From Setoptus koraiensis (Eukaryota > Animalia > Arthropoda): 64,000 bases of DNA. Both the position numbers and the translations under genes were made by a program. The DNA lies in contig CM106585.1 of NCBI GenBank assembly GCA_048013815.1, positions 14,818,001 to 14,882,000 of the forward strand. Direction: 5' to 3'. Positions within the stretch are counted from its first letter, which is position 1. The number at the start of each line of letters is the position of its first letter. Shown here piece after piece: positions 1 to 64,000 of the stretch. Below the pieces are notes generated by a model, which saw nothing but the letters and a program-made list of their open reading frames with translations, did no database searches and was not told where the DNA came from.

Positions 1-3000
1 CTAGCGGGCACAGGATGTTGTGGCCGTTATGCAAATTAAAGAAGCGAGGTGCACATCCACTAATTCAATTGAATTAGATCGCCAGTTAGAGGATAAGATA
101 AAACGTATATCGCACACAGCAAAGAGAGAGAGAGAGAGCGAAATCTGGCTGGCTGGTGGTCTCAAACTGGCCGGCATTGTTGGCCGACCAATTCGGGCCA
201 GTGTTGCTGTAAAGTCGCCCATTTGATCCATATTTCATTCGCTGTGTCACTCGGGGTGCTTTACTGTCACACGATTGCGCAATAATGATAATGATAATAG
301 TAATAATGACAATGATAATAACAACAACATTAATATAGGTTGCGCGGCCCGGTCGCAGCCTGTGCCCAGTTGGCTGTTGTAATAACGGCGCCGACTGGCC
401 GACTGGTGAGTGAGCACCCATTGCGTCACCACTTACGATCGCGCTATGCTAATGAGATTTATGTTTTGCAATTCGTTTGTTTGTTTGTTTATTGCTGCTC
501 TGACACAGTCTGTTCAACAGAGTCTGTTGTTTGCTGTTTGTTGTTGTCGGTGGTGGTGGTGTCATTGTGCTAGTCGCACAACAACGGCGCGATACTCGCC
601 TAATCTGGTCTCGAACGTCACCGAATAGGCGAGAATAATTAGCGAGATCTTCGAACCCGAACCGGCCGCAACGCCGCTCGTTAACCGGCCCGGTGCGGCA
701 ATTTAGAGAGGATGCGAGCGCCGTTTCCTTTGTCTTATCACGGCACGAGACGAGATTGCAGCGAGTGGCACACAATTGCAAGACATTAGACGCAAGCACA
801 AATACCTTTCGTGCTGCCGTCAGATTGTTCAACTCTTTGTTTATCGCGCTCTCGCATTCAAATATTGTAATTTCTTTAAAAAACTGTGAGCCAACAACTG
901 TTGTGAGAACTGGCCGCGTGAGGGGGCCGCTCAGCGAACCGCCGCTCGAAACGCCAAACTTTTGAGTGAAATGTGAATTGCGAATTGTGAACGAATTTCG
1001 AACGGCATTTCGCTCATGGCCGGCCCGTGCCAGTGGGCATCACTAATGACGCAACAGCAACGGCATATGTTGTTGTTGTCGGCGCTGTTCGGCGCTGTTC
1101 GAACCGTTCGAAGCGGCCCAAACAATGACTGCATCCTGTCTATGTTTGATCCAAATTGAACATGATGCGCCCCATTCCTTATTTATTTATATTTGACTTC
1201 TTTTTTGCAACAATCTCGCTACAATTCCTGACGATGCCAGCGCGACCCGCGCCAAGAAGTTACCTTCAGCCGACCGACTCGCTCTCGGGTTTGTTTGTGG
1301 CAATTGTGGCCCCATTTGACTGGTGACATGACGGCACTGGCACTATTAATTAAGTTTTGAGTATTATATTTGGCCCAAAATGGCTGCGCCTCATCTGCGC
1401 CTCAGCTGTGCCGCATGCCCGAACTGCGATGCGTTCGGGCCGGATCAAATCGGCCCACTTTTCGCCGTGTCGTGGCGCATTGTCGCAAACGGGCCGAAAG
1501 TTATCACCGTTGTGCATGTAAGTGAACCATTGTGTGTCTATTGCGTAACCTTAGTGCGTAATCGTGTTGCGCCGCAATACGGGCCGCAATACGGGCCGCA
1601 CAACAGCGTTACGTAACGTTGTCGCTGTTGCCAGTTTCGGCGCGAGCCGCTGCGAATGCGACTTACGTAACGCACGCTAGTTGCCTCGGACTGATCGCAT
1701 GCTGCAGTCGCTCGGCGGCAACTGCCAGTTGGGAGAGTTTGGCAAACTCAGTTTGCTAATGCAAATGTCAAATGTCGGTTGGTCGCCGATGCTCGCCGCC
1801 AGGCGCAAAACCCGAGCCCAACAGTCACCTGACTCTTGTACCATCTGCTGATAAACGCAATTAATTATTAGTTTCGGCGCCGTGCCGACGACGGCGCCAG
1901 CAACAACGACGCCAAGCTGGCACAGCCGCCAACAGTTGGCGAGAGGGCACACAAAAATTAAAAATTCAAAACGGGAAGAGAAAAAAGAAGGCGAATAGCG
2001 AAAAAAGAATTACAATAAATAAGTTTGCAAACATTGGAAGCGCTCGCTCACTAATTAGCGCGCTCATTCATTCATTTGGCCAAATGACTGGCAAACTAAC
2101 TGGCAAAAGGCACACACAAAAGGTGCAAAGACGGATAAGCGCTTGCGGCACGCAACCCAAAAGAAGCGGCCCAAAAGAATGCCAATTGTTGTAACAATAT
2201 CCACTCGGCTGGCTGGCTGGATATAACCGGGTGACCTTACTAGTCGCATTGTAACTGGTCGCATACGTCCAGTTATAAACAATCTATATTCCGACTCCAA
2301 TTAGCTCGCCAGCTCACCTTGTCGGCCAACAAGTGAGTTAGCTTTGGCTTGGGTGGCGCCACCTAGCGGCCGGTTCCTTAGCACAAATGTAAATTGATTT
2401 TGCGAATTGATTGGTGCCAACCACTGCCACTGATATAACGTCGTTGGCCACCAAGCGGTTATATCTCATCTCTGGAATATCGTAGCCATTTCAGCATTGT
2501 CCAGCCCTTTGGAGTCCAAAGTTTGGACTGTCCAAAGGGCCTAAACTTTGGCCCGAATCGAAGCTCTCGGGCAGAGGGCGCCCGAATCGAAGCTCTTGAG
2601 GCCCGAATCGGTGCCAGCTAAACTGATGATAAAGTGCCCAATGTTGTAGTCAGAATGAAAGTTTAATTCGGCATGGCTCACAATTGAAAATATCTCCGTA
2701 TAAAATGGCTCCGTCTAAAATAGCTCTGTGGCGACTGCAGCGCCATAGAGCCACTAAAAACGGCAAAAAGTGCTGCTACGATAAATAGGCCCCCACCAGC
2801 CAGCGAATAGATCATTTTGGCGCGTTGCACGGTGCTGTGCAGTGCTGTGCAGCGCGCAATCGGCCCGTCGGCCAGTGGATATGTTTGACACGGGCCCCAT
2901 GTTCGCACGTATCCGCTGGCAGATGACGTGCGGATATTTCAATTTGATGATGATGAAAGAATAGGAATTGATAAAAGTTTTTGATTAAATTTCTTTCTCT

Positions 3001-6000
3001 CGGGCCGCTGTGTTGGCCTGTTTCTGGTTGATTCTGGCTGGCAGTGGCGGTGGCGGCCGGCCCGAACTGGACAAACTGTTCCGAGTGGCGCGCCAAATTG
3101 TTAAAACTGCTCGAAGTGCTCGAACTGGCCGCTCGAACGGCTCCAAACGGCAAAAGTCAATGGCGAGTTCAATTGGAATTGTAAAATGTTCCAATTCGAA
3201 TTGAAATGTTGTCCGTTCGGACAGTCGAGGGGGCAGCACGGGGGAGCCCGTTGAAAAAATTGCTCCGGCTGGTCGCGTTGGCTGGTGGCGTTGGCTGATG
3301 GCGTTGGCTGTTTGTGTTGGCTGGTCGCGTTGGCCGGCCCGGCCGGCTGGTCGGGTGTCAGTGCGCGTTGTTCACTTTAATCAAGAATCAACATCAACTT
3401 CATCACTTCATTGTGTGTGTCAAACCGGGTGTCTGTTGACACGTCACATCAATTATTCCCTCCATATTACGTAATCACACACACGCACTCGCGCTCTTGC
3501 GCGACTTACAAACAACAAGCGCGCGCCACGAGCATCGTGCCCAACAACTCGCGCGCGCTTCGATTGACCAATGGCCAGTCGAACTGGGCCCCCCATTCAT
3601 GGGCCCATCAGCGCGCTGACATTGCCAGCGCCAAATGCCAAATGAAAGGAGATTTGCACACAACAAAGCGATTCGCGTGCCTGTTGGCGCGGGGCCCCCG
3701 TTTTTTGCGCCCGCTCTTTCAACTGTCAGACTTGTCTGTTTTATCAAACTTTCACATCCCCACGGAACGTTAATATTATTTGTGTGTGCCCGTGCCTGGC
3801 ACTGTCATATTTTAAAGTTGCTCCTTTCAACTTTGCACTGCACAACTCACACTGTCTCACTTTATACTGTCATACTCTCGCAGACACCTCGACGCTCGAA
3901 TCGAGACCCTCGATCGGCCCTCTCGAATTTGGCGCCACAAATTCGAGACACGGGCCCCACTGGTGCGACTTGAGTGCACCAGTAGCATTATTGGTATATT
4001 AACAAGTGACGCGGCTTGAAATATTACGGCGCAATAACTCATCGATTGTTTGTGGGCCCCCCCGGAACTCCATTGGACAACAACATTTAGCTAGCGTTTG
4101 GAATCATCGACAGTCTGACTTCATGCAGCCAACTTGCCATTTGGCCACAGTTGGCCAACACTTGACCCACACTTGCCGCCACAACGCGCCAACCGGAAAC
4201 TGTGCCGATGTAATTGTAACAAATTACCAATGAATGACCAATGACCAATGAATCGAATGACTGGTAATGCAAAGTTCATCATCACATTGCATCATACAAA
4301 GTTGAGCTGTTGTTCGTTAGCTCGTGTTAGTTGCGCAACTGACCACTGGCCGCTGCCCGATGGGTCAAGTTGCGCACATTTCGTGACTAAAACTGTTAAC
4401 TATGACGAGATGTCGATTGATCGGTTCTGCTACGACGGCTAACAAGACCCAAGTTATAAAAACAACACTTACCTGATGATTAATCTCCATTATTCACCTG
4501 TTGTGAGTGTTGTTGTCATATCTATTCTAATGTTATTATTGCTCAGCACTATTGTCGCGAATTGGTGCGTATTGCTTGTGTATTGTATGGTGAAATTGGC
4601 CACTTATTTGCTGCATCAATCTCTATACGATCGACAGTGTCTGTCCACTAGCAAAGCGAGCTTCTATTGCACTTTTCTCCGTCTGTCTAAACGTTGCTCT
4701 GACTGACCATTGACTTATTGTTATTATGTGATGGCACGTTCACTGATATTTCATATTCGAGCTCATTGGGTTATATTGCGGTTATATCGCCAACTGATCA
4801 CCTTGATCCACTTGAGCGATTTGTGATGTTCAGCGATGAGTCTAGTTAGATCTCTCACCTGCGCATAAGGTTTGAATTGGGTACGATGTCGGCTGTATTG
4901 CACGCTCAGGTTGCACTTGTTTCTTGTTTGGATTGGGGCCGATATTTGTTGTCACTTGATGGTTTGATTCGTTTATTGCAGCATTTTGCCCCCAAAACAC
5001 TGGTCAATTTACCTGCAGACTTGTCCACGTCCACGTACATGAAACTGTAAGTTTGTGTGTGTGTGTTGCAGCCAAAAAGCAAAAACTTATCATTAACCAC
5101 TCAATCAGTTTGCAGTTATAATGCCAGTGATACGCTCATTGATACGCGCTCAGTGTTACGTCGACGTGGGCCCCGCTTGCCGGGCCCCAATCTAGTGCAC
5201 ACACGGCACAGCATTGTTGTGCGCAGCTCATGCGCTCTCGATAAATCGATGCAAACATGCTCATGTGCGCACACTTGTTTGCTCGCGCCACAAAGTCATC
5301 GGATCGCGCGTAGTGGGGCCGCTCGATCAATTTACAAGCCGATCTATCGTCCATTGGTGATTGACTCGCTCAAACTCGAAAATTGGCAATTGACGGACCG
5401 AATCAGGTGACTTGTAATCAGCTGATTGCGACCAGTTTCCGCCTGGGGCCAAACACACACGCACTGTGTGAGTCGCACAGGCTAGTTGACAGGTAAGTCA
5501 ACAATCGACAGCTGACAGTTACAGTTGACAGTTGGCACTGTCAGCGAGACGCGATCGGGCGCCATCGACGCGCAGGTCAATGCCAATTGTCGCCACGATA
5601 ATCGGCTGACAATTGCGCAACGGATTCGATGAAATCAATTGCCCGTCTTTGGTTTGGTTTATGTGGCGTCGTGTTGTCTGCACGAGGAGCGCGCAATCGA
5701 GTCGAGACTCGCGTTATAGGACACCGTGCGTCATGCGCGCCTCGGCGGGCCCCTCGGATTGGGATCGGATCGGATATTGGACGAGATTGGCTGGCGATGG
5801 CCTATACGCAGCGAGCCCTTGCGGCAATTGTGTGCGTCAGCGATCAGCTGTGTCATTGTCCGGCGAATCGACTGTTGTTTCATTTGCGGCCAAGGTGCGC
5901 GTATAGGCTCACCACTGGCCGGCCGCTCGGTGGCGCGGTTGTCGTTGCTGTTGTTGTTGTCGTGGTTGTTGTTGTTGTTTGCGCTGGCGGGCGCACTGAG

Positions 6001-6959
6001 AAAGTTTGCCTGTCATTGTTGAGATTGGTTGTGCCGTTATTTGACATTGACAGCCACTGACAGCTCCACGGACAGTGCAAATTGAAAGCAGCGCGCGCTA
6101 TCGGCCGAAATGATGCCGCAACAACCGGCCCGAACCGAGCCGAGCCGAACCGGATCAGATCAGATATGCGGCCTCAATCAAACGACAACTGGCCGCGCGA
6201 CGCCCACTCACATTGCGGCCATCGCAATTGCGGCGATACCATCTCTGTGAGCCGCTGTCCGTCCGTCTGTCTATGTGTCCATTCTTCGCTCGCTGTCGTT
6301 CCGTTATCCGTTGCGCAATTTGAATCCATTGCGCCCGGGTCTGGCCGCCCGACAGCAACGAGGCCGGCCGCGGTGACACGTCGGACGGGCGCACGGGCAA
6401 ACGTCAAGCGGCCATCGTCGGCGCAAAGTTGAACAAAGCGCCGAAACAAATCGGAAATTGTCTAACCCTACAAGCGACGACTATCAATGCCCAGTTTGCA
6501 TGTTTGTGTTGCCAAATAATATCAGCGCGGCGCTGCCCACTGACCACTGACACCAGTCGATTATACGACAACTTGGCTTCTCACGCCGCCGCCGACCGGC
6601 CCGCCGGCTGCCGTGGGGCCCCTTCGCTGCCTGCGCCGGCCGCCGATCCGACGGCCCCCGATGCGAGGGCTTCCCGCGGCCTCGAATATCTGGCCTGCGC
6701 GCGCTTCGGATGTCGGGCTGGCTCGCTTGAGTGACGGGTCGCCGTTGTCGTCAATGGTTCCCGCTGTGTGCGCCGACATGCCGTGATGGACACCGCCGAC
6801 TGCGAAACTCAAAAACAACTCCGACGCCGCCGCCGCCGCCCCAAATCGCCGCGCATCAGTCCGGGGGCCCGACGCGCCGGGCACACTGGACGCACTGGAC
6901 ACACGGGGCACACGGGTCGGCCGGCACGAGTCGGCCGTGCACGTGATACCGCTGTCCGC

Positions 6960-7019
6960 CAGTTTTGTCGGCGACCGGCAGTTTTGTCGGCGACCGGCAG
7001 TTTTGTCGGCGACCGCCAG
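6960..7019. repeat. Minisatellite, 19-bp unit cagttttgtcggcgaccgg x3
   Basis: Directly visible. Confidence 0.95.
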
Positions 7020-7082
7020 GGTGCGATTGGTCGGCTGCCCGGCCGGCCGCCTGGCCGCTCGCTCGCTCCTCCCGCGCCAGCC

Positions 7083-7200
7083 CTCGCAAATACCACAACC
7101 ACCGCGGCTAACACAACTACCGCGGCTAACACAACTACCGCGGCTAACACAACTACCGCGGCCGACTCGACTACCGCAGCCGGCACAACTGCCGCCAATA
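7083..7200. repeat. Minisatellite, 18-bp unit accgcggctaacacaact (3 perfect plus degenerate flanking copies)
   Basis: Perfect units at 7101, 7119 and 7137. Confidence 0.95.
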
Positions 7201-9175
7201 CCCGCGAGCCGGCCCAATAGCTGTGTGCCGCTTTGCTCGGGCAATGTTGGTGGCGAGCACGTGCTCATCGCGACGAATATTGCCCGATATCGCGACGACA
7301 GTGCCGCGACGACAGTGCCGCGACGCGGGCATCGCGCAATAGAGGCGCATCAGGCAGCGCGCCGCCGTCGCGCAAGCCGCAACGCGCACGGGCCGCGCCG
7401 CTGTCCGGTCCGAGTGCGCCCGCATCACGCTACGGGCACGCTCGGACCGGCGCACCGGACCGGCAGCCGCGGCCGCATACCGACGCGCCTCCGGCGAGCT
7501 AGCGCAACCCGGCCGAACGTTTGGACTTGTGAGCGGCGAAAAGGAAATCGGTATCGCACAAAAGCGTGTCGCTTGCATACTCAATGAATCACGGCCCGGA
7601 TCATTGAGTGATCACCTTATTTTTGTTCTTTTTTTCATTTAATTCAACCGGCCCGACACTGTTGGCCGAACAGTGGTCATTGTTGGCCCTAACAAGTCAA
7701 TTTTGATCGTCATCGCGGCGCCGTTTGTTGGCGCATACGCGCGCTGTATGTGCCGTGTTTATACGCGCAGTGTGGCGAAAATAAAATTTTCAATTTCTTT
7801 GGGCGCCGCTGTCCAGCCCGACGGAGGGGTGCTCGTGGCATCAAAGAAGCTGACGATGATAAAGAACGCGAGCACGACAAGAAAGAGGCACAACAATATG
7901 ATCTGATCTGGCCGGCAGTGGCCGGCGCTCATCAATCTATTCGCTGGCATGTCCGTTAAAAGCGAGTTGGCGAGTGACAAGTTACGTCACAAGTTGCGCG
8001 CATCTCATTCTTCACTTGTGTGCCAGTTGCTCGTGAGCGAGTTTGCTCATCATTTTATCTCTCTCTCTCTCTCCCCTAGCTTTGGGGCCCCTTTCAGCTG
8101 TGCGCCTCCAATCTGCAACAAACGACGCGCGATCAAAAGTGATCAACTTATCTTCTTTTTAGTTAAACTTTTTAAACACCCACAATGGGCGCTCATTGTG
8201 CGTGTGCGTGTCACTTTTAAATGACACACAATGAATGATGAAGATGACAGGGCCCGTTAGATTAGGCTGACCGGCGCGTTATCCGACGCGCGCCCCACCG
8301 GCGCCCATCACCAACAAAGATCGATGTCCAATCTATTCTCTGCTCTCTATTGTTGATACCTTTCATTCAATCGTCGCACGTTGCGCGTTCAACGCGCCGC
8401 CCAGCGGGCCCCACCGACGCCGAGCGGGCCCCACTGAACGCAAAAACGGTAGCTTTTGTGGGCCCGATTCAACGGCGGCGGCAGCAGTTTTGGTCAGCTC
8501 GCCGAAATCGATCAATCAGATTGACCAACAAGCTCGGCGATATTTGTTTTGCACATTTAATTTTATATGTTGTGTGTTATCAGTGGCGCTCTCTGTGCCG
8601 AATGTGCTTGTGTGCGCCTTTTGTCGGCCGCACACAAGCTTTGCGAACGGGATACAATGCATTGCTCAGCCAGTTGCCGGCTGGGGCCCACCGCTGAACA
8701 GTTGGGCACAGTCACAACAGTGTGCGCGTTGCGCCTGGGGCGCCTGGCGCGCATTCCACCAGGGCGCACAGCGAGCAGAAGGAGTGGATCAAGTTCAATT
8801 GAGCGTGCTCAGCAGCAATTCTTCTCCGGTTGTGTCGTGCCGGTGCAACCGTCTTGCCAGACACAACCTATAATGTGCAAGCCAGCCAGCCAGCCAGACA
8901 GATAGGCAGCCATCGAATCGGCCAGCTCATAAATAATATATAGACAGCCCGATTGGTTAGCTGCGTGGCCCCCTCAATCCTATAAGTGGGCCGAGCTGGG
9001 GCCGGCAAGCTGACACCTATATGCGCCGTGTAAGAGCGTGATTGATTTGATTGGTCGCATTCAATTCGATGCGCATATATGATTGGCTGCTTCTATTCAA
9101 CTTGGGCGAGCTTTGCCTTTGGTTGCGTCATCAATTTTACATATAGCAACGTTAGTGTGAATCGCGTTACGTAAT

Positions 9176-9290
9176 GCATTTATATATATTACATATATAT
9201 TTATATATTACATATATTTATATTTTATATATATTTATACATTACATATATTTATATTTTATATATATTTATATGATACATATGATATTA
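9176..9290. repeat. Almost pure A/T (TA-rich) island
   Basis: About 115 bp with very few G/C and internal duplications such as attacatatatttatattttatatatattta. Confidence 0.95.
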
Positions 9291-9590
9291 CGCAACGCAT
9301 ATCGCATTGCCCTGTTACGTAATATGGTGCGATTTGAGTGGCGAGCTCGCGCGGCGCCAATATGTGACCTGAAGACTTGATTTGTTCGTTGGCACTGTCC
9401 GTGCTGTCTGCGCCGAAACATATGCCACAGTGACTGTCGCATATGTTTCGGCCGGGGGTCACGTTGTTGTCAAGTTCGCAGCTTGCTCAGAATTGTCGTG
9501 TAAAATATTTAAATTTGGCTTGCCCAGCCTATGACGCAAGCAACGTGCATGCAAACATACGTGTGTTATGCACACGTTATGCACATGCCA

Positions 9591-9649
9591 GGGGGCCCAC
9601 GCGAGCTCACGGGGCCCCACACAAGCTCACGGGGCCCCACATAGGCTCA
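9591..9649. repeat. 20-bp tandem repeat x3 (cggggccccacacaagctca-like)
   Basis: Directly visible. Confidence 0.9.
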
Positions 9650-12600
9650 AATGATTGGCTGGCGCTAAAAACAAAAAACTAGCCAGATTTATGTTTGAAT
9701 GTTTTGCCGTTACGATTACGGTTTTGTCATCGTCGTTGCATTGCCACTGGCGCACATTGCTGCATCGCCGTGTTGCAATGTATCTGTTATGCAATAACGG
9801 ATAATGTATTTGCACACACACACACTCACGACACAACACACGGTCATTGCAACCGTTGTATTACGCAACAACAATTGCGAAATACATTGCGTCATTGGCA
9901 ACAATACCGACACTGTTCGATAATCATTCTATTGCAATGTTATCTGTTGTCGTTAGTGGGCCTCAGTTTGGGCCAGTTGAGTTGTTGCCGGTTGACTTTT
10001 GGGCCCAAACAACTCAACAGCCCGCCGAAAGGGGCCCCACCGACTCTTGCCACTGGCCCAAAGTCGCAAAGTGGGCGCGTTTTGTTTGCAACCGGTCCGG
10101 CATCTTGCACAGTTGTAGTTGCAACGGCAAAGAACTTGTAACTGTAAGTTACATCAATTTTGGAGAGACGATGCATCATCGCAAGTGACACGACAAACAT
10201 GGCAAAGTTTTAGGTGAGGGCGCGCGAACAGGATGAAAACAGCACCAAAAAGTAACCGAACGCCGGCGCCTTGTGTGAACGGGGGCCGGCCAACAAAAAG
10301 AAAAGAAACAACAAAATGCAATGGAAATATCTAATAATTTATATACGCGCTCCGTGACCGGCAACACTGACCACCGACATGGCCGCTTTGGGGCCCCTGA
10401 CGTGATGCGCTCGTGGTCGCATATTGGCCGCGGCTATTGTCGCCCATTATTGCCAGCCCATTGTAAGGACGGGCCGAATCAAGAGAGGCGACAACGAGGG
10501 CGCCGATTCCGGCTCGAGTGCGTGCTGGCATCACATTTGATTTGGCCCAAAACAATAGTCACACCAACTTGACAAGCAGCCAAGAAGCGCGATATGAAAT
10601 GAATATATTATGCTCGCCGAATTGGACATCGCGCACACATGTGAATCTATTATTATTGGCCTCATTATCCGATTCAAAGTTGGCCGGAGGGGCGCGCTGC
10701 AGCGCGCCGCTACAATGTTGTCGCCGAGTTGTTGCAGAGGCGCCATCGGGCGCCGGTCAATCACGGGCCTGTCATAGGCCGATCGTCACTTGCGCCCAGC
10801 AGTGGCACAGTTATTTGATGAGCGCGCGCGCGCGCGCGATTATCTCTAGCGGGCTCGCTGGGCCTCGCCGGGCCCCACTGGCTCGGCCCGATTGATGGCA
10901 CATGTGCACATTGATGAATATCCGCACAGTGCGGCTATTCGGCGGATGTTCACGGTGCCAGACGGCGCCGACGAAAGAGACAAAAGTTAATTGGAACTGC
11001 GTGTGTGTGTGTGTGGCGACAATTGCAGCGACAATTAACGTTGCCAGTCGGACGGGTCTGCAGTTGTCAGAAATGATGGGGCCCCGTAAGTGAGATCGCA
11101 TGCAGTTGAGAGCAGGCGAAATTATGTTGTGCGGGGCGCGCCATTGTCGCGCCGATGGCAGCATCAGTTATTGCGTCACAATGCTGATAATTGACAATTG
11201 CGAATTGAGTCAGGCGCACCAACGAACACGAATGCCAGCCGCTCGATCCGCTAGATTGGTTGAATTTGCGGATTCGCGGGATTCGCTAGATTCGCCGCAT
11301 CGGTCGGGTCTCGCATCGGGCAGCGAGCGCGGGGCCAATCGAGAAAAATGGGGCCCGGCAGCAGCAGCGAGCGGGTGGCGAGCGAGCGACAGAGTTATTT
11401 TTAAATTGGTAATTGCTATTAGTGACACGCCGAGCGGGCCCCTCTTTAATTGGATTTGTCGGCAGCGTTGTTTGCATCGTTAGATTGTTGCAGATAAACA
11501 GCGACTGACAACAGTAGACAGCGAACGGGCTTGCAACAACTTAATCTCGAATTAGAATCATCGATTTGAATCAAACTTTGCCCTTTTGCCATTGTCGCGC
11601 TATCTGCTGTTTTTGAGCGGCGCTCCAATTTATTCAAAAGAGCAGCTTTATTCACACACAAATACCCAAATATCCGTCGTGGCGGCCCCATTGCCAATGT
11701 GCGACTTTTGCACTCTGGCTGCCAGAGTCTGGCACGCCGATCCGACAGCTAAATAGCTAAAAAGCCATAATGATATCGCCAGTAATAATGGCAATAATCA
11801 GCCAGCCAGCCAGCATCGCCAAAAGCGTGATGCTCGCTGGCGTGTTGAGGCCACCACCGATGATATAATACAACTATAATGCTCGCTGTAATGCGCTGGC
11901 CATTCAAGCGAGCCCTCGCGACGGGCCGCCAAATGGGTCGATGAGGCACCTTGGCAGCGGCGTGCCCATTGGCCCGTTGATTTGCATGCCCATTTGCATC
12001 GGCAATCCGATTTGAGTGCTTATCGCGACCACCTAACCGCCATGCAAACAACTGATGCGTAGTTGACTGGTCCACCGATGACGACAATCGATGGATATCA
12101 GCTCTTATCAGTTATTATTTGTGTAAAATCACACAGCGCGTTGCACTAACACCACACCGAATCGCAAATGTTGTCAAACAGCAAACCACGATATTGCTTT
12201 TATTATCATGTGATTACACACGTTGCGTAATGCAGTGCGTGGGGCGCTGGCTCGCCGAGGCCCCAAGATAGTCCGAGAAGAACAAATAGAAACAACAAAA
12301 ATCGCGTGCTTTGTCTCAATAACAAAATCACACGATAAAACATGAAAATTTAAATATTGCACCATTCGATGCAGCGCACCGATGAGTTTATTTTGGGGCC
12401 GAATGCGGCAAATCGCGCAGCCCGTCACAGTTCGAGTCGCGTATGCTGGGGCCCTGTTTTGTTATTCAGCGGCGGCGGCATGCGGAACATGCGGATGGCC
12501 ACAGATCGCCACAGATCGCCCGTGTTGAGTTGGAAAGCTTGTGAGAGAGGGATCGCGATTGGCGGATGGCCGCCAACGAGCGCAAGCGATCGCCAACGAT

Positions 12601-13380
12601 CGCCAACGGATGCCCAAAACGGCGCCTCATCGATTGTCGCCGCAACGTGGCCACCATCGAGGCCCGGACTTTCAAACGGTTCGAATCAAACTGTCTAGTT
12701 CGCGAGACATGAGACGTATGTCAACAGAAACAATGCAATATTATCATCCAAGCGACCGGCTCATTTCCTCTATTCGAGCAGCTTCCACGCAACCGGATGT
12801 GTTGTTGGGGTTCGATTTGAGGTCAGATTAAGTGTCACGTTGGCCCTGTGACAGCAAAGCAAACAATCGTCATGTTTATCGTGCAACTCAGCACTGACGT
12901 TGCCCGGCTCCGACAAGCGTTTTGAAAGTTTGATTGGATGCCAGAGTGGCCACGACTTGTGAGTCACAAGTCGCGAGCACTGCCGAAATGCAGCAGATAT
13001 TCGGCAGACATTCGGCGGACATTCGCCAGATATCCGGCCGAGGGGCGACATTCAATCGCGTCGGAGCATGGTTGGCATAATGGGCGCGTTTGGTGCTGGC
13101 CAAAATCAAAGAGTCAGCGAATCAAGCGAACGGTCAACGGTGGCAATAATCAGCAATAACGATCATGTGTCCAATCATTTATCCATCACACACATTATGC
13201 CAGCAGCACCGTGCAGCGGGCTAATTACCTCGAAAAGGCGCCTCAAAAACGTTGGCTGGCCCACAAAAACAATTGCAACAACGTGCAAGTGGCCAAGTCG
13301 GTCTGTAATTGCTCTTATATGCCTTGTTGTGACAACTTTCTAATTGCCATTTGCCAGAATCGCCCACTGAGCGGCCCCTC

Positions 13381-13460
13381 GCAGCCCCAGAGCCTCGCAG
13401 CCTAAGAGCCTCGTATCGCCAGAGCCTGGCAGCCTAAGAGCCTCGCAGCCTAAGAGCCCG
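13381..13460. repeat. 16-bp tandem repeat x5 (gcagcctaagagcctc)
   Basis: Units at 13381, 13397, 13413, 13429 and 13445. Confidence 0.93.
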
Positions 13461-14649
13461 AATCCCGAAGCAACTGCGAGTGTCTGGCGCGGCTTAGTTG
13501 CAAGTGGCAACTGTTGGCCTCCCAAACTAATAAACTGGCGATGCATCATAATGGTTCGCGAAAAGAATGGCTGACCATCATTATTACCTTATATCGCGCT
13601 TTTTGTTGTTATTATTATTGCCATTATGTAATTCGGAGTGGCAAGTAACGGTCAGTGGTGGCCATTGTCGTTGTTGTTGTTGTTGCGTTATCGAGCTGTG
13701 AGCGAAACGGCAACATTGAATCAGATCGAGTAGAATCGTTCGGATTGAATTGGATTGGATCATCACATTAATTGATTTCGCTGACTGGACTCTGATGATT
13801 GTTTGCAAAACGAAACAAACGCTTTGGCCCGTCCAGGGGGCGCCCAAAGCTGCCCTTAGGTGTCCCTCTCTCATCTTTCACGTGAAAGTCTTTTGGTCTC
13901 TTTGGTGTTTCGCTTGCGCGCGACACGACTTTTCTACGATCTGGCGCCCCATTTGTAATTGCTTCAGCTCTCCTTTTCTCGTCACTGTGAATAGTGAGTG
14001 GGGTCAGTGTGAGAATAACGGCATTCGAATAACTGCCGCTATATTCGAGCAGTTATTTAGGCAAATAATTTCCACTAGAGCAAGCATAATAACTATTAAG
14101 TAGCCCCATACATGACACGATGTGTGCTAGTATGTGTGTGTGTCGGTGTGGCTCGGCCAGCAAACAATGCTGCCGGCCCCATTGTTGCCGGTCGCTTTGT
14201 CGAGTTGCTGGCGAGCTAAATCAATTCGTTAAGTTCGGCGCAATTGAATCAAACGAATTAAACAGCGAATTGCAAACAAAACAACAAACGGCCAAATCGG
14301 GCCTCGCGAGCAGATAAAAGCAGCAATTAAATTCGGCCCTCGCTCCCAATTGATTTAGCTCATCTGGACGGGCCCAAATCCGGCCTCTTGCTCGGCCCCC
14401 ATTTAAGGGGCCCCAATCTCTTTTTGTGGGGCCACTTGCTGCTCGCAAGCGGCCGCTGGCGCTCGTCACGCTTCACCTGCCGGCGGCGTGCTGGTCGCAA
14501 ACTGCTGCTCGCTGTTGGCAGAGCTGAGTGGCCAATGGCAAAAGTGGCCGTGATTGGCAAAAATGTCCAAATGTCCAGTGTGATCGACACACAAACTTGA
14601 TCAGCATTCAAAATATTCCGCCGTTGCAGCGCTGAGTCAACGCGATTGA

Positions 14650-14715
14650 GCGAAAATTGGGCAAAAATTGAGCAAAAATTGAGAAAAAATCGAGCGAAAA
14701 TCGGACAAAAATCTC
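14650..14715. repeat. 11-bp tandem repeat x6 with phased A-tracts (gcaaaaattga)
   Basis: Units at 14650, 14661, 14672, 14683, 14694 and 14705. Confidence 0.9.
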
Positions 14716-14972
14716 TGGCTGAATGAGGCGCGATACCTGATGCAATCCGAAGAGTTCAAACTGGAGAGTTGCTGTTTTGTGCGAGATACCGCGCACTCAC
14801 TTCCGACTCTTGGGGCCCGCGACGAGGGGAGCCTGGCGCTCTATTTTTACTTATTTTCCTTCTTTATTTATTGTTGTTGCTTTATTTATTGTCGTTCGGC
14901 CAAGCAGGACGAGCTTGAGTGGTGGCGACGACGGTGAGAGCAGTAGTTAAAAGTTGCCCGTCTCACTGGTGT

Positions 14973-15009
14973 TTGATTTTGGAGTTTGGACTCCAAACTC
15001 CAAAATCAA
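14973..15009. repeat. Perfect 37-bp palindrome (18-bp arms, 1-nt spacer)
   Basis: TTGATTTTGGAGTTTGGA-C-TCCAAACTCCAAAATCAA. Confidence 0.97.
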
Positions 15010-18000
15010 CTCCAAAGTTCGGAGAGAAAAGAACGGACGAAACTTGTAAACTTGTTTGCGACAGGCCAGATATTATCGCCACCACTAAATCACTATTTGT
15101 GATCCATCTGAAAAGATCTGTTGTCTCGCTGTTAGCGCTGTTAGCGCTGCACATATTATGTTAGAGCGAGCCTCGTGCCACGAGTTGTATCATCGAGTTG
15201 TATCATTACATCATAGGCGCGATCAGTGGGCCCCATGAGGGGCCCGCTAAAGGCCGTGAGAGATAGCTAGCTGGCGATAGTTTTTGAGGAAAAACTTTGG
15301 CCACTTTTAACTATTTATTTGTACGTATTTGTAGGCGCGTTGTTGTAGTCTGACATGTCGACTTACTCGTGTCCACTACAAGTTGCAGTCGACGCTGAGT
15401 CAGTCAAAAGCTGACCCCAACAGCTCACTGCCGACCGGCTAACAATGCCGGCTAACCGGCCACCGCCAATCATGGCTATTTGGCGTATAGATGAGTGTGA
15501 TTGTGATCGCTTGAGTGATCTCTGGCTGTGCCGCAGACAACAACCAAAGTGGAAATGAAAAACGTTTGAGAAAAACATTGCCAGAGACATTGTGAGAATC
15601 AGCGCCGCTATCTCGGCAACATATCGCCGGCAACAACGGCACAGATCAACAGATCGGGTGAAATTGAATTTAGTTCAGCGTCGGATATTCATTCACGACT
15701 GGCGTTATACGAGAGATCAACGAGATCAATAAATAACCGTCACCTTGAGCGCCGTTCGCATTTGAACAAACCGAGCCGAGCTCGAGTATCATAGAGCCCG
15801 ATGATTAGTCGATTGTTTGAGGGGCCGCGAGCGAAGACGACCAATGGTGCGCCTTGTCGACACACACCAACCCACACAGCGAGGCCGGATAAAAGTGCTC
15901 GCCGGCGAGCATTGCCACGAGAACAACGTGCACGCCAGAACAAATGAACAATCAATTCAATGAAGCGTGAATCTTAATTGTTGTCGGAGGAACAAGAGGC
16001 AACTTTAATTTACTTTATAATACTTGTACTTGCGACTTGCAACTTCCGAGGGCCCCGGCCGGCTTTGCCGGCAAGTGGCGGCCGGGCCGGCGACGTGCCA
16101 AGCGACGGAGTGAGTCAAGTTTGTTTGTTTGTCTGTCTGAGAAGAAGGCGATTAGTCATGTGAGATGATTGTTTGTGAGCGAGCCAACAGCGCCATCTGG
16201 CGACCGTCGATCGCCGGCACGCAATTCGCAAGAATTCTGACGGGGGCCCCATTCTCCACACATTGTGCCCACTATTTTCGAAGGGTCCCCCCCCCGTTTG
16301 GAAAGGTTTGAAATGGTTTGGAAAGGTTTGAAAGGCGCCGGCGACGACGGTGCAAGATTTCAAAAATCTGCTCCGACAGTCTTGCTCTGGTGCACATGCT
16401 GATGCTTCGTGATAAGCGCGGCCATCGGGCCGCCCGATGTGTAATCACTACTAGTCAGTGGGGCCAACAATAAAAATATAGAGCATAAATCATTAATTAT
16501 TTGACCTAGCGCCGGTTGACATAAGCAAATCGATTTCAGTGGGGCCACGATTAGGTGGCGCCACTGAAATAGGCTTATCTAAGCGGTGTAGCCGCGGTTG
16601 TTGTTGCCATTCCGCTCTTGGGGCCGGGCGGACACAGATACAAGACGCTGATACTGATGGTGGCGCTGGATGTTAATAATATTGATAACACAAACAGCAC
16701 CTATATGCCGCCGGCAGCCAATATAAACATACATGTGCTGGCGCGAGACGCCGGCCCCGGCCCCCGCGACGTGCGCCAGCGTCCAGACTCCGGCTGGCTG
16801 CAACAGGAAACAAAGGGTAATCAGTTGTTTCGCAACAATCATCGGAGGCCGTGGCGATTGCAATGATCGCTGATGCGTGATCCCAATTGCAACTGTGCAA
16901 TTGTTGTTGCTGTTGTTGTTGTCGTTGCTGCTGTTCTCGTTATCTCTCTATGGGGGCGAGAGGGGCCAACCTTAAAGACAGACAAACCTTATAAATAAGA
17001 ATGAGAACACGGCACAGCACGGCACAGTATAAAGTGCAAGAGTATAAAAGTAGAAGAGTTGAGTAGGCCAGTTCCGGTTTGAAGAATGCGTGCCGATGGA
17101 GTTGTGTGCCGAGCAGGCAACAACAATTGATGGCCACCAACTGATTCGGTGGGCGCCGGCGCCGCCGCCCCGGAGCTTATCGTTGTTCGCTGCTCGCTAG
17201 ATGGGGCCCCCCTAAATTAAGCACTGCGTGCCGTATATTGCTATTATTGCTTATATCCAGATCTCTCAGATGATGATGATCGAGCAAATATAATTGTTGT
17301 GCGCGCATTTGTGATTGCCACACTCAGATATTGCGCGAGCAACAACAACGCCAACAACAACGACAACAACAACGACAACAACAACGACAACGGCCACGCC
17401 GACAGGAGCTACAAACAATAATAAAAGATTCTTCTTTATCCTATCTGTTCGTTGTAACGCAGTTCGCTCGCGTCTCTAGCTCGTGCGGCGCCCCGTTTCG
17501 ATTGTTGATCATTTGCTCGTTTGTATCGGGCCCAACTGTAAATTGCTAGCAACCGGCCGACTGGCGGCAATTTGTTACCGTGTGTAATGTAAAATGGGTG
17601 CGTATAATGCAAATCCATAATCTGTTCATCATTAACAGGCCCCAACGTGGCCTCTATGAGCGGCGATAATGGAGGCGCTGGCACAGTTTGCGCGAGATAA
17701 CAGTTTGACACTTTGTCGCGGCCTAGTGACGAACAAACAAATGAACCAAGATATTACTACTACTTATCTGGCTGCATCATCGCGCCAACATGCACGGGCC
17801 CACATGATGACCAATGACGCAACGGAGCTCGTCGTGGGCGTCGGAATGCGATTCGGATTGAGCCGTCGTGGCGCCGCCTTGTAATGTGTTATGCGCAAAT
17901 TAACTAACTCTTTCCCGAGTTGCTGTTAGCCTAACAGTGTTGGGTTGCCGACATTCGCCACTTATAGACAAGCGGCCCCATTTTTGCCAATACGCACTGA

Positions 18001-18270
18001 CATTTGTTGTATTCAGTGTTATTTGTGGCACACACACACACACACACACGCATGCCGAGATAACGGGCGAGCCGAAAATAATAATAATTGTCACCGCGAT
18101 ACACACGATAATGAGCACGAGAGTTATAAGTTATAAGCGGACGACTTGTAAGTTATAACTCTTGCGCTCGTTGTTGCACAATGGCAGCAATAATGATAAT
18201 GGGCACCCATTGCAAATAGGGGACCAGTCGAACGCAAATGCCAAAGAGAACGCCAGAGAGGCTCTCGGAG

Positions 18271-18350
18271 CCGAAAAGAATGGCGAGAAGCCGAAGAGAA
18301 TGGCGAGCAGCCGAAGAGAATGGCGAGCAGCCGAAGAGAATGGCGAGCAG
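18271..18350. repeat. 20-bp tandem repeat x4 (ccgaagagaatggcgagcag)
   Basis: Directly visible. Confidence 0.95.
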
Positions 18351-21018
18351 CGATTCGCTGGTTGCGCAAACGAAACGGGCGAGAAAGTGGCACTTGGATA
18401 AACTAGGTGAGTAGCGGCCCATTATCTTGATAATAATCTAATGATGATTAGAGAGCGCGCTAGCGCTGGCGAGATTTCGCGCCAGAGATATATCTCATCA
18501 AGTATCAATCGTGAGCAAGCAGCAACTATAAATAAGTTAACTATAAATAAATGGTGGCGCTGCAAGGCGGCCAAACCGGCCGGCAGCAATGGGGCCGCGA
18601 ACGGAAATTGGTTGGTGGCCGTAAGAAATTCGCCCGAAGAAATGGACGGACGACACTATATGCGGTTGGATATGTGCACGTATGAGGCTTGATATGTGCA
18701 AGTACGTGGCCGGGTACGTGCCAGTGTGCACGGTCGGATATATTGCGAGATTGGATCAAATTCTCTCTATCTGTTCGCCGACAATTGTGTATCGGAGAAC
18801 AGATAGAGAGAATTGTCTTGAAATAAATGAGATGTTTGCTGGATGAGGACTCAAACAAAATGTAGATGTATTCAAATGACGACATGTCATCTGGTGCTTG
18901 TGAGTCATCATATCTACGATCATCAATGCGTTGCGATGCCATTCAATCGTTTCTCGGACCAGATACCAACCGCACTGCAACCATTGTTGTGGTTGTTGTT
19001 GTTGTTGTTGTTGGTGCTGCTGTTGTTGTTTGAGGCCACTTATCAATTCAACATGACGACTTGTTGTTGAATCGCCGCCGTCTCAAGTGTTCGGCCGCAG
19101 TTGATCCGTGCCCAGTTTGATTTGCATACCAGCCGACCAGTGGCCGCTTGCGCCAACCACTGGTGCGCCCGTCGATGTGTCCATCGTTGCTGGTGTCCAT
19201 CGTTGGGGCCCGCAAGCGTCAGGCGTCCAACGACAGCAACGATAATGGCACTTACTGCTGCTCTCGTTTACCCATTGACTTAATAGATCGGCGCACTGCC
19301 GACCATACGACGCGCTGGCGACATTGGCCAAAGCGAGCGACTTGGATTTGTTGGCAAAAAGTAACGCATTTCGATTTTGTGACAAACTGTCTCTCGCTGA
19401 CTGGACGGCCAATGCGCGCACTGGCCACTGCGGCAACCGGGGCCCGCGTCCAACGATCGCCGACACGACCAATTGTTGTAAAAGCGGGCCCGCAATTGAC
19501 ATGCTTTGAGTGAGTCTTAAGTGGTTGACCATTAGTTTGTGGTTAGCGACGACACACGGCCACCACTCTGGTCTAGCGAGCAAACTCTTGCTTTTCGGCG
19601 CCCGTTACGTCAACAGTTTTGTTGCTTGCTTTCCGCTATCACTGCTGTTGTCGTTGTTGCTGCTGTTGTCGTTGTTGCTGCTGTCGTCGTTGTTAGATTA
19701 ACAACGGACAAAAAGAAATTTGTTGTTGACACAGACTATAAATCAATAATCAATTGCTGACAGGCACTACATGGCGCCAACTCGCCACTCCAGCTACAAG
19801 CCTCGCCGTTGTCCAACGCCATCCACCGACTCCAAGATGCTAACGGTCATCCGGCGAACGAAGCCAGCGTGTCCATCATTAAAAAGTGGTTTGTTTTATC
19901 AATTCTATTCAGTTCAGTTCGGCTCCGTTCGGCCCGTTTGGCTCGAATCGCGGCGACTGCTCCGCCGGACGCTGGCTCAATCCACTTCATGCTGCCCACC
20001 GATGCTGATAGTGAAAAATATTATGATCCCGCGCCTAAGCCGATAAGACCATCGATAAGATGGCACAACATGGCTGGCTACACACACACGCATCTAGCAT
20101 GTGGACTAGATTTAGTTAACAAGAGATATTGGTGTGATAGATATCTCACCAGTTACTGGCGACAGCGTTCATACTGGCATCGCAATTCAGATGTAACACG
20201 ACGGTCATCAATTCAAGTGTCAGTGGTTGTTTGTTTGGATGACATGGGACGCAACCAAATCAATATTTTCTCGGTGCTCGCATTAGCGCTCCGTGCGGAC
20301 ACACCGTGGCGCTCACATCGAGGCTGGCTCACTAGATGGCCCGAATGGGGCCCCGCCAGCATCCACAACCAGGACAAAGCACAAATTAAGCACGAATAAG
20401 CAGCTCATTTTGTGTGTGACAGGTAACAGCACTATTGAGTCGCCATTAGCACTTATTCAGTGTGACTTATCCAGAGCTAATGATAACTTATGGCTCTATA
20501 GCAGCACATTAGTGATATGCATAAATGGTTAAGCAATGACTACTATTACATAATGGCGCCCATATGCACAATGCAGCCGGTTTTGTGTCACGAGTTTGTG
20601 GGCGAGTTACAAGTTGCAACTGGCCGATTGGGCACACACACATCACAATGGTTGCCAGTGGCACAACGAGGCCAGTCAAGTCAAAGGCGACAAAAGTCAA
20701 AATGAGGCCCCACACAAATGCCAATGACACAGCGTATTGTATCGCGAAATGGCAAATAGTGATAATAATGACGCCGTTTCCATTTTATTATAACAAAAAA
20801 TATGCCGCCAGACACGATCGCAATGGTAGAATTAGTGGCGCCACAAATACCAGCGGCGGCAGCAGCAGCAGTGGATATAATAAGAATAGTAGTAATAATA
20901 ATGGCAATAATAATCAGTATCAGTTTGAATATGCGATCGTTAAGCTTGCGGTTGCCAGTGTGGCACTGGCTGGTGGTTGCGGTTGCGATTGCGACTGCAG
21001 TTTGTGGTTGCGGGACAA

Positions 21019-21049
<31 letters not shown>

Positions 21050-22153
21050 GCACAAACAAATCAGAGGAGGATTTCCAATGCTCACGGGCTTAACTTTGCG
21101 GGCCCCACTAATACGCACGACGGCAGTCGCACCAGCACACCGACGCTCGCCACCAAACAAAAGATAAATAATAGACAGTCACTGTTATTATTATTATCAT
21201 CTCGTGATTACTATTAAAAATTTTCTATTATTACTATTACCATTACTGGTGGTATTATTATTATAATTTATAGTGATCATTAGTAATAGTATATTAGCAG
21301 TGGGGGCCAGCAAACTAATAACTAGCTCGCATCTAGCTGCAGGGCATTAAAGCGCATTAGCGATAGCCAGAAACAAGGAGACCCAAACAGAGAGTTGATA
21401 TCGATGGTATCAATTTCCCTTTGTTGTTGTTTGCGCGTTGCCGTGTACGAATAAGTCTCCATTTCACCCGTTCGAGCCAGCCGGGCTTCGAGGCTCGCTC
21501 CTCGATACGCGCCCCTCGTCCAGTTGCTCTCCCATCCGTCCGTTATCCAGTCAATCCGGCGACTGGATAACTGGATGACGTTGTGAGGAACTGCCACTAT
21601 TGTGTGTTATTTCATAGTTCAGTTATGGATGACGACTGGCACTGCTCATGCAAATACACCGCCACTGAGGAGAGTGACAAAAAATAAAACTTATATGCCT
21701 CACTGAGTTACGTGATATATTCATGATGCACGTCCATTCAGCACGTGCTGTCCACAGTGTGTGTGTGTGTGTGTCGGGCTTAAAACACAACCGCAGCCAA
21801 AAGTCCAAAAGTCAACACCACCAAAAATAGATGAGAAATCATTTTTTGTATTGGCTACACGGCCACCACCGCGATGGATCCAGTGCCACCATCGCCGTTC
21901 AGTCGCTCGATAATTGTAACCATCTCATGCGGCCCAGTCGGTAGGGGCTTACAGCAAACGCATCATCGACAGAAATGGCTGCTGTTACGTAAGAGCACAT
22001 GAGTCCATTAGTATAAAGTTTCGAGTTTGTCTTATCTCACAAGTTGCCAGACTAATTAATCAAACTCATTAACCATGCCTATCTGTGGCCAATACCTTCT
22101 GAAAGTAGCGTACATGTCACATTATGCAATGACCACTCACACTGATATATGTG

Positions 22154-22225
22154 GGGGATGTAGTGTAGTGGTATCGCGTTCCCTTCGCATGGGAAAGGTC
22201 CCGAGTTCGATCCTCGGCGTCTCCA
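22154..22225 (+). tRNA. tRNA-Ala (anticodon CGC)
   Basis: Cloverleaf GGGGATG...CGTCTCC-A with a G3:U70 pair (Ala identity element). Anticodon stem TTCCC/GGGAA with loop TT-CGC-AT (CGC at 22186-22188). T-arm CCGAG-TTCGATC-CTCGG. Internal A/B boxes present. Confidence 0.95.
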
Positions 22226-22231
22226 CTTGAC

Positions 22232-22236
22232 TTTTT
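22232..22236 (+). terminator. RNA polymerase III terminator (T5) of tRNA-Ala
   Basis: TTTTT run 6 nt after the discriminator base. Confidence 0.75.
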
Positions 22237-22671
22237 GCCAGCGCATTTTGTGTGTGCCATTGTGTGCGGAGCGGGCCGGTTCGCGGCGAATCGCCGGCTT
22301 CCGTCATCCCTTACCCGTATCATACGGGCCGTATGTGCCTACTCCGCTAGCAAACTCTCCATGCCGCAATGTCCGCTCCCATAGTCGGTCTTTCGCCAAA
22401 TGGGCGGGCCTGTCGCCAGTGCGGTGCACCGTCAGCGAGCATCTGTGCACAGATAAATAAAAATATGCTCGCCTTCGACCAATGTAAAAAGTGCATTTTC
22501 GATGATGTGTCTGAAATGAAAATCACCAACTAGCCCATTATATCATACTGGTAGTTATATTATCATCAGAGCCGATAATTTTTGTTTTGTCTCGTTTCAA
22601 CCGGCCAAATCAACCGACACACGCCGATTCGATCATTTCGGGCAACAACCATTCAAATTTCAATTTTAGCC

Positions 22672-25611
22672 ATGGTTTCGGACAATTCAGTTTGTTACTC
22701 TATCGTGCACCGGCCAGGTGATTTTGAGAGCTGCAACGAGATCGAATTCAAAAAGGACTTCAGCAATGCCGACGTAGAAGTCAAAAAGGAGGCCCTCGAG
22801 GATCTCGTGCAGATGCTGCTGGATGGAGAGAAATTCCCACCGAATCTCCTCATGCCGGTCATTCAGTATCTATTGCCACAACAGGATAAACGTATCAAAA
22901 AATTATTGTTGCTCTTCTGGGAGATTGTGCCCAAACGGGGCCCAGATGGCAAATTGTTGCATGAGATGATTCTTGTTTGTGATGCCTATCGTAAAGACTT
23001 GGAACATCCCAACGAGTACGTCTGTGGTTCAACGTTGAGATTTTTGTCAAAATTGAACGAAGAGGAACTATTGGGCGAGCTTGTATCTCCCATAAGCCAT
23101 TGTCTCAAACGCAATCAACCCTATGCTAGAAAGAATGCCGTTTTAGCCATGGCCAAAATCTACATGAATTTCCCTCATTTATTGTATGATGCACCAACCA
23201 GAATTGCCGAGTACTTAGAACAAGAAAAAGATGAGGATTGCAGAAGGGACGCATTGTTGGCATTGATGCTTGTCGACCAGGATAAGGCCAAAGACTACAT
23301 GCACACTTGTATAGATAATATATTTAGATTGAACAGTTCCATACAACTGCTATTTGTGGAAACAATACTGAAGGTTTGCACCACTAATCGCGACCCTGTT
23401 GCTACCGAACAGTATATTGAGATATTATACAGTCTAATTGTGTCATCGTCGTCTCGCTCAGTAAGATATCAGGCAGCGGCCACCTTAATGCTACTGACGC
23501 GCTCGCCGCAAGCCATCAAAGAGGCAGCAAAATGTTTCATCGATATCTGCTCCAACGAAAGTGATAATAACGTAAAATTAATTGTCTTGGATAGTTTGAT
23601 CAATCTCAGAAAGACTCGCGGCGCTGAGCGTATTCTGCAAAATTCCATGATGGACATTCTTCGTATATTGCAAACCGCATCAGATTTAGAGGTAAGACAA
23701 AGAATATTAACGTTGTCGTTGGACCTGGTTACCTCTATTAATGTTCGCGAGATGGTCATGTTACTCAAGAAAGAAGTAGTCAGAATTTTTACCCCAAATG
23801 TGCTAGGTACTGTGGAAGAGACTACAAAATATCGACTTTTGCTTGTGGACACCCTCAATCAAATGTGTACCAAATTTCCAGAGGCGCTTGTTCATAGTGG
23901 TTTAATAGATACATTATTTGATCTACTCACTAGTGAGGCGATTGACGAGAAAACTTCTATGAAGGTCATCTCACTTATGAAAATATTCATGTTCAAAAAT
24001 CCAATCTATCAAACTGAAATTATTCGAAAAGTTCTGGAAACATTCAATCTCATTAAGACCACCAATCCATCAATACATCGTGGCCTATTGTGGTTGATGG
24101 GAGAGTTCTCAAGTACGACAAAGCAAATCGAAGATTCATACGATATAATCAAAGCATCCATTGGCAAACTACCTCTTGTAGCAACAGAGTTAGAGAAAGA
24201 GAAGGGAAACAAGGGTTCAGATGACCAGATTGAGCTAGAAAAGGGAACAGGTAAAGCTACTAATTCTAAGTTAGTCACTGCAGACGGTAGCTACGCCACA
24301 CAATCGGCAATTAGTGATTCATCTTCTGCTAACAAGTCCAGTATTAGTGATTTGCCTCCATTGAGATCCTATCTATTGAGCAATCATTTCGAAACAACTT
24401 CAGTGCTGGGTCACGCCTTAGTAAAAATGTGCTATAAATATCAGAATTTATCCATGCCTAGGAATGTTGTCAACAAATTTGTCGCAAAGTGCATGCTTCT
24501 ATTGGGGTCCATACTGAACATAGCACGCTCATCTTTGGATGACACAGAAGGCAATCCATTAATCATCGACAACGACCGCTATGAACAAATGTCATTATGC
24601 TTGAAGGTTTTGTTACTGATTTGTCGCGATGATCAACCATCTGTAGCAAAGTTAATGAGCAAGATATTCACAGAAGATATGAGGTCAGCATTAGGTTACA
24701 TGATCGATACAGTTGAAAAAGAAACTCTGGATGTTGCAATGGACAAGAAACAAATTAAGAAGGTTCAGTTTGATGACCGTATAGCATTCTCTATGCTCAC
24801 ACCTAAATCTGACAACATTATACTAGATCCAAACGAATCTCCATCAAATGATTCGGCCCTTGAGGAAGAGGGCGTGTTCAGTCCTAAGATGACAGACATA
24901 ATTCCACTTACTGGTCATACTGACCCAATATATGCTGAGTGCAAGTTCAGCGTCAACCAATATGATATTGGTCTTGATATACTACTCAAGAATCAGACTC
25001 AAGATACATTACAAAACGTTGCACTAGAGTTGTACACTCGTGGTGACCTAACTTTAATCAACAGACCCGAGCCATTAATACTGGGTCCTCTAGATTATAC
25101 TGAGATTCATACCTCTGTAAAAGTGGTATCAACTGAAAATGGCCGAATTTTCGGTAATATTGTTTACGATATCAGCGGCAACGCAAATATTCGTGAGCAA
25201 TTGATAGTTCTGAATGATATAAATATCAACATCACAGATTACATTAGGCCAGTAGCATGCAGCGATGAAGATTTCCGAGACATGTGGAGAGAATTCGAGT
25301 GGGAGAATAAAGTTATTGTTAAGACCCAATTGACAAATCTCAAGGAATATCTAGAGCACCTGATCAAATCAACCAACATGAAGTGCGTAACGCCTGAGCG
25401 GGCTCTTTCGGGCGACTGTTCGTTCCTTTGCGCTAACCTCTACGCAAAATCCTATTTCGGTGAAGATGCTCTTGTAAATGTGAGTTTAGACAAGGAAACG
25501 CCTGAATCAGTAGTTACTGGTCATGTTAAAATAAGATCGAGATCGCAAGGAATGGCACTAAGTTTGGGAGATAAAATTAGTTCTGCTCAAAATGCTGCTA
25601 AAGGAGCCTAA
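22672..25611 (+). CDS. COPB1: Coatomer subunit beta (beta-COP), intronless, ~979 aa
   Basis: Recognisable motifs IKKLLLLFWEIVPK, ILVCDAYRKDLEHPNEYVCGSTLRFL, LTGHTDPIYAE, FRDMWREFEWENKV and HVKIRSRSQGMALSLGDKI. First ATG at 22672; the ORF track starts at an upstream TTG. Confidence 0.97.
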   Translation: MVSDNSVCYSIVHRPGDFESCNEIEFKKDFSNADVEVKKEALEDLVQMLLDGEKFPPNLLMPVIQYLLPQQDKRIKKLLLLFWEIVPKRGPDGKLLHEMILVCDAYRKDLEHPNEYVCGSTLRFLSKLNEEELLGELVSPISHCLKRNQPYARKNAVLAMAKIYMNFPHLLYDAPTRIAEYLEQEKDEDCRRDALLALMLVDQDKAKDYMHTCIDNIFRLNSSIQLLFVETILKVCTTNRDPVATEQYIEILYSLIVSSSSRSVRYQAAATLMLLTRSPQAIKEAAKCFIDICSNESDNNVKLIVLDSLINLRKTRGAERILQNSMMDILRILQTASDLEVRQRILTLSLDLVTSINVREMVMLLKKEVVRIFTPNVLGTVEETTKYRLLLVDTLNQMCTKFPEALVHSGLIDTLFDLLTSEAIDEKTSMKVISLMKIFMFKNPIYQTEIIRKVLETFNLIKTTNPSIHRGLLWLMGEFSSTTKQIEDSYDIIKASIGKLPLVATELEKEKGNKGSDDQIELEKGTGKATNSKLVTADGSYATQSAISDSSSANKSSISDLPPLRSYLLSNHFETTSVLGHALVKMCYKYQNLSMPRNVVNKFVAKCMLLLGSILNIARSSLDDTEGNPLIIDNDRYEQMSLCLKVLLLICRDDQPSVAKLMSKIFTEDMRSALGYMIDTVEKETLDVAMDKKQIKKVQFDDRIAFSMLTPKSDNIILDPNESPSNDSALEEEGVFSPKMTDIIPLTGHTDPIYAECKFSVNQYDIGLDILLKNQTQDTLQNVALELYTRGDLTLINRPEPLILGPLDYTEIHTSVKVVSTENGRIFGNIVYDISGNANIREQLIVLNDININITDYIRPVACSDEDFRDMWREFEWENKVIVKTQLTNLKEYLEHLIKSTNMKCVTPERALSGDCSFLCANLYAKSYFGEDALVNVSLDKETPESVVTGHVKIRSRSQGMALSLGDKISSAQNAAKGA

Positions 25612-25747
25612 TCTTTTTCAATTAGATTGTATTTATCTTGATATACTATTAATAAAACAGATGAAACTACCAACAACAGAGTGACTTTCCTCAACATTTT
25701 TTTCACATTCCTCTGAACAAGAACATTTCGCAGATTTGCTCTATATT

Positions 25748-26177
25748 TCAAGTGAACGATGATTTTGCTTTTTCGACTATCGTTGATGACGTTTGGATAG
25801 GGTGATGAAGAAATCTGTCGACAAAACGAGAAGAATGTTTGACACTACAATTCCATTTGCGCTTCAAAACGGATTTATCTACGTAATTAGTAATATCGCT
25901 ATTGATCTTGGGGGTTGATGAAGGTGAAAGTTGTCGATATTTGGTGGTAGTGAAATTGATAAGCCTAGTCCATACATCTTTTTGCTCCTCGATCAATCTA
26001 TCGTCAACTTCATCCCATACTCTCTGCTGATAGATAGTGCAATATAGAAAAGAGGTAGGCAATCCATATCTGGAAGAGATTTGTAGGTGATATTAGAATA
26101 GTTGCATTGGCATGTTGGCGATATTGTAGTCACCTAAGGAGGACTTTAACTTACTTTATGATTTTTCTCAGGGCCAT
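25748..26177 (-). CDS. MICOS subunit MIC13/QIL1-like, 2 exons (26177-26155, 26069-25748), ~114 aa
   Basis: A GTAAGT...TTCCAG intron (26154-26070, 85 nt) joins ATG-GCC-CTG-AGA-AAA-ATC-ATA-AA in frame to the 104-aa ORF, giving MALRKIIKYGLPTSFLYCTIYQQRVWDEVDD...KRKWNCSVKHSSRFVDRF. Size, N-terminal hydrophobic segment, the 'VW' and the 'WN..VK' block resemble MIC13/QIL1 (recognised from memory, not searched). Confidence 0.62.
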
Positions 26178-26255
26178 TTTAAATATAGGCTGGATTCGAG
26201 GATGAACTCGTAACCGAAAGTCTTAAGTTGAGACACCGAGGTAAAAATAATGGTT
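26067..26255. repeat. Segment A (189 bp), direct copy at 28791-28979
   Basis: tatctggaagagattt...aaaataatggtt is present at both loci (offset 2724). It contains MIC13-like exon 1 and its intron. Confidence 0.95.
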
Positions 26256-26597
26256 ATAACAATGAGTGAACCATGAGTGATTGGAGACCAAAGAGGACAA
26301 TCATCTAGTTGTTATTTCTACTGTGTACATTTTCCAAATAACCAGTGACTTATTTGAAAGTCCGGCAGGGGCGCACGGAGCGCTTTAGACTGCGTGCACA
26401 AGCATAAAGTGTTAAATTAGATGTTTCTCTTCGTTGCTTACAAGCTTATTATACGCTGAAGCAAATAGATGCACGCGAATATTAACTACACGATGTATGA
26501 GAAAATCAAAGAGGGCTACCCTGACGGATCCGAGAGAAAGTAACAGGATGTGTATAGGAAAAAATGCACACAGCACAAATAAATGTTGCAATCAGCT

Positions 26598-26821
26598 GCT
26601 TTTCTCATGTTTATACGACACAGTCCATCCGGCATTTGAGTATATCCAGATGCTTTACAACTTTACCGAAAACTGGAGAAACTATTCTCTGTAGACCTCA
26701 AGTCTATGCCAAGATCCAATCATGTTTCAGGAACTATGGAATATTTGAAACAACATTTTCTGTCTTGTATTGTTTCGAAAATATCCGCGCTGCTATATTT
26801 ACCTTTGTAACGTATAAACAT
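26598..26821. repeat. Segment B (224 bp), direct copy at 28984-29207
   Basis: gcttttctcatgtttatacg...gtaacgtata is present at both loci (offset 2386), with two visible substitutions. Confidence 0.95.
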
Positions 26822-26824
26822 ACA

Positions 26825-28762
26825 ATGGTTATAATCAAACTACCCGAATCTGCGCCTCTCGATCCAGAGGATGAGGATTTCCTTGGCGTGATGAGTGAGA
26901 GCGAACCCGATGACGACGTAGATGATCTAGACTGGGAAGAGGTCAAGGCCAAAGACGATGACGACGATGAGGACGAGCTCGAGTTTAAAAGGATGCCCAT
27001 ATTGCCTGCCGAGGGTGTCGATATATTGATCGAGGACCATGGAAGTAGAAAGACAAAGAAGAAAAGAAAAGAGTTGGACCTGAATGAGATTGTGCGCAAG
27101 CATGTAAATAGGCAAAAAATTGCGTTGCAATTGAATAAACACAAACTCAGTCTTGTATTGTTTGTTGCCAGAGGATTGCGTTTATTGAAAATTGCCAGAT
27201 GTGATATAATAAGAGGTTTAGCTTTATCACTGGTGGATGATTGGTTTATGACACGTGCAAAATCTTCCACCACTATTAGTGACAAAAACAACAACAGCAA
27301 CAAAAAGGATACAATCGTCAGTAGTAAGCGGAAGACTAATGCGGCCAACAGCAAGAGGAAGGCCTCAGCTAGATCCTCAACAAAGAAGATTTGTCTCGAA
27401 GAGGAAATTGAAGATGTCACAGAGCAAGGAGAGAGTTCCACCGGTGAACGTGAATTTATTCTTGAATTCTTGGAATGGTTCAGCAAACGAGTGGCCATTT
27501 GTGACGATGACGACGTACGCGCGATGCACCTCAAAAATGCCTTCATGATCAATCTTCTCAATTGTTTCAGTGACCTACATGTGACCAGCCTCATCGAGCT
27601 TGTTTTAATATGTGCTGCCTGCTTGAAAGCTATAAAACCAAATCTACCTGTGAGAATTCTCAATATACTGCGTCCTATTACCAAGACGGCTAAACAGCCA
27701 GAAGAATCTGCTCCAGAACCCGCTGGAGTTCCAGAAAAACTCGATTTTTGGTTAGAGATATTCTCAGAGAGCGAAAACAAATGGATATGTGTTGACGTCT
27801 GCAACAATAAAATAGATGAACCAGAAGTTCTCAATGAACTCAACAAGCCCTTTTATTATTTGCTCTCGTTTGATATCGACCGCAATTGTATCAAACCAGC
27901 GGAGCAATACTATTGTCCAGATTGGTATGCACCAGCCTTCAAGCGCGAACGTTGCGATCCCAAATGGTGGCAGATGATCCTGGATGCCTACGGACCCTCA
28001 AAACAAAATGAAAAAGATGGTGCAGATGAGGCAAAATCTCAACAACTTCTAAACAAACAAGATCTACCTAAATCGGACAACGCATTCAGAAATCATCCTC
28101 TATACGTTCTACAGAAACACTTATTGAAGTACCAAGTGATTTATCCCCCAGATTGTGTGCCTGTTGGCTACTTCAAAGATGAGCCCATTTATCCTAGAGA
28201 TAGTGTTCACACATGTAGATCTCGCGAAACCTGGTTGCGTCAAGCGAAATCGGTGAAATTAGGCGAACAGCCCTACAAAATAGTTAAAGCACGCCCTAAA
28301 AAGGATAGATACACTGGCGATTATGTCAAAGACCTCCCATTGGAAATCTTTGGTGAATGGCAAACCGAAGCTTATGATCCACCAACCGCGCAGGATGGTA
28401 AAGTACCGCGTAATATTTATGGAAACGTTGATATGTATCAGCCATGCATGTTACCAAAAGGTTGTGTTCATTTAAAATTACCTGGCTTGCAAAAGATCGC
28501 CAATAAGTTAAATATAGACATTGCTGCTGCTGTCATAGGGTTCGATAGCCATTGCGGAGGTTATGGTTCTCATCCGGTAACTGACGGTTTTATAGTTTGC
28601 GAGGAGTACCAGGACACTCTGGAGGCAGCCTGGGATGAAGAGCAGATCAATGCTAGGAAGCGAGAGGAGGAAAAGCGCCAAAAGAGAATCTGGGACAACT
28701 GGAAGCGACTTTTGAAGGCAGCCATTATACGAGAAAAATTACGTGTTAAATACAAGGATTAA
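26825..28762 (+). CDS. XPC: XPC/Rad4 DNA-damage recognition protein, short copy (645 aa, internal 174-aa in-frame deletion)
   Basis: Near-identical to 30772-33231. Has LDFWLEIFSESENKWICVD, FRNHPLYVLQKHLLKYQ and VPRNIYGNVDMYQPCMLPKGCVHL (BHD1-3). The frame is also open to an upstream ATG at 26564 through segment B. Confidence 0.88.
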   Translation: MVIIKLPESAPLDPEDEDFLGVMSESEPDDDVDDLDWEEVKAKDDDDDEDELEFKRMPILPAEGVDILIEDHGSRKTKKKRKELDLNEIVRKHVNRQKIALQLNKHKLSLVLFVARGLRLLKIARCDIIRGLALSLVDDWFMTRAKSSTTISDKNNNSNKKDTIVSSKRKTNAANSKRKASARSSTKKICLEEEIEDVTEQGESSTGEREFILEFLEWFSKRVAICDDDDVRAMHLKNAFMINLLNCFSDLHVTSLIELVLICAACLKAIKPNLPVRILNILRPITKTAKQPEESAPEPAGVPEKLDFWLEIFSESENKWICVDVCNNKIDEPEVLNELNKPFYYLLSFDIDRNCIKPAEQYYCPDWYAPAFKRERCDPKWWQMILDAYGPSKQNEKDGADEAKSQQLLNKQDLPKSDNAFRNHPLYVLQKHLLKYQVIYPPDCVPVGYFKDEPIYPRDSVHTCRSRETWLRQAKSVKLGEQPYKIVKARPKKDRYTGDYVKDLPLEIFGEWQTEAYDPPTAQDGKVPRNIYGNVDMYQPCMLPKGCVHLKLPGLQKIANKLNIDIAAAVIGFDSHCGGYGSHPVTDGFIVCEEYQDTLEAAWDEEQINARKREEEKRQKRIWDNWKRLLKAAIIREKLRVKYKD

Positions 28763-28790
28763 AATGCGAAAATGATTGCGGCAACTAACT

Positions 28791-29207
28791 TATCTGGAAG
28801 AGATTTGTAGGTGATATTAGAATAGTTGCATTGGCATGTTGGCGATATTGTAGTCACCTAAGGAGGACTTTAACTTACTTTATGATTTTTCTCAGGGCCA
28901 TTTTAAATATAGGCTGGATTCGAGGATGAACTCGTAACCGAAAGTCTTAAGTTGAGACACCGAGGTAAAAATAATGGTTGTTGGCTTTTCTCATGTTTAT
29001 ACGACACAGTCCATCCGGCATTTGAGTATATCCAGATGCTCTACAACTTTACCGAAAACTGGAGAAACTATTCTCTGTAGACCTCAAGTCTATGCCAAGA
29101 TCCAATCATGTTTCAGGAACTATGGAATATTTGAAACAACATTTTCTGTCTTGTATTGTTTCGAAAATATCCGCGCTGCTATATTTACCTTTGTAACGTA
29201 TAGACAT
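28791..29207. repeat. Second copy of segments A+B, joined across a 342-bp deletion
   Basis: A (28791-28979) + gttg + B (28984-29207). The equivalent of 26256-26597 is absent. Confidence 0.93.
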
Positions 29208-30629
29208 TACCACGCTCACTACCTCCACGGACCGTATCTAGTGGCACAGAATCTGTGCTACAGATCAAGTAAGATGGAGTACCCGGTACACCATGTGCTT
29301 TTAGGGGGGTGGGGGTATCACTGTGGCGGTGTCGTTGTTGGCCGAAGGTACGCATGCACTGAAACTGAAACCCAGCATGTCCCACTATTTCCGTTCCACG
29401 ACTGCCACCGCGGTCACAACGTGTATAAAAAGGATCAAAAATCGAGGTTTTTATTCAATTACAGATTCAGTTAATAATGGCAACAGGTCGTCTCAAATTG
29501 TAAGTATAGCAATTATTCAACCCACCTAGTGTACACAGCATGTGTAGGATGATGAATACATAATTATACCACAAATTATATTTGATATGCACTTGATGAT
29601 AAATTTCTGCTGACTACCTCCCACCTTAAAAAATCGACAGAGCTCGAGAATTTTTCATGAAATTAACTAACCGGGTCCTTTCTCCAAACCCCACATCGCA
29701 GGTTGCGGCCTTCAGTATCATGGTCACGACGATACACAATAAAGGTACGTTTCAATACTGCTTAGCAGTCAATCTCACCAGAGCTTAAATGATGATAACT
29801 GATTTTGCCATATGAGGAATCGCTAGTCCACAGACATGAAATCACCAATACCGTTCCCACGTTATAATCTGAGTCAGCTCTTTGAAGACATCCAAAGTCT
29901 ATCCCATCGCTCCCAAATGATATGTCTAAAATGTTATGTCTCTTTCTCACCCAATATTTTTTCTGTGCGCATTTTTAAACAGGTAAGTCTCTCTCGAAAG
30001 GATCCGATCGCTCAATTCGGGCTCAGAGTAGATGTAATCGCACATCTATCAAGGATTTGTCTGTTTCTACACAAACTTCGTTAGCTCAATTCATCCCCTG
30101 AACAAATAATGGTACGAATGGAGCCGTATCTGGGCCTGTTAAATTCCATTCTGATGAAAGAGTCAACACTTGCCCGGAACCAAGGAACTAGGTTTTGTCC
30201 TTCGGGAGGCAGTGTGGTGTGTTGCGAGCATGGTCAGCAAGTGACCGCGTAGAGCATGCCTTTTTAAAGCAAATTTTTTAAAGTTTACTCAACATTTAAA
30301 TAAACAGTTTTATCCTGCAAGTCGTTTAGTGCCCCCTCGAAATCACTTCATCTTTGCCGCGCATTTGGTTTGATTGTGCACAATTTTCGTGCACTATTCA
30401 CCAAATATCCATGAGTTCTCCACAGACGAATGCCTCTGTGTAGGTGAACGAATCGCTCAACGAATCCTAACACATCCCAGACCGCCTACAGTGTATTCAC
30501 ACGTGATTGGTGGTTTTTGCCGTTTATTTATCTCGATCTATCTTGTTGCACATGATACCACGTGCAAATAAAGGAAAAATAACTCATTGTCCATTGCCAT
30601 TGTATGCACGATTTATTTGTTTGTTATTT

Positions 30630-30753
30630 GTGAGTGCTATAATATCAGATCGCCTAATTCTTCGAGCATTATATTAACTACTATTATCATATGTCGACCC
30701 ACACAATGCTCAGGACAGAAGAGGAACAATTGTGATCACATTATTTTCGCCAG
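30630..30753 (+). other. Probable 5'-UTR intron of the long XPC copy
   Basis: GTGAGT donor at 30630 and ttattttcgcCAG acceptor 18 nt before the ATG. The 124-nt length matches other introns here. Confidence 0.45.
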
Positions 30754-30771
30754 ACAACTTCGGCCAATACA

Positions 30772-33231
30772 ATGGTTATAATCAAACTACCCGAATCTGC
30801 GCCTCTCGATCCAGAGGATGAGGATTTCCTTGGCGTGATGAGTGAGAGCGAACCCGATGACGACGTAGATGATCCAGACTGGGAAGAGGTCAAGGCCAAA
30901 GACGATGACGACGATGAGGACGAGCTCGAGTTTAAAAGGATGCCCATATTGCCTGCCGAGGGTGTCGATATATTGATCGAGGACCATGGAAGTAGAAAGA
31001 CAAAGAAGAAAAGAAAAGAGTTGGACCTGAATGAGATTGTGCGCAAGCATGTAAATAGGCAAAAAATTGCGTTGCAATTGAATAAACACAAACTCAGTCT
31101 TGTATTGTTTGTTGCCAGAGGATTGCGTTTATTGAAAATTGCCAGATGTGATATAATAAGAGGTTTAGCTTTATCACTGGTGGATGATTGGTTTATGACA
31201 CGTGCAAAATCTTCCACCACTATTAGTGACAAAAACAACAACAGCAACAAAAAGGATACAATCGTCAGTAGTAAGCGGAAGACTAATGCGGCCAACAGCA
31301 AGAGGAAGGCCTCAGCTAGATCCTCAACAAAGAAGATTTGTCTCGAAGAGGAAATTGAAGATGTCACAGAGCAAGGAGAGAGTTCCACCGGTGAACGTGA
31401 ATTTATTCTTGAATTCTTGGAATGGTTCAGCAAACGAGTGGCCATTTGTGACGATGACGACGTACGCGCGATGCACCTCAAAAATGCCTTCATGATCAAT
31501 CTTCTCAATTGTTTCAGTAACCTACATGTGACCAGCCTCATCGAGCTTGTTTTAATATGTGCTGCCTGCTTGAAAGCTATAAAACCAAATCTACCTGTGA
31601 GAATTCTCAATATACTGCGTCCTATTACCATGAGGGCCGATATCATACCAAAGAACGCCAACAACGTAACTCAGGATATTAACGAGAGTATTTTTGGCGA
31701 TCAATCAACTAGCAACTGTGTAGAACAATCAAAGAAGGAAAAAGATGCACCGCCGTCAATTGAAGAAAATCATTCCTCGCATCTCCTCACCGACGGCCAG
31801 AGAAAACTCGATATCGACTTTTTAATCGTTTCCAATTTAGACATGGCCCCAGAAAGTTCGGAAAAGGCTAAGAAAGTGTCCACATCTAAGAAGGTGAAGA
31901 AACCTGAGCCACATGAGCAGGAACCAATCAAAGAGCCCACCAAGCGGAGAACCTCCAGAGTTACTAAGGTCAAGAGTGAAACGTATCGAGAGGCTCCCGA
32001 GGTCGAGGAAGAAGATGAGCCTAGGGCAAAAAGGAGAATCAGCAAAGCCAAACCAAAGACAGATACTAAGAAGGGTAAGAAAAATATCAGTGATGACGAA
32101 GAAGAAGTTAACAAAACTAAAAAAAGGAATAGTGATACGAAATCAAGCAAAAAGACGGCTAAACAGCCAGAAGAATCTGCTCCAGAACCCGCTGGAGTTC
32201 CAGAAAAACTCGATTTTTGGTTAGAGATATTCTCAGAGAGCGAAAACAAATGGATATGTGTTGACGTCTGCAACAATAAAATAGATGAACCAGAAGTTCT
32301 CAATGAACTCAACAAGCCCTTTTATTATTTGCTCTCGTTTGATATCGACCGCAATTGTATCAAACCAGCGGAGCAATACTATTGTCCAGATTGGTATGCA
32401 CCAGCCTTCAAGCGCGAACGTTGCGATCCCAAATGGTGGCAGATGATCCTGGATGCCTACGGACCCTCAAAACAAAATGAAAAAGATGGTGCAGATGAGG
32501 CAAAATCTCAACAACTTCTAAACAAACAAGATCTACCTAAATCGGACAACGCATTCAGAAATCATCCTCTATACGTTCTACAGAAACACTTATTGAAGTA
32601 CCAAGTGATTTATCCCCCAGATTGTGTGCCTGTTGGCTACTTCAAAGATGAGCCCATTTATCCTAGAGATAGTGTTCACACATGTAGATCTCGCGAAACC
32701 TGGTTGCGTCAAGCGAAATCGGTGAAATTAGGCGAACAGCCCTACAAAATAGTTAAAGCACGCCCTAAAAAGGATAGATACACTGGCGATTATGTCAAAG
32801 ACCTCCCATTGGAAATCTTTGGTGAATGGCAAACCGAAGCTTATGATCCACCAACCGCGCAGGATGGTAAAGTACCGCGTAATATTTATGGAAACGTTGA
32901 TATGTATCAGCCATGCATGTTACCAAAAGGTTGTGTTCATTTAAAATTACCTGGCTTGCAAAAGATCGCCAATAAGTTAAATATAGACATTGCTGCTGCT
33001 GTCATAGGGTTCGATAGCCATTGCGGAGGTTATGGTTCTCATCCGGTAACTGACGGTTTTATAGTTTGCGAGGAGTACCAGGACACTCTGGAGGCAGCCT
33101 GGGATGAAGAGCAGATCAATGCTAGGAAGCGAGAGGAGGAAAAGCGCCAAAAGAGAATCTGGGACAACTGGAAGCGACTTTTGAAGGCAGCCATTATACG
33201 AGAAAAATTACGTGTTAAATACAAGGATTAA
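30772..33231 (+). CDS. XPC: XPC/Rad4 DNA-damage recognition protein, full-length copy (819 aa), intronless CDS
   Basis: Acidic N-terminus, a transglutaminase-like domain split by a K/E/R-rich disordered loop, BHD1-3 motifs, and a C-terminal helix (WDNWKRLLKAAIIREKLRVKY). Confidence 0.96.
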   Translation: MVIIKLPESAPLDPEDEDFLGVMSESEPDDDVDDPDWEEVKAKDDDDDEDELEFKRMPILPAEGVDILIEDHGSRKTKKKRKELDLNEIVRKHVNRQKIALQLNKHKLSLVLFVARGLRLLKIARCDIIRGLALSLVDDWFMTRAKSSTTISDKNNNSNKKDTIVSSKRKTNAANSKRKASARSSTKKICLEEEIEDVTEQGESSTGEREFILEFLEWFSKRVAICDDDDVRAMHLKNAFMINLLNCFSNLHVTSLIELVLICAACLKAIKPNLPVRILNILRPITMRADIIPKNANNVTQDINESIFGDQSTSNCVEQSKKEKDAPPSIEENHSSHLLTDGQRKLDIDFLIVSNLDMAPESSEKAKKVSTSKKVKKPEPHEQEPIKEPTKRRTSRVTKVKSETYREAPEVEEEDEPRAKRRISKAKPKTDTKKGKKNISDDEEEVNKTKKRNSDTKSSKKTAKQPEESAPEPAGVPEKLDFWLEIFSESENKWICVDVCNNKIDEPEVLNELNKPFYYLLSFDIDRNCIKPAEQYYCPDWYAPAFKRERCDPKWWQMILDAYGPSKQNEKDGADEAKSQQLLNKQDLPKSDNAFRNHPLYVLQKHLLKYQVIYPPDCVPVGYFKDEPIYPRDSVHTCRSRETWLRQAKSVKLGEQPYKIVKARPKKDRYTGDYVKDLPLEIFGEWQTEAYDPPTAQDGKVPRNIYGNVDMYQPCMLPKGCVHLKLPGLQKIANKLNIDIAAAVIGFDSHCGGYGSHPVTDGFIVCEEYQDTLEAAWDEEQINARKREEEKRQKRIWDNWKRLLKAAIIREKLRVKYKD

Positions 33232-33269
33232 AATGCGAAAATGATTGCGGCAACTAACTTTTAATTTTA

Positions 33270-34080
33270 AGTGAGTACAGTAGTGTGGTGCTATTTCATG
33301 CTATTGGACGAACAAATAATAAAGCATCGAATGAACGAAAACAATTCCAATCATCGATATTATACCAATAAAGCTTCCTTGCTTTCAGATTCAGAAGTGA
33401 ACCTAAACTTCTGGTCTGGCAAACTTGCATCTTTCCTGTTCAGAATATACTTTTTGTTTGATTTAACCGTCTGTTGCAAAGTTACTCGGATCCACAATTC
33501 TCTGATTGTGTCTTAATTGTGGTTTGTGCCAGCTCCATAAGTAATCAATCGGAGCACGATTGTATCGGTGGCAATTTCAGCGATAAGCAATCAAACATCA
33601 ATCATCAGCCACTTCAGGGCCAGTTATGAATAATTTAACATTGAGAAAGGAGAAGATATCTGTTCGAGATAGTGATGACGATGATGATGATGTGTTACAC
33701 TGTTTCACTAGACCTCGTGCCTGGAATAACAAATTTGACCCTCACTATATTATATTCTTATATGATCTCTCTAAGCAATGGTGGAGGGCAAACTTTCAGT
33801 GGAATGCCGGGTGATAATGGAATTGCTGCATAGACACCCGAAAATGATAACAATTCTATAAATCGTAACCAGTTGAATAACTTGTTGCTCAATGACAACC
33901 CACCTGCGTACGGAAAAGGCCTAATTATACATCCAGATGCTTTTCAACTTTACCGAAAGGACACTCTGAAGAATCGGCTCTCGACAAACTGTGACAATTA
34001 CTCGATTCTATTTATTCTATTCAATTTCTATCAGATTGTGGACGCAGTGAAATACATTCATTCACAACTCTTTTATGCCG
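33270..34080 (+). pseudogene. Degenerate fragment of the PERK kinase domain
   Basis: Collinear with 48050-48880; confident core 33465-34070 vs 48291-48880. Examples: aaccgtctgttgcaaa/aaccgtcttttgcaaa, ttcactagacctcgtgc/tccactagacctcgtgc, tatacatccagatgc...gaaaggacact, [14 protein letters not shown] vs [14 protein letters not shown]. It has frameshifts and stops and no HRDLK. Confidence 0.85.
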
Positions 34081-34188
34081 ATCGTAACTCAACGAGAATT
34101 CAACTCTGCTTCACCTCGTTGGTTTTCTACTTACTTGAAGGCTCCACTCAGCCCAGCTATACTCAACACTATACTTGAAACGTTTTCA

Positions 34189-34227
34189 TGACCATTTAAG
34201 GTTGTTGATCGAGACCTTAAATGGTCA
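34189..34227. repeat. Inverted repeat, 14-bp perfect arms, 11-nt loop
   Basis: TGACCATTTAAGGT-tgttgatcgag-ACCTTAAATGGTCA. Confidence 0.93.
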
Positions 34228-35301
34228 CGATAATAGATATACATTGGTTTGCATTCGGGAAGCGAACGCGAATTAAGCGATGACGACTACCTGAAATAGC
34301 ATCACACATATCACATCACTTACTTCTTATTTCTCATGTCGTCATCCATCTCAAGAAACATATGCTTGTAACCTCAAATTAGATTCGCCTTCTTCATACA
34401 GCGTCGTTAAAAACTTTCATATGCTGTTTACCTATTTTAGATTAATGATGATTAGAATCTCTTTTCTGGAATTCTTTTTTCTATCATTGAGATAATGTTG
34501 TTGCTGTTGTTGTTTTTTTTTCAAGCAACAACAACAAGGAATAACGCCAACACTATTTTGTCACTGTCTCACATAGATATTCATAGAATAGAAGTGGTTT
34601 CTTATGAGCGGTAACACAGGGTTAACCAACTTGAAACAACAACTACTTACTAGGTACCATTTTCGCGTGGGCGTCCGACGCTCGCCATAGCTTCTCAATC
34701 ACTTGCCTTTTCACACACTCTGTTTTGTCATATACTACGTTGCGTTCAACAGAGATCTAAATTTAGGCCCCGAGATGCTGTGTATCATATGGGTTGCCCA
34801 ATCACTTTCTTCACGGCTTCTTTCCTAATCTCCTAGCTGTTGTTTGCTAAAAAAAGTGTGGTGCAAAAACAATTGTAATGTAGATACAAGTTGAGATGCA
34901 AATTTGTTTGTTTCAAGTGAACGTCATAACTAAGAGAAAAACACACAACAGCCACCAGACGAACAGTAATCATTTTTCCGTAATGTTTTCGTAAATACAC
35001 TCTCTATTATTGACTCATTTGTTCCGGTGATCATTAGTTGGTGATTAGTTGCAAGCAAAAGAAAGTTGCTAGTTAAATAGTCATAATCACCAAATTTAAT
35101 CCCATACAAATACTCGAGCCGATGTTGCTGTGTTTATTAGCGACACGGGAACAATAGTGAATCAATTCATCTAAAATCATCTAATATAAAATCGCATCGC
35201 ATCGTTAACAATTATTGACCAAAATTGACATTCTTCATAGACCATAGTACTTTCATTAGTGAGTTAACTAATTATCATCAAATTATTATTATACAACAAC
35301 A

Positions 35302-38300
35302 ATGTACTCGTACGAGCGCGATTCGCGCCTCCACATGAAGGGTCACTACGAAACCAGCACTAGTAGTAGCCCCACCAGAAGAGGCAGAATCGAAAGAATA
35401 GAATCGCCCATAGCTAACCGCCAAAGTATCACCAACAGTATGAGCAGTGATCGTTTCAACGAGACGAGTCGTAGCCACAATAGATCAGTGTTAGAGGAAA
35501 GATTGCCAAATAATGGCCGATACAACCATATGAACGATATCACCCATCAAACTGCTACTCACGAAATGGATCATTTAGATTCAGACGATGTTAAATATCA
35601 CACCAAAACACAAATGGCGCAAGCCTCTCAAGAATCAAAAGAGCTGTATAGAAGTTCTCAAGATCGCGGCGGACTGAAAACAGTGAAAACAAGACGCATT
35701 GTCAAGAAAACCACCACCATAACCCGCGGTGAGAATGAAAAATTGGTAAGTATTCGGGCTATCTATGATTCATTGAATCGAAACTCCAACGGAGTAACTG
35801 ACTAGCTGAGAATATGTCGAGTCAGCAATGGCTAAACAGCTAATGGCGTTTTCTTCGGAATGGGGCTGATTGCAATCCGGGCAAGACTTGTGCGATAATT
35901 TCTTTTTGTTAGTTTGGGCAAAAATCTCAAATGAGCCTTGAGAGTTGAAATATTTCTCGAATACTATCTGTTAGCAGTGCGTATTCCTGCAATAGGCTGA
36001 AATAGCCCAATACAATCGCGCCAGCCGATAGCAATATCACCCAAACTGTTCGTCTTGTTGATCTCGACTATTGCTCGATAGAGGAGCGTCGGTGTTTTGA
36101 GGCCAGTGGGTTTTGTATCGTTTCTCTGTATTGTTTTACCTAATCGAGCAAATATTGTTTGGATTATCAACATTGTAGGAGGAGCCGGTCGACGACAAAG
36201 CTGAGCTTCGCGAAGAGCTCAGAAAGCATTTGGAATCGATCAAAAAGGAGTTGAACATTTTGGAGAAGCGCATCGATAATATGGCTCCAGTTGGCGACAA
36301 TATGCACACCCTTCGAAAGCAATTGATAGAGATGGAAGACTTCGAGCGACACTTGAGTAGGGTTCGCAGCAATTTGGACGAGGTAATAGAAATTGGTGGC
36401 GATTTTCTGCGCAACGACGAGGAATTGCGGCCCCAATTGAGAGATTGCCAAGAGCAATTGGCTCGTATTGAATCGAAGGCTTCGAAGAGATTGCGCGACA
36501 TTGACGCGGCTATGAATCGTGTGGACGCGGCCGATGCAGCCATGACACGATTCAACATTAAATTGGACGCATTGAAAAAGGAATTGAACGATCTGGAGCA
36601 TCGATTGGACTCGATGGCGCCAGTGGGCAAAGACTTGAAGACATTGCAACGTCAATTGAGCGAGATGGAGGACTTTGATCGTCGCATTCAAGTGGCCCAT
36701 GGTCATTTGGAGGAGATAGTGCAATTGGCAAATGATATGATACGCCAGGATTTGGTTAAATCGCCCAATGTTCTGCTAGATCAAATAGCCGAATGTCGTG
36801 CCCAATTGGAGCGCATCGAGCAGCGTGCAGCAAAACGGGCCCGCGAAATAGCCGATGCTCTGAATAAATGCGACGCTTCTGCGGCTGCCATGGCCAAATT
36901 CAATGTCCGCTTAGACGCCATCCGAAGGGAACTGGACGATCTTGAGCACAGACTCAATTCGATGGCCCCAGTGGCAAAGGATTTGCCCACGTTGCGCGAA
37001 CAATTGAAAGAGATGGAAGACTTCAATAAGCGCGTAGATAAATGCCGCCAGAACCTACAGTCGGTGATTGAGTTTGGCGAGGAGCTGATAGCCAAAGATC
37101 TGGTGCCCAATGTGAGACACTTGCGCGATCAATTGCAAGACTGCCAGGATCAATTGAAACGAATTGAGGCGCGAGCCGCCAAGAGAATGCGCGACATTAT
37201 GGACGCTTTGGGTCGCGCAGATGCCGCCGAGGCCGCATGGAGAAAATTCCAGCTGAAACTAGACGCAATCAAGAAGGAATTGGACGATCTTGAGCGCCGC
37301 CTAGACGGCATGGCGCCCGTAGGCAAAGACATGGACACACTGAGGGCCCAATTGGCCGAAATGAAGGACTTCGAGCAGCGGCTCAACAAGTGCAGACGCA
37401 ATTTGGAGGCCCTGAACGACTTTGGCGAGGACCTGATAATGCAGGGACTCATTGATAACCCGCGCCTATTGAGAGAGCAAATTCGCGACTGTCAATCACA
37501 ATTGGCCAGATTGGAGGCGCGAGCCGCTAAGAGATTGCGCGAAATTCAGGACGCCATGAATCAGGCCGAGGCGCGCGAGGCAGCGCTGAGAAAATTCCAG
37601 CTCAAATTGGACGCCATCCAGAAGGAATTGGACGATCTTGAGCGCCGCATCGACAACATGGCGCCTGTGGGCAAAGACATGGACACACTGAGGGCCCAAT
37701 TGGCCGAAATGAAGGACTTCGAGCAGCGGCTCAACAAGTGTAGGCGCAATCTGGCCGATCTGGCCGATTTTGGCGAGGATCTAATTCGCCAGAATCTCAT
37801 TGAGAATCCGCGTTTGTTGCGCGACCAAATTAAAGAGTGCCAGGCTCAATTGGCGCGCATTGAGGCCAAGGCAGCCAAACGTTTGAAGGCCATTCAGGAC
37901 GCCATGAACAGATCGGAGCAGGCCGAGGCAGCCATGCAAAAGTTCCGCATTAAATTGGACGCAATCAACAGGGAATTGGAGGAATTGGAGCGACAGGCAA
38001 AGAATTGGTCGGCACCAGGACGCGACCTGGCAACAATAAAGAGACAAATAAGCGACTTGCAAGAATTCAAATCGAGACTCACTAAGGTGGCCAGAATGAT
38101 AGACGAATTGACTGAATTAGGCGAGAGAATGATACGCGAAAATCTAATTGAGGAACCACAAGAGTTGCGTCACGAAGTGAAGCAATGCCAAACAAGATTA
38201 GCCCATCTAGAGGAGCTAGCCAAGGGCAGAGAGAACGAGCTCAATTGGGCCTTGAGCAAGGTGACCGAATTCAACAAATTGGCCGAAGATTTGAGCCAAT

Positions 38301-40550
38301 TCATTGATCGGGCCCAGCACAAATTGGACCGATTGACGCCCGTTGGTGGCGATTTAGAGACAGTGAAACGTCAAGTGGAGGAACTGAAACAACTGAAGAA
38401 AGAGGTCGAGCCCCGAGCCGTTGATGTGGAGCATCTCAATCGTCTCGGCCAAGAGCTTATGATCGGCACAACAGCGGACCAGGCCAGACCTATTCGGGAC
38501 ACATTGAACGACATCAACCAGCGCTGGAATAAACTCATCAAGGGCCTGAATTTGCGCCAGAGCAACCTAGAACAGGCACTGTTGCGCATAGGTCAATTCG
38601 AGTTGGCCATACAAGATCTACTTGATTGGATGAGCCAATGCGAGCGAGCCCTCGATAGGGTGCGTGTCATTCGTGGCGACGCCGAGCTGATCGAGGCCGA
38701 AATGTCAAAATTGAGAGCCATTCTCAAGGACATCGATGCTCATGCTGGCAGCGTCGACGAGATTAATCGCGCCGGAAAGAAACTCATCGAGGAACAGCAA
38801 GGCTCATATCAGGCACTCGAGTCTGTTAGACGAAAATTGGACGAGCTGAACAGGCGCTGGTCAGAGCTGAATGCGAAGGCTCAAAAGAAACGCCAAGATT
38901 TGGAGGAATCGTTGAAGGAGGCGCGAGCGTATGATCGCGAATTGGAAGAACTGTTCGGTTGGTTCAACGAAGTAGAACAGGCACTCAACAATCCGAAGCC
39001 CGTGGGCGGATTACCCGACACAGCCAGAGAGCAATTGGAGAAATTCATGGAATTGTATTCCGAGGTGAATACAAACAAGTCGCGCGTTGAAGCTGTTTTG
39101 GCTCGTGGCGACGAACTCATTCGTAGAGCCACCGAGGGTTGCGCCAGTCAATTGAAGAGCAATGTCAAATTGTTGAAACAACGCTGGCAATCAATTTTGC
39201 AACGTTGCTCAGAACGAAAAGTTAAATTGGAGCAAGCGCTACGAGATGCCGAAGAGTTGCAGGCGGCAACGCAGAAATTTGTCGACTGGTTGAGCTCGGC
39301 AGAGAAACACATCAACGGATTGGAGCCAGTAAGTCGTGTAGTGGAGCGCGTCACAAAACAAATGGCCGAACACAAGGAATTCCAACGCGAAGTCAACAGC
39401 CACAGCGAAGAGTGGATTGCGTTGGATAGACGTGCCACCCAATTGCGACAGGTTTGTACAAAGCATGACGCAACAGTTATCAAAAACTTGATGACCAGTG
39501 TATCAAACAGATGGCAACGATTGGTGACTAAGACGGCGGAAAGGACCCGTGCTCTCGAGATTGGCTACAAGGAGGCCAAACAATTCAGTGATGCCTGGAA
39601 CGATCTGATGCGCTGGCTAGACACGGCTCAGGCCAATTTGGACACGTCAGAAGTGGACACAGACAATGTGGATGAGATAAGACAATTGATTGCCAAACAC
39701 AAGGAATATCAGCGAGCGTTAGAATCGAAACAGTCCACTTATGAGTCGGTGATGCGTATGGGCAGACAACTGAAAGAGAAGGCACCGCGTGTTGATCACC
39801 CTGTCATCCAAGAGATGCTCGACGAACTGAGAGACAAATGGAACAAGGTCTGGAACGCCTCGGCAGACAGGCAACGTCGTCTAGACGAGGCCCTGCAAGA
39901 TGCTCTGGATGCTCAAAGAATGAAACGTCCACCTGTCACCGAGCAAGAGATAATAGAGGACGAGGTTCAACGTCAAGTGGCTCAATGTACCTGTTTGCAT
40001 CGTTACAAGGTGTACCATGTTGGCGAGGGCCGTTACAGATTTGGCGAGTCGCAAAAGTTGCGTCTGGTTCGTATATTGCGCAGTGTTGTGATGGTTCGTG
40101 TGGGCGGCGGTTGGGAGTCGCTAGAGGAATTCCTTCAGAAGAACGACCCATGTAGAGGTGAGTACAACTTGCACAACTTCTTTTCCTCTTAATGTACCCA
40201 CCAACTGAGACACAAAAATTCCTAAAACTAACCTTTATCCTTTGTCCTTTATCACCTGATCAAATGAACGTGTAGCCAAGGGACGCACCAACGTCGAGCT
40301 GAGAGAGCAGTTCATATTGCCCGACGGTGCCTCACAAGCGCTGGCTTCGTTCAAGTCCAAGATGGCCAGAGATCCCGCCTCAGTGTCGCCCATTGGACCA
40401 GTGACCAAGATAAGAGAGAAGACAGAGAAATCGCTGCCAATGACGGGCGCCAGACAAGGCACTCCAAGTGATTATTACAGTGAGGAGGACGCCGGATTGT
40501 GCGGAGAACGTACCCGTTCTCGTAATCACACCGTCTCACCAGCATGGTAA
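35302..40550 (+). CDS. Short spectraplakin-like (Shot/MACF1/dystonin family) protein: spectrin repeats + GAR/GAS2 domain; exons 35302-35745, 36179-40157, 40276-40550; ~1565 aa
   Basis: GAR domain [54 protein letters not shown]; after splicing DPCR|[25 protein letters not shown] junctions are phase-compatible. An extra 3' exon is possible. Confidence 0.88.
36230..38300 (+). repeat. Six tandem coding repeats (first 333 bp, then 348 bp = 116 aa) inside the spectraplakin
   Basis: L(D/E)(A/S)(I/L)xxEL...(A)PVG/A-K/D unit starts at 36230, 36563, 36911, 37259, 37607 and 37955. Confidence 0.92.
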
Positions 40551-41917
40551 TTGCAGCATCACCGTTCGAAAATTACGAGATAGATAGATAGAGACAGAGA
40601 GAAAACGTCTAACAACATTATAGATTCGGGCTGCATAATCGCCAAGTACCTCAATAGAATTGTAAACAAAGACTAACTCATTGAACATAATATGTATGTG
40701 AACAGTAATAATATTAACCATTATAAAATCATGTCATTTTAATTGTAATAAAATCGATGCGAACTAAAACTAATTCTATAACTGTAAACTGTGTTTGCGT
40801 TCTTTAGTCCTGTTCTTCTGGACCTCTGTGACGAGCTAAACAAAATCTGCCCCTTTGCGGAACATTCAAGATCTTGAACTTGCATAATCATAAAACAGCT
40901 AGCAGATACGAGAGACACACGAGTGTGCAGCAATCAACGACTTGTCTTCAAACAATGTTTTGAGTGGGCTGGAAATCGAGACCTTCATAAAAGTTTGTTC
41001 GGCAGTCTACCTAAAGATGGTATCCATCGGGATTGCGCTGTTTTATTGTTCGAAAACGTCGATAAATCAGTAATTTGTACTGATTATCACTGATTGGTCT
41101 GTACAACATTTTTAACAATTGAGTTCATGATTCAGTGAGAATAAATATTGCTATTTATTTTAAATTATGTTGAGACCCAATAGATTATGTGTTGGTGAGA
41201 TTCTCTTCATATTCATAAGTGCCCACTTTTCCTAAGAAGCAAAATTTGGATTAGGGCCTTTTACAGGTGCTCTGTGAGTGCCGAGTAGCCAGCTTCTGCT
41301 AGGCAAAACCTAGCTCGCACTATTACGTCAGTCCAATAAGACACCATGAAAGTATTAAAGCGCTTGTTATTGGTCGAATTAGTTAGGTGTGAACTATCGA
41401 GTAAACAAAGCCATAATGAACATCATACAATCATCCAAAACTACTTTGTAATGGGACTTATCAGGTTAATTCAAAACTCGCAAAACATGTTCCTCGGGAA
41501 AGTTATTTAGCCGACAAGAATGCCTACGTCTAAAGGGGCCGAATCGAGGTGAACGATGACGAAAGAAAGTGGCTGATTTCCATCAATCATACAATGTGTA
41601 TCTGACTGAAACTCTGACAAACATTTCTAGCTGATTAGATTCGCTGGTTATATACACGCAATGTCAGAATAGATGCCACTTGCGTCATTTTGCAGACTCG
41701 TCTAGCCATCCCCAGGTACTACTGGGAGCTGTGAGAGTTGTGCCGATGCAGAATCTCGCATCAATCACTTGGCACGCCCTTCACCATATGATTGCTATAA
41801 ACAACCATTGTAACCATAGCATCAGTAACCATTTCTAATAATCTTTTTTACGGTGAACAAAAAATCTCTGAATGATTGAACGTCAGACTATTGAATGACC
41901 AGCGCTATTCTTTCCAG

Positions 41918-42034
41918 GTGAGTATAATGCCACAGACCTACCATGTTCTATTAACCACGACAGACTACACGCGAATTCGACCAGTATCCATATAATAATC
42001 TCTCATACCTGTCGTCTACTCTCACTATTCGCAG
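41918..42034 (+). other. Probable 5'-UTR intron of the Nudix gene
   Basis: CAG|GTGAGT donor and ctcactattcgCAG acceptor, 117 nt, 91 nt upstream of the ATG. Confidence 0.45.
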
Positions 42035-42125
42035 ATATTATTTCAGTAGCGCCTTATGGGCAGTAGATTCTAACGCTAGAGCTATTATAAACAGATCCGT
42101 GGGGTCAAACATCTACAGTAAGACA

Positions 42126-42806
42126 ATGGCTTCGGTAACGAAAAACAAGATCACCATTCACAGCATCAGGCCACTGAATCATGACGAATCGAAATATGTC
42201 CGTCCCATGCGAATGCATTTTAATTTGAATGGCAAAGAACGAGCATGGGATTGTTTGAAAGCCCACGACAGCGTATCTAGCGTTATATATAACAAATCAA
42301 GAGACCGCCTGATTTTTGTCAAACAATTCAGACCAGCCGTCTATTTGGCCGAGCTAACCTCGACATCCGACTTGAAAGAAATCAAGGTTGAACAACTGCC
42401 CAAGCCAGCAAAGGACACCACTGGCTACACCATGGAGCTTTGTGCTGGCCTGGCAGACAAGGAGGGCAAAACGCCTCAGCAGGTCATGCAGGAGGAAATA
42501 GAAGAGGAAACTGGTTATAAAGTGCCTCTTGAATCGGTCAAATTCGTTTCTTCATTCCGCGGATCAACTGGATTGAGTGGCACAAAAATGAGCCTATTCT
42601 ACTGTGAGGTGACTGACGAACAAAGAATCAACCAGGGCGGCGGTGTCGATGACGAGGCTATTGAGGTTCTAGAGTTGAGCGTAGCGGAAGCACGTAAGGT
42701 TTTGTATTGCCCAGACGAGGATGCACCTTACTCTAGGCCACCAGCCATGTTGTTCGGCACTAGTTGGTTTTTGACAGAACAGTTACCGAAAATGCAAAGG
42801 AGCTGA
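42126..42806 (+). CDS. NUDT14: Nudix hydrolase, UDP-glucose pyrophosphatase (NUDT14-like), 226 aa
   Basis: WDCLKAHDSV, LIFVKQFRPAVY, a Nudix box ELCAGLAD...EEIEEETGY, and C-terminal FGTSWFL. Confidence 0.9.
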   Translation: MASVTKNKITIHSIRPLNHDESKYVRPMRMHFNLNGKERAWDCLKAHDSVSSVIYNKSRDRLIFVKQFRPAVYLAELTSTSDLKEIKVEQLPKPAKDTTGYTMELCAGLADKEGKTPQQVMQEEIEEETGYKVPLESVKFVSSFRGSTGLSGTKMSLFYCEVTDEQRINQGGGVDDEAIEVLELSVAEARKVLYCPDEDAPYSRPPAMLFGTSWFLTEQLPKMQRS

Positions 42807-43054
42807 AAATTGGCTCTACTCGTGGTTGGGGTGGAAGTCTACTAATTCTGTTAATAGTGTTGCAACTAATAAACGACAAATCAATAAACTCAAAATATCG
42901 ATAGTGATAAAGCATTACTGTGAACTCACGAATGTATTCAGGGGTCAGGAGTCAGACGTTAATTAATTCGATAAATCGTGGCCAGTTAGCTGACACTTAA
43001 TACAGTTAATTATATTATTTATCATACAGCTAACAAGCAAGATACAAAGTCAGC

Positions 43055-43510
43055 TTAAAGTCTGCGTCCACGTCTACCGCCCTTACGACGAGTCTGATCC
43101 GACGGAATGGGAGTCACGTCCTCAATTCTGCCTATCTTCATACCAGACCTGGCCAGTGCTCTCAATGCACTCTGTGCTCCTGGTCCGGGTGTTTTTGTCT
43201 TAGTTCCACCAGTGGCCCTGAGCTTAATATGTAGAGCGTTGATACCCAACACTTTGCATCTCTCGGCAACATCTTGGGCTGCCAACATGGCAGCGTACGG
43301 AGAGGATTCATCGCGATCAGATTTGACTTTCATACCACCAGTGACGCGGCATAGGGTCTCCCGGCCCGACATGTCGGTGACGTGGACAAATGTATCATTG
43401 AAACTGGCATAGATATGGGCACAACCGAATACGTTTTCGCCCTCCTGGGCTTGTGGTCCTAATTGTACCACCGGGGCATCCTCTGTTTTCTTTCCTTTCC
43501 TGGGAGCCAT
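43055..43510 (-). CDS. RPS14: 40S ribosomal protein S14 (uS11), intronless CDS, 151 aa
   Basis: [46 protein letters not shown] and [11 protein letters not shown]. Confidence 0.99.
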
Positions 43511-45104
43511 TGTACTAATAATAAATTACCTTTCTGACAATTACAAAAATGTGGTATTAATGTGCACAAATTTTATCGTATTTTATCGTAGAATAGATAT
43601 TTTTTATATAAGATAATTAAATGTGAAGTGGGATAAATTATTTTCGGCGTACTAAATATTTGTGGCGCATGTGGCGTGTGCAACACAGTGTAGATGGGAA
43701 CGGTCGTTGTGGATAGTCCGGTTATGGATATTCCGGTTGTGAGCTCACAGAAGTAACATGTGGTTTTTCATGAGTTAGCAATCCAACGAACTGATGATCA
43801 GAGGGTGGGGAGAGAGAGAGAGGGAGAGATTATACGGAACGTGGAATTGTGCTATGGTGCGCAAATGTGCATTACAGCGGCGCACTGCAGCACTGCTGCA
43901 GCATGCAGTGTAGAATGTGAATCGTGAATCTCGTAAACAATATGCCAGCTGTGACAAACAATTTTCATCACCCTGTATTTTCTGCCCTGCCATGTCTTGC
44001 AATGTGTGCAGCGATTTGATTGCGATCAAGAGAAAGAGAAAGAGAGTGAAAGGCTTGTTATTAGTGTAACACCTCATGATGTCTCGCATTAATTGCGAGG
44101 GGCCTACGAGAGCACATGCTTGAAATGTGTTTATTGACACTATATATTATGTAATTGTTGTAGAACAACAAATATAGCTTTACACCGTGTAAGTCATTTC
44201 AATTCTGTTGAAGCCAATGTGTTCAGGCTCTGGCTAGCTGATTGGTAAACACACACACACACAGCGCCAGCATTAGCAGTGAGAGCGTCGTCATCATTGT
44301 CATCAACACAGAAAAACAGACACACTCACACACGTAAATAAACTGTTCATAATAAACAGTCTGTGTGTGTTGGTGTTTAGAACAACACACACATACATGT
44401 ATATAGGGTGATCGAATACTCTTGTTGTCTGAGCCGCGATGAAATGCCTTGGCAATGCAGGTCTAGGCACAGAACATGAAATTATCATTTGTGAGCGCGA
44501 TTGCCAGTCGAACATTTCGCTTGTGTTTTGTGATCATGCGCGTGCGCTTATGTTCATCAAATTGAAATCTGTGCCTATGTGAGAAAACAGTCAACGACAC
44601 ACACGCACACAGACACACACTAACAAATTCAAACTTACTCAACAGTATCATTGCGGAGTGTCTGTAAAAACACAACTAACAACTGAAATATTTTTGTTTT
44701 ACATTATTACATGTTTGTAGAGCCTGAACGAATCATGTAAGAAGCGTAACAAGATGAATGATTCAACAACCAAGGAGGATCCCAACAACACCGATAATAA
44801 TATTCACAATCACAATGATAATAATAATCTAATAATCTATCCATCTAATACAAAATTCTGATTGTTATTCAATTATACAACAATTATCACATACCATTAT
44901 TATTATTAACACATCGCCAACAACATCATTATATAATTACTATTATTACTCATACTCTTGCTATCGCACAACGCTCTTTATTCAGTCAAAGCCAGTTACA
45001 ACCAGCACCACAATCGTGTACCTTTGATATCAATAATATTATCACAAACAACAACAACGTCCGAGTCATCACTATCATGTCGGCATGTTAACGCACGACA
45101 CGTA

Positions 45105-48100
45105 ATGGCAATACTATTCTCATCAACCTCAACTACCTTTGATTCGAAGCCCTTTATAACGATATTGTCTTTAATAATTAACGTACTTATTTTCACTACA
45201 AAAACGCAAACAGTTTATTGTCATTCTCAATCTATTTCTACAAATCAGAACGACCAAGCGTTCCATCATTACACTCATTTACAGGACCAACCAGTACACT
45301 ATAATCCATCAGATTCTATTGATAGCCATCACCAAGTGGACCCCGGTCGATCGTTGTTGTTCGATCGGCATCAACAACAGCATCAACAACTTCACAATCA
45401 ACACCAGACTATCGACTATTTATCTCCATCATACACAAATCAGGATACAGAGCATTTGATAACAAGTAGTAATTTTGCCTACCACCACGATGATGCCTCT
45501 TTGAGGCGAACGGATCCGTCGTACCATTCGGGGCAACAGGTTGACCGGCTCCCTGGACTGCAACCACCCGACACCAATCACCACAATAATGATGATGTAC
45601 GGTTATACCAATACGATGACTACCACCACCCTCAACAACAACAACAGAATGATTATCTCAACTCAGAATCGTCACAACATGTAAACGCTCATCCCTCACA
45701 TTCGGAGACGAAACAGCACGCTTTTGTAGAACCTCATAACGTACAAAAACAACATCAGCACAATTACAATGACCAATATCATCAACAGATTGACTATTAC
45801 CAATCGTCTCAAGCGCCCCTCATGCGCAATAATGATTTTCATGAGTCTCATCACCGTGACCATCAAGAGATAGTGCCCAATGGCGACTATCAAGAGATAA
45901 CAGCTCATTCCTATCATGCTGGACCGGCTCACAACAATGATCCTGAACCAAATTATTCGAAAACCGGAGGAGAACATTCTAATGATCCCCCTCATCAAGC
46001 GATTCCTAATATTAACATGCACTCAGGCCTAAACTATAACCAAAATTCTGCCTATCACCGAGGCCATAGTGATAGTGATCATGAGACAAAACCTCAACAG
46101 GCTCAAGCACAACTCCCAGATTGTCAAAGAATAGCTGCCGCTGCTGCATCTTATGCTAAAGCTCATCAGAATGGAGCAGCTAATCCGAACCCTCATCATG
46201 AATCGATTCACGACAAACAAATTTTACTTGTAGCCACACTAAACGGTCTAATTTACGCCATCGATCTCAAATTAGATGGTCAAATAAGGTGGACCAAGAA
46301 GGTAGGAAATTTATTTTCATCTACCGTTGGTGCGTTTGGCTACAATAGCCCAAGTGGAGGAGAGGTGAAACTAATACCAAGTTTGGATGGGAAACTATAC
46401 TTTCACAAAACCGCCTCGAACACTTTGGAAATGTTACCACTAGATGCTGACAGTCTTTTGAAGAACTCTCATCGTTTGGGAGATGATTTCTTCCTCAGTG
46501 GAGGTAAAAAGCATCATATTTATGGTATGGATCCAATCACCGGATCATCGATTTATGATTGCGGGTTAAATGGCTGTGAATACCCAAAAATGGAAAAGAT
46601 CTTTCTTGAGCACATTCTTGTATTAGAACATACCAACAGAATCGTGAGAGCCATACACCCTAAGACTGGTTCGGAACAGTGGAATATAGATGTTTCACAG
46701 CTTAAGATGCGACTAGTCAAAAATTTAGAAGAATGCCAATCTTTGCACAGGCAACCTACTGAAGATGGATCGTCAAATTATGATGCTTCTGCCCGTAACT
46801 ATGCACTACCTCAAATAGAATGGGATATACAGAAAGGATACATTTCATCGAAAAACCATCGATGGTTCCACCAATTTACAGCTCCAATAACTAGCATTTG
46901 GACTATAGATAATGGTTACTTGGCTCAATTGGAGTTGTTCAATTTCAGTCCCTCTAGGAGTGGCGCACTTTTATCTGAAATCAATTGGCCTGTGCACATA
47001 GGTTCACACAACAATCAGCTATATGTTCAAACAAGTCCTATACATGAACAATATGCCAAACTTATTCAATTCAACCAGAACTATCAAACAATGTTAGATG
47101 CCGTTGACGATGAGCATAGTCTAGCCATAGCTCACCAAGAACCTTACCCACAAATTGAATGGTACCATAAACCTGGTTTGACTGAGAACGAAATTGTCGA
47201 GTTTTATGAGCAAGGTCTCCCAATACTGATCACTGAAAAGGACCTAGGACCAAATCCTACACCGAAAGAGTCATGTGAGAAACCTCAGTTACTAAAAACA
47301 TCCGCGGACGAAACATGTCCTCAGAAGAACTCAGCTGGATATCCCTCTAATTCAAGTCCAAACTCGATAGATCGTCATGATATCCATACTAATGACGATG
47401 GAACTATTGCCTATCATCAGATTCACGACAACTCATTTTTGGGCATGTTTAATGCTGTCTCATACTATTGGAGAGAGTTCGCCACAGTGTGTTTATTGAC
47501 CGCATTGTTCCTAAATTGGTTGTTTGTAATTGTCAAGCGAAAGTTGATCAAAGAGCCAATCCGTCCGAGGAGACAAACTATGATGAAGAGAAACTCTTCT
47601 GAGCGTAGAAGAAGATCAGAATCGGCATCCTTTGTGCAACAGCCTAACGATCAGCAAAAGGAAGATTACGTCACTGCACTGACGGATAAAAGTACGTCAA
47701 AGTCCTGTATGAATGAAAACACATGCAATCTCAGGCACCGAACCAACAGAGCCTTCACACTTTCGGATCCATGCGTTAACAACTCTACCTGGTCGACACC
47801 ACCGAATTCACTATCTAGCAGTCTTAATACATCCTCCATGTTCAAGTCTCGCTACTCTTCTGATTTCGACTCGATACGTAGATTGGGTAGAGGTGGCTTC
47901 GGTGTTGTTTTTGAGGCCAAAAATAAAATAGATGATTGTCACTATGCTGTCAAGCGCATTTGTCTTCCTTTGGAGAAAGATGCTAGGGAAAGAGTTATGC
48001 GCGAGGTCAAAGCATTAGCTAAACTCGATCACTCAGGAATTGTTCGTTATTATAACGCTTGGCTGGAGACACCCCCGGAGGAATGGCTGAAAGAGCATGA

Positions 48101-49779
48101 TAAACAATTCGGAATCTCGTCAAACAAAGATCAATTCAAAACGTCTTTGCCCTCTACATATGATACCGAAACTGATAAGATTGGTCTCAATATTAATGAT
48201 TTCTCAGCGAGTGTCAAATTCAGAAAGGATATGGGAGATACTTCATCCAGTGATCTAAAAATTGGCAGGCGAAAAGTGAACTCCTTCAAGAACCGTCTTT
48301 TGCAAAATAACTCGAATTCGCAATCCTTAGATGTAGTTTTTGAAGGATCTGGAAGTATTCGATTGGAGGCTGATTCTAATGACGACTCTAGCGATAAGAA
48401 TAAGCATCAATCATCGACTCCTTCAAGACCTATACCAATTATCAATAGCTTAACATTGAGAGAGGAGGACGAATCCGACCAGAGTAGTGATAGTGATGAT
48501 ATGTTACAATTTTCCACTAGACCTCGTGCATCTACTAATAAGTTTGACCCCGAGGAGTCTTCATTCTCATATGATCTTACTGAGCCATTTAGCAGCAGCG
48601 GCGAAGAGAATTCCGGTAAAGTACCTCTGGACTATGATAAGGCGATGGATAATAATGGAGTTGTTGCTAAGACTCCTGAAAATGATAAAAATTTTATGAA
48701 TCGCACCGACAATCTGCATACAGAAAAAGCTTATTTATACATCCAGATGCAACTTTGTCGAAAGGACACTTTGAAGAATTGGCTCTTAACGAATTGTGAC
48801 AAGCGTGATAAAACAGTTATATTTGATTTATTCTACCAGATTGTGGACGCGGTAGAATACGTTCACTCGCAGGATCTCATTCATCGCGATCTAAAGGTAA
48901 ACAACAATTTAGTTTATTCCAATCAATGTTTCCACGTTAACAAGTTTAGCAGAGCACCATTCCAGCTCTTTCGAACGAGTCATGCGTGGTAAATTAATTT
49001 TACGAACCTCTTCCTTCAAAGACGCAAGAGCATACGATATCTCAGTCTTAAGAATCATACGGGTGATTTGTACATTCTTTATTTTCACTCGCTTATCCTA
49101 TCAATTCCTGTTAACTCCTTCTAACCTGATATTCATTCTCAACTTTTTTTAATATTTCTCCATCCCTGCAGCCATCGAACATATTCTTCTCTATGGACGG
49201 AATTGTCAAAATCGGAGACTTCGGATTAGTCACTGCCAAATCTACAGGGATAGGTTCATCTCTAGACTTGCATGAGAATGTAGCAGAATGTGATGCAGAT
49301 CGTTGTATCGATGCGGTTCACACGGAGCAAGTTGGCACCCAGCTATACATGAGCCCTGAACAGGTATGCAATTCATTTGTAGTAACAACTGTTCAACTCA
49401 ACTTATCGTATCATTTCTGACATAGTTCTTTTTTCCTGAATATTATTAGATCAACGGAGTCAATTATAATCACAAAGTGGACATATTTGCCATGGGACTC
49501 ATCCTCATAGAACTCCTTGTACCATTTAAAACGCAAATGCAAAGAATCAATGTTTTAGTCAAAGCAAGAAATCAGTTTTTCTCTGATGAGTTCAGGAAAA
49601 ACTTCCCTAAGGAGCACCTACTTTTGAAATCTCTTCTCTGTAGGAATCCTCAGAAACGTCCATCCGCAGCCGAACTAAAGCAACATGAATTGCTTACCAA
49701 TTGTCAACTATCGGCTCCTGTGATTGAGCGCCTTTACCAGCGCCGTAGAACCATATCATCCAATAGCTCAACAGAATGA
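45105..49779 (+). CDS. EIF2AK3: PERK / eIF2-alpha kinase 3; exons 45105-48896, 49172-49363, 49450-49779; ~1437 aa
   Basis: Signal-peptide-like start and an IRE1-like lumenal domain ([18 protein letters not shown]). TM segment at about 47470-47535. Kinase motifs [31 protein letters not shown]|[21 protein letters not shown]| and [11 protein letters not shown]. Two phase-0 GT-AG introns. Confidence 0.96.
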
Positions 49780-50297
49780 ATATTAGAGTGAGGATCAAAA
49801 CCCACAATTGTACATATCAATATACGAGGTATCGTTGGAATTTACTAAAGTCATTGTATTGCTAAGAGCATGGCGTCCAGGCTTATTACTAAGAAATGAT
49901 TGCAATAATCTCATCTATTAGTTACATTTCAAAACACCCAATTGTCTTACTGTTTATAAGAGGATTTGCAATTCGATTTTGAGAAAAGAAAACGCAAAGT
50001 CAAACTTTGTGGTAATCATTAATGTGTTATTATAAAACTATTTAAGATATAGAAACAGGAAATAATATGCGATAAAGAAGTAGTGAACATTAAGATAAGG
50101 TTCATCAAGTGATAATAAAATATTTTTCTTCTGGAATACAATGTTAACTAAATTGAAAGAAGAACAAGTTGCCATTCTATAATTTCCACTTAACCATGAT
50201 ATCAATTAATAACAAGCAGTATCAAACCACGAGAATGGTTTCGAAAAGCCGCTAGCAGTGACCATTCTCGTAGCCTATCTAAATAGGAACCATAGTT

Positions 50298-51475
50298 CTA
50301 ATCATCTAATTTCTCTAAGATTGCCGGAGCTATTTCTGAAGCGTAGTCTGTGACTTGGTCTGGTTTCAGTATAAAAGCGTGCATTGCATCTTTCACCTTA
50401 ATTGGTAAATTTGGAAATTTATCCTTCAGTACCTGCCTGTGAGAACTGTTGACCCAATGATCTTCGCGAGCATAGTATATTCTCAATCTTCCAACAAGAG
50501 GTTGAATCAAAGAGAGGTGTAAATCCTTAACCTGTATTCAAAAGAAGATGTCTATAGTTTCACTACATGTGTAACGACCTGTGAATGAGGAAGGTTGATC
50601 AGATGTGAGCTTGTAAGACTTACATTGGAAAATTCGCTCTTGGCCATGTTAACTGTCGACTTATATATTCTGTAGGTAGACAGCTGAACAAGGGCATTCT
50701 TAACCTCTGGTGATATCTTATCAAATTCGCCACCTTTTTTGATCCAGGAAGCTAGACGTGGCCTCACATAATCGGGTAAAACAGTGTCCATCAACAAACA
50801 AAATGCGGCAATCAGCCAATCGCATCTATACTTGAACATCGTTGCCCAAAAGACGCCCTTCTCAGTTAGGGCCAGATTTTCCAAAGCAGGATGTATGAAG
50901 AAGGCTTGGGCAGTTCTTGCATTAAGACCTGCGTCTTGTAACATGTCTACGATTACATAACAGCCTATAGAATGTCCGACGAAAGTGAATTTGGTTCTGC
51001 TCAGATCGAATATTGACCTGAGGATGACAATTTTGTTGCGTGTTTGCAGCTCCATATGATACGGATCGTTTACTATTGAAGACGCTCCTCGTGATTTGTC
51101 TTGGTCAGTTAGACAATCTTTCAGTATGTGTAAACCATTAGAGCCGGTTCCATTGCGATTCCAAGCAGGATAATCAAAATTGTTGTGTGAAATGGCTATG
51201 ACCGGGATCTTCTTTGTCTCAGGCCTAGAATGGTTCACTTTCCGATACAATTGTATATTGAAGTCATGATAATATCCGACTATTCCAGGATTACCTGGCA
51301 ACATGATAATAACATGATCAGGATTGTCGGCGTCTGGCCTCTTGGATGCATTATAATTGGTTAAGTCTTTTTGGGGTGGTACGAGGGTGCAGGAGATGCC
51401 AAATTGTTGTATTTGAACAATACTAAAATTTACATCAATATATTCGTTTATGACGTTAACACGAGATTCTTCCAT
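50298..51475 (-). CDS. Lipid droplet-associated hydrolase (LDAH/C2orf43-like alpha/beta hydrolase); exons 51475-50624, 50531-50298; ~361 aa
   Basis: LPGNPGIVGYY, GHSIG nucleophile elbow, HPALENL, YYAREDHWV and HAF. A 92-nt GTAAGT...TACAG intron joins the two ORFs in phase 0. Confidence 0.88.
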
Positions 51476-54400
51476 TTTTACGGCAAGTTAATGATATTTT
51501 GTCCTCGGGCAAAATCTGGACCTTCCTAAAGTAAAATGTCTAATGATTTAGAATTGGATATTTATTTGATATCCTGGCCGGCAATATGATGATCTTTTGT
51601 CAGTCGGCGCCTTTCATAACAAGATTGTGTACTGAGAAAACATGTTATGTAACGTGTGCCGCTTAATAGCTCCTTAACACGACTAAATCCCGAAAAACAA
51701 ACTGATAGCCTGTAAATAAAACACCGCACACGTCAGGTATCTCAATAAAGGCAGACTTTCCTTGATCAATCCATTCATATGCAGAATTCAGTAACTTGAT
51801 CGGTCGGCTGTCATAGATTTTTCTATCCTGCCGATAATAGATAATAATTCCAACGAAATATAGCCTCAAACGTGTTGCCTTGAAGATCTCCTGGCTTGTG
51901 CAATATCAACAAGAAAATTGTCATTTTTTTCTTTTTTCCACTCAACATATCAACTACCAGATATTTAGTTATGTCTGAGGCAACTGAATGGCTGAGATTA
52001 TATTGCACACAATGTATCATTGTATCTGTGTCTAAATCCAATATAATCTCAGCGTTCTGTCTCTTGTTCTACCGATATATCCATTGACGTCAACATTCAC
52101 AAGCTAGGCAAACATAATGCTCCAAATTTAATCATGTACTCGTGCATTGTGCACTGTCACCTGTCGAGAGGCTCAGGTACCAATCAATTGCTGTCGAGAC
52201 ACATCAAACTTTGCGTTTTGTATCCCCGACAAGGTCGGTGAACTCTAGCGTGACAAGGGGAGAGAGTCCAATTAATTCACCCCAAAATATACCGGTGTTC
52301 AACTAAAAATAACTACACTTGATATAACTGTCAAACGAACGAACCGATAACTAACTGATCAATTCAACACATATAGGCTGGGCACATAGACTAGAGATCA
52401 TGCTTGTTAATGTTCTTTCGAAAAACGGTGGCATCAGTGGAAATAAACCCAATATCATATTACATTACATGATTAACACAAACAGACGATAACTAAAAAC
52501 AAATGGTGCTGCTAAAGTGTCACCACAAAATTAAACTGATCAGATCAAGGAAATGAAAAGTGATCTGTTTGCAACACTTACTCTACTGATGTTATATTAA
52601 TTGTCACGATTGCAATAGTCGGTCATCGTGTTCGCTTCGTCTGACATCGATTAAAAAAATACACTTACAAGCAAAGCAAACATGATGGCATCACATGTTG
52701 ATTGCGGACATTCATCGTCTGATCTAATGACAAACTCCTGTCAACACAGACCTTTTATACTATGATGTCTGTATCTATCATCTAAAGACTTGACTTAAAG
52801 AGGTCCAACTGGATCAGTATGCCTGTGCATCCCTACATAGAGAATAAATAGAATGTTTGTTAGTATAGTTGCGTCATCGTGCAAGTTGATGAAACAAATT
52901 CATTCATGAATTTGTGTAGTGAATGTCGACTAAAGTCAAACTCTCTTGACTGATACACTTACTCCACTGACAATATGGGCTTGTTTACTGTAAAATTAAT
53001 CTTATCTGGATATGTGATGTGTAAGATTCTTGAGAGTACAGCAAAAGAGAATGTTGTGAGCAATGTCAGAGGGTTAAGTTTTACAAGCTACAGCAGATAT
53101 TGAGTAAGCAGCCGTCTTTATAGCTAGTAATTTTCCTGCTGGATTACACTGTTGATGTTGTTGTTGTTGTTGCTGTCGCTGTTGCTGTAGCTGATTATGT
53201 AAGCTGGATTAATGATCATATAAATGTTAGTGTCTCGACTGGATATTCTTTCTATTTATATCTCATATTACACATATGCAGATGTGAGAGCGAGTAAAAA
53301 GTAAAAAGTTTCCCGCCAGTACGCTATTGTGTAGATAGACAAGCCAGATAGGAATCCTATCATGGGATACAGGCGGCCGGCTGCCACCTACAACATGTAC
53401 AACGGAAGCAATATCGTGGATGTGCCGGTGTCAAACAATTAATGTACAAGTTTACATACTTGTTTTGTATGCAAAAATAATCATAAATCACCAGTCACAA
53501 GCGAGAGTGCATGAGATCATGATTAGAGTGAATAGAATGGCGGAATAACAAATACTAATAATTATATCTGTCGCAGTCACACGGAGAGGTAGAGCAAAAG
53601 ATTTCTCTGGGCTACTATGCATAGAGCAGAAGAGAATCTCGATTTGCGATGATGGCGCAAGATAGTGGTGAACGGGGACAGATAAGATGGTTAGACGAAT
53701 GGATAGGTACTATTACCATTGTACACGAGTGTTGCATTATTAGTGAAGCCACGACACCAACAACAGCAGCAACAACAACAACAGCAGCAGATATTTGATC
53801 TTTGCGGGCAAAGTGAATGAAAATTCGTTTGAAAGCCTACACCAGCCATGTAAATGTTATTGTGCGTATCGGTGATTGTCTCTATTCAGACATCGATGGC
53901 ACTGCCAGCAGCGCCACTGATATTAGATTAGTTCGCTATTATCTGACTCTTTTGACTGGCTACATGTAAATGTACGGCCAAAAGCGTCAGCTAATCGACT
54001 AACTTGTGAGCCCATTTTGTGTATTGGCCTCTCCATAGGTGCGTATCTATAAGCTGCTAATAGCGGGCGTCGCAATAGCATCGCAAGCTCGCCGCATCGG
54101 CACGGTTGCCTAGCGCTCGTCGTCTAGACCGTCTTGCCAGTCGCTGTTGAGAGTGTCTAGCGGTGTAAATTTGCGTCACACAAGCGCATATAGCTGCTCT
54201 CGTATGGCATTCATATGCGCTATTTTTACGTAATGCTATGTGTGGTGGTATATGGGCTGCACCATCAAATGGTGCCTTCCATCAATGGTTTTAGCTATAA
54301 AACACTCTGTGCCGCTGTGAGGCACAGATCGTAGAGTGTGCGCCACAGACTGATGCCACAGTGCTGCACGTGTGACGGACACATGCAGCTTTGTGTCGTG

Positions 54401-54886
54401 TTGGCCGTGCGCGAACCCACTATCTGTGCCTGCGTGGCTCGCATTTCGAGGCCGCACCGATACACTTGACGTGTCGCTTGTGTCTCGCCGATGCGCACAC
54501 AACCGACAGTCACGACAGAAACCGATAGGGCTTCAGACGCGTTCGATATAACAGACTGTGATCGTCAAAGTTTGATGTATCGAGATAGACCGTGCACGGC
54601 TCGCGACCTAGTGTGCCGATAACAACATTAACGTAATTGAGGTGGATATTTGCCATTATAATTTTGCAGTCAAGCCGTTGGCAAGCTAGCCTTGCGCTAT
54701 GCGCGCCTGTGCCGCGTTTGCGGTACCCCATGTGCAAAACAAGCCGGCGCACAGCGAGCTGGTAAGCGAGATCTAGAGAATCTATGGCAACGCTAAGGCG
54801 CACTGCTCGCCACGGTGCTTTTGTACCAAGTGTCACCATGAGCTTGCCAACACTAGCTCGACGGCTCTAGCCTGTCTTTGTTTGCG

Positions 54887-54887
<1 letters not shown>

Positions 54888-54980
<93 letters not shown>
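54888..54980. repeat. (CA)n microsatellite, ~46 units, followed by (GA)11 at 55042-55063
   Basis: Directly visible. Confidence 0.98.
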
Positions 54981-54982
<2 letters not shown>

Positions 54983-55315
54983 AGTCGCACATGACCTATG
55001 GCGGTGGCGAAATAGTTCGCGACTACCACTATATGGTATACGAGAGAGAGAGAGAGAGAGAGACTGTATGGTATTTGAGAGATACACACAAACACGATAC
55101 TGTTGCCATCACAATGTGTATGCGCCGATCTTATTTGATATCTCAGCAGCGCACCACATCACAGCTCACTGGGTGTAAAATGTCACTACATATGTTTGTG
55201 CCGTATACAGCCGTGTAAAATGTCTAATAGATAAATGAATTGCCGTCTCGACTTCGTTGGTGCGCGTTTGCTATTTATCCCACAAACACAACAAATAATT
55301 ACAACCAGTCTAGTC

Positions 55316-58300
55316 ATGCTCGTTCTGGCCTCGGACGCCGCTCACACGGGCTACGGATCCATCACCAACAACCCGGGCCCCATTGCCAAGGGCCAGCAGG
55401 CGGCCGGCAAGTACCAGACGTTCTCGCAAAACAAGCGCCGCAGCAGCCTCAACAGGAGCCCCACCAAGTCGCCCATGGACAAACAGCAGCCGGCCAAGCC
55501 CGGCCAAACCAGTCAGCATGTCAATCAAAACGAAGAGGACGAAATGGAAATATACGGCTACGAGCCAGCCTACTTTTGCACCTTTGTTACCTGGTTGGCC
55601 ATAGTGGCCACGCTGTTGTTGCTGCGCTTGGTGTTCTTTTGGAAGCCCCACTGGATGTTGTATTGCACCCATCGTCGGTGTTCGTTATTAAAGGCGAAAA
55701 AGGTGCTACTAATAGACAAATACAACCAGTACTTTGTTGAGACCATTCACTCGCTGGAGCCCGTGATGATGCCAGCAACAACAAGAAAATCGTCCTTGCT
55801 GCACCATGACCACGCGCACGACGCCTACTTGCCCGGCTCTAGTCCGCTTCCCGACGACGCCTACAACTCGACGGATATATTGCCCGATTTTGATTCTGTC
55901 TCGTATTCGGATGGCCCGTCGGCCGACGATCTGATGACTAACGCCTCAACAAAAAGTTGCACACCAAACGCCAACAAGCTGTGCTGTGGCTGGACAGACG
56001 ACACTAGCGCAATGAAATTTTTTGAAAACAAAAAATTGCGCTACGTTTGGGACAAACAAAAGCAAACGTTCGTCAAATTATACGGCCTAGACAAGGACGT
56101 CAGTCTATCGAAATTGTTACGCAATTGCGACGGCCTGTCCGCCGAGCAACAACAACTCAAGAGGCGACTGTACGGCGACAACGCCATTCACGTTGAAGTT
56201 GAGCCGTATTTCAAGATTCTCGTCGAGGAGGTGCTAGGTCCATTTTACATATTTCAGCTGTTCAGCATAACAATTTGGTTTCTTGACGACTATTATTACT
56301 ATGGCGCTTGCATTATAGTTATGTCAATATTGTCGCTAGTGTCGGGCGTTGTACAAATCAGAAAGAACCAACAACAATTGCGCGACACAGTGGAATCCGT
56401 TGATTACGTCAAGGTGTGCAGAGGCAACAACCAATACGAAGAGGTTGAATCGTCGCAAATTGTGCCTGGCGACATTGTTGTAATACCCACCTTTGATGCA
56501 GTGTTACAATTTGACGCAATACTGCTCAATGGTAACGTTATTGTCAACGAATCCATGCTAACAGGCGAAAGTGTTCCCATCACCAAGACACCGTTGACGC
56601 TCAGCCTCATCAATCACCAGCACAACCATCATCAGGCAACAAGTGCACAAGCAACCGACTCAAGCGACTGTTACGACCCAAAAGAACATGGCAAACATAC
56701 GCTATTTTGCGGAACAAAGGTGCTACAAACCAGATATTATGGGGGCGCGCACGTCAGGGCGCTCGTCATTCGGGTGGGCTTTCAAACAACAAAGGGCGAA
56801 CTCATCAGATCCATCATGTTCCCCAAGCCGGTCGACTTTCGTTTCAACAAACAAATCCATCGCTTCATTGGCCTGCTGGCCTGTCTCGCCATTATGGGAT
56901 TCCTCTACACGGTCATTCTGAAAACTAGCCGGGGTGCCTCGTTTCATTCAATTGTGATCGGAGCACTAGACCTGATAACCATCACGGTGCCGCCCGCGTT
57001 GCCCGCCGCCATGACCATCGGCATTATATACGCCCAGTCGAGATTGAAGAAAAAGAAAATCTATTGCATCAGTCCGCGTAGTATCAACATTAGCGGTTGC
57101 ACTAATTGTGTTTGTTTCGACAAAACGGGCACACTTACAGAAGATCATCTCAGCTTCAACGAGGTAGTGCCCATTTTGGAGGCCAAGTGCCAATTCAGCG
57201 AACCAATCGATCAAAGTGTCATAGATCAATCGTCGGCCACCTCGATACGTTCTCAGCAGCGCCAGCCCCACGACGACAACAAGTTCAATGTGAAAAATGA
57301 AATTGGCGACTATTCGCCCCTCATCGTTTGCCTGGCATCGTGCCATTCGTTGACCATCATCGACCAGAAGCTCATTGGGGACCCGCTGGATTTGCAAATG
57401 TTCGAGGCCACGGGCTGGACTTTGGAGGAGCCCGATGTCGACGACGAGAACAAGTTTGATTTGTTGGCGCCCAGCATAGTGAAGCCACCTAGAAAGAGCA
57501 GCGCTGCCACCATTGCCGGAGCACCGGCGTCCGGATATTTGTCCGCCTCGTCGGCCTCTAACAGCAGCAGCGACGAAGATCTCGCCAACATAAAGCGCTC
57601 TGGACAAGATGTGGGCATACTGAGACAATTTCCCTTTTCCTCTAGTTTACAACGGATGTCTATCATAACGAGACGCTTTGGCGCAAATCAATTTGTTGTT
57701 TATTCCAAAGGAGCCCCGGAGAAAATTGCCTCGTTGTGCGATCCTGACACAGTGCCCGATGATTTTAGTGATGTTCTCATGAAATACACCCGCAAAGGCT
57801 TCAGAGTTTTGGCGCTCGCCTACAGGCCCCTAACGCCCGGCTTGAGCTACCCAAAGATGCAGCGGGCCACCAGAAACGACATAGAGAAAGATCTCAGATT
57901 TTTGGGCTTCTTGACTCTTGGCAACAAACTAAAACCGGAAACAACGGGAGTAATCAAGATATTGAACGATGCCAACATCAGAAGCGTAATGGTGACAGGC
58001 GACAACATACTGACCGCAATCAGTGTAGCAAAGGAATGTAGAATGATATCGCCACAGGATCGTGTTGCGCTGCTTCAAGTGGACAAAAAGGACCTGAAGA
58101 ACAGGAAGTTGTTGCAACAGCAACAGTCGGCCGCGGCAGTGGCCGACCAGCAGGCGCCAACAGGCATAAGCGACAGCTCGGTCGTGCTGAATGTTAAAGA
58201 TATTGAAATTAAAATGATGGCAAGACAGTTGCAGTCGAGCAACAGCGACAATGTATCGTCGGGATCATACAGCAACAAAATTGCTGTTGCAGCGCGACCG

Positions 58301-59871
58301 CGTCTCACCTGGCACTACATCAGCCAGGATGGCGACGATCAAGAGGACAATGACGACACTAATGAGCAAACTTACTATGGCGAGGGTCTGGTCAGTATTA
58401 GATTTCGTGATAGCGACAGAATACATTTGGCCCTGTCAGGCGAAACCTGGCAAGTTGTGCGCGATCATTATCCCGAATTGTTGGACGCTGTGTGTGTCAG
58501 GGGCACAGTGTTTGCCAGGATGGCACCAGATCAAAAGCAACAATTAGTTGAACATTTACAAAAGATGCAATATTACGTAAGCATGTGCGGCGATGGCGCC
58601 AACGACTCGGGCGCGCTACGGGCCGCTCACACGGGTATTTCATTGTCGGACACAGAGGCCTCAGTTGCGGCTCCCTTCACGTCGGCTAACGCAAACATAT
58701 CTTGTGTGCCCATACTAATTAGCGAGGGTAGAGCGGCTCTGGTGACCGCATTTGGTATACTTAAGTACATGGCATTGTACAGTTTGATACAGTTTTGTTC
58801 GGTGATTATTTTGTACACGTTGTATTCAAATTTAACTGACATGGAGTTTCTCTACGAAGATTTGTTTATTATCACTTTGTTTGTTGCGCTGTTTAGTCGC
58901 ACTGAACCACACACTAGCCTAGATAAGAAGCCCCCGTCGTCGTCATTATTATCATTCACACAAATATCGTCGGTGGCCATCCAATTGGTTCTAGTTATAC
59001 TCTTTCAAATATTATCGTGTGTCTTATTGTGGCAACAGGACTGGTATCATGCTCACGACCCTGAATACGACAAGGAGCTTGTAGATCATGACAATTATGC
59101 CGTCTTTGGCGTGTCAGTTTTTCAATACATAACATTGGCCATAGTTTTCTCAAAGGGAAGACCCTACCGGAAGCCAATTTACACCAATTGTGAGTTGTCT
59201 TTTTGCTGCCACACCCCCACATTTTGCCGTACATCAAAAAATTGAGATTCAATGACTTATTATTATTCAAATATTCCTTCTACTTTCCCATCATCATCAT
59301 CACCCTCCACCTAATAGATCTTTTTATAATTGCATTAGTGCTGATGACAATTTTGACAATCATAATACTTATCATTCCCGCCGAGTGGAATGTTCCTTTC
59401 ATATCTGTAAGTACTCTTGCCTTGTCTGTTTATGTTGTCTCTCTCATATGATCGACGCAACAACAATGAGCGCTTGACAATCAATTAATCAATCTATCAC
59501 TGTATCATTTATCACGATCAACAGTTGGAAGTTACAGGTGTGCCTTTGAAATTCAGGATGCTCATAGTTGGCATCGCCTTGGTTCAATATGTTGTTTCAA
59601 TGATAGGCGAGGTTAGTACGAAGCACAACTACATCAACTAAACGACATACAATTAGTACAACTACTAACCATCTCTTTTTAACAACAAAAACCCACAATC
59701 CACTGACAATCCATTGAGCAGCGTTTCATTGTGGATCATCTAATATTCAAGAAGAGCAAGAAATTCTTCGAGGCCTTTGGATCGAAACCTAATGGAACTA
59801 TTTTCGAAATAGTAGATCGTGAGACACAATCCATGAGATGGTTATCCGGGTGTGCTAGCGAAATTTCCTGA
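55316..59871 (+). CDS. P5B-type ATPase (ATP13A2/ATP13A3-like, probable polyamine transporter); exons 55316-59189, 59318-59406, 59525-59611, 59722-59871; ~1399 aa
   Basis: EVLGPFYIFQ, NESMLTGES, the P5B signature PPALP, phosphorylation motif DKTGT (57119), KGAPEKI, VTGDN and MCGDGANDSGAL. Three phase-compatible GT-AG introns complete the C-terminal TM helices. Confidence 0.95.
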
Positions 59872-60239
59872 TATTTGCTAAAAGACCTCTCTGATGAATG
59901 TCTTACTAAAGTTCTGTGTTTAATAAAGTTCATGTCGACACCACACCGGCATATTGTAAAATCAATTCTTCTGCTGTTGTTTGTTGGCGCCGTTTATCCT
60001 CAATTAATGTGTGCCACTATCCACCTCACACGATATACGCTACGTGATGGTTGATTATCACTCATTATGTTTTTTTTTTATTATTTGTTATTAAATTATT
60101 TGCAACATCTATTGCTGGCTATTGGACTATGTGCATAACACACAAGCAAATTATTAGTTATTTGAGGCAATTAGTTGATTGGTTGGTTGAATTGTGTTGT
60201 GTGTCGCTTTGTGCAACTCAGCAACTCAGCAAACCAATC

Positions 60240-63060
60240 TCAAGAAAACGGCCGATTGGTGGATCCTAATTGATGGCGGCCACCGCTCATCTTGCTAGGT
60301 GGTGCTCTGTCTAGACTCAAGTCGCAAGCAACGGCGCTTGATATAGGCGAACAAGTTATTGTCTGTTGTTGTTGCAGTTGTAGTTGCTGTTGTTGCTGCT
60401 GCATAATGTTCATCATGGTAGCAACATGACTGTTACCACCAACTGCGAATAGTTGATTGATTGCATAATTTACGACTCCATTGTGATCTGGCGATAAGTC
60501 ATTACTATTGTCTAGGTTGATGTTGTCGCTGATGTTGTTGGCGCCAAGCAGACAATCAGAACCGTTTTGGTTAGTTGTAGCCATAGGATTGAGATAATAT
60601 TGATTCATTGCCATAGAAGTTAGTGCACCCAGCGACAGTTGCACCGCCATGGAGTGGTCAACCGATGACCATGGACGCCAGACAGGTGAGCCCATCACCT
60701 TGTCATCGACACCTGTTGTAGTTTGCTGTTGTTGTCGTTGTTGGTTCCTCGTGTCCTGCTGTTGCTGTTCAGTGGTCGGGTCATTAGTTTCATTGGGGCC
60801 CTCGCGGCGCTCTCTGGCGCATCTAGCCATGTTACAGACTACACATTGGCATGAAGGTGAGCCATATAGGCATGTAAACAATATAGGTTTGTTGTTTAGT
60901 TTTTCAGATAGACAGAAGGAAGAGAGAAAAGGAGGGAGGGAGAGAGTTCAAACAGCATGCGTTACGTAATATGTTAGAAATTTTTGTGTTTGTTTAGTGT
61001 GTTAATGTTGGCAAAGTTGGTGGTTTGGGTAAAAGAAAAATAGGCACGTTCGTGCCATTTCAATCAATCACAGATTAACCATTAGCCAACAAGGATATTC
61101 TGTTATTGTTAGCGCTGTTGCCATTACTCTTGTCGCTGCTATTACAACCATGATCATTATGGCAATTGTTGTGTGTAAATCATAATTATAATTGTATTAG
61201 AGTTATAGAGAGTTGTTAGTTGTGTGACTTGTGTGCCAGTTATTGGCCATATTGCCCAACAAACAAACTAGCCATGATTTGATTTGATTGTTCTCAGAGC
61301 CAAAGCTGTTGAGCGTTACAAGCAACAACACAAAATAGTCTCCTTGTTATATAACAACGACTCATTTAGCATTTAACAGACAAGTATAACTAATTTAAGC
61401 ATGCACTGTTTTATGCCCAATTTCTTTCTCTCTTTGCTAGATTCAACCAATAACATACAACAACAGTAAATGTCGATGCTTCAATAATGGTACTAATAAT
61501 CATAGAAACAACAACCAGCGATAACAAATTTTCTAAACAAGAAATACATTAAAAGAAAAAAGAAATATTATTATAGTTGCTCTACTGTGTTTCGGCGCTG
61601 CGTCTGATTGCTCACCGAAAAGACGGCAAAGGGTTAGCAAAAACATTGCCCAAAGAGTTTAGCTGCCATAGTAGCACCATCTTGATTCATCCTCCTTGTT
61701 CTCAAGTTAAATAAAATAAACACTTACAAGCTAACACAAACTAGCACTTATGCGATAATAAAATAAAACAAAATAAATAAGTGAATTCGCTGCTGAATGG
61801 CCTCACTAGTTTGTCTGGTATCTTTTGGCTTTTCGCATCACAAAATCAGCGGTGATTGAATCGAGTTTCGAGGATTGACTTCATTACTTCTAATAAACTC
61901 ACCTTTTTCAACCTCTTCTCTCGTGATAGCCTCTCTGGCGGTTTTGCGCTGTTCCTCATTTAGATTTCTGTCCTCCTTCATTGCTCTGCGCATTTTGATC
62001 TGAAGACGATTTACTTCATTGCGTATAAAATGTACCTCGCAATCGAAACAATTGTCGCGTTGAAAGTGGCGCTCCTGTCCGAATCCGCAACTTCTCACAT
62101 GACCTTGTCATCGTCGTTTATAGTTTATATTCATCATGGTACAGAACGTAATTGATTATTTAGATATATCCGCAATTATGATATGTACACTACCGCTGAC
62201 ACAATTTAGAGTTTGTTAGCTTGTATCTTGGCTCATTAGCTCTGAATCTGTCGCTGAAAACCTCACCTTTTCTTAATATTTTGACGCCATGATTCTGACA
62301 GTATCCACAATTGGGGTCCTTTTTGGTGCCTTTGAGTTTTGTCTCCTTACCGCTAATCACTTGCAGGATGTCGCTTGTCGATAAGAGCAAATATGTTGTT
62401 GTGGTTTTAGATTAAAATTTAGTTGGACTTGATTAGTGGATTTGTTGATTGTTGTCGGTGATTTGCGCTCAATTTATAAAAAATTACCTTCTAGCATCCA
62501 ACAGGCGACATCTTAGGCACATGCACTTTTTGAATGGGCAATCTCTGGCGTGACCTGTAAATTTTCAATATATTTACGTTGACAAACCGGTAAGGTAAAT
62601 GAATTAGGCTCTCGGTGATAGATTCTCGATCTCGCGTATCGGTTTTGAGATGCTCGAGATCGAAATAGCTTCTGAGGCTCGACAAAAAGAGGACGAAAAG
62701 CGATTCCGCTATGCCGTTGTCAAGCAAGCAAGAGCTCGATCGCACGAATTTGAACAACACACTCAAATACGTTACAGCAAGAATTATTACAAGCTTAAAG
62801 TGCTCCAATTAAGAGTGAATCAAAATTACGGTAACTACTAACAGGAAGAGGTGAGACCTAAATTTGCGGAATCTAGTTTGTTAGATCAAGAAATTCGTCA
62901 ACTTGAGGAGCACGAGCGCCACGATTGGTTGGATGTTATAGCCTATAAATAGCTTACCTTTTTTGAGCACCTCAAAGTCATGATTTTGACATTTGCCACA
63001 CTTGTTTCCATTGTCGCAATCGAATTCTCTGCTGCTACTGCTCATGTTGCTAGGCCACAT
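60240..63060 (-). CDS. DM-domain (doublesex/mab-3-related) transcription factor with two tandem DM domains; exons 63060-62958, 62554-62488, 62373-62267, 62103-61903, 60838-60240; ~358 aa
   Basis: Spliced: ...CGKCQNHDFEVLKKG|HARDCPFKKCMCLRCRLLDAR|SDIL...PNCGYCQNHGVKILRKG|HVRSCGFGQERHFQRDNCFDCEVHFIRNEVNRLQIKMRRA...EK|VCNM...Q-rich tail. All four introns are GT-AG and the phases sum to 1077 nt. The DM exons are well supported; the start codon, exon-3 acceptor and last-exon link are less certain. Confidence 0.85.
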
Positions 63061-64000
63061 GATGATCTCACTGACAAGGGATATGGATTTGATTTGTTTA
63101 AAGAGACACGTGAAGTGGTGGTTATGACTAAGATAACGACAATGCTTCAAGAGGCTATCAGATTGCCGTCGAGAGTAGCTAGCTGACTTCAATTCAATTT
63201 GATTTAATCTCAATTATTAATAGGTTATATGGAATATGTAAATGTTGTTGACATCGGTCTATATTACTCTTGTCCACCTATAAACAATAATGTTTCATTT
63301 ATTTGATACTGTGAGTGGATAAATTGGATATTAGATATAACTATTATTATTATTGATGCATTAGTATTTGGAACCATCGACTGACTTGTTGCGTTGTTTG
63401 ATACAATGGTCACAATTAATCACAACTATTCACGAAGGGTAGAATAAAGAGGTGTAAAATTGCTGTTGTTTGTTGTACTTTTTTTTTCAATATGACTGCT
63501 GCTGTTGCTCGAATGTAAATTTGACGAGAGAACTGGATGTTCGATAAACTTCCGTCGGATTGTAGTGATCATATTTGATCAAGGTGTGATTAGTTTGAGT
63601 ATTAAACAACAAAACTATCATATAATATAATTACAAGTTGTACAATTGCTTGACTTCACTTGATATGTTACTTCTTGCACAATTCTATCAATGATTAGAC
63701 GTTCACGAAATCAAATTGTTGTGTGTTGTTCGTGATGTTTGCTGCAAACCTTTGTTTCCACCAATACAATCAATTGCTTGCTAACGCAATCAACAATAAT
63801 ACTCAAATGCCCAATTTTGTTTGTATAAATTGTTTAAAAACAAACAAATATCGTTTTTTTTTCTCTCTCACACGCTCCCTCTTTCATAGCAATTCATTGT
63901 GATCAGTCTTGTTAACGTTTTGAGTACTGGTGCCATCTAACGTTGTTATGCTATTGAACTATAATTAAATGATTGTTGCATGCGCGCAAACAACTGCGCA

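Follow-up and report, generated by a model that had tools for sequence, protein, structure and literature searches.

A tandem duplicate of XPC lacking the predicted disordered TGD loop in the mite Setoptus koraiensis

Proteins of the XPC/Rad4 family carry an N-terminal acidic Trp motif that binds p62/Tfb1 of TFIIH. Fungi contain Rad4/XPC paralogue pairs with divided roles, namely, that involving Rad34 in S. cerevisiae and rhp41/rhp42 in S. pombe. The transglutaminase-like domain (TGD) of yeast Rad4 is continuous. A disordered middle (M) region, residues 325-512, interrupts this domain in human XPC and is absent from Rad4 (PMC8938288). This region binds unacetylated histone H3 tails, and recombinant human XPC without it binds RAD23B and supports cell-free dual incision equal to that of the wild type (PMC8938288). 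The same protein accumulates more poorly at UV damage and removes less of the 6-4 photoproducts in cells without UV-DDB (PMC8938288).

Here, we describe two copies of XPC, designated XPC-short and XPC-long, in a 64,000-nt window of the Setoptus koraiensis genome (contig CM106585.1, positions 14,818,001 to 14,882,000). The fungal pairs are ancient and diverged, whereas the mite copies are ~99.8% identical, lie in tandem, and differ mainly by one deletion. The mite proteins, at 645 and 819 aa, compare with 940 aa in human XPC, which is of the same family and fold. XPC-long has its TGD interrupted, at the position seen in human XPC, by a K/E-rich loop predicted to be disordered, although no alignment could be made between the mite loop and the M region, and XPC-short has 17 residues there. 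The best functional analogy to XPC-short is the engineered human XPC lacking the M region, in which the disordered insertion is likewise gone and the folded domains are kept. That protein, which has lost H3-tail binding and shows reduced UV-DDB-independent repair in cells, is a vector-expressed laboratory construct, whereas XPC-short is a natural genomic copy whose deletion also takes a conserved IIPK motif, beyond an M-type loop. Rad4, which has no M region, gives structures that match the XPC-short model at an identity of only ~17%. We met no report of a young tandem XPC pair differing by loss of a loop, in reading that did not include a specific search of the literature on XPC duplications.

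Tandem duplication of the XPC locus

When the region was compared with itself by BLAST and in a repeat search, two XPC units were found head-to-tail. Three runs, each from a different study (X2, X5, and X7), supplied Logan contigs that were placed on 26000-31999, together with those of a run labelled RNA (X11); the latter had zero reads of this organism and hence was no test of expression. The features of the two units, by position in the window, are as follows.

26067..28791, plus strand: duplication unit 1, 2725 bp, comprising segment A, U1, segment B, and XPC-short (BLAST; X5 contig over 28791)
26067..26255, minus strand: segment A, identical to 28791-28979 (A'), with the start codon, exon 1, and intron of gene M
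26256..26597: U1, 342 bp, in copy 1 only, where copy 2 has GTTG (present in X2, at depth 144, and X5 contigs)
26598..26821: segment B, gene M 5' leader DNA, matching 28984-29207 (B') with 2 differences
26825..28762, plus strand: XPC-short reading frame, intact, 645 aa (ORF, Pfam, AF2, Foldseek)
27683..27684, plus strand: deletion joint, with 1-nt microhomology and ends not intron-like (X7 contig, X2 graph branch)
28791..33260, plus strand: duplication unit 2, 4470 bp, ancestral arrangement (BLAST; contig L001 of a relative)
29208..30766, plus strand: U2, 1559-1560 bp of native upstream DNA absent from copy 1 (BLAST, X7 contigs)
30772..33231, plus strand: XPC-long reading frame, 819 aa (ORF, Pfam, protein searches, AF2)
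31631..32152, plus strand: 522-bp segment without counterpart in XPC-short, aa 287-460 of XPC-long (BLAST, AF2, alignment)

The order in unit 2 is A' (28791-28979), GTTG, B' (28984-29207), U2, and XPC-long, and U1 has no other match within the window. Across ~2400 aligned nt, the copies differ at 4 positions (0.17%). Copy-versus-copy BLAST paired 26820-27690 with 30767-31637 and 27683-28791 with 32152-33260, the second pair being 100% identical over 1109 nt. The gap in XPC-short is thus an in-frame one of 522 bp, or 174 codons, as the initial annotation of this DNA had claimed. It can be placed at 31631-32152 or at 31630-32151, because one A is common to both sides of the joint, which reads ...TTACCA/AGACGG... 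(the slash marking the joint). Upstream of the gene, segment B is fused 3 nt before the XPC-short ATG; the corresponding 1560-bp gap leaves 5 nt in front of the ATG, shows microhomology of 2 nt, and has ends of the TA..AT type.

Several smaller sequence elements were recorded alongside. One B/B' difference (26817 versus 29203) changes GTATAGAC to GTATAAAC, a TATA-like word that lies 8 nt upstream of the XPC-short ATG and is too near to serve it. A 28-nt motif (ATCCAGATGCTTT[A/T]CAACTTTACCGAAA) is present at 26643-26671 in B, at 29029-29057 in B', and at 33931-33958, ~700 bp downstream of XPC-long. A loose end at 26671 in X2 was considered as a structural variant and rejected, as it is this motif, shared with 33931-33958. 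A large downstream gene contains, at 36425-37768, three direct repeats of ~300 nt that have diverged to 65-80% identity. A search of 25600-33600 against Rfam gave no match.

With two internal segments absent from one copy, and with U2 containing introns, a processed retrocopy or alternatively spliced product might be proposed, in which the 522 bp and the 1560 bp were introns lost via RNA. However, neither absent segment has GT-AG or AT-AC ends: the 522-bp piece would begin with TG or AT and finish with AA. The 1560-bp gap is out of step with the mapped splice sites, and the copy retains the unspliced 85-nt gene M intron in segment A, lacks a poly(A) tract at its end, and sits in tandem with exact breakpoints. 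In addition, the reading frame stays open through the 522 bp, and part of this stretch is conserved in a relative. A loss via RNA is therefore highly improbable, and the view that this is a genomic deletion and not an intron, put forward beforehand, agrees with the ends, the tandem units, and the presence of the joint in contigs.

The contigs also bear on whether the two copies are separate. In X2, the depths, which are contig depths and not read counts and which the tool warns are not copy numbers, were 123 for the single-copy flank, 144 for U1, 113-128 for U2, 111 for the 522-bp segment, and 230-260 for the pieces shared by both copies. These values fit two copies per genome, not two alleles. 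Had the assembler placed two alleles of one locus in tandem, shared segments would be expected at 1x and copy-specific segments at 0.5x the flank, whereas they stand at 2x and at flank depth, respectively. At 28797, the total depth in X2 was 381 versus 249 for the shared A contig, and the ~133 extra at this position therefore belongs to a contig specific to the tandem joint. This joint, at 28791, is also spanned by an X5 contig (27683-28827). The near identity of the copies and the pooled, visibly polymorphic samples do speak for alleles, as does contig 17 of X7, which joins the left flank directly to A of the copy 2 type, GTTG, B', and U2. However, that X7 joint has CT..AC ends, as a canonical minus-strand intron would, and is readable as splicing instead of a DNA haplotype. 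We therefore consider an assembly artefact of this kind to be improbable.

The joints inside copy 1 were likewise found in contigs. The X2 graph branches exactly at 31630/27683, where the shared contig 30767-31630 (depth 259) ends and the 522-bp contig (depth 111) begins, so that the remaining ~148 must exit via the short joint. An X7 contig (27573-27993) spans the deletion joint with zero mismatches, and in another X5 contig, starting at 26800, B is fused to the ATG. The contigs listed for X2 and X5 did not include the junction-specific ones of these two runs. These data confirm that the duplication and the deletion are real and that the locus is a tandem segmental duplication.

In X5, contig depths were 35-75 for short-specific contigs and 7-11 for long-specific contigs, with a flank at 29.5. 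These values suggest further copy-number or structural variation at the XPC locus in the X5 population. U1 stood at ~2.5x and long-specific DNA at ~0.3x the flank depth in this run, and one X5 contig connects 27002 back to 25897. Within U2, an alternative haplotype with six linked SNPs at 30030-30106 was seen in X2 (depth 40/159) and in X5; the sequenced samples are therefore polymorphic pools. Exact-protein look-ups (short forms of 645 and 732 aa, the long form, coatomer, and a junction fragment) gave no match, nor did the 139-aa junction fragment in a word search. In JGI metagenomes, the junction and a neighbouring shared 36-mer were both absent.

The excised loop and the predicted fold

Both copies contain PF03835, PF10403, PF10404, and PF10405 (Rad4 TGD and BHD1-3) above the Pfam gathering thresholds. 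XPC-long matched human XPC over aa 412-817 (phmmer E 4e-94) and matched Rad4 with an E of 1e-24. At the N terminus, DWEEV of the mite protein aligns to human ENDWEEV, and the C-terminal W/L helix aligns as well.

In the AlphaFold2 model of XPC-long, a strand at 276-282 is followed by a semi-confident stretch, with the IIPK segment above a pLDDT of 50, and residues 297-478 fall below 50. The deleted aa 287-460 are thus nearly exactly the predicted disordered loop plus ~10 better-ordered residues (287-296). In XPC-short, LRPIT is fused to KTAKQPEE and 17 residues are left before EKLDFW, consistent with the fusion near LDFW that had been described. The XPC-short model has a mean pLDDT of 76 and retains all helices and strands, with an 18-residue low-confidence linker at 287-304. 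When this model was compared with known structures by Foldseek, 8ebw, 8ebv, 8ebs, and 9pcp ranked first, followed by 6cfi and 2qsf, all at probability 1.00, and the E value versus human XPC was 8e-39. A comparison of the model with Rad4 and XPC, which the initial annotation had proposed, accordingly returned human XPC cryo-EM chains first and Rad4 crystals next. These predictions support XPC-short as a member of the XPC/Rad4 family with a plausible fold.

The nearest proteins in a large collection were ~26 XPC sequences of 600-675 aa, one of them (P0005) named Aceria tosichella; among such eriophyoid-type mite orthologues, the size of XPC-short is typical. These matches place the DNA in an eriophyoid-type plant mite whose genes have few introns. 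The closest relative, P0001 (747 aa), is 92% identical over the aligned part. Its contig, L001, could be aligned with a portion of the 522-bp segment and with the ~18 bases that immediately precede the XPC-long ATG, and gave no alignment to segment B. Because these matches are to long-type sequence, XPC-long with U2 is ancestral and XPC-short is derived. Between RPIT and EKLDFW, the loop has 191 residues in XPC-long, 120 in P0001, 29-70 in the other mites that could be parsed, and 17 in XPC-short. On these lengths, the 191-aa loop is a recent expansion in this lineage, and a short loop is close to the norm for related mites. The loop itself (31631-32203, aa 287-477 of XPC-long) is K/E/S-rich and fast-growing.

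The related mites also retain [L/M]RA-IIPK directly after RPIT. Residues I291, I292, P293, and K294 of this motif are invariant in 27/27 mite sequences, and P293 is also kept in 7/9 non-mite sequences; XPC-short, in contrast to all of these orthologues, is without MRADIIPK. The proposal that the deletion leaves all structured domains intact thus stands for the four Pfam domains and for the predicted helices and strands and fails for this conserved motif. The deletion does map to the place of the human M region, where the TGD is split, as had been claimed. It was further suggested that the loop carries regulatory sites of the human type. The position is equivalent, but the mite loop is a recent lineage expansion that fails to align to the human one, and human modification sites are therefore not transferable to it.

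Outside the joint, the coding sequences show exactly two differences, the L/P and D/N pairs noted initially. The first (26928, T/C) gives L35 in XPC-short and P35 in XPC-long, and the second (27572, G/A) gives D250 and N250, respectively. Both are non-synonymous, with 0 synonymous differences, and both are derived in XPC-short. P35 is invariant in 27/27 mites and lies just before DWEEV, adjoining its conserved tryptophan, where XPC-short has leucine. Copy 1 in X5 retains the proline codon at this position, and P35L is therefore polymorphic.

The coding sequence offers 1542 non-synonymous and 393 synonymous sites; on these numbers, two changes would both be non-synonymous with a probability of 0.64 at an omega of 1 and 0.08 at an omega of 0.1. 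The two changes lean weakly toward relaxed constraint and are too few to measure it. For a random 522-bp deletion, 55/1936 positions would lie wholly inside the loop, and 1/3 of lengths would be in frame. All three rearrangements spare the structured coding sequence, a pattern that suggests selection on the frame, survivorship, or one complex rearrangement that spared it by chance.

Regulatory context and transcription

The flanks of the duplicated unit involve a second gene and the poly(A) signals of XPC-long:

25748..26069, minus strand: gene M exon 2; the left duplication breakpoint lies 3 nt inside the exon
33318 and 33367 (33318..33372), plus strand: AATAAA signals of XPC-long, outside the duplicated unit

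Segments A and A' contain the start codon, the first coding exon, and the 85-nt intron (GTAAGT..CAG) of gene M. This minus-strand gene (25748-26178 and 28794-28902) has two exons encoding ~114 aa, and its exon 2, searched alone, matched no Pfam family. Three splice joints were seen, all in X7 only: 26069 to 28879, with CT..AC ends that read GTAAGT..TTCCAG on the minus strand; 29499 to 29702, with GT..AG ends (GTAAGT..CAG) on the plus strand; and 29742 to 29981, with GT..AG ends (GTACGT..CAG) on the plus strand after the cut is shifted by 2. Because these three joints are canonical and X7 covers exons only, with no intron coverage, X7 is probably cDNA.

In one X7 contig, the gene M leader of copy 2 (29249-28879) runs directly into exon 2 at 26069. 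This means either that some haplotype is unduplicated or that splicing of gene M now spans a 2809-nt intron that holds the whole XPC-short copy; other introns seen at the locus measure ~85-240 nt. U2 holds the far end of the gene M leader and, on the plus strand, spliced exons (29470-30133, with introns 29500-29701 and 29745-29982), which are either 5' UTR exons of XPC or a separate short or non-coding transcript.

These spliced exons are absent upstream of XPC-short. At the other end, the duplicated unit stops 29 nt past the XPC stop codon, excluding both AATAAA signals from copy 1, and the one related word common to both copies, ATTAAA, overlaps the stop codon. From the 1560-bp loss and the end of the unit, it follows that XPC-short is without the native promoter, the native 5' exons, and a canonical poly(A) signal. 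Loss of the native 5' region had been named as a risk in the initial annotation, and U2 is indeed gone from copy 1.

The X7 contig that spans the deletion joint has a depth of 4.8, near the 3.3 of the long-specific segment. It is possible that XPC-short is transcribed; the contig could be sense, or it could be antisense RNA begun at the duplicated gene M 5' end in A'.

Status of the short copy

In the history that we propose, a segment of the genome of this eriophyoid-type mite containing the XPC locus was duplicated in tandem very recently. Copy 1 would then have been reshaped by end-joining or template-switch events with 0-2 nt of microhomology. One would have removed 1560 bp upstream, so that leader DNA of the minus-strand gene M now abuts the XPC-short ATG; another would have removed 522 bp within the gene and excised the disordered, TGD-splitting loop; and copy 1 has the 342 bp of U1, inserted or ancestral, where copy 2 has 4 bp. 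The XPC-short frame stays intact, with a predicted XPC/Rad4-like fold. We infer that the copy is under relaxed constraint and has at most weak or incidental transcription. If translated, it should, by analogy with human XPC lacking the M region, show RAD23B binding, normal lesion recognition in vitro, and weaker chromatin targeting.

A functional counterpart of that human protein is the main alternative. XPC-short might be transcribed, by read-through or with U1 or B supplying a cryptic start, then translated and kept by selection as a loop-less sensor with altered chromatin targeting or turnover. Such a history would accommodate the intact 645-aa frame, the in-frame deletion confined to the loop, the halt of the upstream deletion 5 nt before the ATG, and the retention of all domains in the AlphaFold2 model. 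It also draws on the probable cDNA contig across the joint, on the in vitro activity of human XPC lacking the M region, and on the X5 depths, in which short-specific DNA is deeper than long-specific DNA and which are unexpected for a simple duplicate fixed at 1:1. Yet the copy has no native promoter, 5' exons, or AATAAA signal; it has lost a mite-invariant motif and carries P35L beside the conserved DWEEV tryptophan; the X7 contig may be antisense, with transcription beginning at the gene M 5' end that was duplicated; and the copies, at a divergence of 0.17%, are too young for any trace of selection. We regard this functional alternative as doubtful. That XPC-short is an expressed, selected form beside the full-length gene, and perhaps the predominant XPC in X5-like haplotypes, seems to us unlikely.

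The initial annotation proposed that duplication plus deletion had recreated a streamlined, possibly deregulated NER sensor. Its first half holds, in that the deletion in a duplicated gene is real and the predicted fold is kept. The second half is weakened, since related mites ordinarily have short loops and since an invariant motif, the upstream region, and the poly(A) signals are lost. A working streamlined sensor is less likely than a young, regulation-stripped, and probably redundant copy. We therefore favor, with some confidence, the view that XPC-short is a very young duplicate stripped of its regulation, probably redundant or decaying rather than a working sensor.

Should XPC-short prove to be both expressed and active, it would parallel in nature the human construct without the M region, and the disordered TGD insertion would be dispensable in a whole animal. 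The two copies would then form a long/short, separation-of-function pair of sensors with which the role of the loop could be probed. For the present, the main value of the locus is as a clear case of a tandem duplicate captured at a very early age, just after end-joining rearrangements.

Follow-up and report, generated by a model that had tools for sequence, protein, structure and literature searches.

Spectraplakins are giant modular linkers of actin and microtubules, and their regulation is thought to rest upon an intramolecular contact of the actin-binding domain (ABD) with the EF-hand/GAR region. To our knowledge, the EF-hands are kept by every GAR-bearing isoform of Drosophila Short stop (Shot). 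Functions have been described for the individual spectraplakin modules; specifically, the EF-hands of dystonin mediate an effect of calcium upon microtubule binding, and Shot displays a fold-back of its ABD onto the EF-hand/GAR region (10.1101/122010; PMC3771950; PMC12084551). In Shot, strong microtubule binding and EB1 tracking require sequences of the C-tail, the GAR domain alone being a weak binder (10.1101/122010), and roles have been assigned to the functional and microtubule-contact residues of the GAR domain (PMC12084551). Additionally, spectraplakin genes carry several promoters and distant 5' exons (10.1101/122010).

The gene described here belongs to Setoptus koraiensis, a plant mite with a small (49-Mb) genome, and lies within a 64,000-nucleotide stretch of contig CM106585.1, the whole of which was analysed and is referred to below as the window. 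Its features are as follows.

35302-40550, + strand: gene, three exons, compact, about 1,565 aa
35302-35745, + strand: exon 1, beginning with ATG, 148 codons, phase 0, GTAAGT donor, read from the sequence
35746-36178, + strand: intron 1, 433 nt, GT..AG, read from the sequence
36179-40157, + strand: exon 2, 1326 codons plus 1 nt
36179-38266, + strand: six tandem 116-aa spectrin-like units (exon-2 residues 1-696), from autocorrelation, TRF and a unit HMM
38267-39895, + strand: five ordinary spectrin repeats (exon-2 residues 697-1239), from homology to mite MACF1
39896-39952, + strand: repeat-GAR junction, about 19 aa, from alignments and AlphaFold
39953-40157, + strand: GAR (GAS2-related) domain, Pfam PF02187
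40158-40275, + strand: intron 2, 118 nt, GT..AG, read from the sequence
40276-40550, + strand: exon 3, ending in a TAA stop, 91 aa with the split codon counted
40747-40752, + strand: AATAAA, probable polyadenylation signal, about 200 nt past the stop

The 1,565-codon frame is uninterrupted and its splice sites are canonical, the AG acceptor of exon 2 overlapping the sole upstream in-frame stop; conservation and the reading frame serve to predict its splice junctions, its true 5' end and its expression. Neighbours on the same strand flank the gene closely, XPC ending at 33231 (a gap of 2.07 kb) and a NUDIX gene starting at 42099 (a gap of 1.55 kb). Throughout the Pfam, homology and AlphaFold steps the exons were handled one by one, and the exon 3 tail was read after addition of the single split-codon base.

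Within the large open reading frame (ORF) of the window gene, a Pfam scan, as called for by the initial annotation of this locus, recognised ten spectrin stretches (PF00435, E 7e-96) and a GAS2/GAR domain (PF02187, E 2e-31), and neither CH (PF00307) nor EF-hand families down to E 0.01. Six-frame scans of the whole genome likewise gave no match inside the window to CH (E<=0.01), EF-hand_7 (E<=1) or plakin SH3_10 (E<=0.1), and tblastn queries with the CH2, four-repeat and EF segments of a canonical paralogue, described below, found no relic there, intron 1 included in the case of CH2; a scan with the plakin family PF21020 returned zero matches anywhere, controls included, and so carries no weight. 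The initial annotation had reported that CH and plakin sequences are missing from the window and that the last spectrin repeat leads into the GAR domain within about 20 aa with no EF-hand pair between, and both observations hold. Specifically, the last repeat extends to about exon-2 residue 1239, the Pfam GAR match begins at about 1259, and since repeat and GAR share one uninterrupted exon, an EF-hand exon between them is impossible by ordinary splicing. The joint loss of ABD and EF-hands proposed in the same place is borne out insofar as both are absent; the plakin-SH3 absence, in contrast, is common to both spectraplakin genes of this mite, canonical paralogue included (six-frame scan, E<=0.1), and because neither gene gave a match it is not specific to this copy.

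The same data bear upon the possibility that the gene is the 3' portion of a longer transcription unit that takes up remote CH, plakin or EF-hand exons by splicing. Multiple promoters and distant 5' exons are typical of spectraplakins (10.1101/122010), and the CH1 exons of the paralogue lie 3-4 kb upstream of its own lead exon. Against this stand the single exon joining last repeat to GAR, the nearness of XPC and NUDIX on the same strand, a 64-kb window containing no CH or EF-hand match, with the nearest on the contig lying ~797 kb (CH) and ~369 kb (EF-hand) away, and an exon 1 ATG whose position is conserved among homologous lead exons, such that this reading seems highly improbable.

The spectrin rod is composed of two dissimilar parts. 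Autocorrelation of exon 2 peaks at a lag of 116, TRF reports a period of 348 nt, and an HMM built for the unit scores 150-183 bits on each of the six units of the window gene. Elsewhere this HMM identifies one unit in the paralogue and three to four in each of about 14 other eriophyoid-type ORFs, Aceria tosichella P0074 among them, while ordinary MACF1 yields weak matches only; as judged by these scores, the 116-aa unit is of a type peculiar to this clade of mites. The five ordinary repeats that follow are 47% identical over 542 aa, with no large gaps, to residues 795-1335 of Oppiella nova MACF1 (P0001), and the last three of them are 50-54% identical to the repeated blocks of the paralogue.

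What follows the fifth repeat differs from P0001 and from the mite's own paralogue. The matching repeat of P0001 ends at 1335, ahead of a GAR match beginning at 1775-1785, and in the paralogue the corresponding positions are 1334 and 1800; relatives thus carry about 450-465 aa at the junction site, comprising approximately four spectrin repeats and the EF-hand pair. The loss is consequently larger than the initial annotation stated, about four repeats being gone together with the EF-hands, and the C-tail being shortened as well. In an AlphaFold model of the segment containing two repeats and the GAR domain (pLDDT 90.3, and 95-98 across the last two repeats), helix C of the last repeat continues (helix 185-230), is followed by a five-residue break (231-235), and gives way to a GAR helix (236-249).

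The GAR domain itself is well preserved. It keeps the Cys/Asp zinc motif, the GGG hairpin and the subsequent Trp, and aligns with the solved MACF1 GAR structures (PDB 5x57/5ve9, E 4e-31) such that the Cys-x-Cys, Asp-Pro-Cys, GGG and Trp positions coincide. Exon 2 stops in phase 1 just past the last zinc-motif Cys, and in the paralogue the large ORF runs out no more than about 20 codons from this Cys-Arg, which would agree with an intron in the corresponding position. The exon 3 tail matches the first tail exon of the paralogue plus the start of its last tail exon (tblastn, 68% over 37 aa and 50% over 30 aa). Within the 91-aa tail, no counterpart was found of the paralogue's Ser-rich middle exon or its Ser/Arg/Pro repeat tail, and a regular-expression search found no SxIP motif.

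Upstream of the rod, exon 1 gave no Pfam match, its product is probably disordered, and it ends in a conserved basic Thr-rich motif directly before the donor. The initial annotation had described a novel 148-aa first exon; the exon exists as described, but is not novel. It is 49-54% identical to an exon internal to the paralogue (G000:C2:3266949-3267344), their donors fall at the same codon, and homologues sit upstream of the CH2 exon in four further mite assemblies (L011, L014, L015 and L016). Alignment and donor position identify exon 1 as a homologue of the family's conserved alternative lead exon, which is normally spliced to the CH2 exon. As a separate observation, a CH2-papillote fusion found elsewhere in the genome complements the CH2 missing from the window gene, and a move of the gene's CH2 module into this fusion was considered, but nothing was found to link the two pieces.

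A search of the genome for a separate canonical shot gene, as the initial annotation had proposed, located one on another chromosome.

G000:C2, about 3263500-3273300: canonical sister gene with CH (E 3e-22), 12 spectrin stretches, EF-hand pair (1737-1799) and GAR (1811-1878)

The window gene is a separate paralogue of this, the mite's own Shot/MACF1-type spectraplakin, and not an isoform of it. A tree of the three-repeat block makes it the sister of the blocks of the paralogue (SH-aLRT 93), and a tree of the units likewise pairs its unit 6, as sister, with the one unit of the paralogue (98/95). The GAR domains of the two genes are 91-93% identical, with no other sequence exceeding 85%; recent gene conversion as a source of this similarity is rejected because third positions are only ~47% identical in the GAR (37-47% across the comparisons with the paralogue) and dS is saturated and not computable. 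Against the paralogue, dN ranges from 0.029 in the GAR to 0.41, and units 4 and 5 within the window gene give a dN/dS of 0.14-0.19.

These values weigh upon the suggestion that the locus is a duplicate in decay or without function, whose open frame is a remnant of partial gene copying. Most of the modules known to be important for Shot function are indeed gone, the GAR domains of two comparable ORFs in other mites (P0171 and P0230) are degenerate, lacking the zinc cysteines and any Pfam match, and no orthologue appears among the matches listed from a search of 1.84 billion representatives. A 4.7-kb frame that has stayed open despite saturated synonymous sites, the low GAR dN and within-gene dN/dS, the canonical splice signals with their conserved donor position, and a GAR with zinc motif, G-hairpin and Trp intact all argue to the contrary, and decay is regarded as improbable. 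Judged from frame and substitution pattern, these comparisons show a real, selectively maintained, stand-alone gene.

The search in question, an exhaustive phmmer run, returned 2,082 relatives, and among the best 150 of these none exceeds 46% identity, i.e., none is a close counterpart; nearly all of the best stretches end where the last repeat ends. Among the matches listed, Tetranychus urticae P0073 is the sole representative whose best match crosses the repeat-GAR junction. It was rejected as an EF-less counterpart, as weak EF-hand matches occur at 1916-1980, just before its GAR.

Also compared were three spectraplakin-derived, ABD-defective ORFs from Logan assemblies of eriophyoid-type mites, P0171, P0230 and P0231. 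Like the window gene, all three place a lead exon ahead of 116-aa units, and EF-hands are not recognisable in any of the three; P0171 and P0230 further resemble it in having no CH domains, their lead exon running directly into the unit array without CH2. Unlike the window gene, the three are intronless and keep four distal repeats rather than five proximal ones, P0231 retains CH2, and P0171 and P0230 have the degenerate GAR noted above; among these ABD-less copies, only the window gene has kept its zinc-GAR intact. Of the initial annotation's suggestion of a new architecture or paralogue, then, the paralogue is confirmed, whereas EF-less relatives occur in other eriophyoid-type assemblies as well.

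Could the window gene belong to an old, eriophyoid-wide family of ABD-less paralogues, orthologous to P0171 and P0230, with one origin and later remodelling in each lineage? The unusual start shared with P0171 and P0230, the lack of recognisable EF-hands in all of them, and the co-occurrence, within one sequencing run, of P0171 and the canonical gene P0080 are in keeping with such a family, and identical end points from two independent deletions seem unlikely; the identity of the lead-exon-to-unit junction in P0171 and P0230 may thus go back to an old common origin that concerted evolution has hidden. The trees, by contrast, place P0171, P0230 and P0231 apart from the window gene. Its lead exon, GAR, last unit and three-repeat block are each closest to the canonical gene of the same genome, and P0171 and P0230 carry the distal repeats as does the canonical gene of their own clade. 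Units cluster by species, and in an AU test a clade uniting the units of all three ABD-less genes is rejected (p 0.019) while one of window units and paralogue unit is not (p 0.40), although the trees have moderate supports and contain long branches, and a p of 0.019 is not strong. No synteny connects P0171 to the window gene, the neighbours of the former being EMC3, an amidase and others and not XPC or NUDIX; as these neighbours are unrelated, synteny is uninformative with regard to orthology. A single eriophyoid-wide origin is accordingly considered unlikely. The origin favoured by the trees would be a DNA-level duplication within the mite's own lineage, old enough for synonymous saturation and separate from the events that gave other eriophyoid-type mites their similar ABD-less copies.

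Comparison with described systems places the gene among the spectraplakins (Drosophila Short stop, mammalian MACF1/ACF7, dystonin and C. elegans VAB-10B). Firstly, its rod is colinear with theirs (47% with mite MACF1), its GAR matches the solved MACF1 GAR, the intron at the GAR end is shared, the GAR-proximal tail is homologous, and the repeat tree nests it among arachnid spectraplakins. It differs from them in having no CH1, CH2, EF-hand pair, plakin-SH3 match, Ser/Arg-rich tail repeats or SxIP, in having 11 repeats of which six are the clade-specific unit, and in its length of about 1,565 rather than 5,000-8,000 aa. Secondly, it recalls two Shot isoform types: the C-type (CH2-only), in that the sister-gene counterpart of its lead exon splices to the CH2 exon, and the D-type (ABD-less), in that the protein is without an actin-binding domain (10.1101/122010). 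Those isoforms use internal promoters, whereas in the mite the state is fixed as a separate gene in which the EF-hands are deleted. Thirdly, the lead exon and unit array are shared with the short spectraplakins of eriophyoid-type mites, whose order is lead exon, CH2, 116-aa units, distal repeats, EF-hands and GAR.

Two other groups combine a GAR domain with the absence of an EF-hand pair. GAS2 and GAS2-like proteins, such as Drosophila Pigs, are short and have one CH domain and no spectrin rod, in contrast to the 11 repeats and absent CH of the window gene, whose GAR is at least 80% identical to spectraplakin GARs and matches GAS2 with an E of just 1e-11; GAS2-type GAR matches occur in the same genome at C2:17941249 and C2:1639357-1639777. 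In rotifers (Adineta, Rotaria; P0081, P0084, P0085), GAR proteins pass from repeat to GAR within about 20 aa without an EF-hand and align gaplessly over the junction at 41-44%, P0081 likewise having no CH. They come from a distant phylum, however, show low overall identity, and bear N-terminal plectin repeats or a CAP domain, and the resemblance is most likely convergent.

Taken together, the account that we favour, with somewhat more confidence than doubt, is that of a maintained spectraplakin paralogue without ABD or EF-hands, arisen by duplication in its own lineage and acting as a rod bound to microtubules through GAR. The gene begins at the family's internal alternative lead exon and, relative to its sister, has lost access to the CH1 exons, CH2 and the first repeat (the 5' end of the large exon), an internal block of ~455 aa (approximately four repeats and the EF-hand pair) and most of the C-tail, while one clade-specific 116-aa unit has expanded to six copies. 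The predicted product consists of the lead sequence, eleven spectrin-type repeats and a zinc-type GAR, about five flexible residues joining last repeat to GAR, with a rod of roughly 55 nm if each repeat spans ~5 nm. The GAR is predicted to bind and stabilise the microtubule lattice, F-actin binding would be impossible, and the lead exon and unit array would have to engage some partner or serve as a spacer. As the EF-hands are lost, calcium regulation of the dystonin kind is probably absent, and switching by a Shot-type fold-back of ABD onto EF-hand/GAR would be unavailable; a constitutively open microtubule-binding rod, as initially proposed, is a plausible prediction. Without an SxIP motif, following of growing ends via EB1 is probably impossible, and because the C-tail has also lost its Ser/Arg-rich repeats, microtubule binding may be weak or dependent upon a partner.

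The three ABD-defective, EF-less relatives in other mites fit with a loss of ABD and EF-hands together. A broader and more tentative proposal, possible although we would not lean upon it, is that eriophyoid-type mites repeatedly spun off spectraplakin genes from the lead-exon promoter, that the copies unable to form a complete ABD (window gene, P0171, P0230 and P0231) all lost their EF-hands, and that the window gene encodes a permanently open rod on the microtubule lattice. If true, these natural replicates would be evidence that the EF-hand pair of spectraplakins serves mainly the ABD-dependent fold-back switch.

The gene is a lineage-specific variant within a known family, bringing no novel type of protein or mechanism to light, and the mite is not used as a laboratory model; its 116-aa unit array exemplifies fast change of repeat number within a spectrin rod. 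It nonetheless offers a natural, maintained rod-and-GAR protein lacking both partners of the presumed ABD-EF/GAR switch, beside a sister gene with the full set of modules. Its 4.7 kb of coding sequence constitutes a compact construct for learning what GAR on a rod does alone, and the mite copies provide a comparative test of the evolutionary coupling of ABD and EF-hands.

The gene under study, which lies between an XPC/Rad4 gene and a NUDIX hydrolase gene on the same strand, is predicted to comprise three exons and to encode a product of ~1,565 aa.

Features of the window gene and its flanks
30772-33231, + strand: XPC/Rad4 gene, a single exon encoding BHD1-3 and a transglutaminase-like domain
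35302-35745, + strand: exon 1, with ATG start, 148 codons and GTAAGT donor, phase 0
36179-40157, + strand: exon 2, with AG acceptor, 1326 codons plus one base
40276-40550, + strand: exon 3, 91 residues and then TAA
40747-40752, + strand: AATAAA, downstream of the exon 3 stop
42099-42806, + strand: NUDIX hydrolase gene, downstream flank

Only one in-frame stop precedes the long ORF, and the AG acceptor of exon 2 overlaps it; the frame can therefore be read from 36179 at the earliest. Because resemblance to the exon's own repeat unit extends upstream of its first in-frame Met (residue 35), and no ATG occurs between the upstream stop and that Met, an upstream coding exon is required.

Pfam matches in the big ORF are to spectrin, in ten stretches (E 7e-96), and to GAS2/GAR, once (E 2e-31); no CH or EF-hand family is recognized there, and exons 1 and 3 match no Pfam entry at all. 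Specifically, exon-2 residues 1-696 consist of six head-to-tail copies of a 116-aa spectrin-like unit (autocorrelation peaks at lag 116 only; TRF period 348 nt), and residues 697-1239 form five ordinary spectrin repeats whose counterpart in Oppiella nova MACF1, residues 795-1335, is 47% identical and aligns with no large gap. The GAR then begins ~19 residues past the last repeat, within the same exon, confirming the observation of the initial annotation that a spectrin repeat leads to the GAR in about 20 residues with no EF-hands between. In both Oppiella MACF1 and the sister gene, a canonical-style paralogue on another contig of the same genome, the distance from the matching repeat to the GAR is ~450-465 residues, a segment holding roughly four extra spectrin repeats and an EF-hand pair. 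A Pro/Thr/Glu-rich stretch leading into the GAR is kept in both the window gene and the sister gene, which allows the gap's right edge to be set just past the last EF helix. Modelled with AlphaFold (mean pLDDT 90.3), the last two repeats plus the GAR show the last helix continuing to model residue 230, then a five-residue break and the alpha/beta GAR fold. This GAR matches the solved MACF1 GAR (E 4e-31). Its zinc motif is preserved at the Cys and Asp positions, and so are the triple-Gly hairpin and the Trp, both of which touch tubulin in the GAS2 GAR-microtubule structure (PMC12084551).

Six-frame scans of the whole 48.8-Mb assembly placed no CH (E<=0.01), EF-hand_7 (E<=1) or plakin SH3 (E<=0.1) match in the window, and the closest matches on its contig lie ~797 kb (CH) and ~369 kb (EF-hand) away. 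Similarly, tblastn with sister-gene segments as queries detected no relic of CH2, the four repeats or the EF-hands in the window, both introns included. The scans and tblastn bear out the earlier statement that no CH or plakin sequence is recognizable in the window, and show the same for EF-hands.

Four GAR-bearing loci are present in the genome. One 1,900-aa exon of the sister gene encodes CH2 and twelve stretches of spectrin type, together with the EF pair at 1737-1799 and the GAR at 1811-1878; CH1-type matches lie 3-4 kb upstream of it. A canonical-style gene of the kind that the initial annotation had recommended seeking therefore exists on another contig, with CH, spectrin, EF pair and GAR, and with no plakin-SH3 match. 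Its CH2 is followed after only ~130 residues by the sole 116-aa unit of the gene. The sister gene also carries a young internal triplication of a ~325-aa three-repeat block (L008:3700-6620; G000:C2, ~3268700-3271620), the copies of which show 85-89% protein identity and 79-83% third-position identity (dN/dS ~0.2-0.27). Elsewhere in the assembly, a third spectraplakin CH2 copy (L020:1480-2784; CH2 match at G000:C2:22887433-22887924) is 66-69% identical to the sister gene, shares its starting exon boundary with the CH2 exon, and reads in frame into downstream non-cytoskeletal sequence, forming a CH2::papillote fusion. The stretch that was copied, comprising CH2 and the initial helix of the repeat behind it, approximates the part absent from the window gene; no lead-exon copy was found beside it. 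Two further, very long single open frames, one of 6486 aa at G000:C2:14404171 (with an EF-hand match) and one of 2148 aa at G000:C1:23136120-23137220 (with CH-CH matches), both without a GAR, are presumably other spectrin-superfamily genes, and show the genome to be intron-poor.

When exon 1 was searched against the genome at the protein level, exactly one further copy emerged, located inside the sister gene between the CH1 exons and the CH2 exon; the two are 49-54% identical, with the donor after the same codon. Four further mite assemblies (L011, L014, L015, L016) carry homologues too, in each case just ahead of the exon that bears CH2. Contrary to the initial annotation, the first exon is thus not novel but represents a conserved alternative lead exon of the family, the equivalent of the 'C-type' start, with CH2 only, that has been described in Shot (10.1101/122010). 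In the window gene, this lead exon is predicted to be spliced straight to the unit array.

An HMM built from the six units of the window gene scored 105-139 bits on 3-4 units in each of ~14 Logan/JGI ORFs and Aceria tosichella MACF1. The lone unit of the sister gene reached 77 bits, and repeats of ordinary MACF1 just 20-57 bits; judged by these scores, the unit is clade-specific. The ~14 ORFs share the order CH2, one repeat, 3-4 units, four distal repeats, EF and GAR, and differ from the window gene in lacking its five proximal repeats. Their layout and the Aceria tosichella match suggest that the genome belongs among the eriophyoid mites.

Queried with the segment from unit 6 to the end of the GAR, an exhaustive search returned 2,082 relatives. 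Among the best 150 of these, identity never exceeds 46%, and nearly all of the best-matching stretches stop at the last repeat. Three intronless genes of other eriophyoid-type mites, known from Logan-assembly proteins, display comparable losses.

Mite genes with losses resembling those of the window gene
L013:10001-12760: P0171, 919 aa, intronless; lead exon, three units, four distal repeats, ~25 residues and a degenerate GAR
L017:254-3229: P0230, 991 aa, intronless; ABD-less, lead exon fused to units, similar to P0171
L018:353-3901: P0231, 1182 aa, intronless; lead exon, CH2, two units, four repeats, ~25 residues and a good GAR

P0171 has no CH and no Pfam EF-hand match, its GAR is missing the zinc cysteines, and it comes from the same sequencing run as a canonical gene, P0080. 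The GAR of P0230 is likewise degenerate and without zinc cysteines, and neither EF nor GAR is matched by Pfam even at E 1. In P0231, which has no EF-hand match, the ~25 residues stand in place of the EF-hand pair, and the direct fusion of lead exon to CH2 means that no CH1 can be spliced in. A Logan ORF of 1207 aa, P0019, has CH2 and several repeats, the last proximal one running directly into an EF pair (1076-1132) and GAR; here the four distal repeats are lost and the EF-hands retained. Outside arthropods, bdelloid rotifer proteins (P0081, P0084, P0085) pass from spectrin repeat to GAR in ~20 residues with no EF-hand, P0081 lacking a CH domain too, and so demonstrate that the EF-less arrangement exists beyond this phylum.

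The window and sister genes are only 37-47% identical at third codon positions and their dS is not computable, which indicates an old duplication and rules out recent gene conversion as the source of the high GAR identity (dN 0.029 for the GAR, 0.38 for the repeats and 0.41 for exon 1). Units 4 and 5, which arose by duplication within the window gene, have dN/dS 0.14-0.19, a ratio showing constraint on the window gene itself. A tree built from the last three repeats places the window gene as sister to the blocks of the sister gene (SH-aLRT 93); it came from a quick search and has long branches. In the unit tree, window unit 6 and the lone unit of the sister gene form a pair (98/95), P0171 units group with those of P0080 (96/88), and units of other species show positional orthology. 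In the four-repeat tree P0171 and P0230 pair (96; long branches meet), and the sister gene falls outside all others (99). An AU test rejected a single clade (p 0.019) for units drawn from the three genes that are ABD-less, and did not reject a clade of the window units with the sister gene's unit (p 0.40). Concerted evolution of the repeats could mimic such a pattern of separate births, and would suit a single old origin of the ABD-less copies, a history that we consider improbable. We read these relationships as separate births of ABD-less copies, on at least two occasions.

It is established (10.1101/122010, PMC3771950, PMC12084551) that the ABD binds F-actin and that Shot is inhibited when its EF-hand/GAR end folds back on the ABD; that calcium influences microtubule binding by dystonin through the EF-hands; that GAR domains have weak lattice affinity yet stabilize microtubules; and that the C-tail greatly strengthens binding and carries SxIP motifs that recruit EB1. 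The window protein has an intact GAR, a short linker and an eleven-repeat rod, and none of the ABD, the EF-hands, the binding-strengthening C-tail or SxIP. Judging from this domain content, it would be a rod that binds and stabilizes the microtubule lattice, would be unable to link to actin, and would escape both the fold-back switch and EF-hand-mediated calcium control. Its microtubule affinity may be modest and it probably does not track growing microtubule ends; the lead exon and expanded unit array probably supply another attachment, to a putative partner. The architecture noticed in the initial annotation is confirmed, and its interpretation partly supported. The main interest of these genes lies in the repeated pairing, within these mites, of ABD loss with loss of the EF-hands.

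What the first reader, a model, noticed from the sequence alone, without database searches (positions are those of the whole stretch)
61903..63060. Cryptic MAB-3-like tandem double-DM-domain gene in an arthropod-type genome
Seen: four micro-exons (103, 67, 107 and 201 nt), each scattered in a different short ORF, splice in frame into two adjacent DM domains. DM1 has all eight canonical ligands (C-x2-C-x2-H-x8-H-x3-C-x4-C-x-C-x2-C) but no recognition-helix tail (LLDARSDILQVISGKE). DM2 carries the helix (R..V..LQIKMRRA). No dsx dimerisation domain or DMA domain is recognisable. Established: DM proteins are core sexual-development regulators; most have one DM domain, and the tandem form with a tail-less first domain and a QIK.RR second domain is characteristic of nematode MAB-3, with tandem forms uncommon in arthropods. 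Inference: a divergent, possibly lineage-specific sex-differentiation factor that reached a MAB-3-like single-chain dimer architecture.
Basis: partly seen in the sequence, partly recalled or inferred. Interest (0 to 1): 0.85.

Follow-up and report, generated by a model that had tools for sequence, protein, structure and literature searches.

The report
Tandem double-DM DMRT gene in mite
A real, strongly conserved five-exon gene of a plant-feeding eriophyoid-type mite encodes a DMRT-family transcription factor with two DNA-binding DM domains in one chain, an altered second zinc site and a probable Groucho co-repressor motif; this is a new variant of a known, uncommon arthropod gene type.

Summary
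On the minus strand, four exons of 103, 67, 107 and 201 nt, with GT donors and AG acceptors, splice in frame into two DM domains.

The best evidence is comparative. More than ten related species carry the same gene, and different species lack different introns. One ORF (P0133) holds exons 1-4 uninterrupted and scores 63.8 bits on Pfam DM in two stretches. This excludes two separate genes and mutually exclusive exon pairs.

Selection is strongly purifying: dN is 0.03-0.11 while dS is saturated.

This exon carries a conserved [VI]WRPWS island, the Groucho/TLE-binding motif type.

DM2 is not canonical. It has a fixed six-residue insertion with an invariant His, and the sixth Cys ligand is replaced by Asp, Glu or His.

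A housekeeping gene in the window places the genome nearest Fragariocoptes, an eriophyoid mite.

Two-DM DMRT genes are already reported in nematodes, ants, spiders and Malacostraca, so I class this as a new variant of a known kind.

No RNA data could be obtained, and a role in sex differentiation is untested.

The scan had noted this same stretch before (s1-333819, s1-325912).

The parts
62958..63060 (-). Exon 1 (103 nt): start codon at 63060 and the N-half of DM1 (C-x2-C-x2-H ... KK, then the first base of the Gly codon). Phase-1 donor G|gtaagc.
   Evidence: Fused in frame to exon 2 in L001 and in L009/P0133.
62555..62957 (-). Intron 1 (403 nt). It splits DM1 inside the Gly codon of K-G-H.
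   Evidence: Negative coding score in all frames. Absent in L001 and L009.
62488..62554 (-). Exon 2 (67 nt): C-half of DM1 (H-x3-C-x4-C-x-C-x2-C) and the start of the short helix (RLLDAR).
   Evidence: Pfam DM positions 20-40, 24.9 bits, E 1.8e-5 for this piece alone.
62374..62487 (-). Intron 2 (114 nt).
   Evidence: Absent in L002, L003, L005 and L009.
62267..62373 (-). Exon 3 (107 nt): a nearly invariant linker (SDILQVISGKETKLKGTKKDP) and the N-half of DM2.
   Evidence: Pfam DM positions 1-18, 17.6 bits. The linker is identical in the nine species aligned; P0133 has one K-to-R change.
62104..62266 (-). Intron 3 (163 nt). It splits DM2 at the same Gly codon as intron 1 splits DM1.
   Evidence: Absent in L001, L002, L009 and in P0134 and P0135.
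61903..62103 (-). Exon 4 (201 nt): rewired C-half of DM2 (H-x3-C, a 12-residue loop with an invariant His, C-x2-C), a long recognition helix (EVHFIRNEVNRLQIKMRRAMKE) and a charged tail.
   Evidence: 83-91% identical ORFs in many relatives. Loop statistics. The complete DM2 of L001 scores 29.8 bits against a Pfam cut-off of 27.
60839..61902 (-). Intron 4 (1064 nt), phase 1. Donor G|gtgagt, acceptor tgtgtag|.
   Evidence: Donor and acceptor sit at the same codon position in WIN, L001, L005, L009 and L011. Negative coding score.
60243..60838 (-). Exon 5 (596 nt, stop at 60243-60245): a Q-rich, fast-evolving C-terminal region. It opens with a basic stretch, VCNMARCARERR, whose first codon straddles the E4/E5 junction.
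   Evidence: In frame with exon 4, giving 357 aa. Coding score +0.14 bit per codon, other frames negative. Motifs conserved in six species.
60666..60683 (-). VWRPWS island (residues 212-217), a WRPW-type Groucho/TLE-binding motif.
   Evidence: [VI]WRPWS is the only invariant island in an otherwise barely alignable region, in WIN, L001, L005, L009, L011/L016 and L017.

Best explanation
Shown: this is a functional five-exon gene (minus strand, 60243-63060) encoding a 357-residue DMRT-family protein with two DM zinc modules in one chain. It is conserved under strong purifying selection in a clade of plant-associated mites related to Eriophyoidea.

Inferred mechanism: the protein is a sequence-specific DNA-binding transcription factor that works as a 'single-chain dimer', like nematode MAB-3.
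- DM2 supplies the long basic recognition helix (R..V...QIKMRR) that in DM proteins lies in the DNA minor groove.
- DM1 is a fully canonical zinc module with only a short helix. Together with the nearly invariant Lys-rich linker, it supplies the second, adjacent DNA contact.
- DM2's second zinc site is rebuilt. The canonical sixth Cys is replaced by Asp, Glu or His, and a fixed six-residue insertion carries an invariant His. Zinc is probably still bound, with a Cys2-His-(Asp/His) site.
- The C-terminal exon carries a conserved [VI]WRPWS peptide, the type of motif that recruits the Groucho/TLE co-repressor. The protein therefore most likely represses its targets.

By analogy with the family, its biological role is probably sex-specific or neural differentiation in a haplodiploid mite. 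This last step is the weakest.
For: One gene, all junctions real:
- L001 has E1+E2 and E3+E4 fused.
- L002 has E2+E3+E4 fused.
- L003 and L005 lack intron 2.
- L009/P0133 has E1-E4 in one ORF starting with Met.
- Every fusion is in frame exactly at the predicted joints.

DM membership:
- P0133 scores 63.8 bits on Pfam DM, E 1.3e-17, in two stretches.
- DM1 of L001 scores 48.9 bits and DM2 scores 29.8 bits, against a cut-off of 27.
- DM1 aligns to Dsx 1LPV (E 2.8e-8) and DMRT1 4YJ0 (E 9e-7).
- A DM1 profile built from relatives finds both modules in the window's spliced protein, at 97.4 and 24.3 bits.

Selection:
- Pairwise dN is 0.03-0.11 with dS above 1.2 or saturated.
- 110 of 141 codons are invariant in nine species.
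- In the relatives L010 and L011 a neighbouring DEAD-box helicase is 76% identical. By my own count from the translated exons, not a computed figure, their DM exons differ at only a handful of 141 positions.

Zinc site: in 20 distinct orthologous sequences the loop is always 12 residues, the loop His is 20/20, and the C6-equivalent is D16/E3/H1.

Fifth exon: the acceptor position, the basic start and [VI]WRPWS are conserved in six species.

Taxon: coatomer beta is 62% identical to Fragariocoptes setiger and about 50% to other acariform mites. One relative's contig is titled plant metagenome.
Against: - No RNA evidence. Four RNA runs gave zero reads on the locus and are no test, because the species label is probably the host plant's.
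- Exon 4 alone is not recognised as DM by Pfam, PDB sequence search or Atlas features.
- The AlphaFold model is of low confidence (mean pLDDT 57; the DM2 loop is below 50), so the ligand geometry could not be read. Foldseek found nothing significant.
- WRPW is usually C-terminal in HES proteins, whereas here it is internal.
- No paper linking DM proteins to WRPW/Groucho was found.
- DNA binding, zinc content, repression and any sex bias are untested.
Confidence: 0.7

Rival explanations
1. The two DM exon pairs belong to two separate genes, or are mutually exclusive alternatives, so no protein carries both domains.
For: Exon 1 could also be joined in frame directly to exon 4, since both are phase 1. 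No RNA data are available.
Against: In L002 exons 2-3-4 form one uninterrupted ORF. In L009/P0133 exons 1-4 form one ORF with both domains. The linker between the domains is nearly invariant.
Confidence: 0.02
2. It is a decaying pseudogene or a chance assembly of Cys/His-rich ORF fragments.
For: DM2 lacks one canonical Cys. No annotated protein exists in the collections.
Against: There are no stops or frameshifts in 1074 nt. The dN/dS ratio is about 0.01-0.08 with saturated dS. Introns are unalignable while exons are 85-95% identical. All splice signals are intact.
Confidence: 0.01
3. DM2 is a degenerate module that no longer binds the second zinc or DNA. The protein binds DNA through DM1 only, or acts as a non-DNA-binding partner or competitor of other DMRTs in the genome. 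The conserved helix would then serve protein contacts.
For: The canonical sixth Cys is lost and six residues are inserted. Exon 4 alone has no DM hit. The model has low confidence in this loop.
Against: The replacement residues are always metal-ligating types (D, E or H) and the inserted His is invariant. The helix keeps the canonical register, including the RR pair. The complete DM2 still passes Pfam's cut-off.
Confidence: 0.15
4. The gene is a DMRT with a role unrelated to sex, for example neural or segmental patterning, as is proposed for most non-Dsx arthropod Dmrt genes.
For: Panara et al. found no sex-related embryonic expression for most non-Dsx panarthropod Dmrt genes (PMC6604209). An earlier unchecked note reports separate doublesex-like genes elsewhere in this genome (s1-307604).
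Against: The two-DM proteins named in the papers read here have male-related expression or roles. MAB-3 is expressed male-specifically in C. elegans (PMC13089330). The malacostracan two-DM group includes the Y-linked Po-iDMY (PMC10252143; abstract of PMC12154352).
Confidence: 0.35

Closest known systems
Nematode two-DM-domain DMRTs (C. elegans MAB-3, DMD-3 and their group)
   Same: Two DM domains sit in one chain. The first lacks a basic helix tail and the second has a QIK.RR-type helix. The protein is small and has no DMA or DSX-dimer domain. Protein-language-model features place the mite protein nearest nematode DM clusters (score 0.85-0.89, a lead only).
   Different: The phylum is different and orthology was not tested, so convergence is as likely as common descent. 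As I recall the MAB-3 sequence (from memory, not checked here), both of its domains have canonical zinc ligands, whereas the mite DM2 has a rewired site II. I know of no WRPW in MAB-3 (also from memory).
Spider orphan two-DM genes (Parasteatoda Pt-Dmrt_like2; Oedothorax OgDmrt_g20232)
   Same: They are chelicerate genes with two DM domains in the same transcript and fall outside the four standard arthropod Dmrt classes (PMC6604209; bioRxiv 10.1101/2021.02.09.430505).
   Different: In Oedothorax a 5.7-kb intron separates the domains, whereas here a 22-residue linker does.
Malacostracan two-DM Dmrt group (iDmrt/iDMY of lobsters, crabs and prawns)
   Same: It is an arthropod Dmrt group defined by two DM domains (PMC10252143).
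   Different: It is described as specific to Malacostraca. Its relationship to the mite gene is untested.
Canonical single-DM proteins (Drosophila Dsx, PDB 1LPV; human DMRT1, PDB 4YJ0)
   Same: DM1 aligns over the whole zinc module with all eight ligands (E 2.8e-8 and 9e-7).
   Different: They have one DM domain and dimerise or oligomerise on DNA. They carry DSX-dimer or DMRT1-type C-terminal domains, which are absent here.
WRPW-type Groucho/TLE-dependent repressors (Hairy/HES, Ripply; Runt with VWRPY)
   Same: They share the tetrapeptide WRPW preceded by a hydrophobic residue. Here it is conserved as an island in a divergent region.
   Different: The DNA-binding domains are unrelated (bHLH, Runt). 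In HES proteins the motif is at the very C-terminus. The link to Groucho here is inference from established knowledge of the motif, not a test.

Membership tests
DM-domain / DMRT family (Pfam PF00751) | Score above Pfam's gathering threshold (27 bits). | tested here: met
   The ortholog P0133, with exons 1-4 in one ORF, scores 63.8 bits in two stretches. DM1 of L001 scores 48.9 bits and DM2 scores 29.8 bits. The window's spliced protein has no reference form and could not be submitted, but its half-domains score 24.9 and 17.6 bits alone.
DM-domain / DMRT family (Pfam PF00751) | Intertwined CCHC + HCCC zinc ligand pattern C-x2-C-x2-H-x8-H-x3-C-x4-C-x-C-x2-C. | tested here: met
   DM1 has all eight ligands at canonical spacing, invariant in nine species. 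DM2 has seven of eight. The sixth Cys is replaced by D, E or H after a six-residue insertion.
DM-domain / DMRT family (Pfam PF00751) | C-terminal basic recognition helix following the last Cys. | tested here: met
   The DM2 helix is in canonical register (R, V, Q, RR). Pfam aligns it to profile positions 1-44 of 47. Helix 100-124 appears in the low-confidence model. DM1 has only a short helix without the basic tail.
MAB-3-type two-DM proteins | Two DM domains in one polypeptide. | tested here: met
   Shown by fused ORFs in relatives and the in-frame splice model in the window.
MAB-3-type two-DM proteins | Common descent with the nematode group (phylogenetic grouping). | not tested
There is only an Atlas feature lead towards nematode clusters.
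Doublesex (Dsx) | C-terminal DSX dimerisation/UBA-like domain (PF08828). | tested here: not met
   Pfam finds no such hit on the exon-5 ORF of the window or of L001.
Dmrt93B / Dmrt99B (DMA-domain DMRTs) | DMA domain (PF03474) downstream of the DM domain. | tested here: not met
   Pfam finds no DMA hit on the exon-5 ORFs.
Groucho/TLE-recruiting repressors | WRPW (or a related) peptide that binds the Groucho WD40 domain. | tested here: met
   [VI]WRPWS is present and conserved in six species. Actual binding is not testable with these tools.

The most novel reading that the evidence does not exclude
A DMRT that has become a dedicated Groucho-dependent repressor built as a single-chain DM pair with a non-canonical (Cys2-His-Asp/His) second zinc site. 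It could serve as the sex-differentiation switch of haplodiploid eriophyoid mites. Alternative first exons, seen in some relatives as a second conserved DM N-half exon 2-3 kb upstream, could supply sex- or tissue-specific isoforms that differ within the DNA-binding domain itself.
Probability: 0.12. Interest if true: 0.7.

Novelty: new variant of a known kind. Interest (0 to 1): 0.45.

Why it matters
DMRT proteins are the one class of regulators used for sexual differentiation across animals. Nothing is known about them in eriophyoid mites, which are haplodiploid crop pests with the smallest arthropod genomes.

This gene has several unusual features:
- It keeps four introns in a lineage where about 84% of genes are intronless (PMC7738191).
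- By my count from the translated exons, it is more conserved than a neighbouring DEAD-box helicase in the one species pair where both could be compared.
- It shows a natural, conserved rewiring of a DM zinc site.
- It couples DM domains to a WRPW motif.

It therefore gives a concrete candidate for mite sex-differentiation studies. It is also a natural experiment on how much the DM zinc module tolerates change. It does not overturn anything known, because tandem DM genes already exist in several arthropod groups.

Tried and rejected
- RNA support. The look-up of sequencing runs on the locus found only three runs that hold introns as well, so they are DNA-like. RNA runs found through the RpS14 gene carry a species label that is probably the host plant's.
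- Exon-5 ORF against 5.8 billion proteins: no hit. The window's own proteins are not in the collection.
- Exon 4 alone: no match in Pfam, PDB or Atlas.
- The 787-aa hit P0008 is a repetitive protein that matches a short Cys/His stretch eleven times. I judged it spurious.
- AlphaFold2 on P0133 with a 17-row alignment gave mean pLDDT 57, too low to read the zinc geometry. Foldseek on that model put 1LPV first at E 4.9, which is not significant.
The repeat found only four loci, all at least 93% identical, so it says nothing about distant relatives.
- Paper searches for the run accessions, for Dmrt in Eriophoidea-type mites, and for WRPW with DM domains gave nothing relevant.
- Rfam and repeat scans of 59300-64000 found nothing.
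- The window's spliced 357-aa protein has no reference form. It was therefore analysed only in scripts and was not sent to Pfam, structure or database tools.
Full report
1. WHAT IS IN THE SEQUENCE

The feature lies on the minus strand.
- E1 62958-63060: 103 nt, ATG at 63060, donor G|gtaagc.
- E2 62488-62554: 67 nt, acceptor tttacag|, donor AG|gtaatt.
- E3 62267-62373: 107 nt, acceptor gacaag|, donor G|gtgagg.
- E4 61903-62103: 201 nt, acceptor gacaag|, donor G|gtgagt.

Joined, they give 159 codons plus one base with no stop.

DM1 (E1+E2) has the full ligand pattern C-x2-C-x2-H-x8-H-x3-C-x4-C-x-C-x2-C. DM2 (E3+E4) has C-x2-C-x2-H-x8-H-x3-C, then twelve residues, then C-x2-C. After that comes a helix whose R, V, Q and RR positions are in register with the canonical DM recognition helix.

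Both domains are split inside the same Gly codon of K-G-H.

In the six-frame translation of the whole window, the N-half motif occurs only at these two places. A codon-usage log-odds trained on the window's long genes is +0.25 bit per codon for the spliced frame. It is negative for the other frames and for every intron. Pfam recognises two of the half-domains on their own: E2 at 24.9 bits and E3 at 17.6 bits.

2. COMPARATIVE PROOF OF THE GENE MODEL

An exhaustive HMMER search with the exon-4 peptide returned eleven short ORF products that are 83-91% identical. A profile search returned 36. All come from unannotated Logan, ENA or JGI contigs.

I fetched the contigs as L001-L017. Every one carries the same gene with both DM domains in the same order. 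The introns are unalignable and differ in presence between species.
- L001 lacks introns 1 and 3.
- L002 lacks introns 2 and 3.
- L003 and L005 lack intron 2.
- L009 lacks introns 1, 2 and 3, so its product P0133 is exons 1-4 in a single ORF beginning with Met.
- L004, L006, L007 and L008 have all three.

Each fusion is in frame exactly at the junction predicted in the window.

Pfam results on relatives:
- P0133 scores 63.8 bits, E 1.3e-17, in two stretches.
- The intact DM1 of L001 scores 48.9 bits and its intact DM2 scores 29.8 bits, against a cut-off of 27.
- DM1 aligns to Dsx (1LPV, E 2.8e-8) and DMRT1 (4YJ0, E 9e-7).
- A DM1 profile built from the relatives finds both modules in the window's own spliced protein, at 97.4 and 24.3 bits.

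3. SELECTION

On a 141-codon alignment of nine species, pairwise dN is 0.03-0.11. dS is above 1.2 or too saturated to estimate, which gives a ratio of roughly 0.01-0.08. 110 of the 141 residues are invariant.

The most conserved stretch includes the linker SDILQVISGKETKLKGTKKDP.

In the pair L010/L011 a neighbouring DEAD-box helicase is 76% identical. By my own count from the translated exons, not a computed figure, the DM exons of that pair differ at only a handful of positions.

4. THE GENE IS LONGER THAN REPORTED

Exon 4 ends in phase 1 at a GT donor. About 1.06 kb downstream, an acceptor (tgtgtag|) opens a 596-nt exon at 60243-60838 that is in frame and runs to a stop. This gives a 357-residue protein.

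Its coding score is positive only in that frame. The acceptor sits at the same codon position in WIN, L001, L005, L009 and L011.

Two islands are conserved in an otherwise fast-evolving, Q-rich region of very variable length:
- a basic start, VC.MAR.A[RK][EK][RK]R;
- [VI]WRPWS.

Both are present in six species. WRPW preceded by a hydrophobic residue is the established Groucho/TLE-binding peptide of Hairy/HES and Ripply proteins; this is established knowledge, not tested here.

Pfam finds no DSX-dimer, DMA or other domain in this exon, and no homolog was found by sequence.

5. THE SECOND ZINC SITE

Aligning DM1 on DM2 places a six-residue insertion after the fifth ligand. It puts Asp where the sixth Cys should be.

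In 20 distinct orthologous sequences:
- the loop is always twelve residues;
- the His in G-Q-E-R-H-F is present in all 20;
- the C6-equivalent position is Asp in 16, Glu in 3 and His in 1, all metal-ligating residues;
- the E-V-H after the last Cys is invariant.

I infer that zinc site II is retained with altered ligands. AlphaFold2 could not help: mean pLDDT was 57 and the loop was below 50. Foldseek on that model was not significant.

6. WHOSE GENOME

The window's coatomer-beta ORF is 62% identical to Fragariocoptes setiger, an eriophyoid mite. It is about 50% identical to other acariform mites and 45-47% to other animals. One relative's contig is titled a plant metagenome assembly.

Eriophyoid genomes are about 32 Mb, about 84% of their genes are intronless, and sex determination is haplodiploid (PMC7738191). 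This explains the patchwork of intron losses. It also makes a gene that keeps four introns in about 1.1 kb of coding sequence unusual for its genome.

The RNA runs offered under the same species label gave no reads at all on the locus. They probably come from the host plant, so there is no transcript evidence.

7. COMPARISON WITH WHAT IS KNOWN

Two-DM DMRT genes are typical of nematodes, in the MAB-3/DMD-3 group (PMC13089330). In arthropods they are already reported for:
- ants and the spider orphan Pt-Dmrt_like2 (PMC6604209);
- Oedothorax OgDmrt_g20232 (bioRxiv 10.1101/2021.02.09.430505);
- a malacostracan group (PMC10252143).

The architecture is therefore uncommon but known.

I did not find the following described anywhere:
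- the conserved rewiring of DM2;
- a WRPW motif on a DM protein;
- any account of Dmrt genes in eriophyoids.

Protein-language-model features put the protein nearest nematode DM clusters (0.85-0.89). This is only a lead.

8. VERDICT

I class it as a new variant of a known kind, of moderate interest. The decisive missing piece is transcript and sex-specific expression data from the mite itself.

Noticed in passing
L011:6486-6530, L010:7767-7811, L005:3649-3693: In three relatives a second DM N-half exon (GNKCGKCQNH.[VI]EV.KKG) lies 2-3 kb upstream of exon 1. It sits at the end of a 96-170-codon open frame and has a phase-1 GT donor at the same Gly codon. Differences between species are mostly synonymous. 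It is probably an alternative first exon spliced to exon 2. It was not found in L017 (4 kb upstream read) or L001 (3 kb). In the window it would lie beyond base 64000.
   Followed up: partly
window 62555-62957: Intron 1 is 403 nt here but only about 90-180 nt in relatives that keep it. It contains a 63-codon plus-strand ORF (62650-62841) of unknown meaning.
   Followed up: no
window 26564-28762 and 30772-33231: Two near-identical long ORFs of an XPC/Rad4-like protein lie in tandem, one lacking an internal segment. This is visible in the ORF list and was also noted by earlier readers.
   Followed up: no
window 1-21300: There are many 120-235-codon ORFs overlapping on both strands, in GC-rich or CAA/CAG low-complexity sequence, without an obvious coding signature. 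Long ORFs alone are therefore weak evidence of genes in this genome.
   Followed up: no
P0008 (787 aa): A highly repetitive protein from an unrelated source matched exon 4 eleven times through a short F-x-C-E-[IV]-H-F stretch. I judged this a chance or low-complexity match.
   Followed up: no
L010 and L011, upstream of the DM gene: A DEAD-box helicase gene lies upstream of the DM gene in both relatives, which is local synteny. The window has a P5-type ATPase on the other side (55235-59245), and its upstream side is cut by the window end.
   Followed up: partly

Follow-up and report, generated by a model that had tools for sequence, protein, structure and literature searches.

The second DM module (DM2) of a five-exon gene on the minus strand of the window, the 64,000-nucleotide stretch of Setoptus koraiensis DNA that was analysed, lacks the canonical Cys68 zinc ligand and contains six additional residues, and this arrangement is conserved in related genomes. 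The gene (63060-60240, 358 codons) is best called an orphan Dmrt gene, not a member of the Doublesex or Dmrt93B/99B subfamily. We consider it quite probable that its product is a tandem-DM factor in which DM2 keeps zinc at site II by means of an inserted helix and reads a DM-type half-site.

Structure of the tandem-DM gene

All five exons lie on the minus strand. Exon 1 (62958-63060) contains the start codon and the N-terminal half of the first DM module (DM1; ..NKCGKCQNHDFEVLKKG), and ends in a phase-1 GT donor. This exon is kept across all loci, and the orthologue P0022 runs through KKG-HARDC with no intron, which confirms the intron 1 junction. Exon 2 (62488-62554) encodes the C-terminal half of DM1, HARDCPFKKCMCLRCRLLDAR, with the canonical H-x3-C-x4-C-x-C-x2-C pattern, and matches positions 20-40 of the Pfam DM model (E 1.8e-5). 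DM1 has a canonical zinc module followed by a short helix that runs into the linker and has no distal Arg. Exon 3 (62267-62373) encodes SDILQVISGKETKLKGTKKDP, the invariant linker between the modules, followed by the N-terminal half of DM2, C-GY-C-QN-H-GVKILRKG, whose ligand codons are located at 62307-62309 (Cys), 62298-62300 (Cys) and 62289-62291 (His). The spacer between the cysteines of the two modules is 28 residues long and consists of the linker, RLLDAR from exon 2 and one N. Exon 3 matches positions 1-18 of the Pfam DM model (E 0.0037, 17.6 bits), and exon 4 (61903-62103), which encodes the C-terminal half of DM2, the recognition helix and a conserved 27-residue extension, gave no Pfam match when scanned alone. 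Exon 5 (60240-60838; stop codon 60240-60242) encodes the Q-rich C-terminal part. Its motifs V-CNMARCARERRE and VWRPWS are also present in orthologues, and Pfam detected neither a DMA domain nor a Dsx dimerisation domain in this C-terminal exon.

In each module a phase-1 intron lies at the same codon (K-G|H), and both share an unusual CQNH motif. These common features suggest that the two DM modules arose through internal duplication. A separate paralogous gene upstream was ruled out, as conservation in that region is limited to a single N-half exon.

The sequence from 61917 to 62684 showed no differences from contigs of two independent data sets. The locus is carried by three sequencing runs, none of which is recorded as RNA, and the contigs examined are genomic and contain the introns; thus, the orthologues are the basis for inferring splicing and expression in this species. 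Orthologues devoid of intron 1, 2 or 3 stay in frame across every predicted junction: the exon 2/3 junction is confirmed by intron-less L002, L008, P0021 and P0022, and the exon 3/4 junction by intron-less L001/P0003, L002/P0006 and P0019. A single ORF spans the DM1 C-terminal half, the linker and DM2 in L002, and another spans DM1, the linker and the DM2 N-terminal half in P0022, so that both modules are found in one reading frame. The first-pass annotation had named a hidden micro-intron as the finding that would restore canonical spacing. In the loop-coding stretch, no GT is located 5′ of any AG, which leaves no room for a concealed GT..AG intron. A micro-intron in the loop is excluded by this lack of a GT..AG pair together with the contiguous intron-less orthologues, and the spacing remains non-canonical.

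Zinc ligands and conservation of DM2

The minus strand from 62101 to 61985 translates as H-VRS-C-GFGQERHFQRDN-C-FD-C-EVHFI-RNEVNRLQIKMRR. This is identical to the string reported in the first-pass annotation, whose interval of 61990-62103 spans the feature except for the final codon and a half. Ligands 4 and 5 of site I are provided by H-VRS-C (62087-62101; His 62099-62101, Cys 62087-62089). The CCHC spacing of site I (C-x2-C ... H-x3-C) is preserved as C-GY-C-QN-H-x8-H-VRS-C, which is invariant among orthologues. The subsequent segment GFGQERHFQRDN (62051-62086) stands in for the canonical x4-C-x, and the distance from ligand 5 to ligand 7 is 12 residues, compared with six in the canonical domain, in agreement with the six-residue lengthening proposed earlier. 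Ligands 7 and 8 of site II are located in C-FD-C (62039-62050; Cys 62048-62050 and 62039-62041), which is followed by the recognition helix EVHFIRNEVNRLQIKMRR (61985-62038) with an additional invariant His at 62030-62032. In place of the HCCC spacing of site II (C-x4-C-x-C-x2-C), DM2 has C-x12-C-x2-C with no equivalent of Cys68. Thus, seven of the eight canonical DM ligands are present, and site II retains His, Cys and Cys out of its four.

The loop contains an invariant His (62066-62068), which had been assigned to the sixth-ligand position. This assignment did not hold: both HMMER, with DMRT1 as the reference, and MAFFT, with 18 canonical DM domain segments, placed the His within the six-residue insertion and aligned the canonical Cys68 with an Asp (62054-62056), which is Asp, Glu or His among orthologues.

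The module was found in about 14 related sequence variants, nine loci of which were retrieved, and these nine carry the same four exons in the same order. Related genomes hold ORFs 82-91% identical to exon 4. Synonymous sites are saturated (pS 0.52-1.0) while pN is 0.02-0.11. No residue changes in the segment HVRSCGFGQERHF, in C-FD-C or in the helix, while nearly every codon there varies synonymously: the loop His is encoded by CAC or CAT, the site I His and Cys of H-VRS-C by CAC/CAT and TGC/TGT, and the Cys residues of C-FD-C by TGT/TGC. Occurrence of the same string in all these variants despite saturated synonymous divergence is far above chance. The position aligned to Cys68 is occupied by Asp in nine, Glu in four and His in one of 14 sequences, and its neighbour also varies (Asn/Glu/Asp). 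The 27-residue extension after the helix is strongly conserved and predicted to be helical.

As the loop is unchanged in these variants and the loop His and all retained ligands are invariant over synonymous codon variation, the module is probably a working variant of a known domain, maintained and not decayed, as had been supposed from the intact frame and helix. The codon comparisons indicate that DM2 is under strong purifying selection, which excludes a pseudogene. The proposed search for the variant in relatives yielded a family in which the His is constant. A repeated word search that started from the most divergent orthologue recovered the same set. In an exhaustive HMMER search, canonical DM proteins (32-44% identity) came directly after the clade (80% identity or more), with no relative in between.

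Predicted fold and DNA reading

In the window, DM2 is split by an intron into an N-terminal half matching Pfam and a C-terminal half with no match. The contiguous DM2 of orthologues scored 30.4 bits (P0003) and 27.4 bits (L002:940-1206) against Pfam DM (PF00751), just above the gathering score of 27 bits, and the matches cover model positions 1-45 of 47 in 51 residues. The AF2 model (mean pLDDT 80.2) predicts the insert as a helix at residues 33-39 and the recognition helix at residues 42-68, and ERHFKLD was modelled as a short helix in both AF2 runs. Among 48,161 chains searched by VIA-align, the best match was the DM domain of DMRT1 on DNA (4yj0; Z 5.4, rmsd 2.7 Å, 62/62 residues), followed by Dsx (1lpv). 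Foldseek against PDB gave a weak match to 1lpv (E 0.12), and a feature search of the ESM Atlas returned only chance-level bacterial clusters (score 0.79). When AF2 was run with clade sequences only, the pLDDT of the zinc module fell to 40-57, which means that the confident fold relies on the canonical DM sequences included in the alignment. The AlphaFold modelling called for earlier returned a DM-like structure closest to 4yj0, and together these comparisons lend moderate support to a DM fold in DM2.

In DM domains, helix positions 8, 16 and 20 contact bases and correspond to R111, V119 and R123 of DMRT1 (bioRxiv 10.1101/2024.09.25.614005). HMMER and MAFFT aligned these positions to Arg, Ile and Arg in DM2, all invariant in the clade, and the helix was scored as conforming to the pattern Arg, Thr/Val/Met, Arg. 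Seven of the 13 residues of the canonical helix core RQRVMAAQVALRR differ in DM2. The retention of Arg, Ile and Arg at the base contacts gives no indication of a changed core specificity, and the earlier suggestion that DNA specificity might have changed is weakened. Because Arg, a hydrophobic residue and Arg are retained at these positions, DM2 probably still reads a DM-type half-site. Since the DM1 helix is shortened and devoid of the distal Arg, DM2 would be the better DNA reader of the two modules.

Site II in the context of known DM proteins

DM2 resembles the canonical DM domain (PF00751; human DMRT1 4yj0, Drosophila Dsx 1lpv) in the intertwined layout of zinc module plus recognition helix, in the CCHC spacing of site I and in the Arg, hydrophobic, Arg base contacts. 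It differs from the canonical domain in the absence of Cys68 from site II, in the six extra, predicted-helical residues between ligands 5 and 7, in CQNH instead of CRNH, in the changed core of the recognition helix and in the conserved extension.

The shortened helix of the first DM module is a known feature of MAB-3, and to our knowledge no deviation from the Cys/His pattern has been reported in known two-DM proteins. Among the two-DM proteins we recovered, all were canonical except for the first modules of P0029, which lacks Cys70, and P0036, which is truncated N-terminally. Two-DM Dmrt genes comprise C. elegans mab-3 (MAB-3), some ant Dmrt genes and the spider Pt-Dmrt_like2 (PMC6604209). 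The present gene shares with these proteins two modules per polypeptide, the shortened first helix and the short linker after it; outside the clade, identity to even the nearest proteins is only 32-44%, and the likeness to MAB-3 is one of tandem layout. Within one molecule, DM1 and DM2 may pair up as in MAB-3.

A natural and conserved loss of Cys68 is also known from orthopteran Dsx, in which Cys68-to-His creates an HHCC-type site II that binds ACAyTGT in SELEX (bioRxiv 10.1101/2024.09.25.614005). One variant of the clade (L009) has His at exactly this position. In orthopteran Dsx, however, a single residue is exchanged, the spacing stays canonical and the protein has one DM, whereas here the position is Asp, Glu or His, six residues including an invariant His are inserted, and the affected module is the second of two. 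Thus, the first-pass proposal of a novel coordination variant stands insofar as the module is maintained and non-canonical, but a DM site with Cys68 replaced by His is not unprecedented. The KYRYHNC pattern of orthopteran Dsx was also observed in P0041.

On these comparisons, the segment would be the C-terminal half of the second tandem DM module of an orphan Dmrt-type transcription factor, in which site I (Cys, Cys, His, Cys) stays intact while site II lost Cys68 and gained six residues that form a predicted short helix (ERHF-x2-D). The invariance of the three remaining site II ligands argues that the site is still in use, and we infer that zinc is retained there, with the fourth ligand supplied by the inserted helix, most likely by its invariant His. 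The Asp/Glu/His four residues further on, where Cys68 used to be, would share a helical face with this His and may act as a second-shell partner or as a ligand itself. The SELEX result with orthopteran Dsx suggests that a DM domain with an N2S2 site II can still function. As analogies from folds unrelated to DM2, the terminal zinc ligand of LIM domains varies among Cys, His and Asp, which shows that a structural site tolerates any of the three, and carboxylate-His-zinc triads pair a His ligand with Asp or Glu.

Other readings of site II were weighed against this inserted-helix account. The site may have been lost, leaving DM2 with one zinc at site I, the GFGQERHF helix as a hydrophobic and polar core, and the His kept for packing or for contact with DNA or protein. 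We regard this loss as unlikely, although the canonical Cys is missing with no Cys in its place, the predicted-helical insert has two invariant Phe, and Cys68-to-His is reportedly a loss-of-function change that inactivates fly Dsx (Zhang 2006, as cited). It would be hard to explain why the CQNH His and both Cys of C-FD-C are held invariant over saturated synonymous divergence, and metal-capable residues (His, Asp/Glu/His, His) are conserved nearby. No more likely is that the fourth ligand is the Asp/Glu/His itself (Asp 62054-62056), with the invariant His in another role; such a variable ligand would be comparable to the last one of LIM domains. The alignment of this residue to Cys68 by both programs, the canonical x-C-x2-C spacing that follows, its exclusively metal-capable side chains and the match of RLHEC in L009 to the orthopteran HHCC pattern speak for such a ligand. 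The position varies, however, while the seven other ligands are strictly invariant, and the polar variation at the adjacent position is what a surface dipeptide would display.

Still less likely, in our estimate, is a DM2 that does not bind DNA and serves as a protein-interaction or regulatory module while DM1 or partners contact DNA. The changes in the helix core and the strongly conserved helical extension would fit such a role, but the residues at the three base contacts are of the conserved kind and do not vary in the clade, and the DM1 helix, truncated and without the distal Arg, makes DM2 the better reader. The failure of Pfam to detect exon 4 by itself and the lack of RNA among the runs carrying the locus could point to a decaying duplicate, or to spacing produced by an assembly error or micro-intron. 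The identity of independent contigs, the contiguity of intron-less orthologues, the lack of a GT..AG pair and the very low pN/pS with an invariant loop argue against this reading so strongly that, on the sequence comparisons, we consider it refuted and give it almost no weight.

No sex-regulatory DNA-binding domain is shared more widely among animals than the DM domain, and all eight of its zinc ligands are regarded as essentially invariant; substitutions of Cys68 made in the laboratory reportedly inactivate fly Dsx. DM2 is a naturally selected module without Cys68 and with a six-residue insertion, unchanged across synonymously saturated lineages, and so offers a ready-made test of how far site II geometry can change without loss of function. 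The gene also adds a chelicerate case of a tandem arrangement like that of MAB-3. In practical terms the value is modest; the module is a structural and evolutionary curiosity in a familiar protein family, and Orthoptera provide a partial precedent. We can propose only tentatively, and at somewhat less than even confidence, that DM2 represents a third natural DM zinc architecture, an N2S2 site of new topology completed by the inserted-helix His, with an Asp/Glu behind it where Cys68 once was, and that alternative first exons possibly vary DM1 of this tandem two-DM factor. If true, this would mean that the 'nearly invariant' metal site of DM domains can be rebuilt by insertion with its function kept.

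Organization of the two-DM gene

A six-frame pattern scan located four DM-type half-modules on the minus strand, namely an N-half at 63000-62956, a canonical C-half at 62552-62508, a second N-half at 62309-62265 and, as the last of the four, an unusual C-half from 62103 downward, which is translated as (G)H-VRS-C-GFGQERHFQRDN-C-FD-C-EVHFI-RNEVNRLQIKMRR-AMKED... This minus-strand translation reproduced the residue string, the absent Cys and the six additional residues reported by the first-pass annotation. We derive from the sequence a putative gene with five exons on the same strand (exon 1, 63060-62958; exon 2, 62554-62488; exon 3, 62373-62267; exon 4, 62103-61903; exon 5, 60838-60240). All four introns are GT..AG with consistent phases, and the coding total of 1077 nt corresponds to 358 codons plus a stop. 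When the window was scanned with Pfam one exon at a time, exon 2 matched DM positions 20-40 (E 1.8e-5) and exon 3 positions 1-18 (E 0.0037), while exon 4 scanned alone gave no Pfam match.

Each of the three junctions in the DM region is confirmed because the intron is lost in one or more related species. Intron 1 (62957-62555) is absent in P0022, an ORF from the HMMER protein search that reads KKG-HARDC. Intron 2 (62487-62374) is absent in the fetched orthologous loci L002 and L008 and in the ORFs P0021 and P0022, with the read-through ..LLDAR-S-DILQ.., and intron 3 (62266-62104) is absent in L001/P0003, L002/P0006 and P0019, with the read-through ..ILRKG-HVRSCGFGQERHF.. These sequences suggest ongoing, precise intron loss in the clade. 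DM1 and DM2 have CQNH in common, versus the usual CRNH, and a phase-1 intron splits both at the identical place (between G and H of K-G-H), which points to an internal duplication. Two-DM Dmrt genes are reported from C. elegans, in some ants and as the spider orphan Pt-Dmrt_like2 (PMC6604209), with which the Setoptus gene shares two DM modules per gene.

A word search with exon 4 returned 18 ORF fragments with 82-91% identity from Logan, JGI and ENA assemblies, and the same four exons occur in the same order in each of the 11 fetched loci. Orthologous loci have a second DM1 N-half exon (..GNKCGKCQNHEVEVSKKG followed by gt, again as a phase-1 donor) at a distance of 2.5-4.8 kb upstream of exon 1 (L003, 2486-2527; L006, 98-139; L008, 2791-2832; L009, 2992-3033; L010, 817-858); its equivalent would fall past 64000 in the window. 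Between this exon and exon 1, no further conserved coding block was found in the orthologous loci. The upstream copy has the appearance of a mutually exclusive alternative to exon 1, which would exchange half of the DM1 zinc module, rather than of a separate gene. At the other end of the gene, exon 5 (60240-60838) was compared with the tails of L003, L006, L007 and L011. The orthologues end in the conserved QQLF(N/D)TIF(R/T)L(F/I)FAQ(I/F)AQ, more divergent in L003, while the window retains just ..NQLFA.. followed by a different Q-rich tail. The C-terminus may have been remodelled in Setoptus koraiensis, or one more intron may have been overlooked.

Zinc site II and the recognition helix of DM2

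Contiguous orthologous DM2 sequences matched the Pfam DM family with 30.4 and 27.4 bits (gathering cut-off 27), and model positions 1-45 extend over 51 residues, representing a six-residue insertion. By sequence, the orthologous DM2 also matched the DM domains of Dsx (1lpv, E 7.8e-5) and DMRT1 (4yj0, E 1.1e-3). An AF2 model (mean pLDDT 80.2), for which clade members were aligned with canonical DM domains, folds the insert (ERHFKLD) into a short helix (33-39) that precedes the long recognition helix (42-68). Among 48,161 PDB representatives, its best structural match was the DMRT1 DM domain on DNA (4yj0; Z 5.4, rmsd 2.7 A), all 62 target residues of which aligned to model residues 3-70, and Dsx 1lpv ranked second; Foldseek alone gave a weak match (E 0.12). 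With clade-only sequences, AF2 predicted the same helices with a low-confidence zinc module.

The first-pass annotation read the sixth ligand position as His. This reading is not upheld, because in both the HMMER alignment to DMRT1 and the MAFFT alignment to 18 canonical DM domain segments, which differ only in where the gap opens, the invariant His falls within the six-residue insertion and Cys68 is matched by the residue two before C-FD-C. The window has Asp there (62054-62056), and 14 sequences have nine Asp (the window included), four Glu and one His. The variant is a loss of Cys68 with a six-residue insertion, predicted to be helical, that carries an invariant His, and with Asp, Glu or His at the Cys68 position. 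The fourth ligand could be any of three conserved, metal-capable residues. Two are invariant His, one in the loop (62066-62068) and one three residues past the last Cys (62030-62032), and the third is the Asp/Glu/His aligned to Cys68. None of the other seven ligands varies at all, and by this standard the loop His is the favoured candidate. In the model, the Asp lies four residues after the loop His (i, i+4) on one short helix and so on the same face, which would be consistent with a His ligand backed by the carboxylate or with the reverse arrangement. The invariance of the CQNH His and both Cys of C-FD-C argues that site II is still in use and not abandoned.

Residues R111, V119 and R123 of DMRT1 align to Arg, Ile and Arg of RNEVNRLQIKMRR. 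According to a preprint, these three DMRT1 residues (helix positions 8, 16 and 20) are the ones that contact bases in the crystal structure, two conserved Arg and a Thr/Val/Met (bioRxiv 10.1101/2024.09.25.614005). The substitutions previously annotated in the helix (Q to N, R to E, M to N and others) are present but sit away from these positions, and therefore the suggested change in core DNA specificity is not indicated; phosphate contacts or protein-protein packing may be affected. DM1 retains the first Arg only, and its helix then merges with the linker.

With the contiguous orthologous segment as query, an exhaustive HMMER search (1.84 billion representative proteins, E up to 0.001) returned 35 proteins. 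Sixteen of them are clade fragments 80-99% identical to that segment, each a short ORF call for which no full-length protein is annotated, after which identity drops directly to canonical DM proteins at 32-44%; no intermediate or outgroup protein in this search carried the insertion. P0027, a 787-residue repeat protein with 33% identity, is a spurious match. A literature search of limited scope found no description of an insertion within the DM zinc module. In orthopteran Dsx, Cys68 is replaced by His (HHCC-type) and ACAyTGT is still bound in SELEX (bioRxiv 10.1101/2024.09.25.614005); the same change in fly Dsx is reported as a loss of function. P0041 from our search has the HHCC pattern of orthopteran Dsx. 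The first DM module of P0029, an unrelated two-DM protein, reads ..GHKRFCQFRQCDSPKC.. with Ser at the Cys70 position, another case in which a natural site II deviates from HCCC.

Artefact, hidden intron or maintained variant

The unusual spacing might arise from a sequence error, a hidden micro-intron or decay. Three sequencing runs contain the locus, all as genomic contigs collinear with introns and none from RNA, and show no difference from the window across 61917-62684; two of the three, X2 and X3, are evidently duplicate filings of one data set, so that the runs amount to two independent data sets. In non-coding intron 4, a short way downstream of exon 4, all three runs at full depth have G, A and G at 61832, 61851 and 61874 in place of the T, G and A of the window; these differences, within 43 bases and close to contig ends, could be due to strain or to a problem in the local assembly. 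A micro-intron would restore the canonical spacing, but no GT lies upstream of any AG in the loop-coding stretch (62089-62048), so that a hidden GT..AG intron is impossible. Natural intron-less orthologues are contiguous and contain the same spacing, which is therefore encoded in the gene itself, and the micro-intron is ruled out on both grounds.

Decay is at odds with the pairwise comparison of exons 2-4, analysed one by one and then summed, in which pS was 0.52-1.0 (saturated) versus non-synonymous differences of 0.02-0.11. Across nine loci, HVRSCGFGQERHF, the C-FD-C pair and the helix EVH(Y/F)IRNEVNRLQIKMRRAMKED are invariant, with two to five different codons behind almost every invariant residue. 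The loop His, encoded by both CAC and CAT, is thus conserved in orthologues, and the earlier view that the module is maintained holds. Variation in the C-half zinc module is found at the residue after the fifth ligand (G/H/S), in a lone F/Y change beyond it and in the four residues preceding C-FD-C ([KQR][LRS][DEH][NED]). By these sequence comparisons, DM2 is a selected, functional variant and not a product of decay.

Constraint on the flanks of DM2

The 28-residue stretch that separates the last DM1 Cys from the first DM2 Cys (RLLDARSDILQVISGKETKLKGTKKDPN; 62267-62373) is invariant in the nine fetched loci, with two substitutions in P0026, and the 27 residues behind the DM2 helix (AMKEDR..EVEKG; 61904-61984) are nearly invariant. 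Both stretches are under more constraint than is needed for a passive linker or tail.
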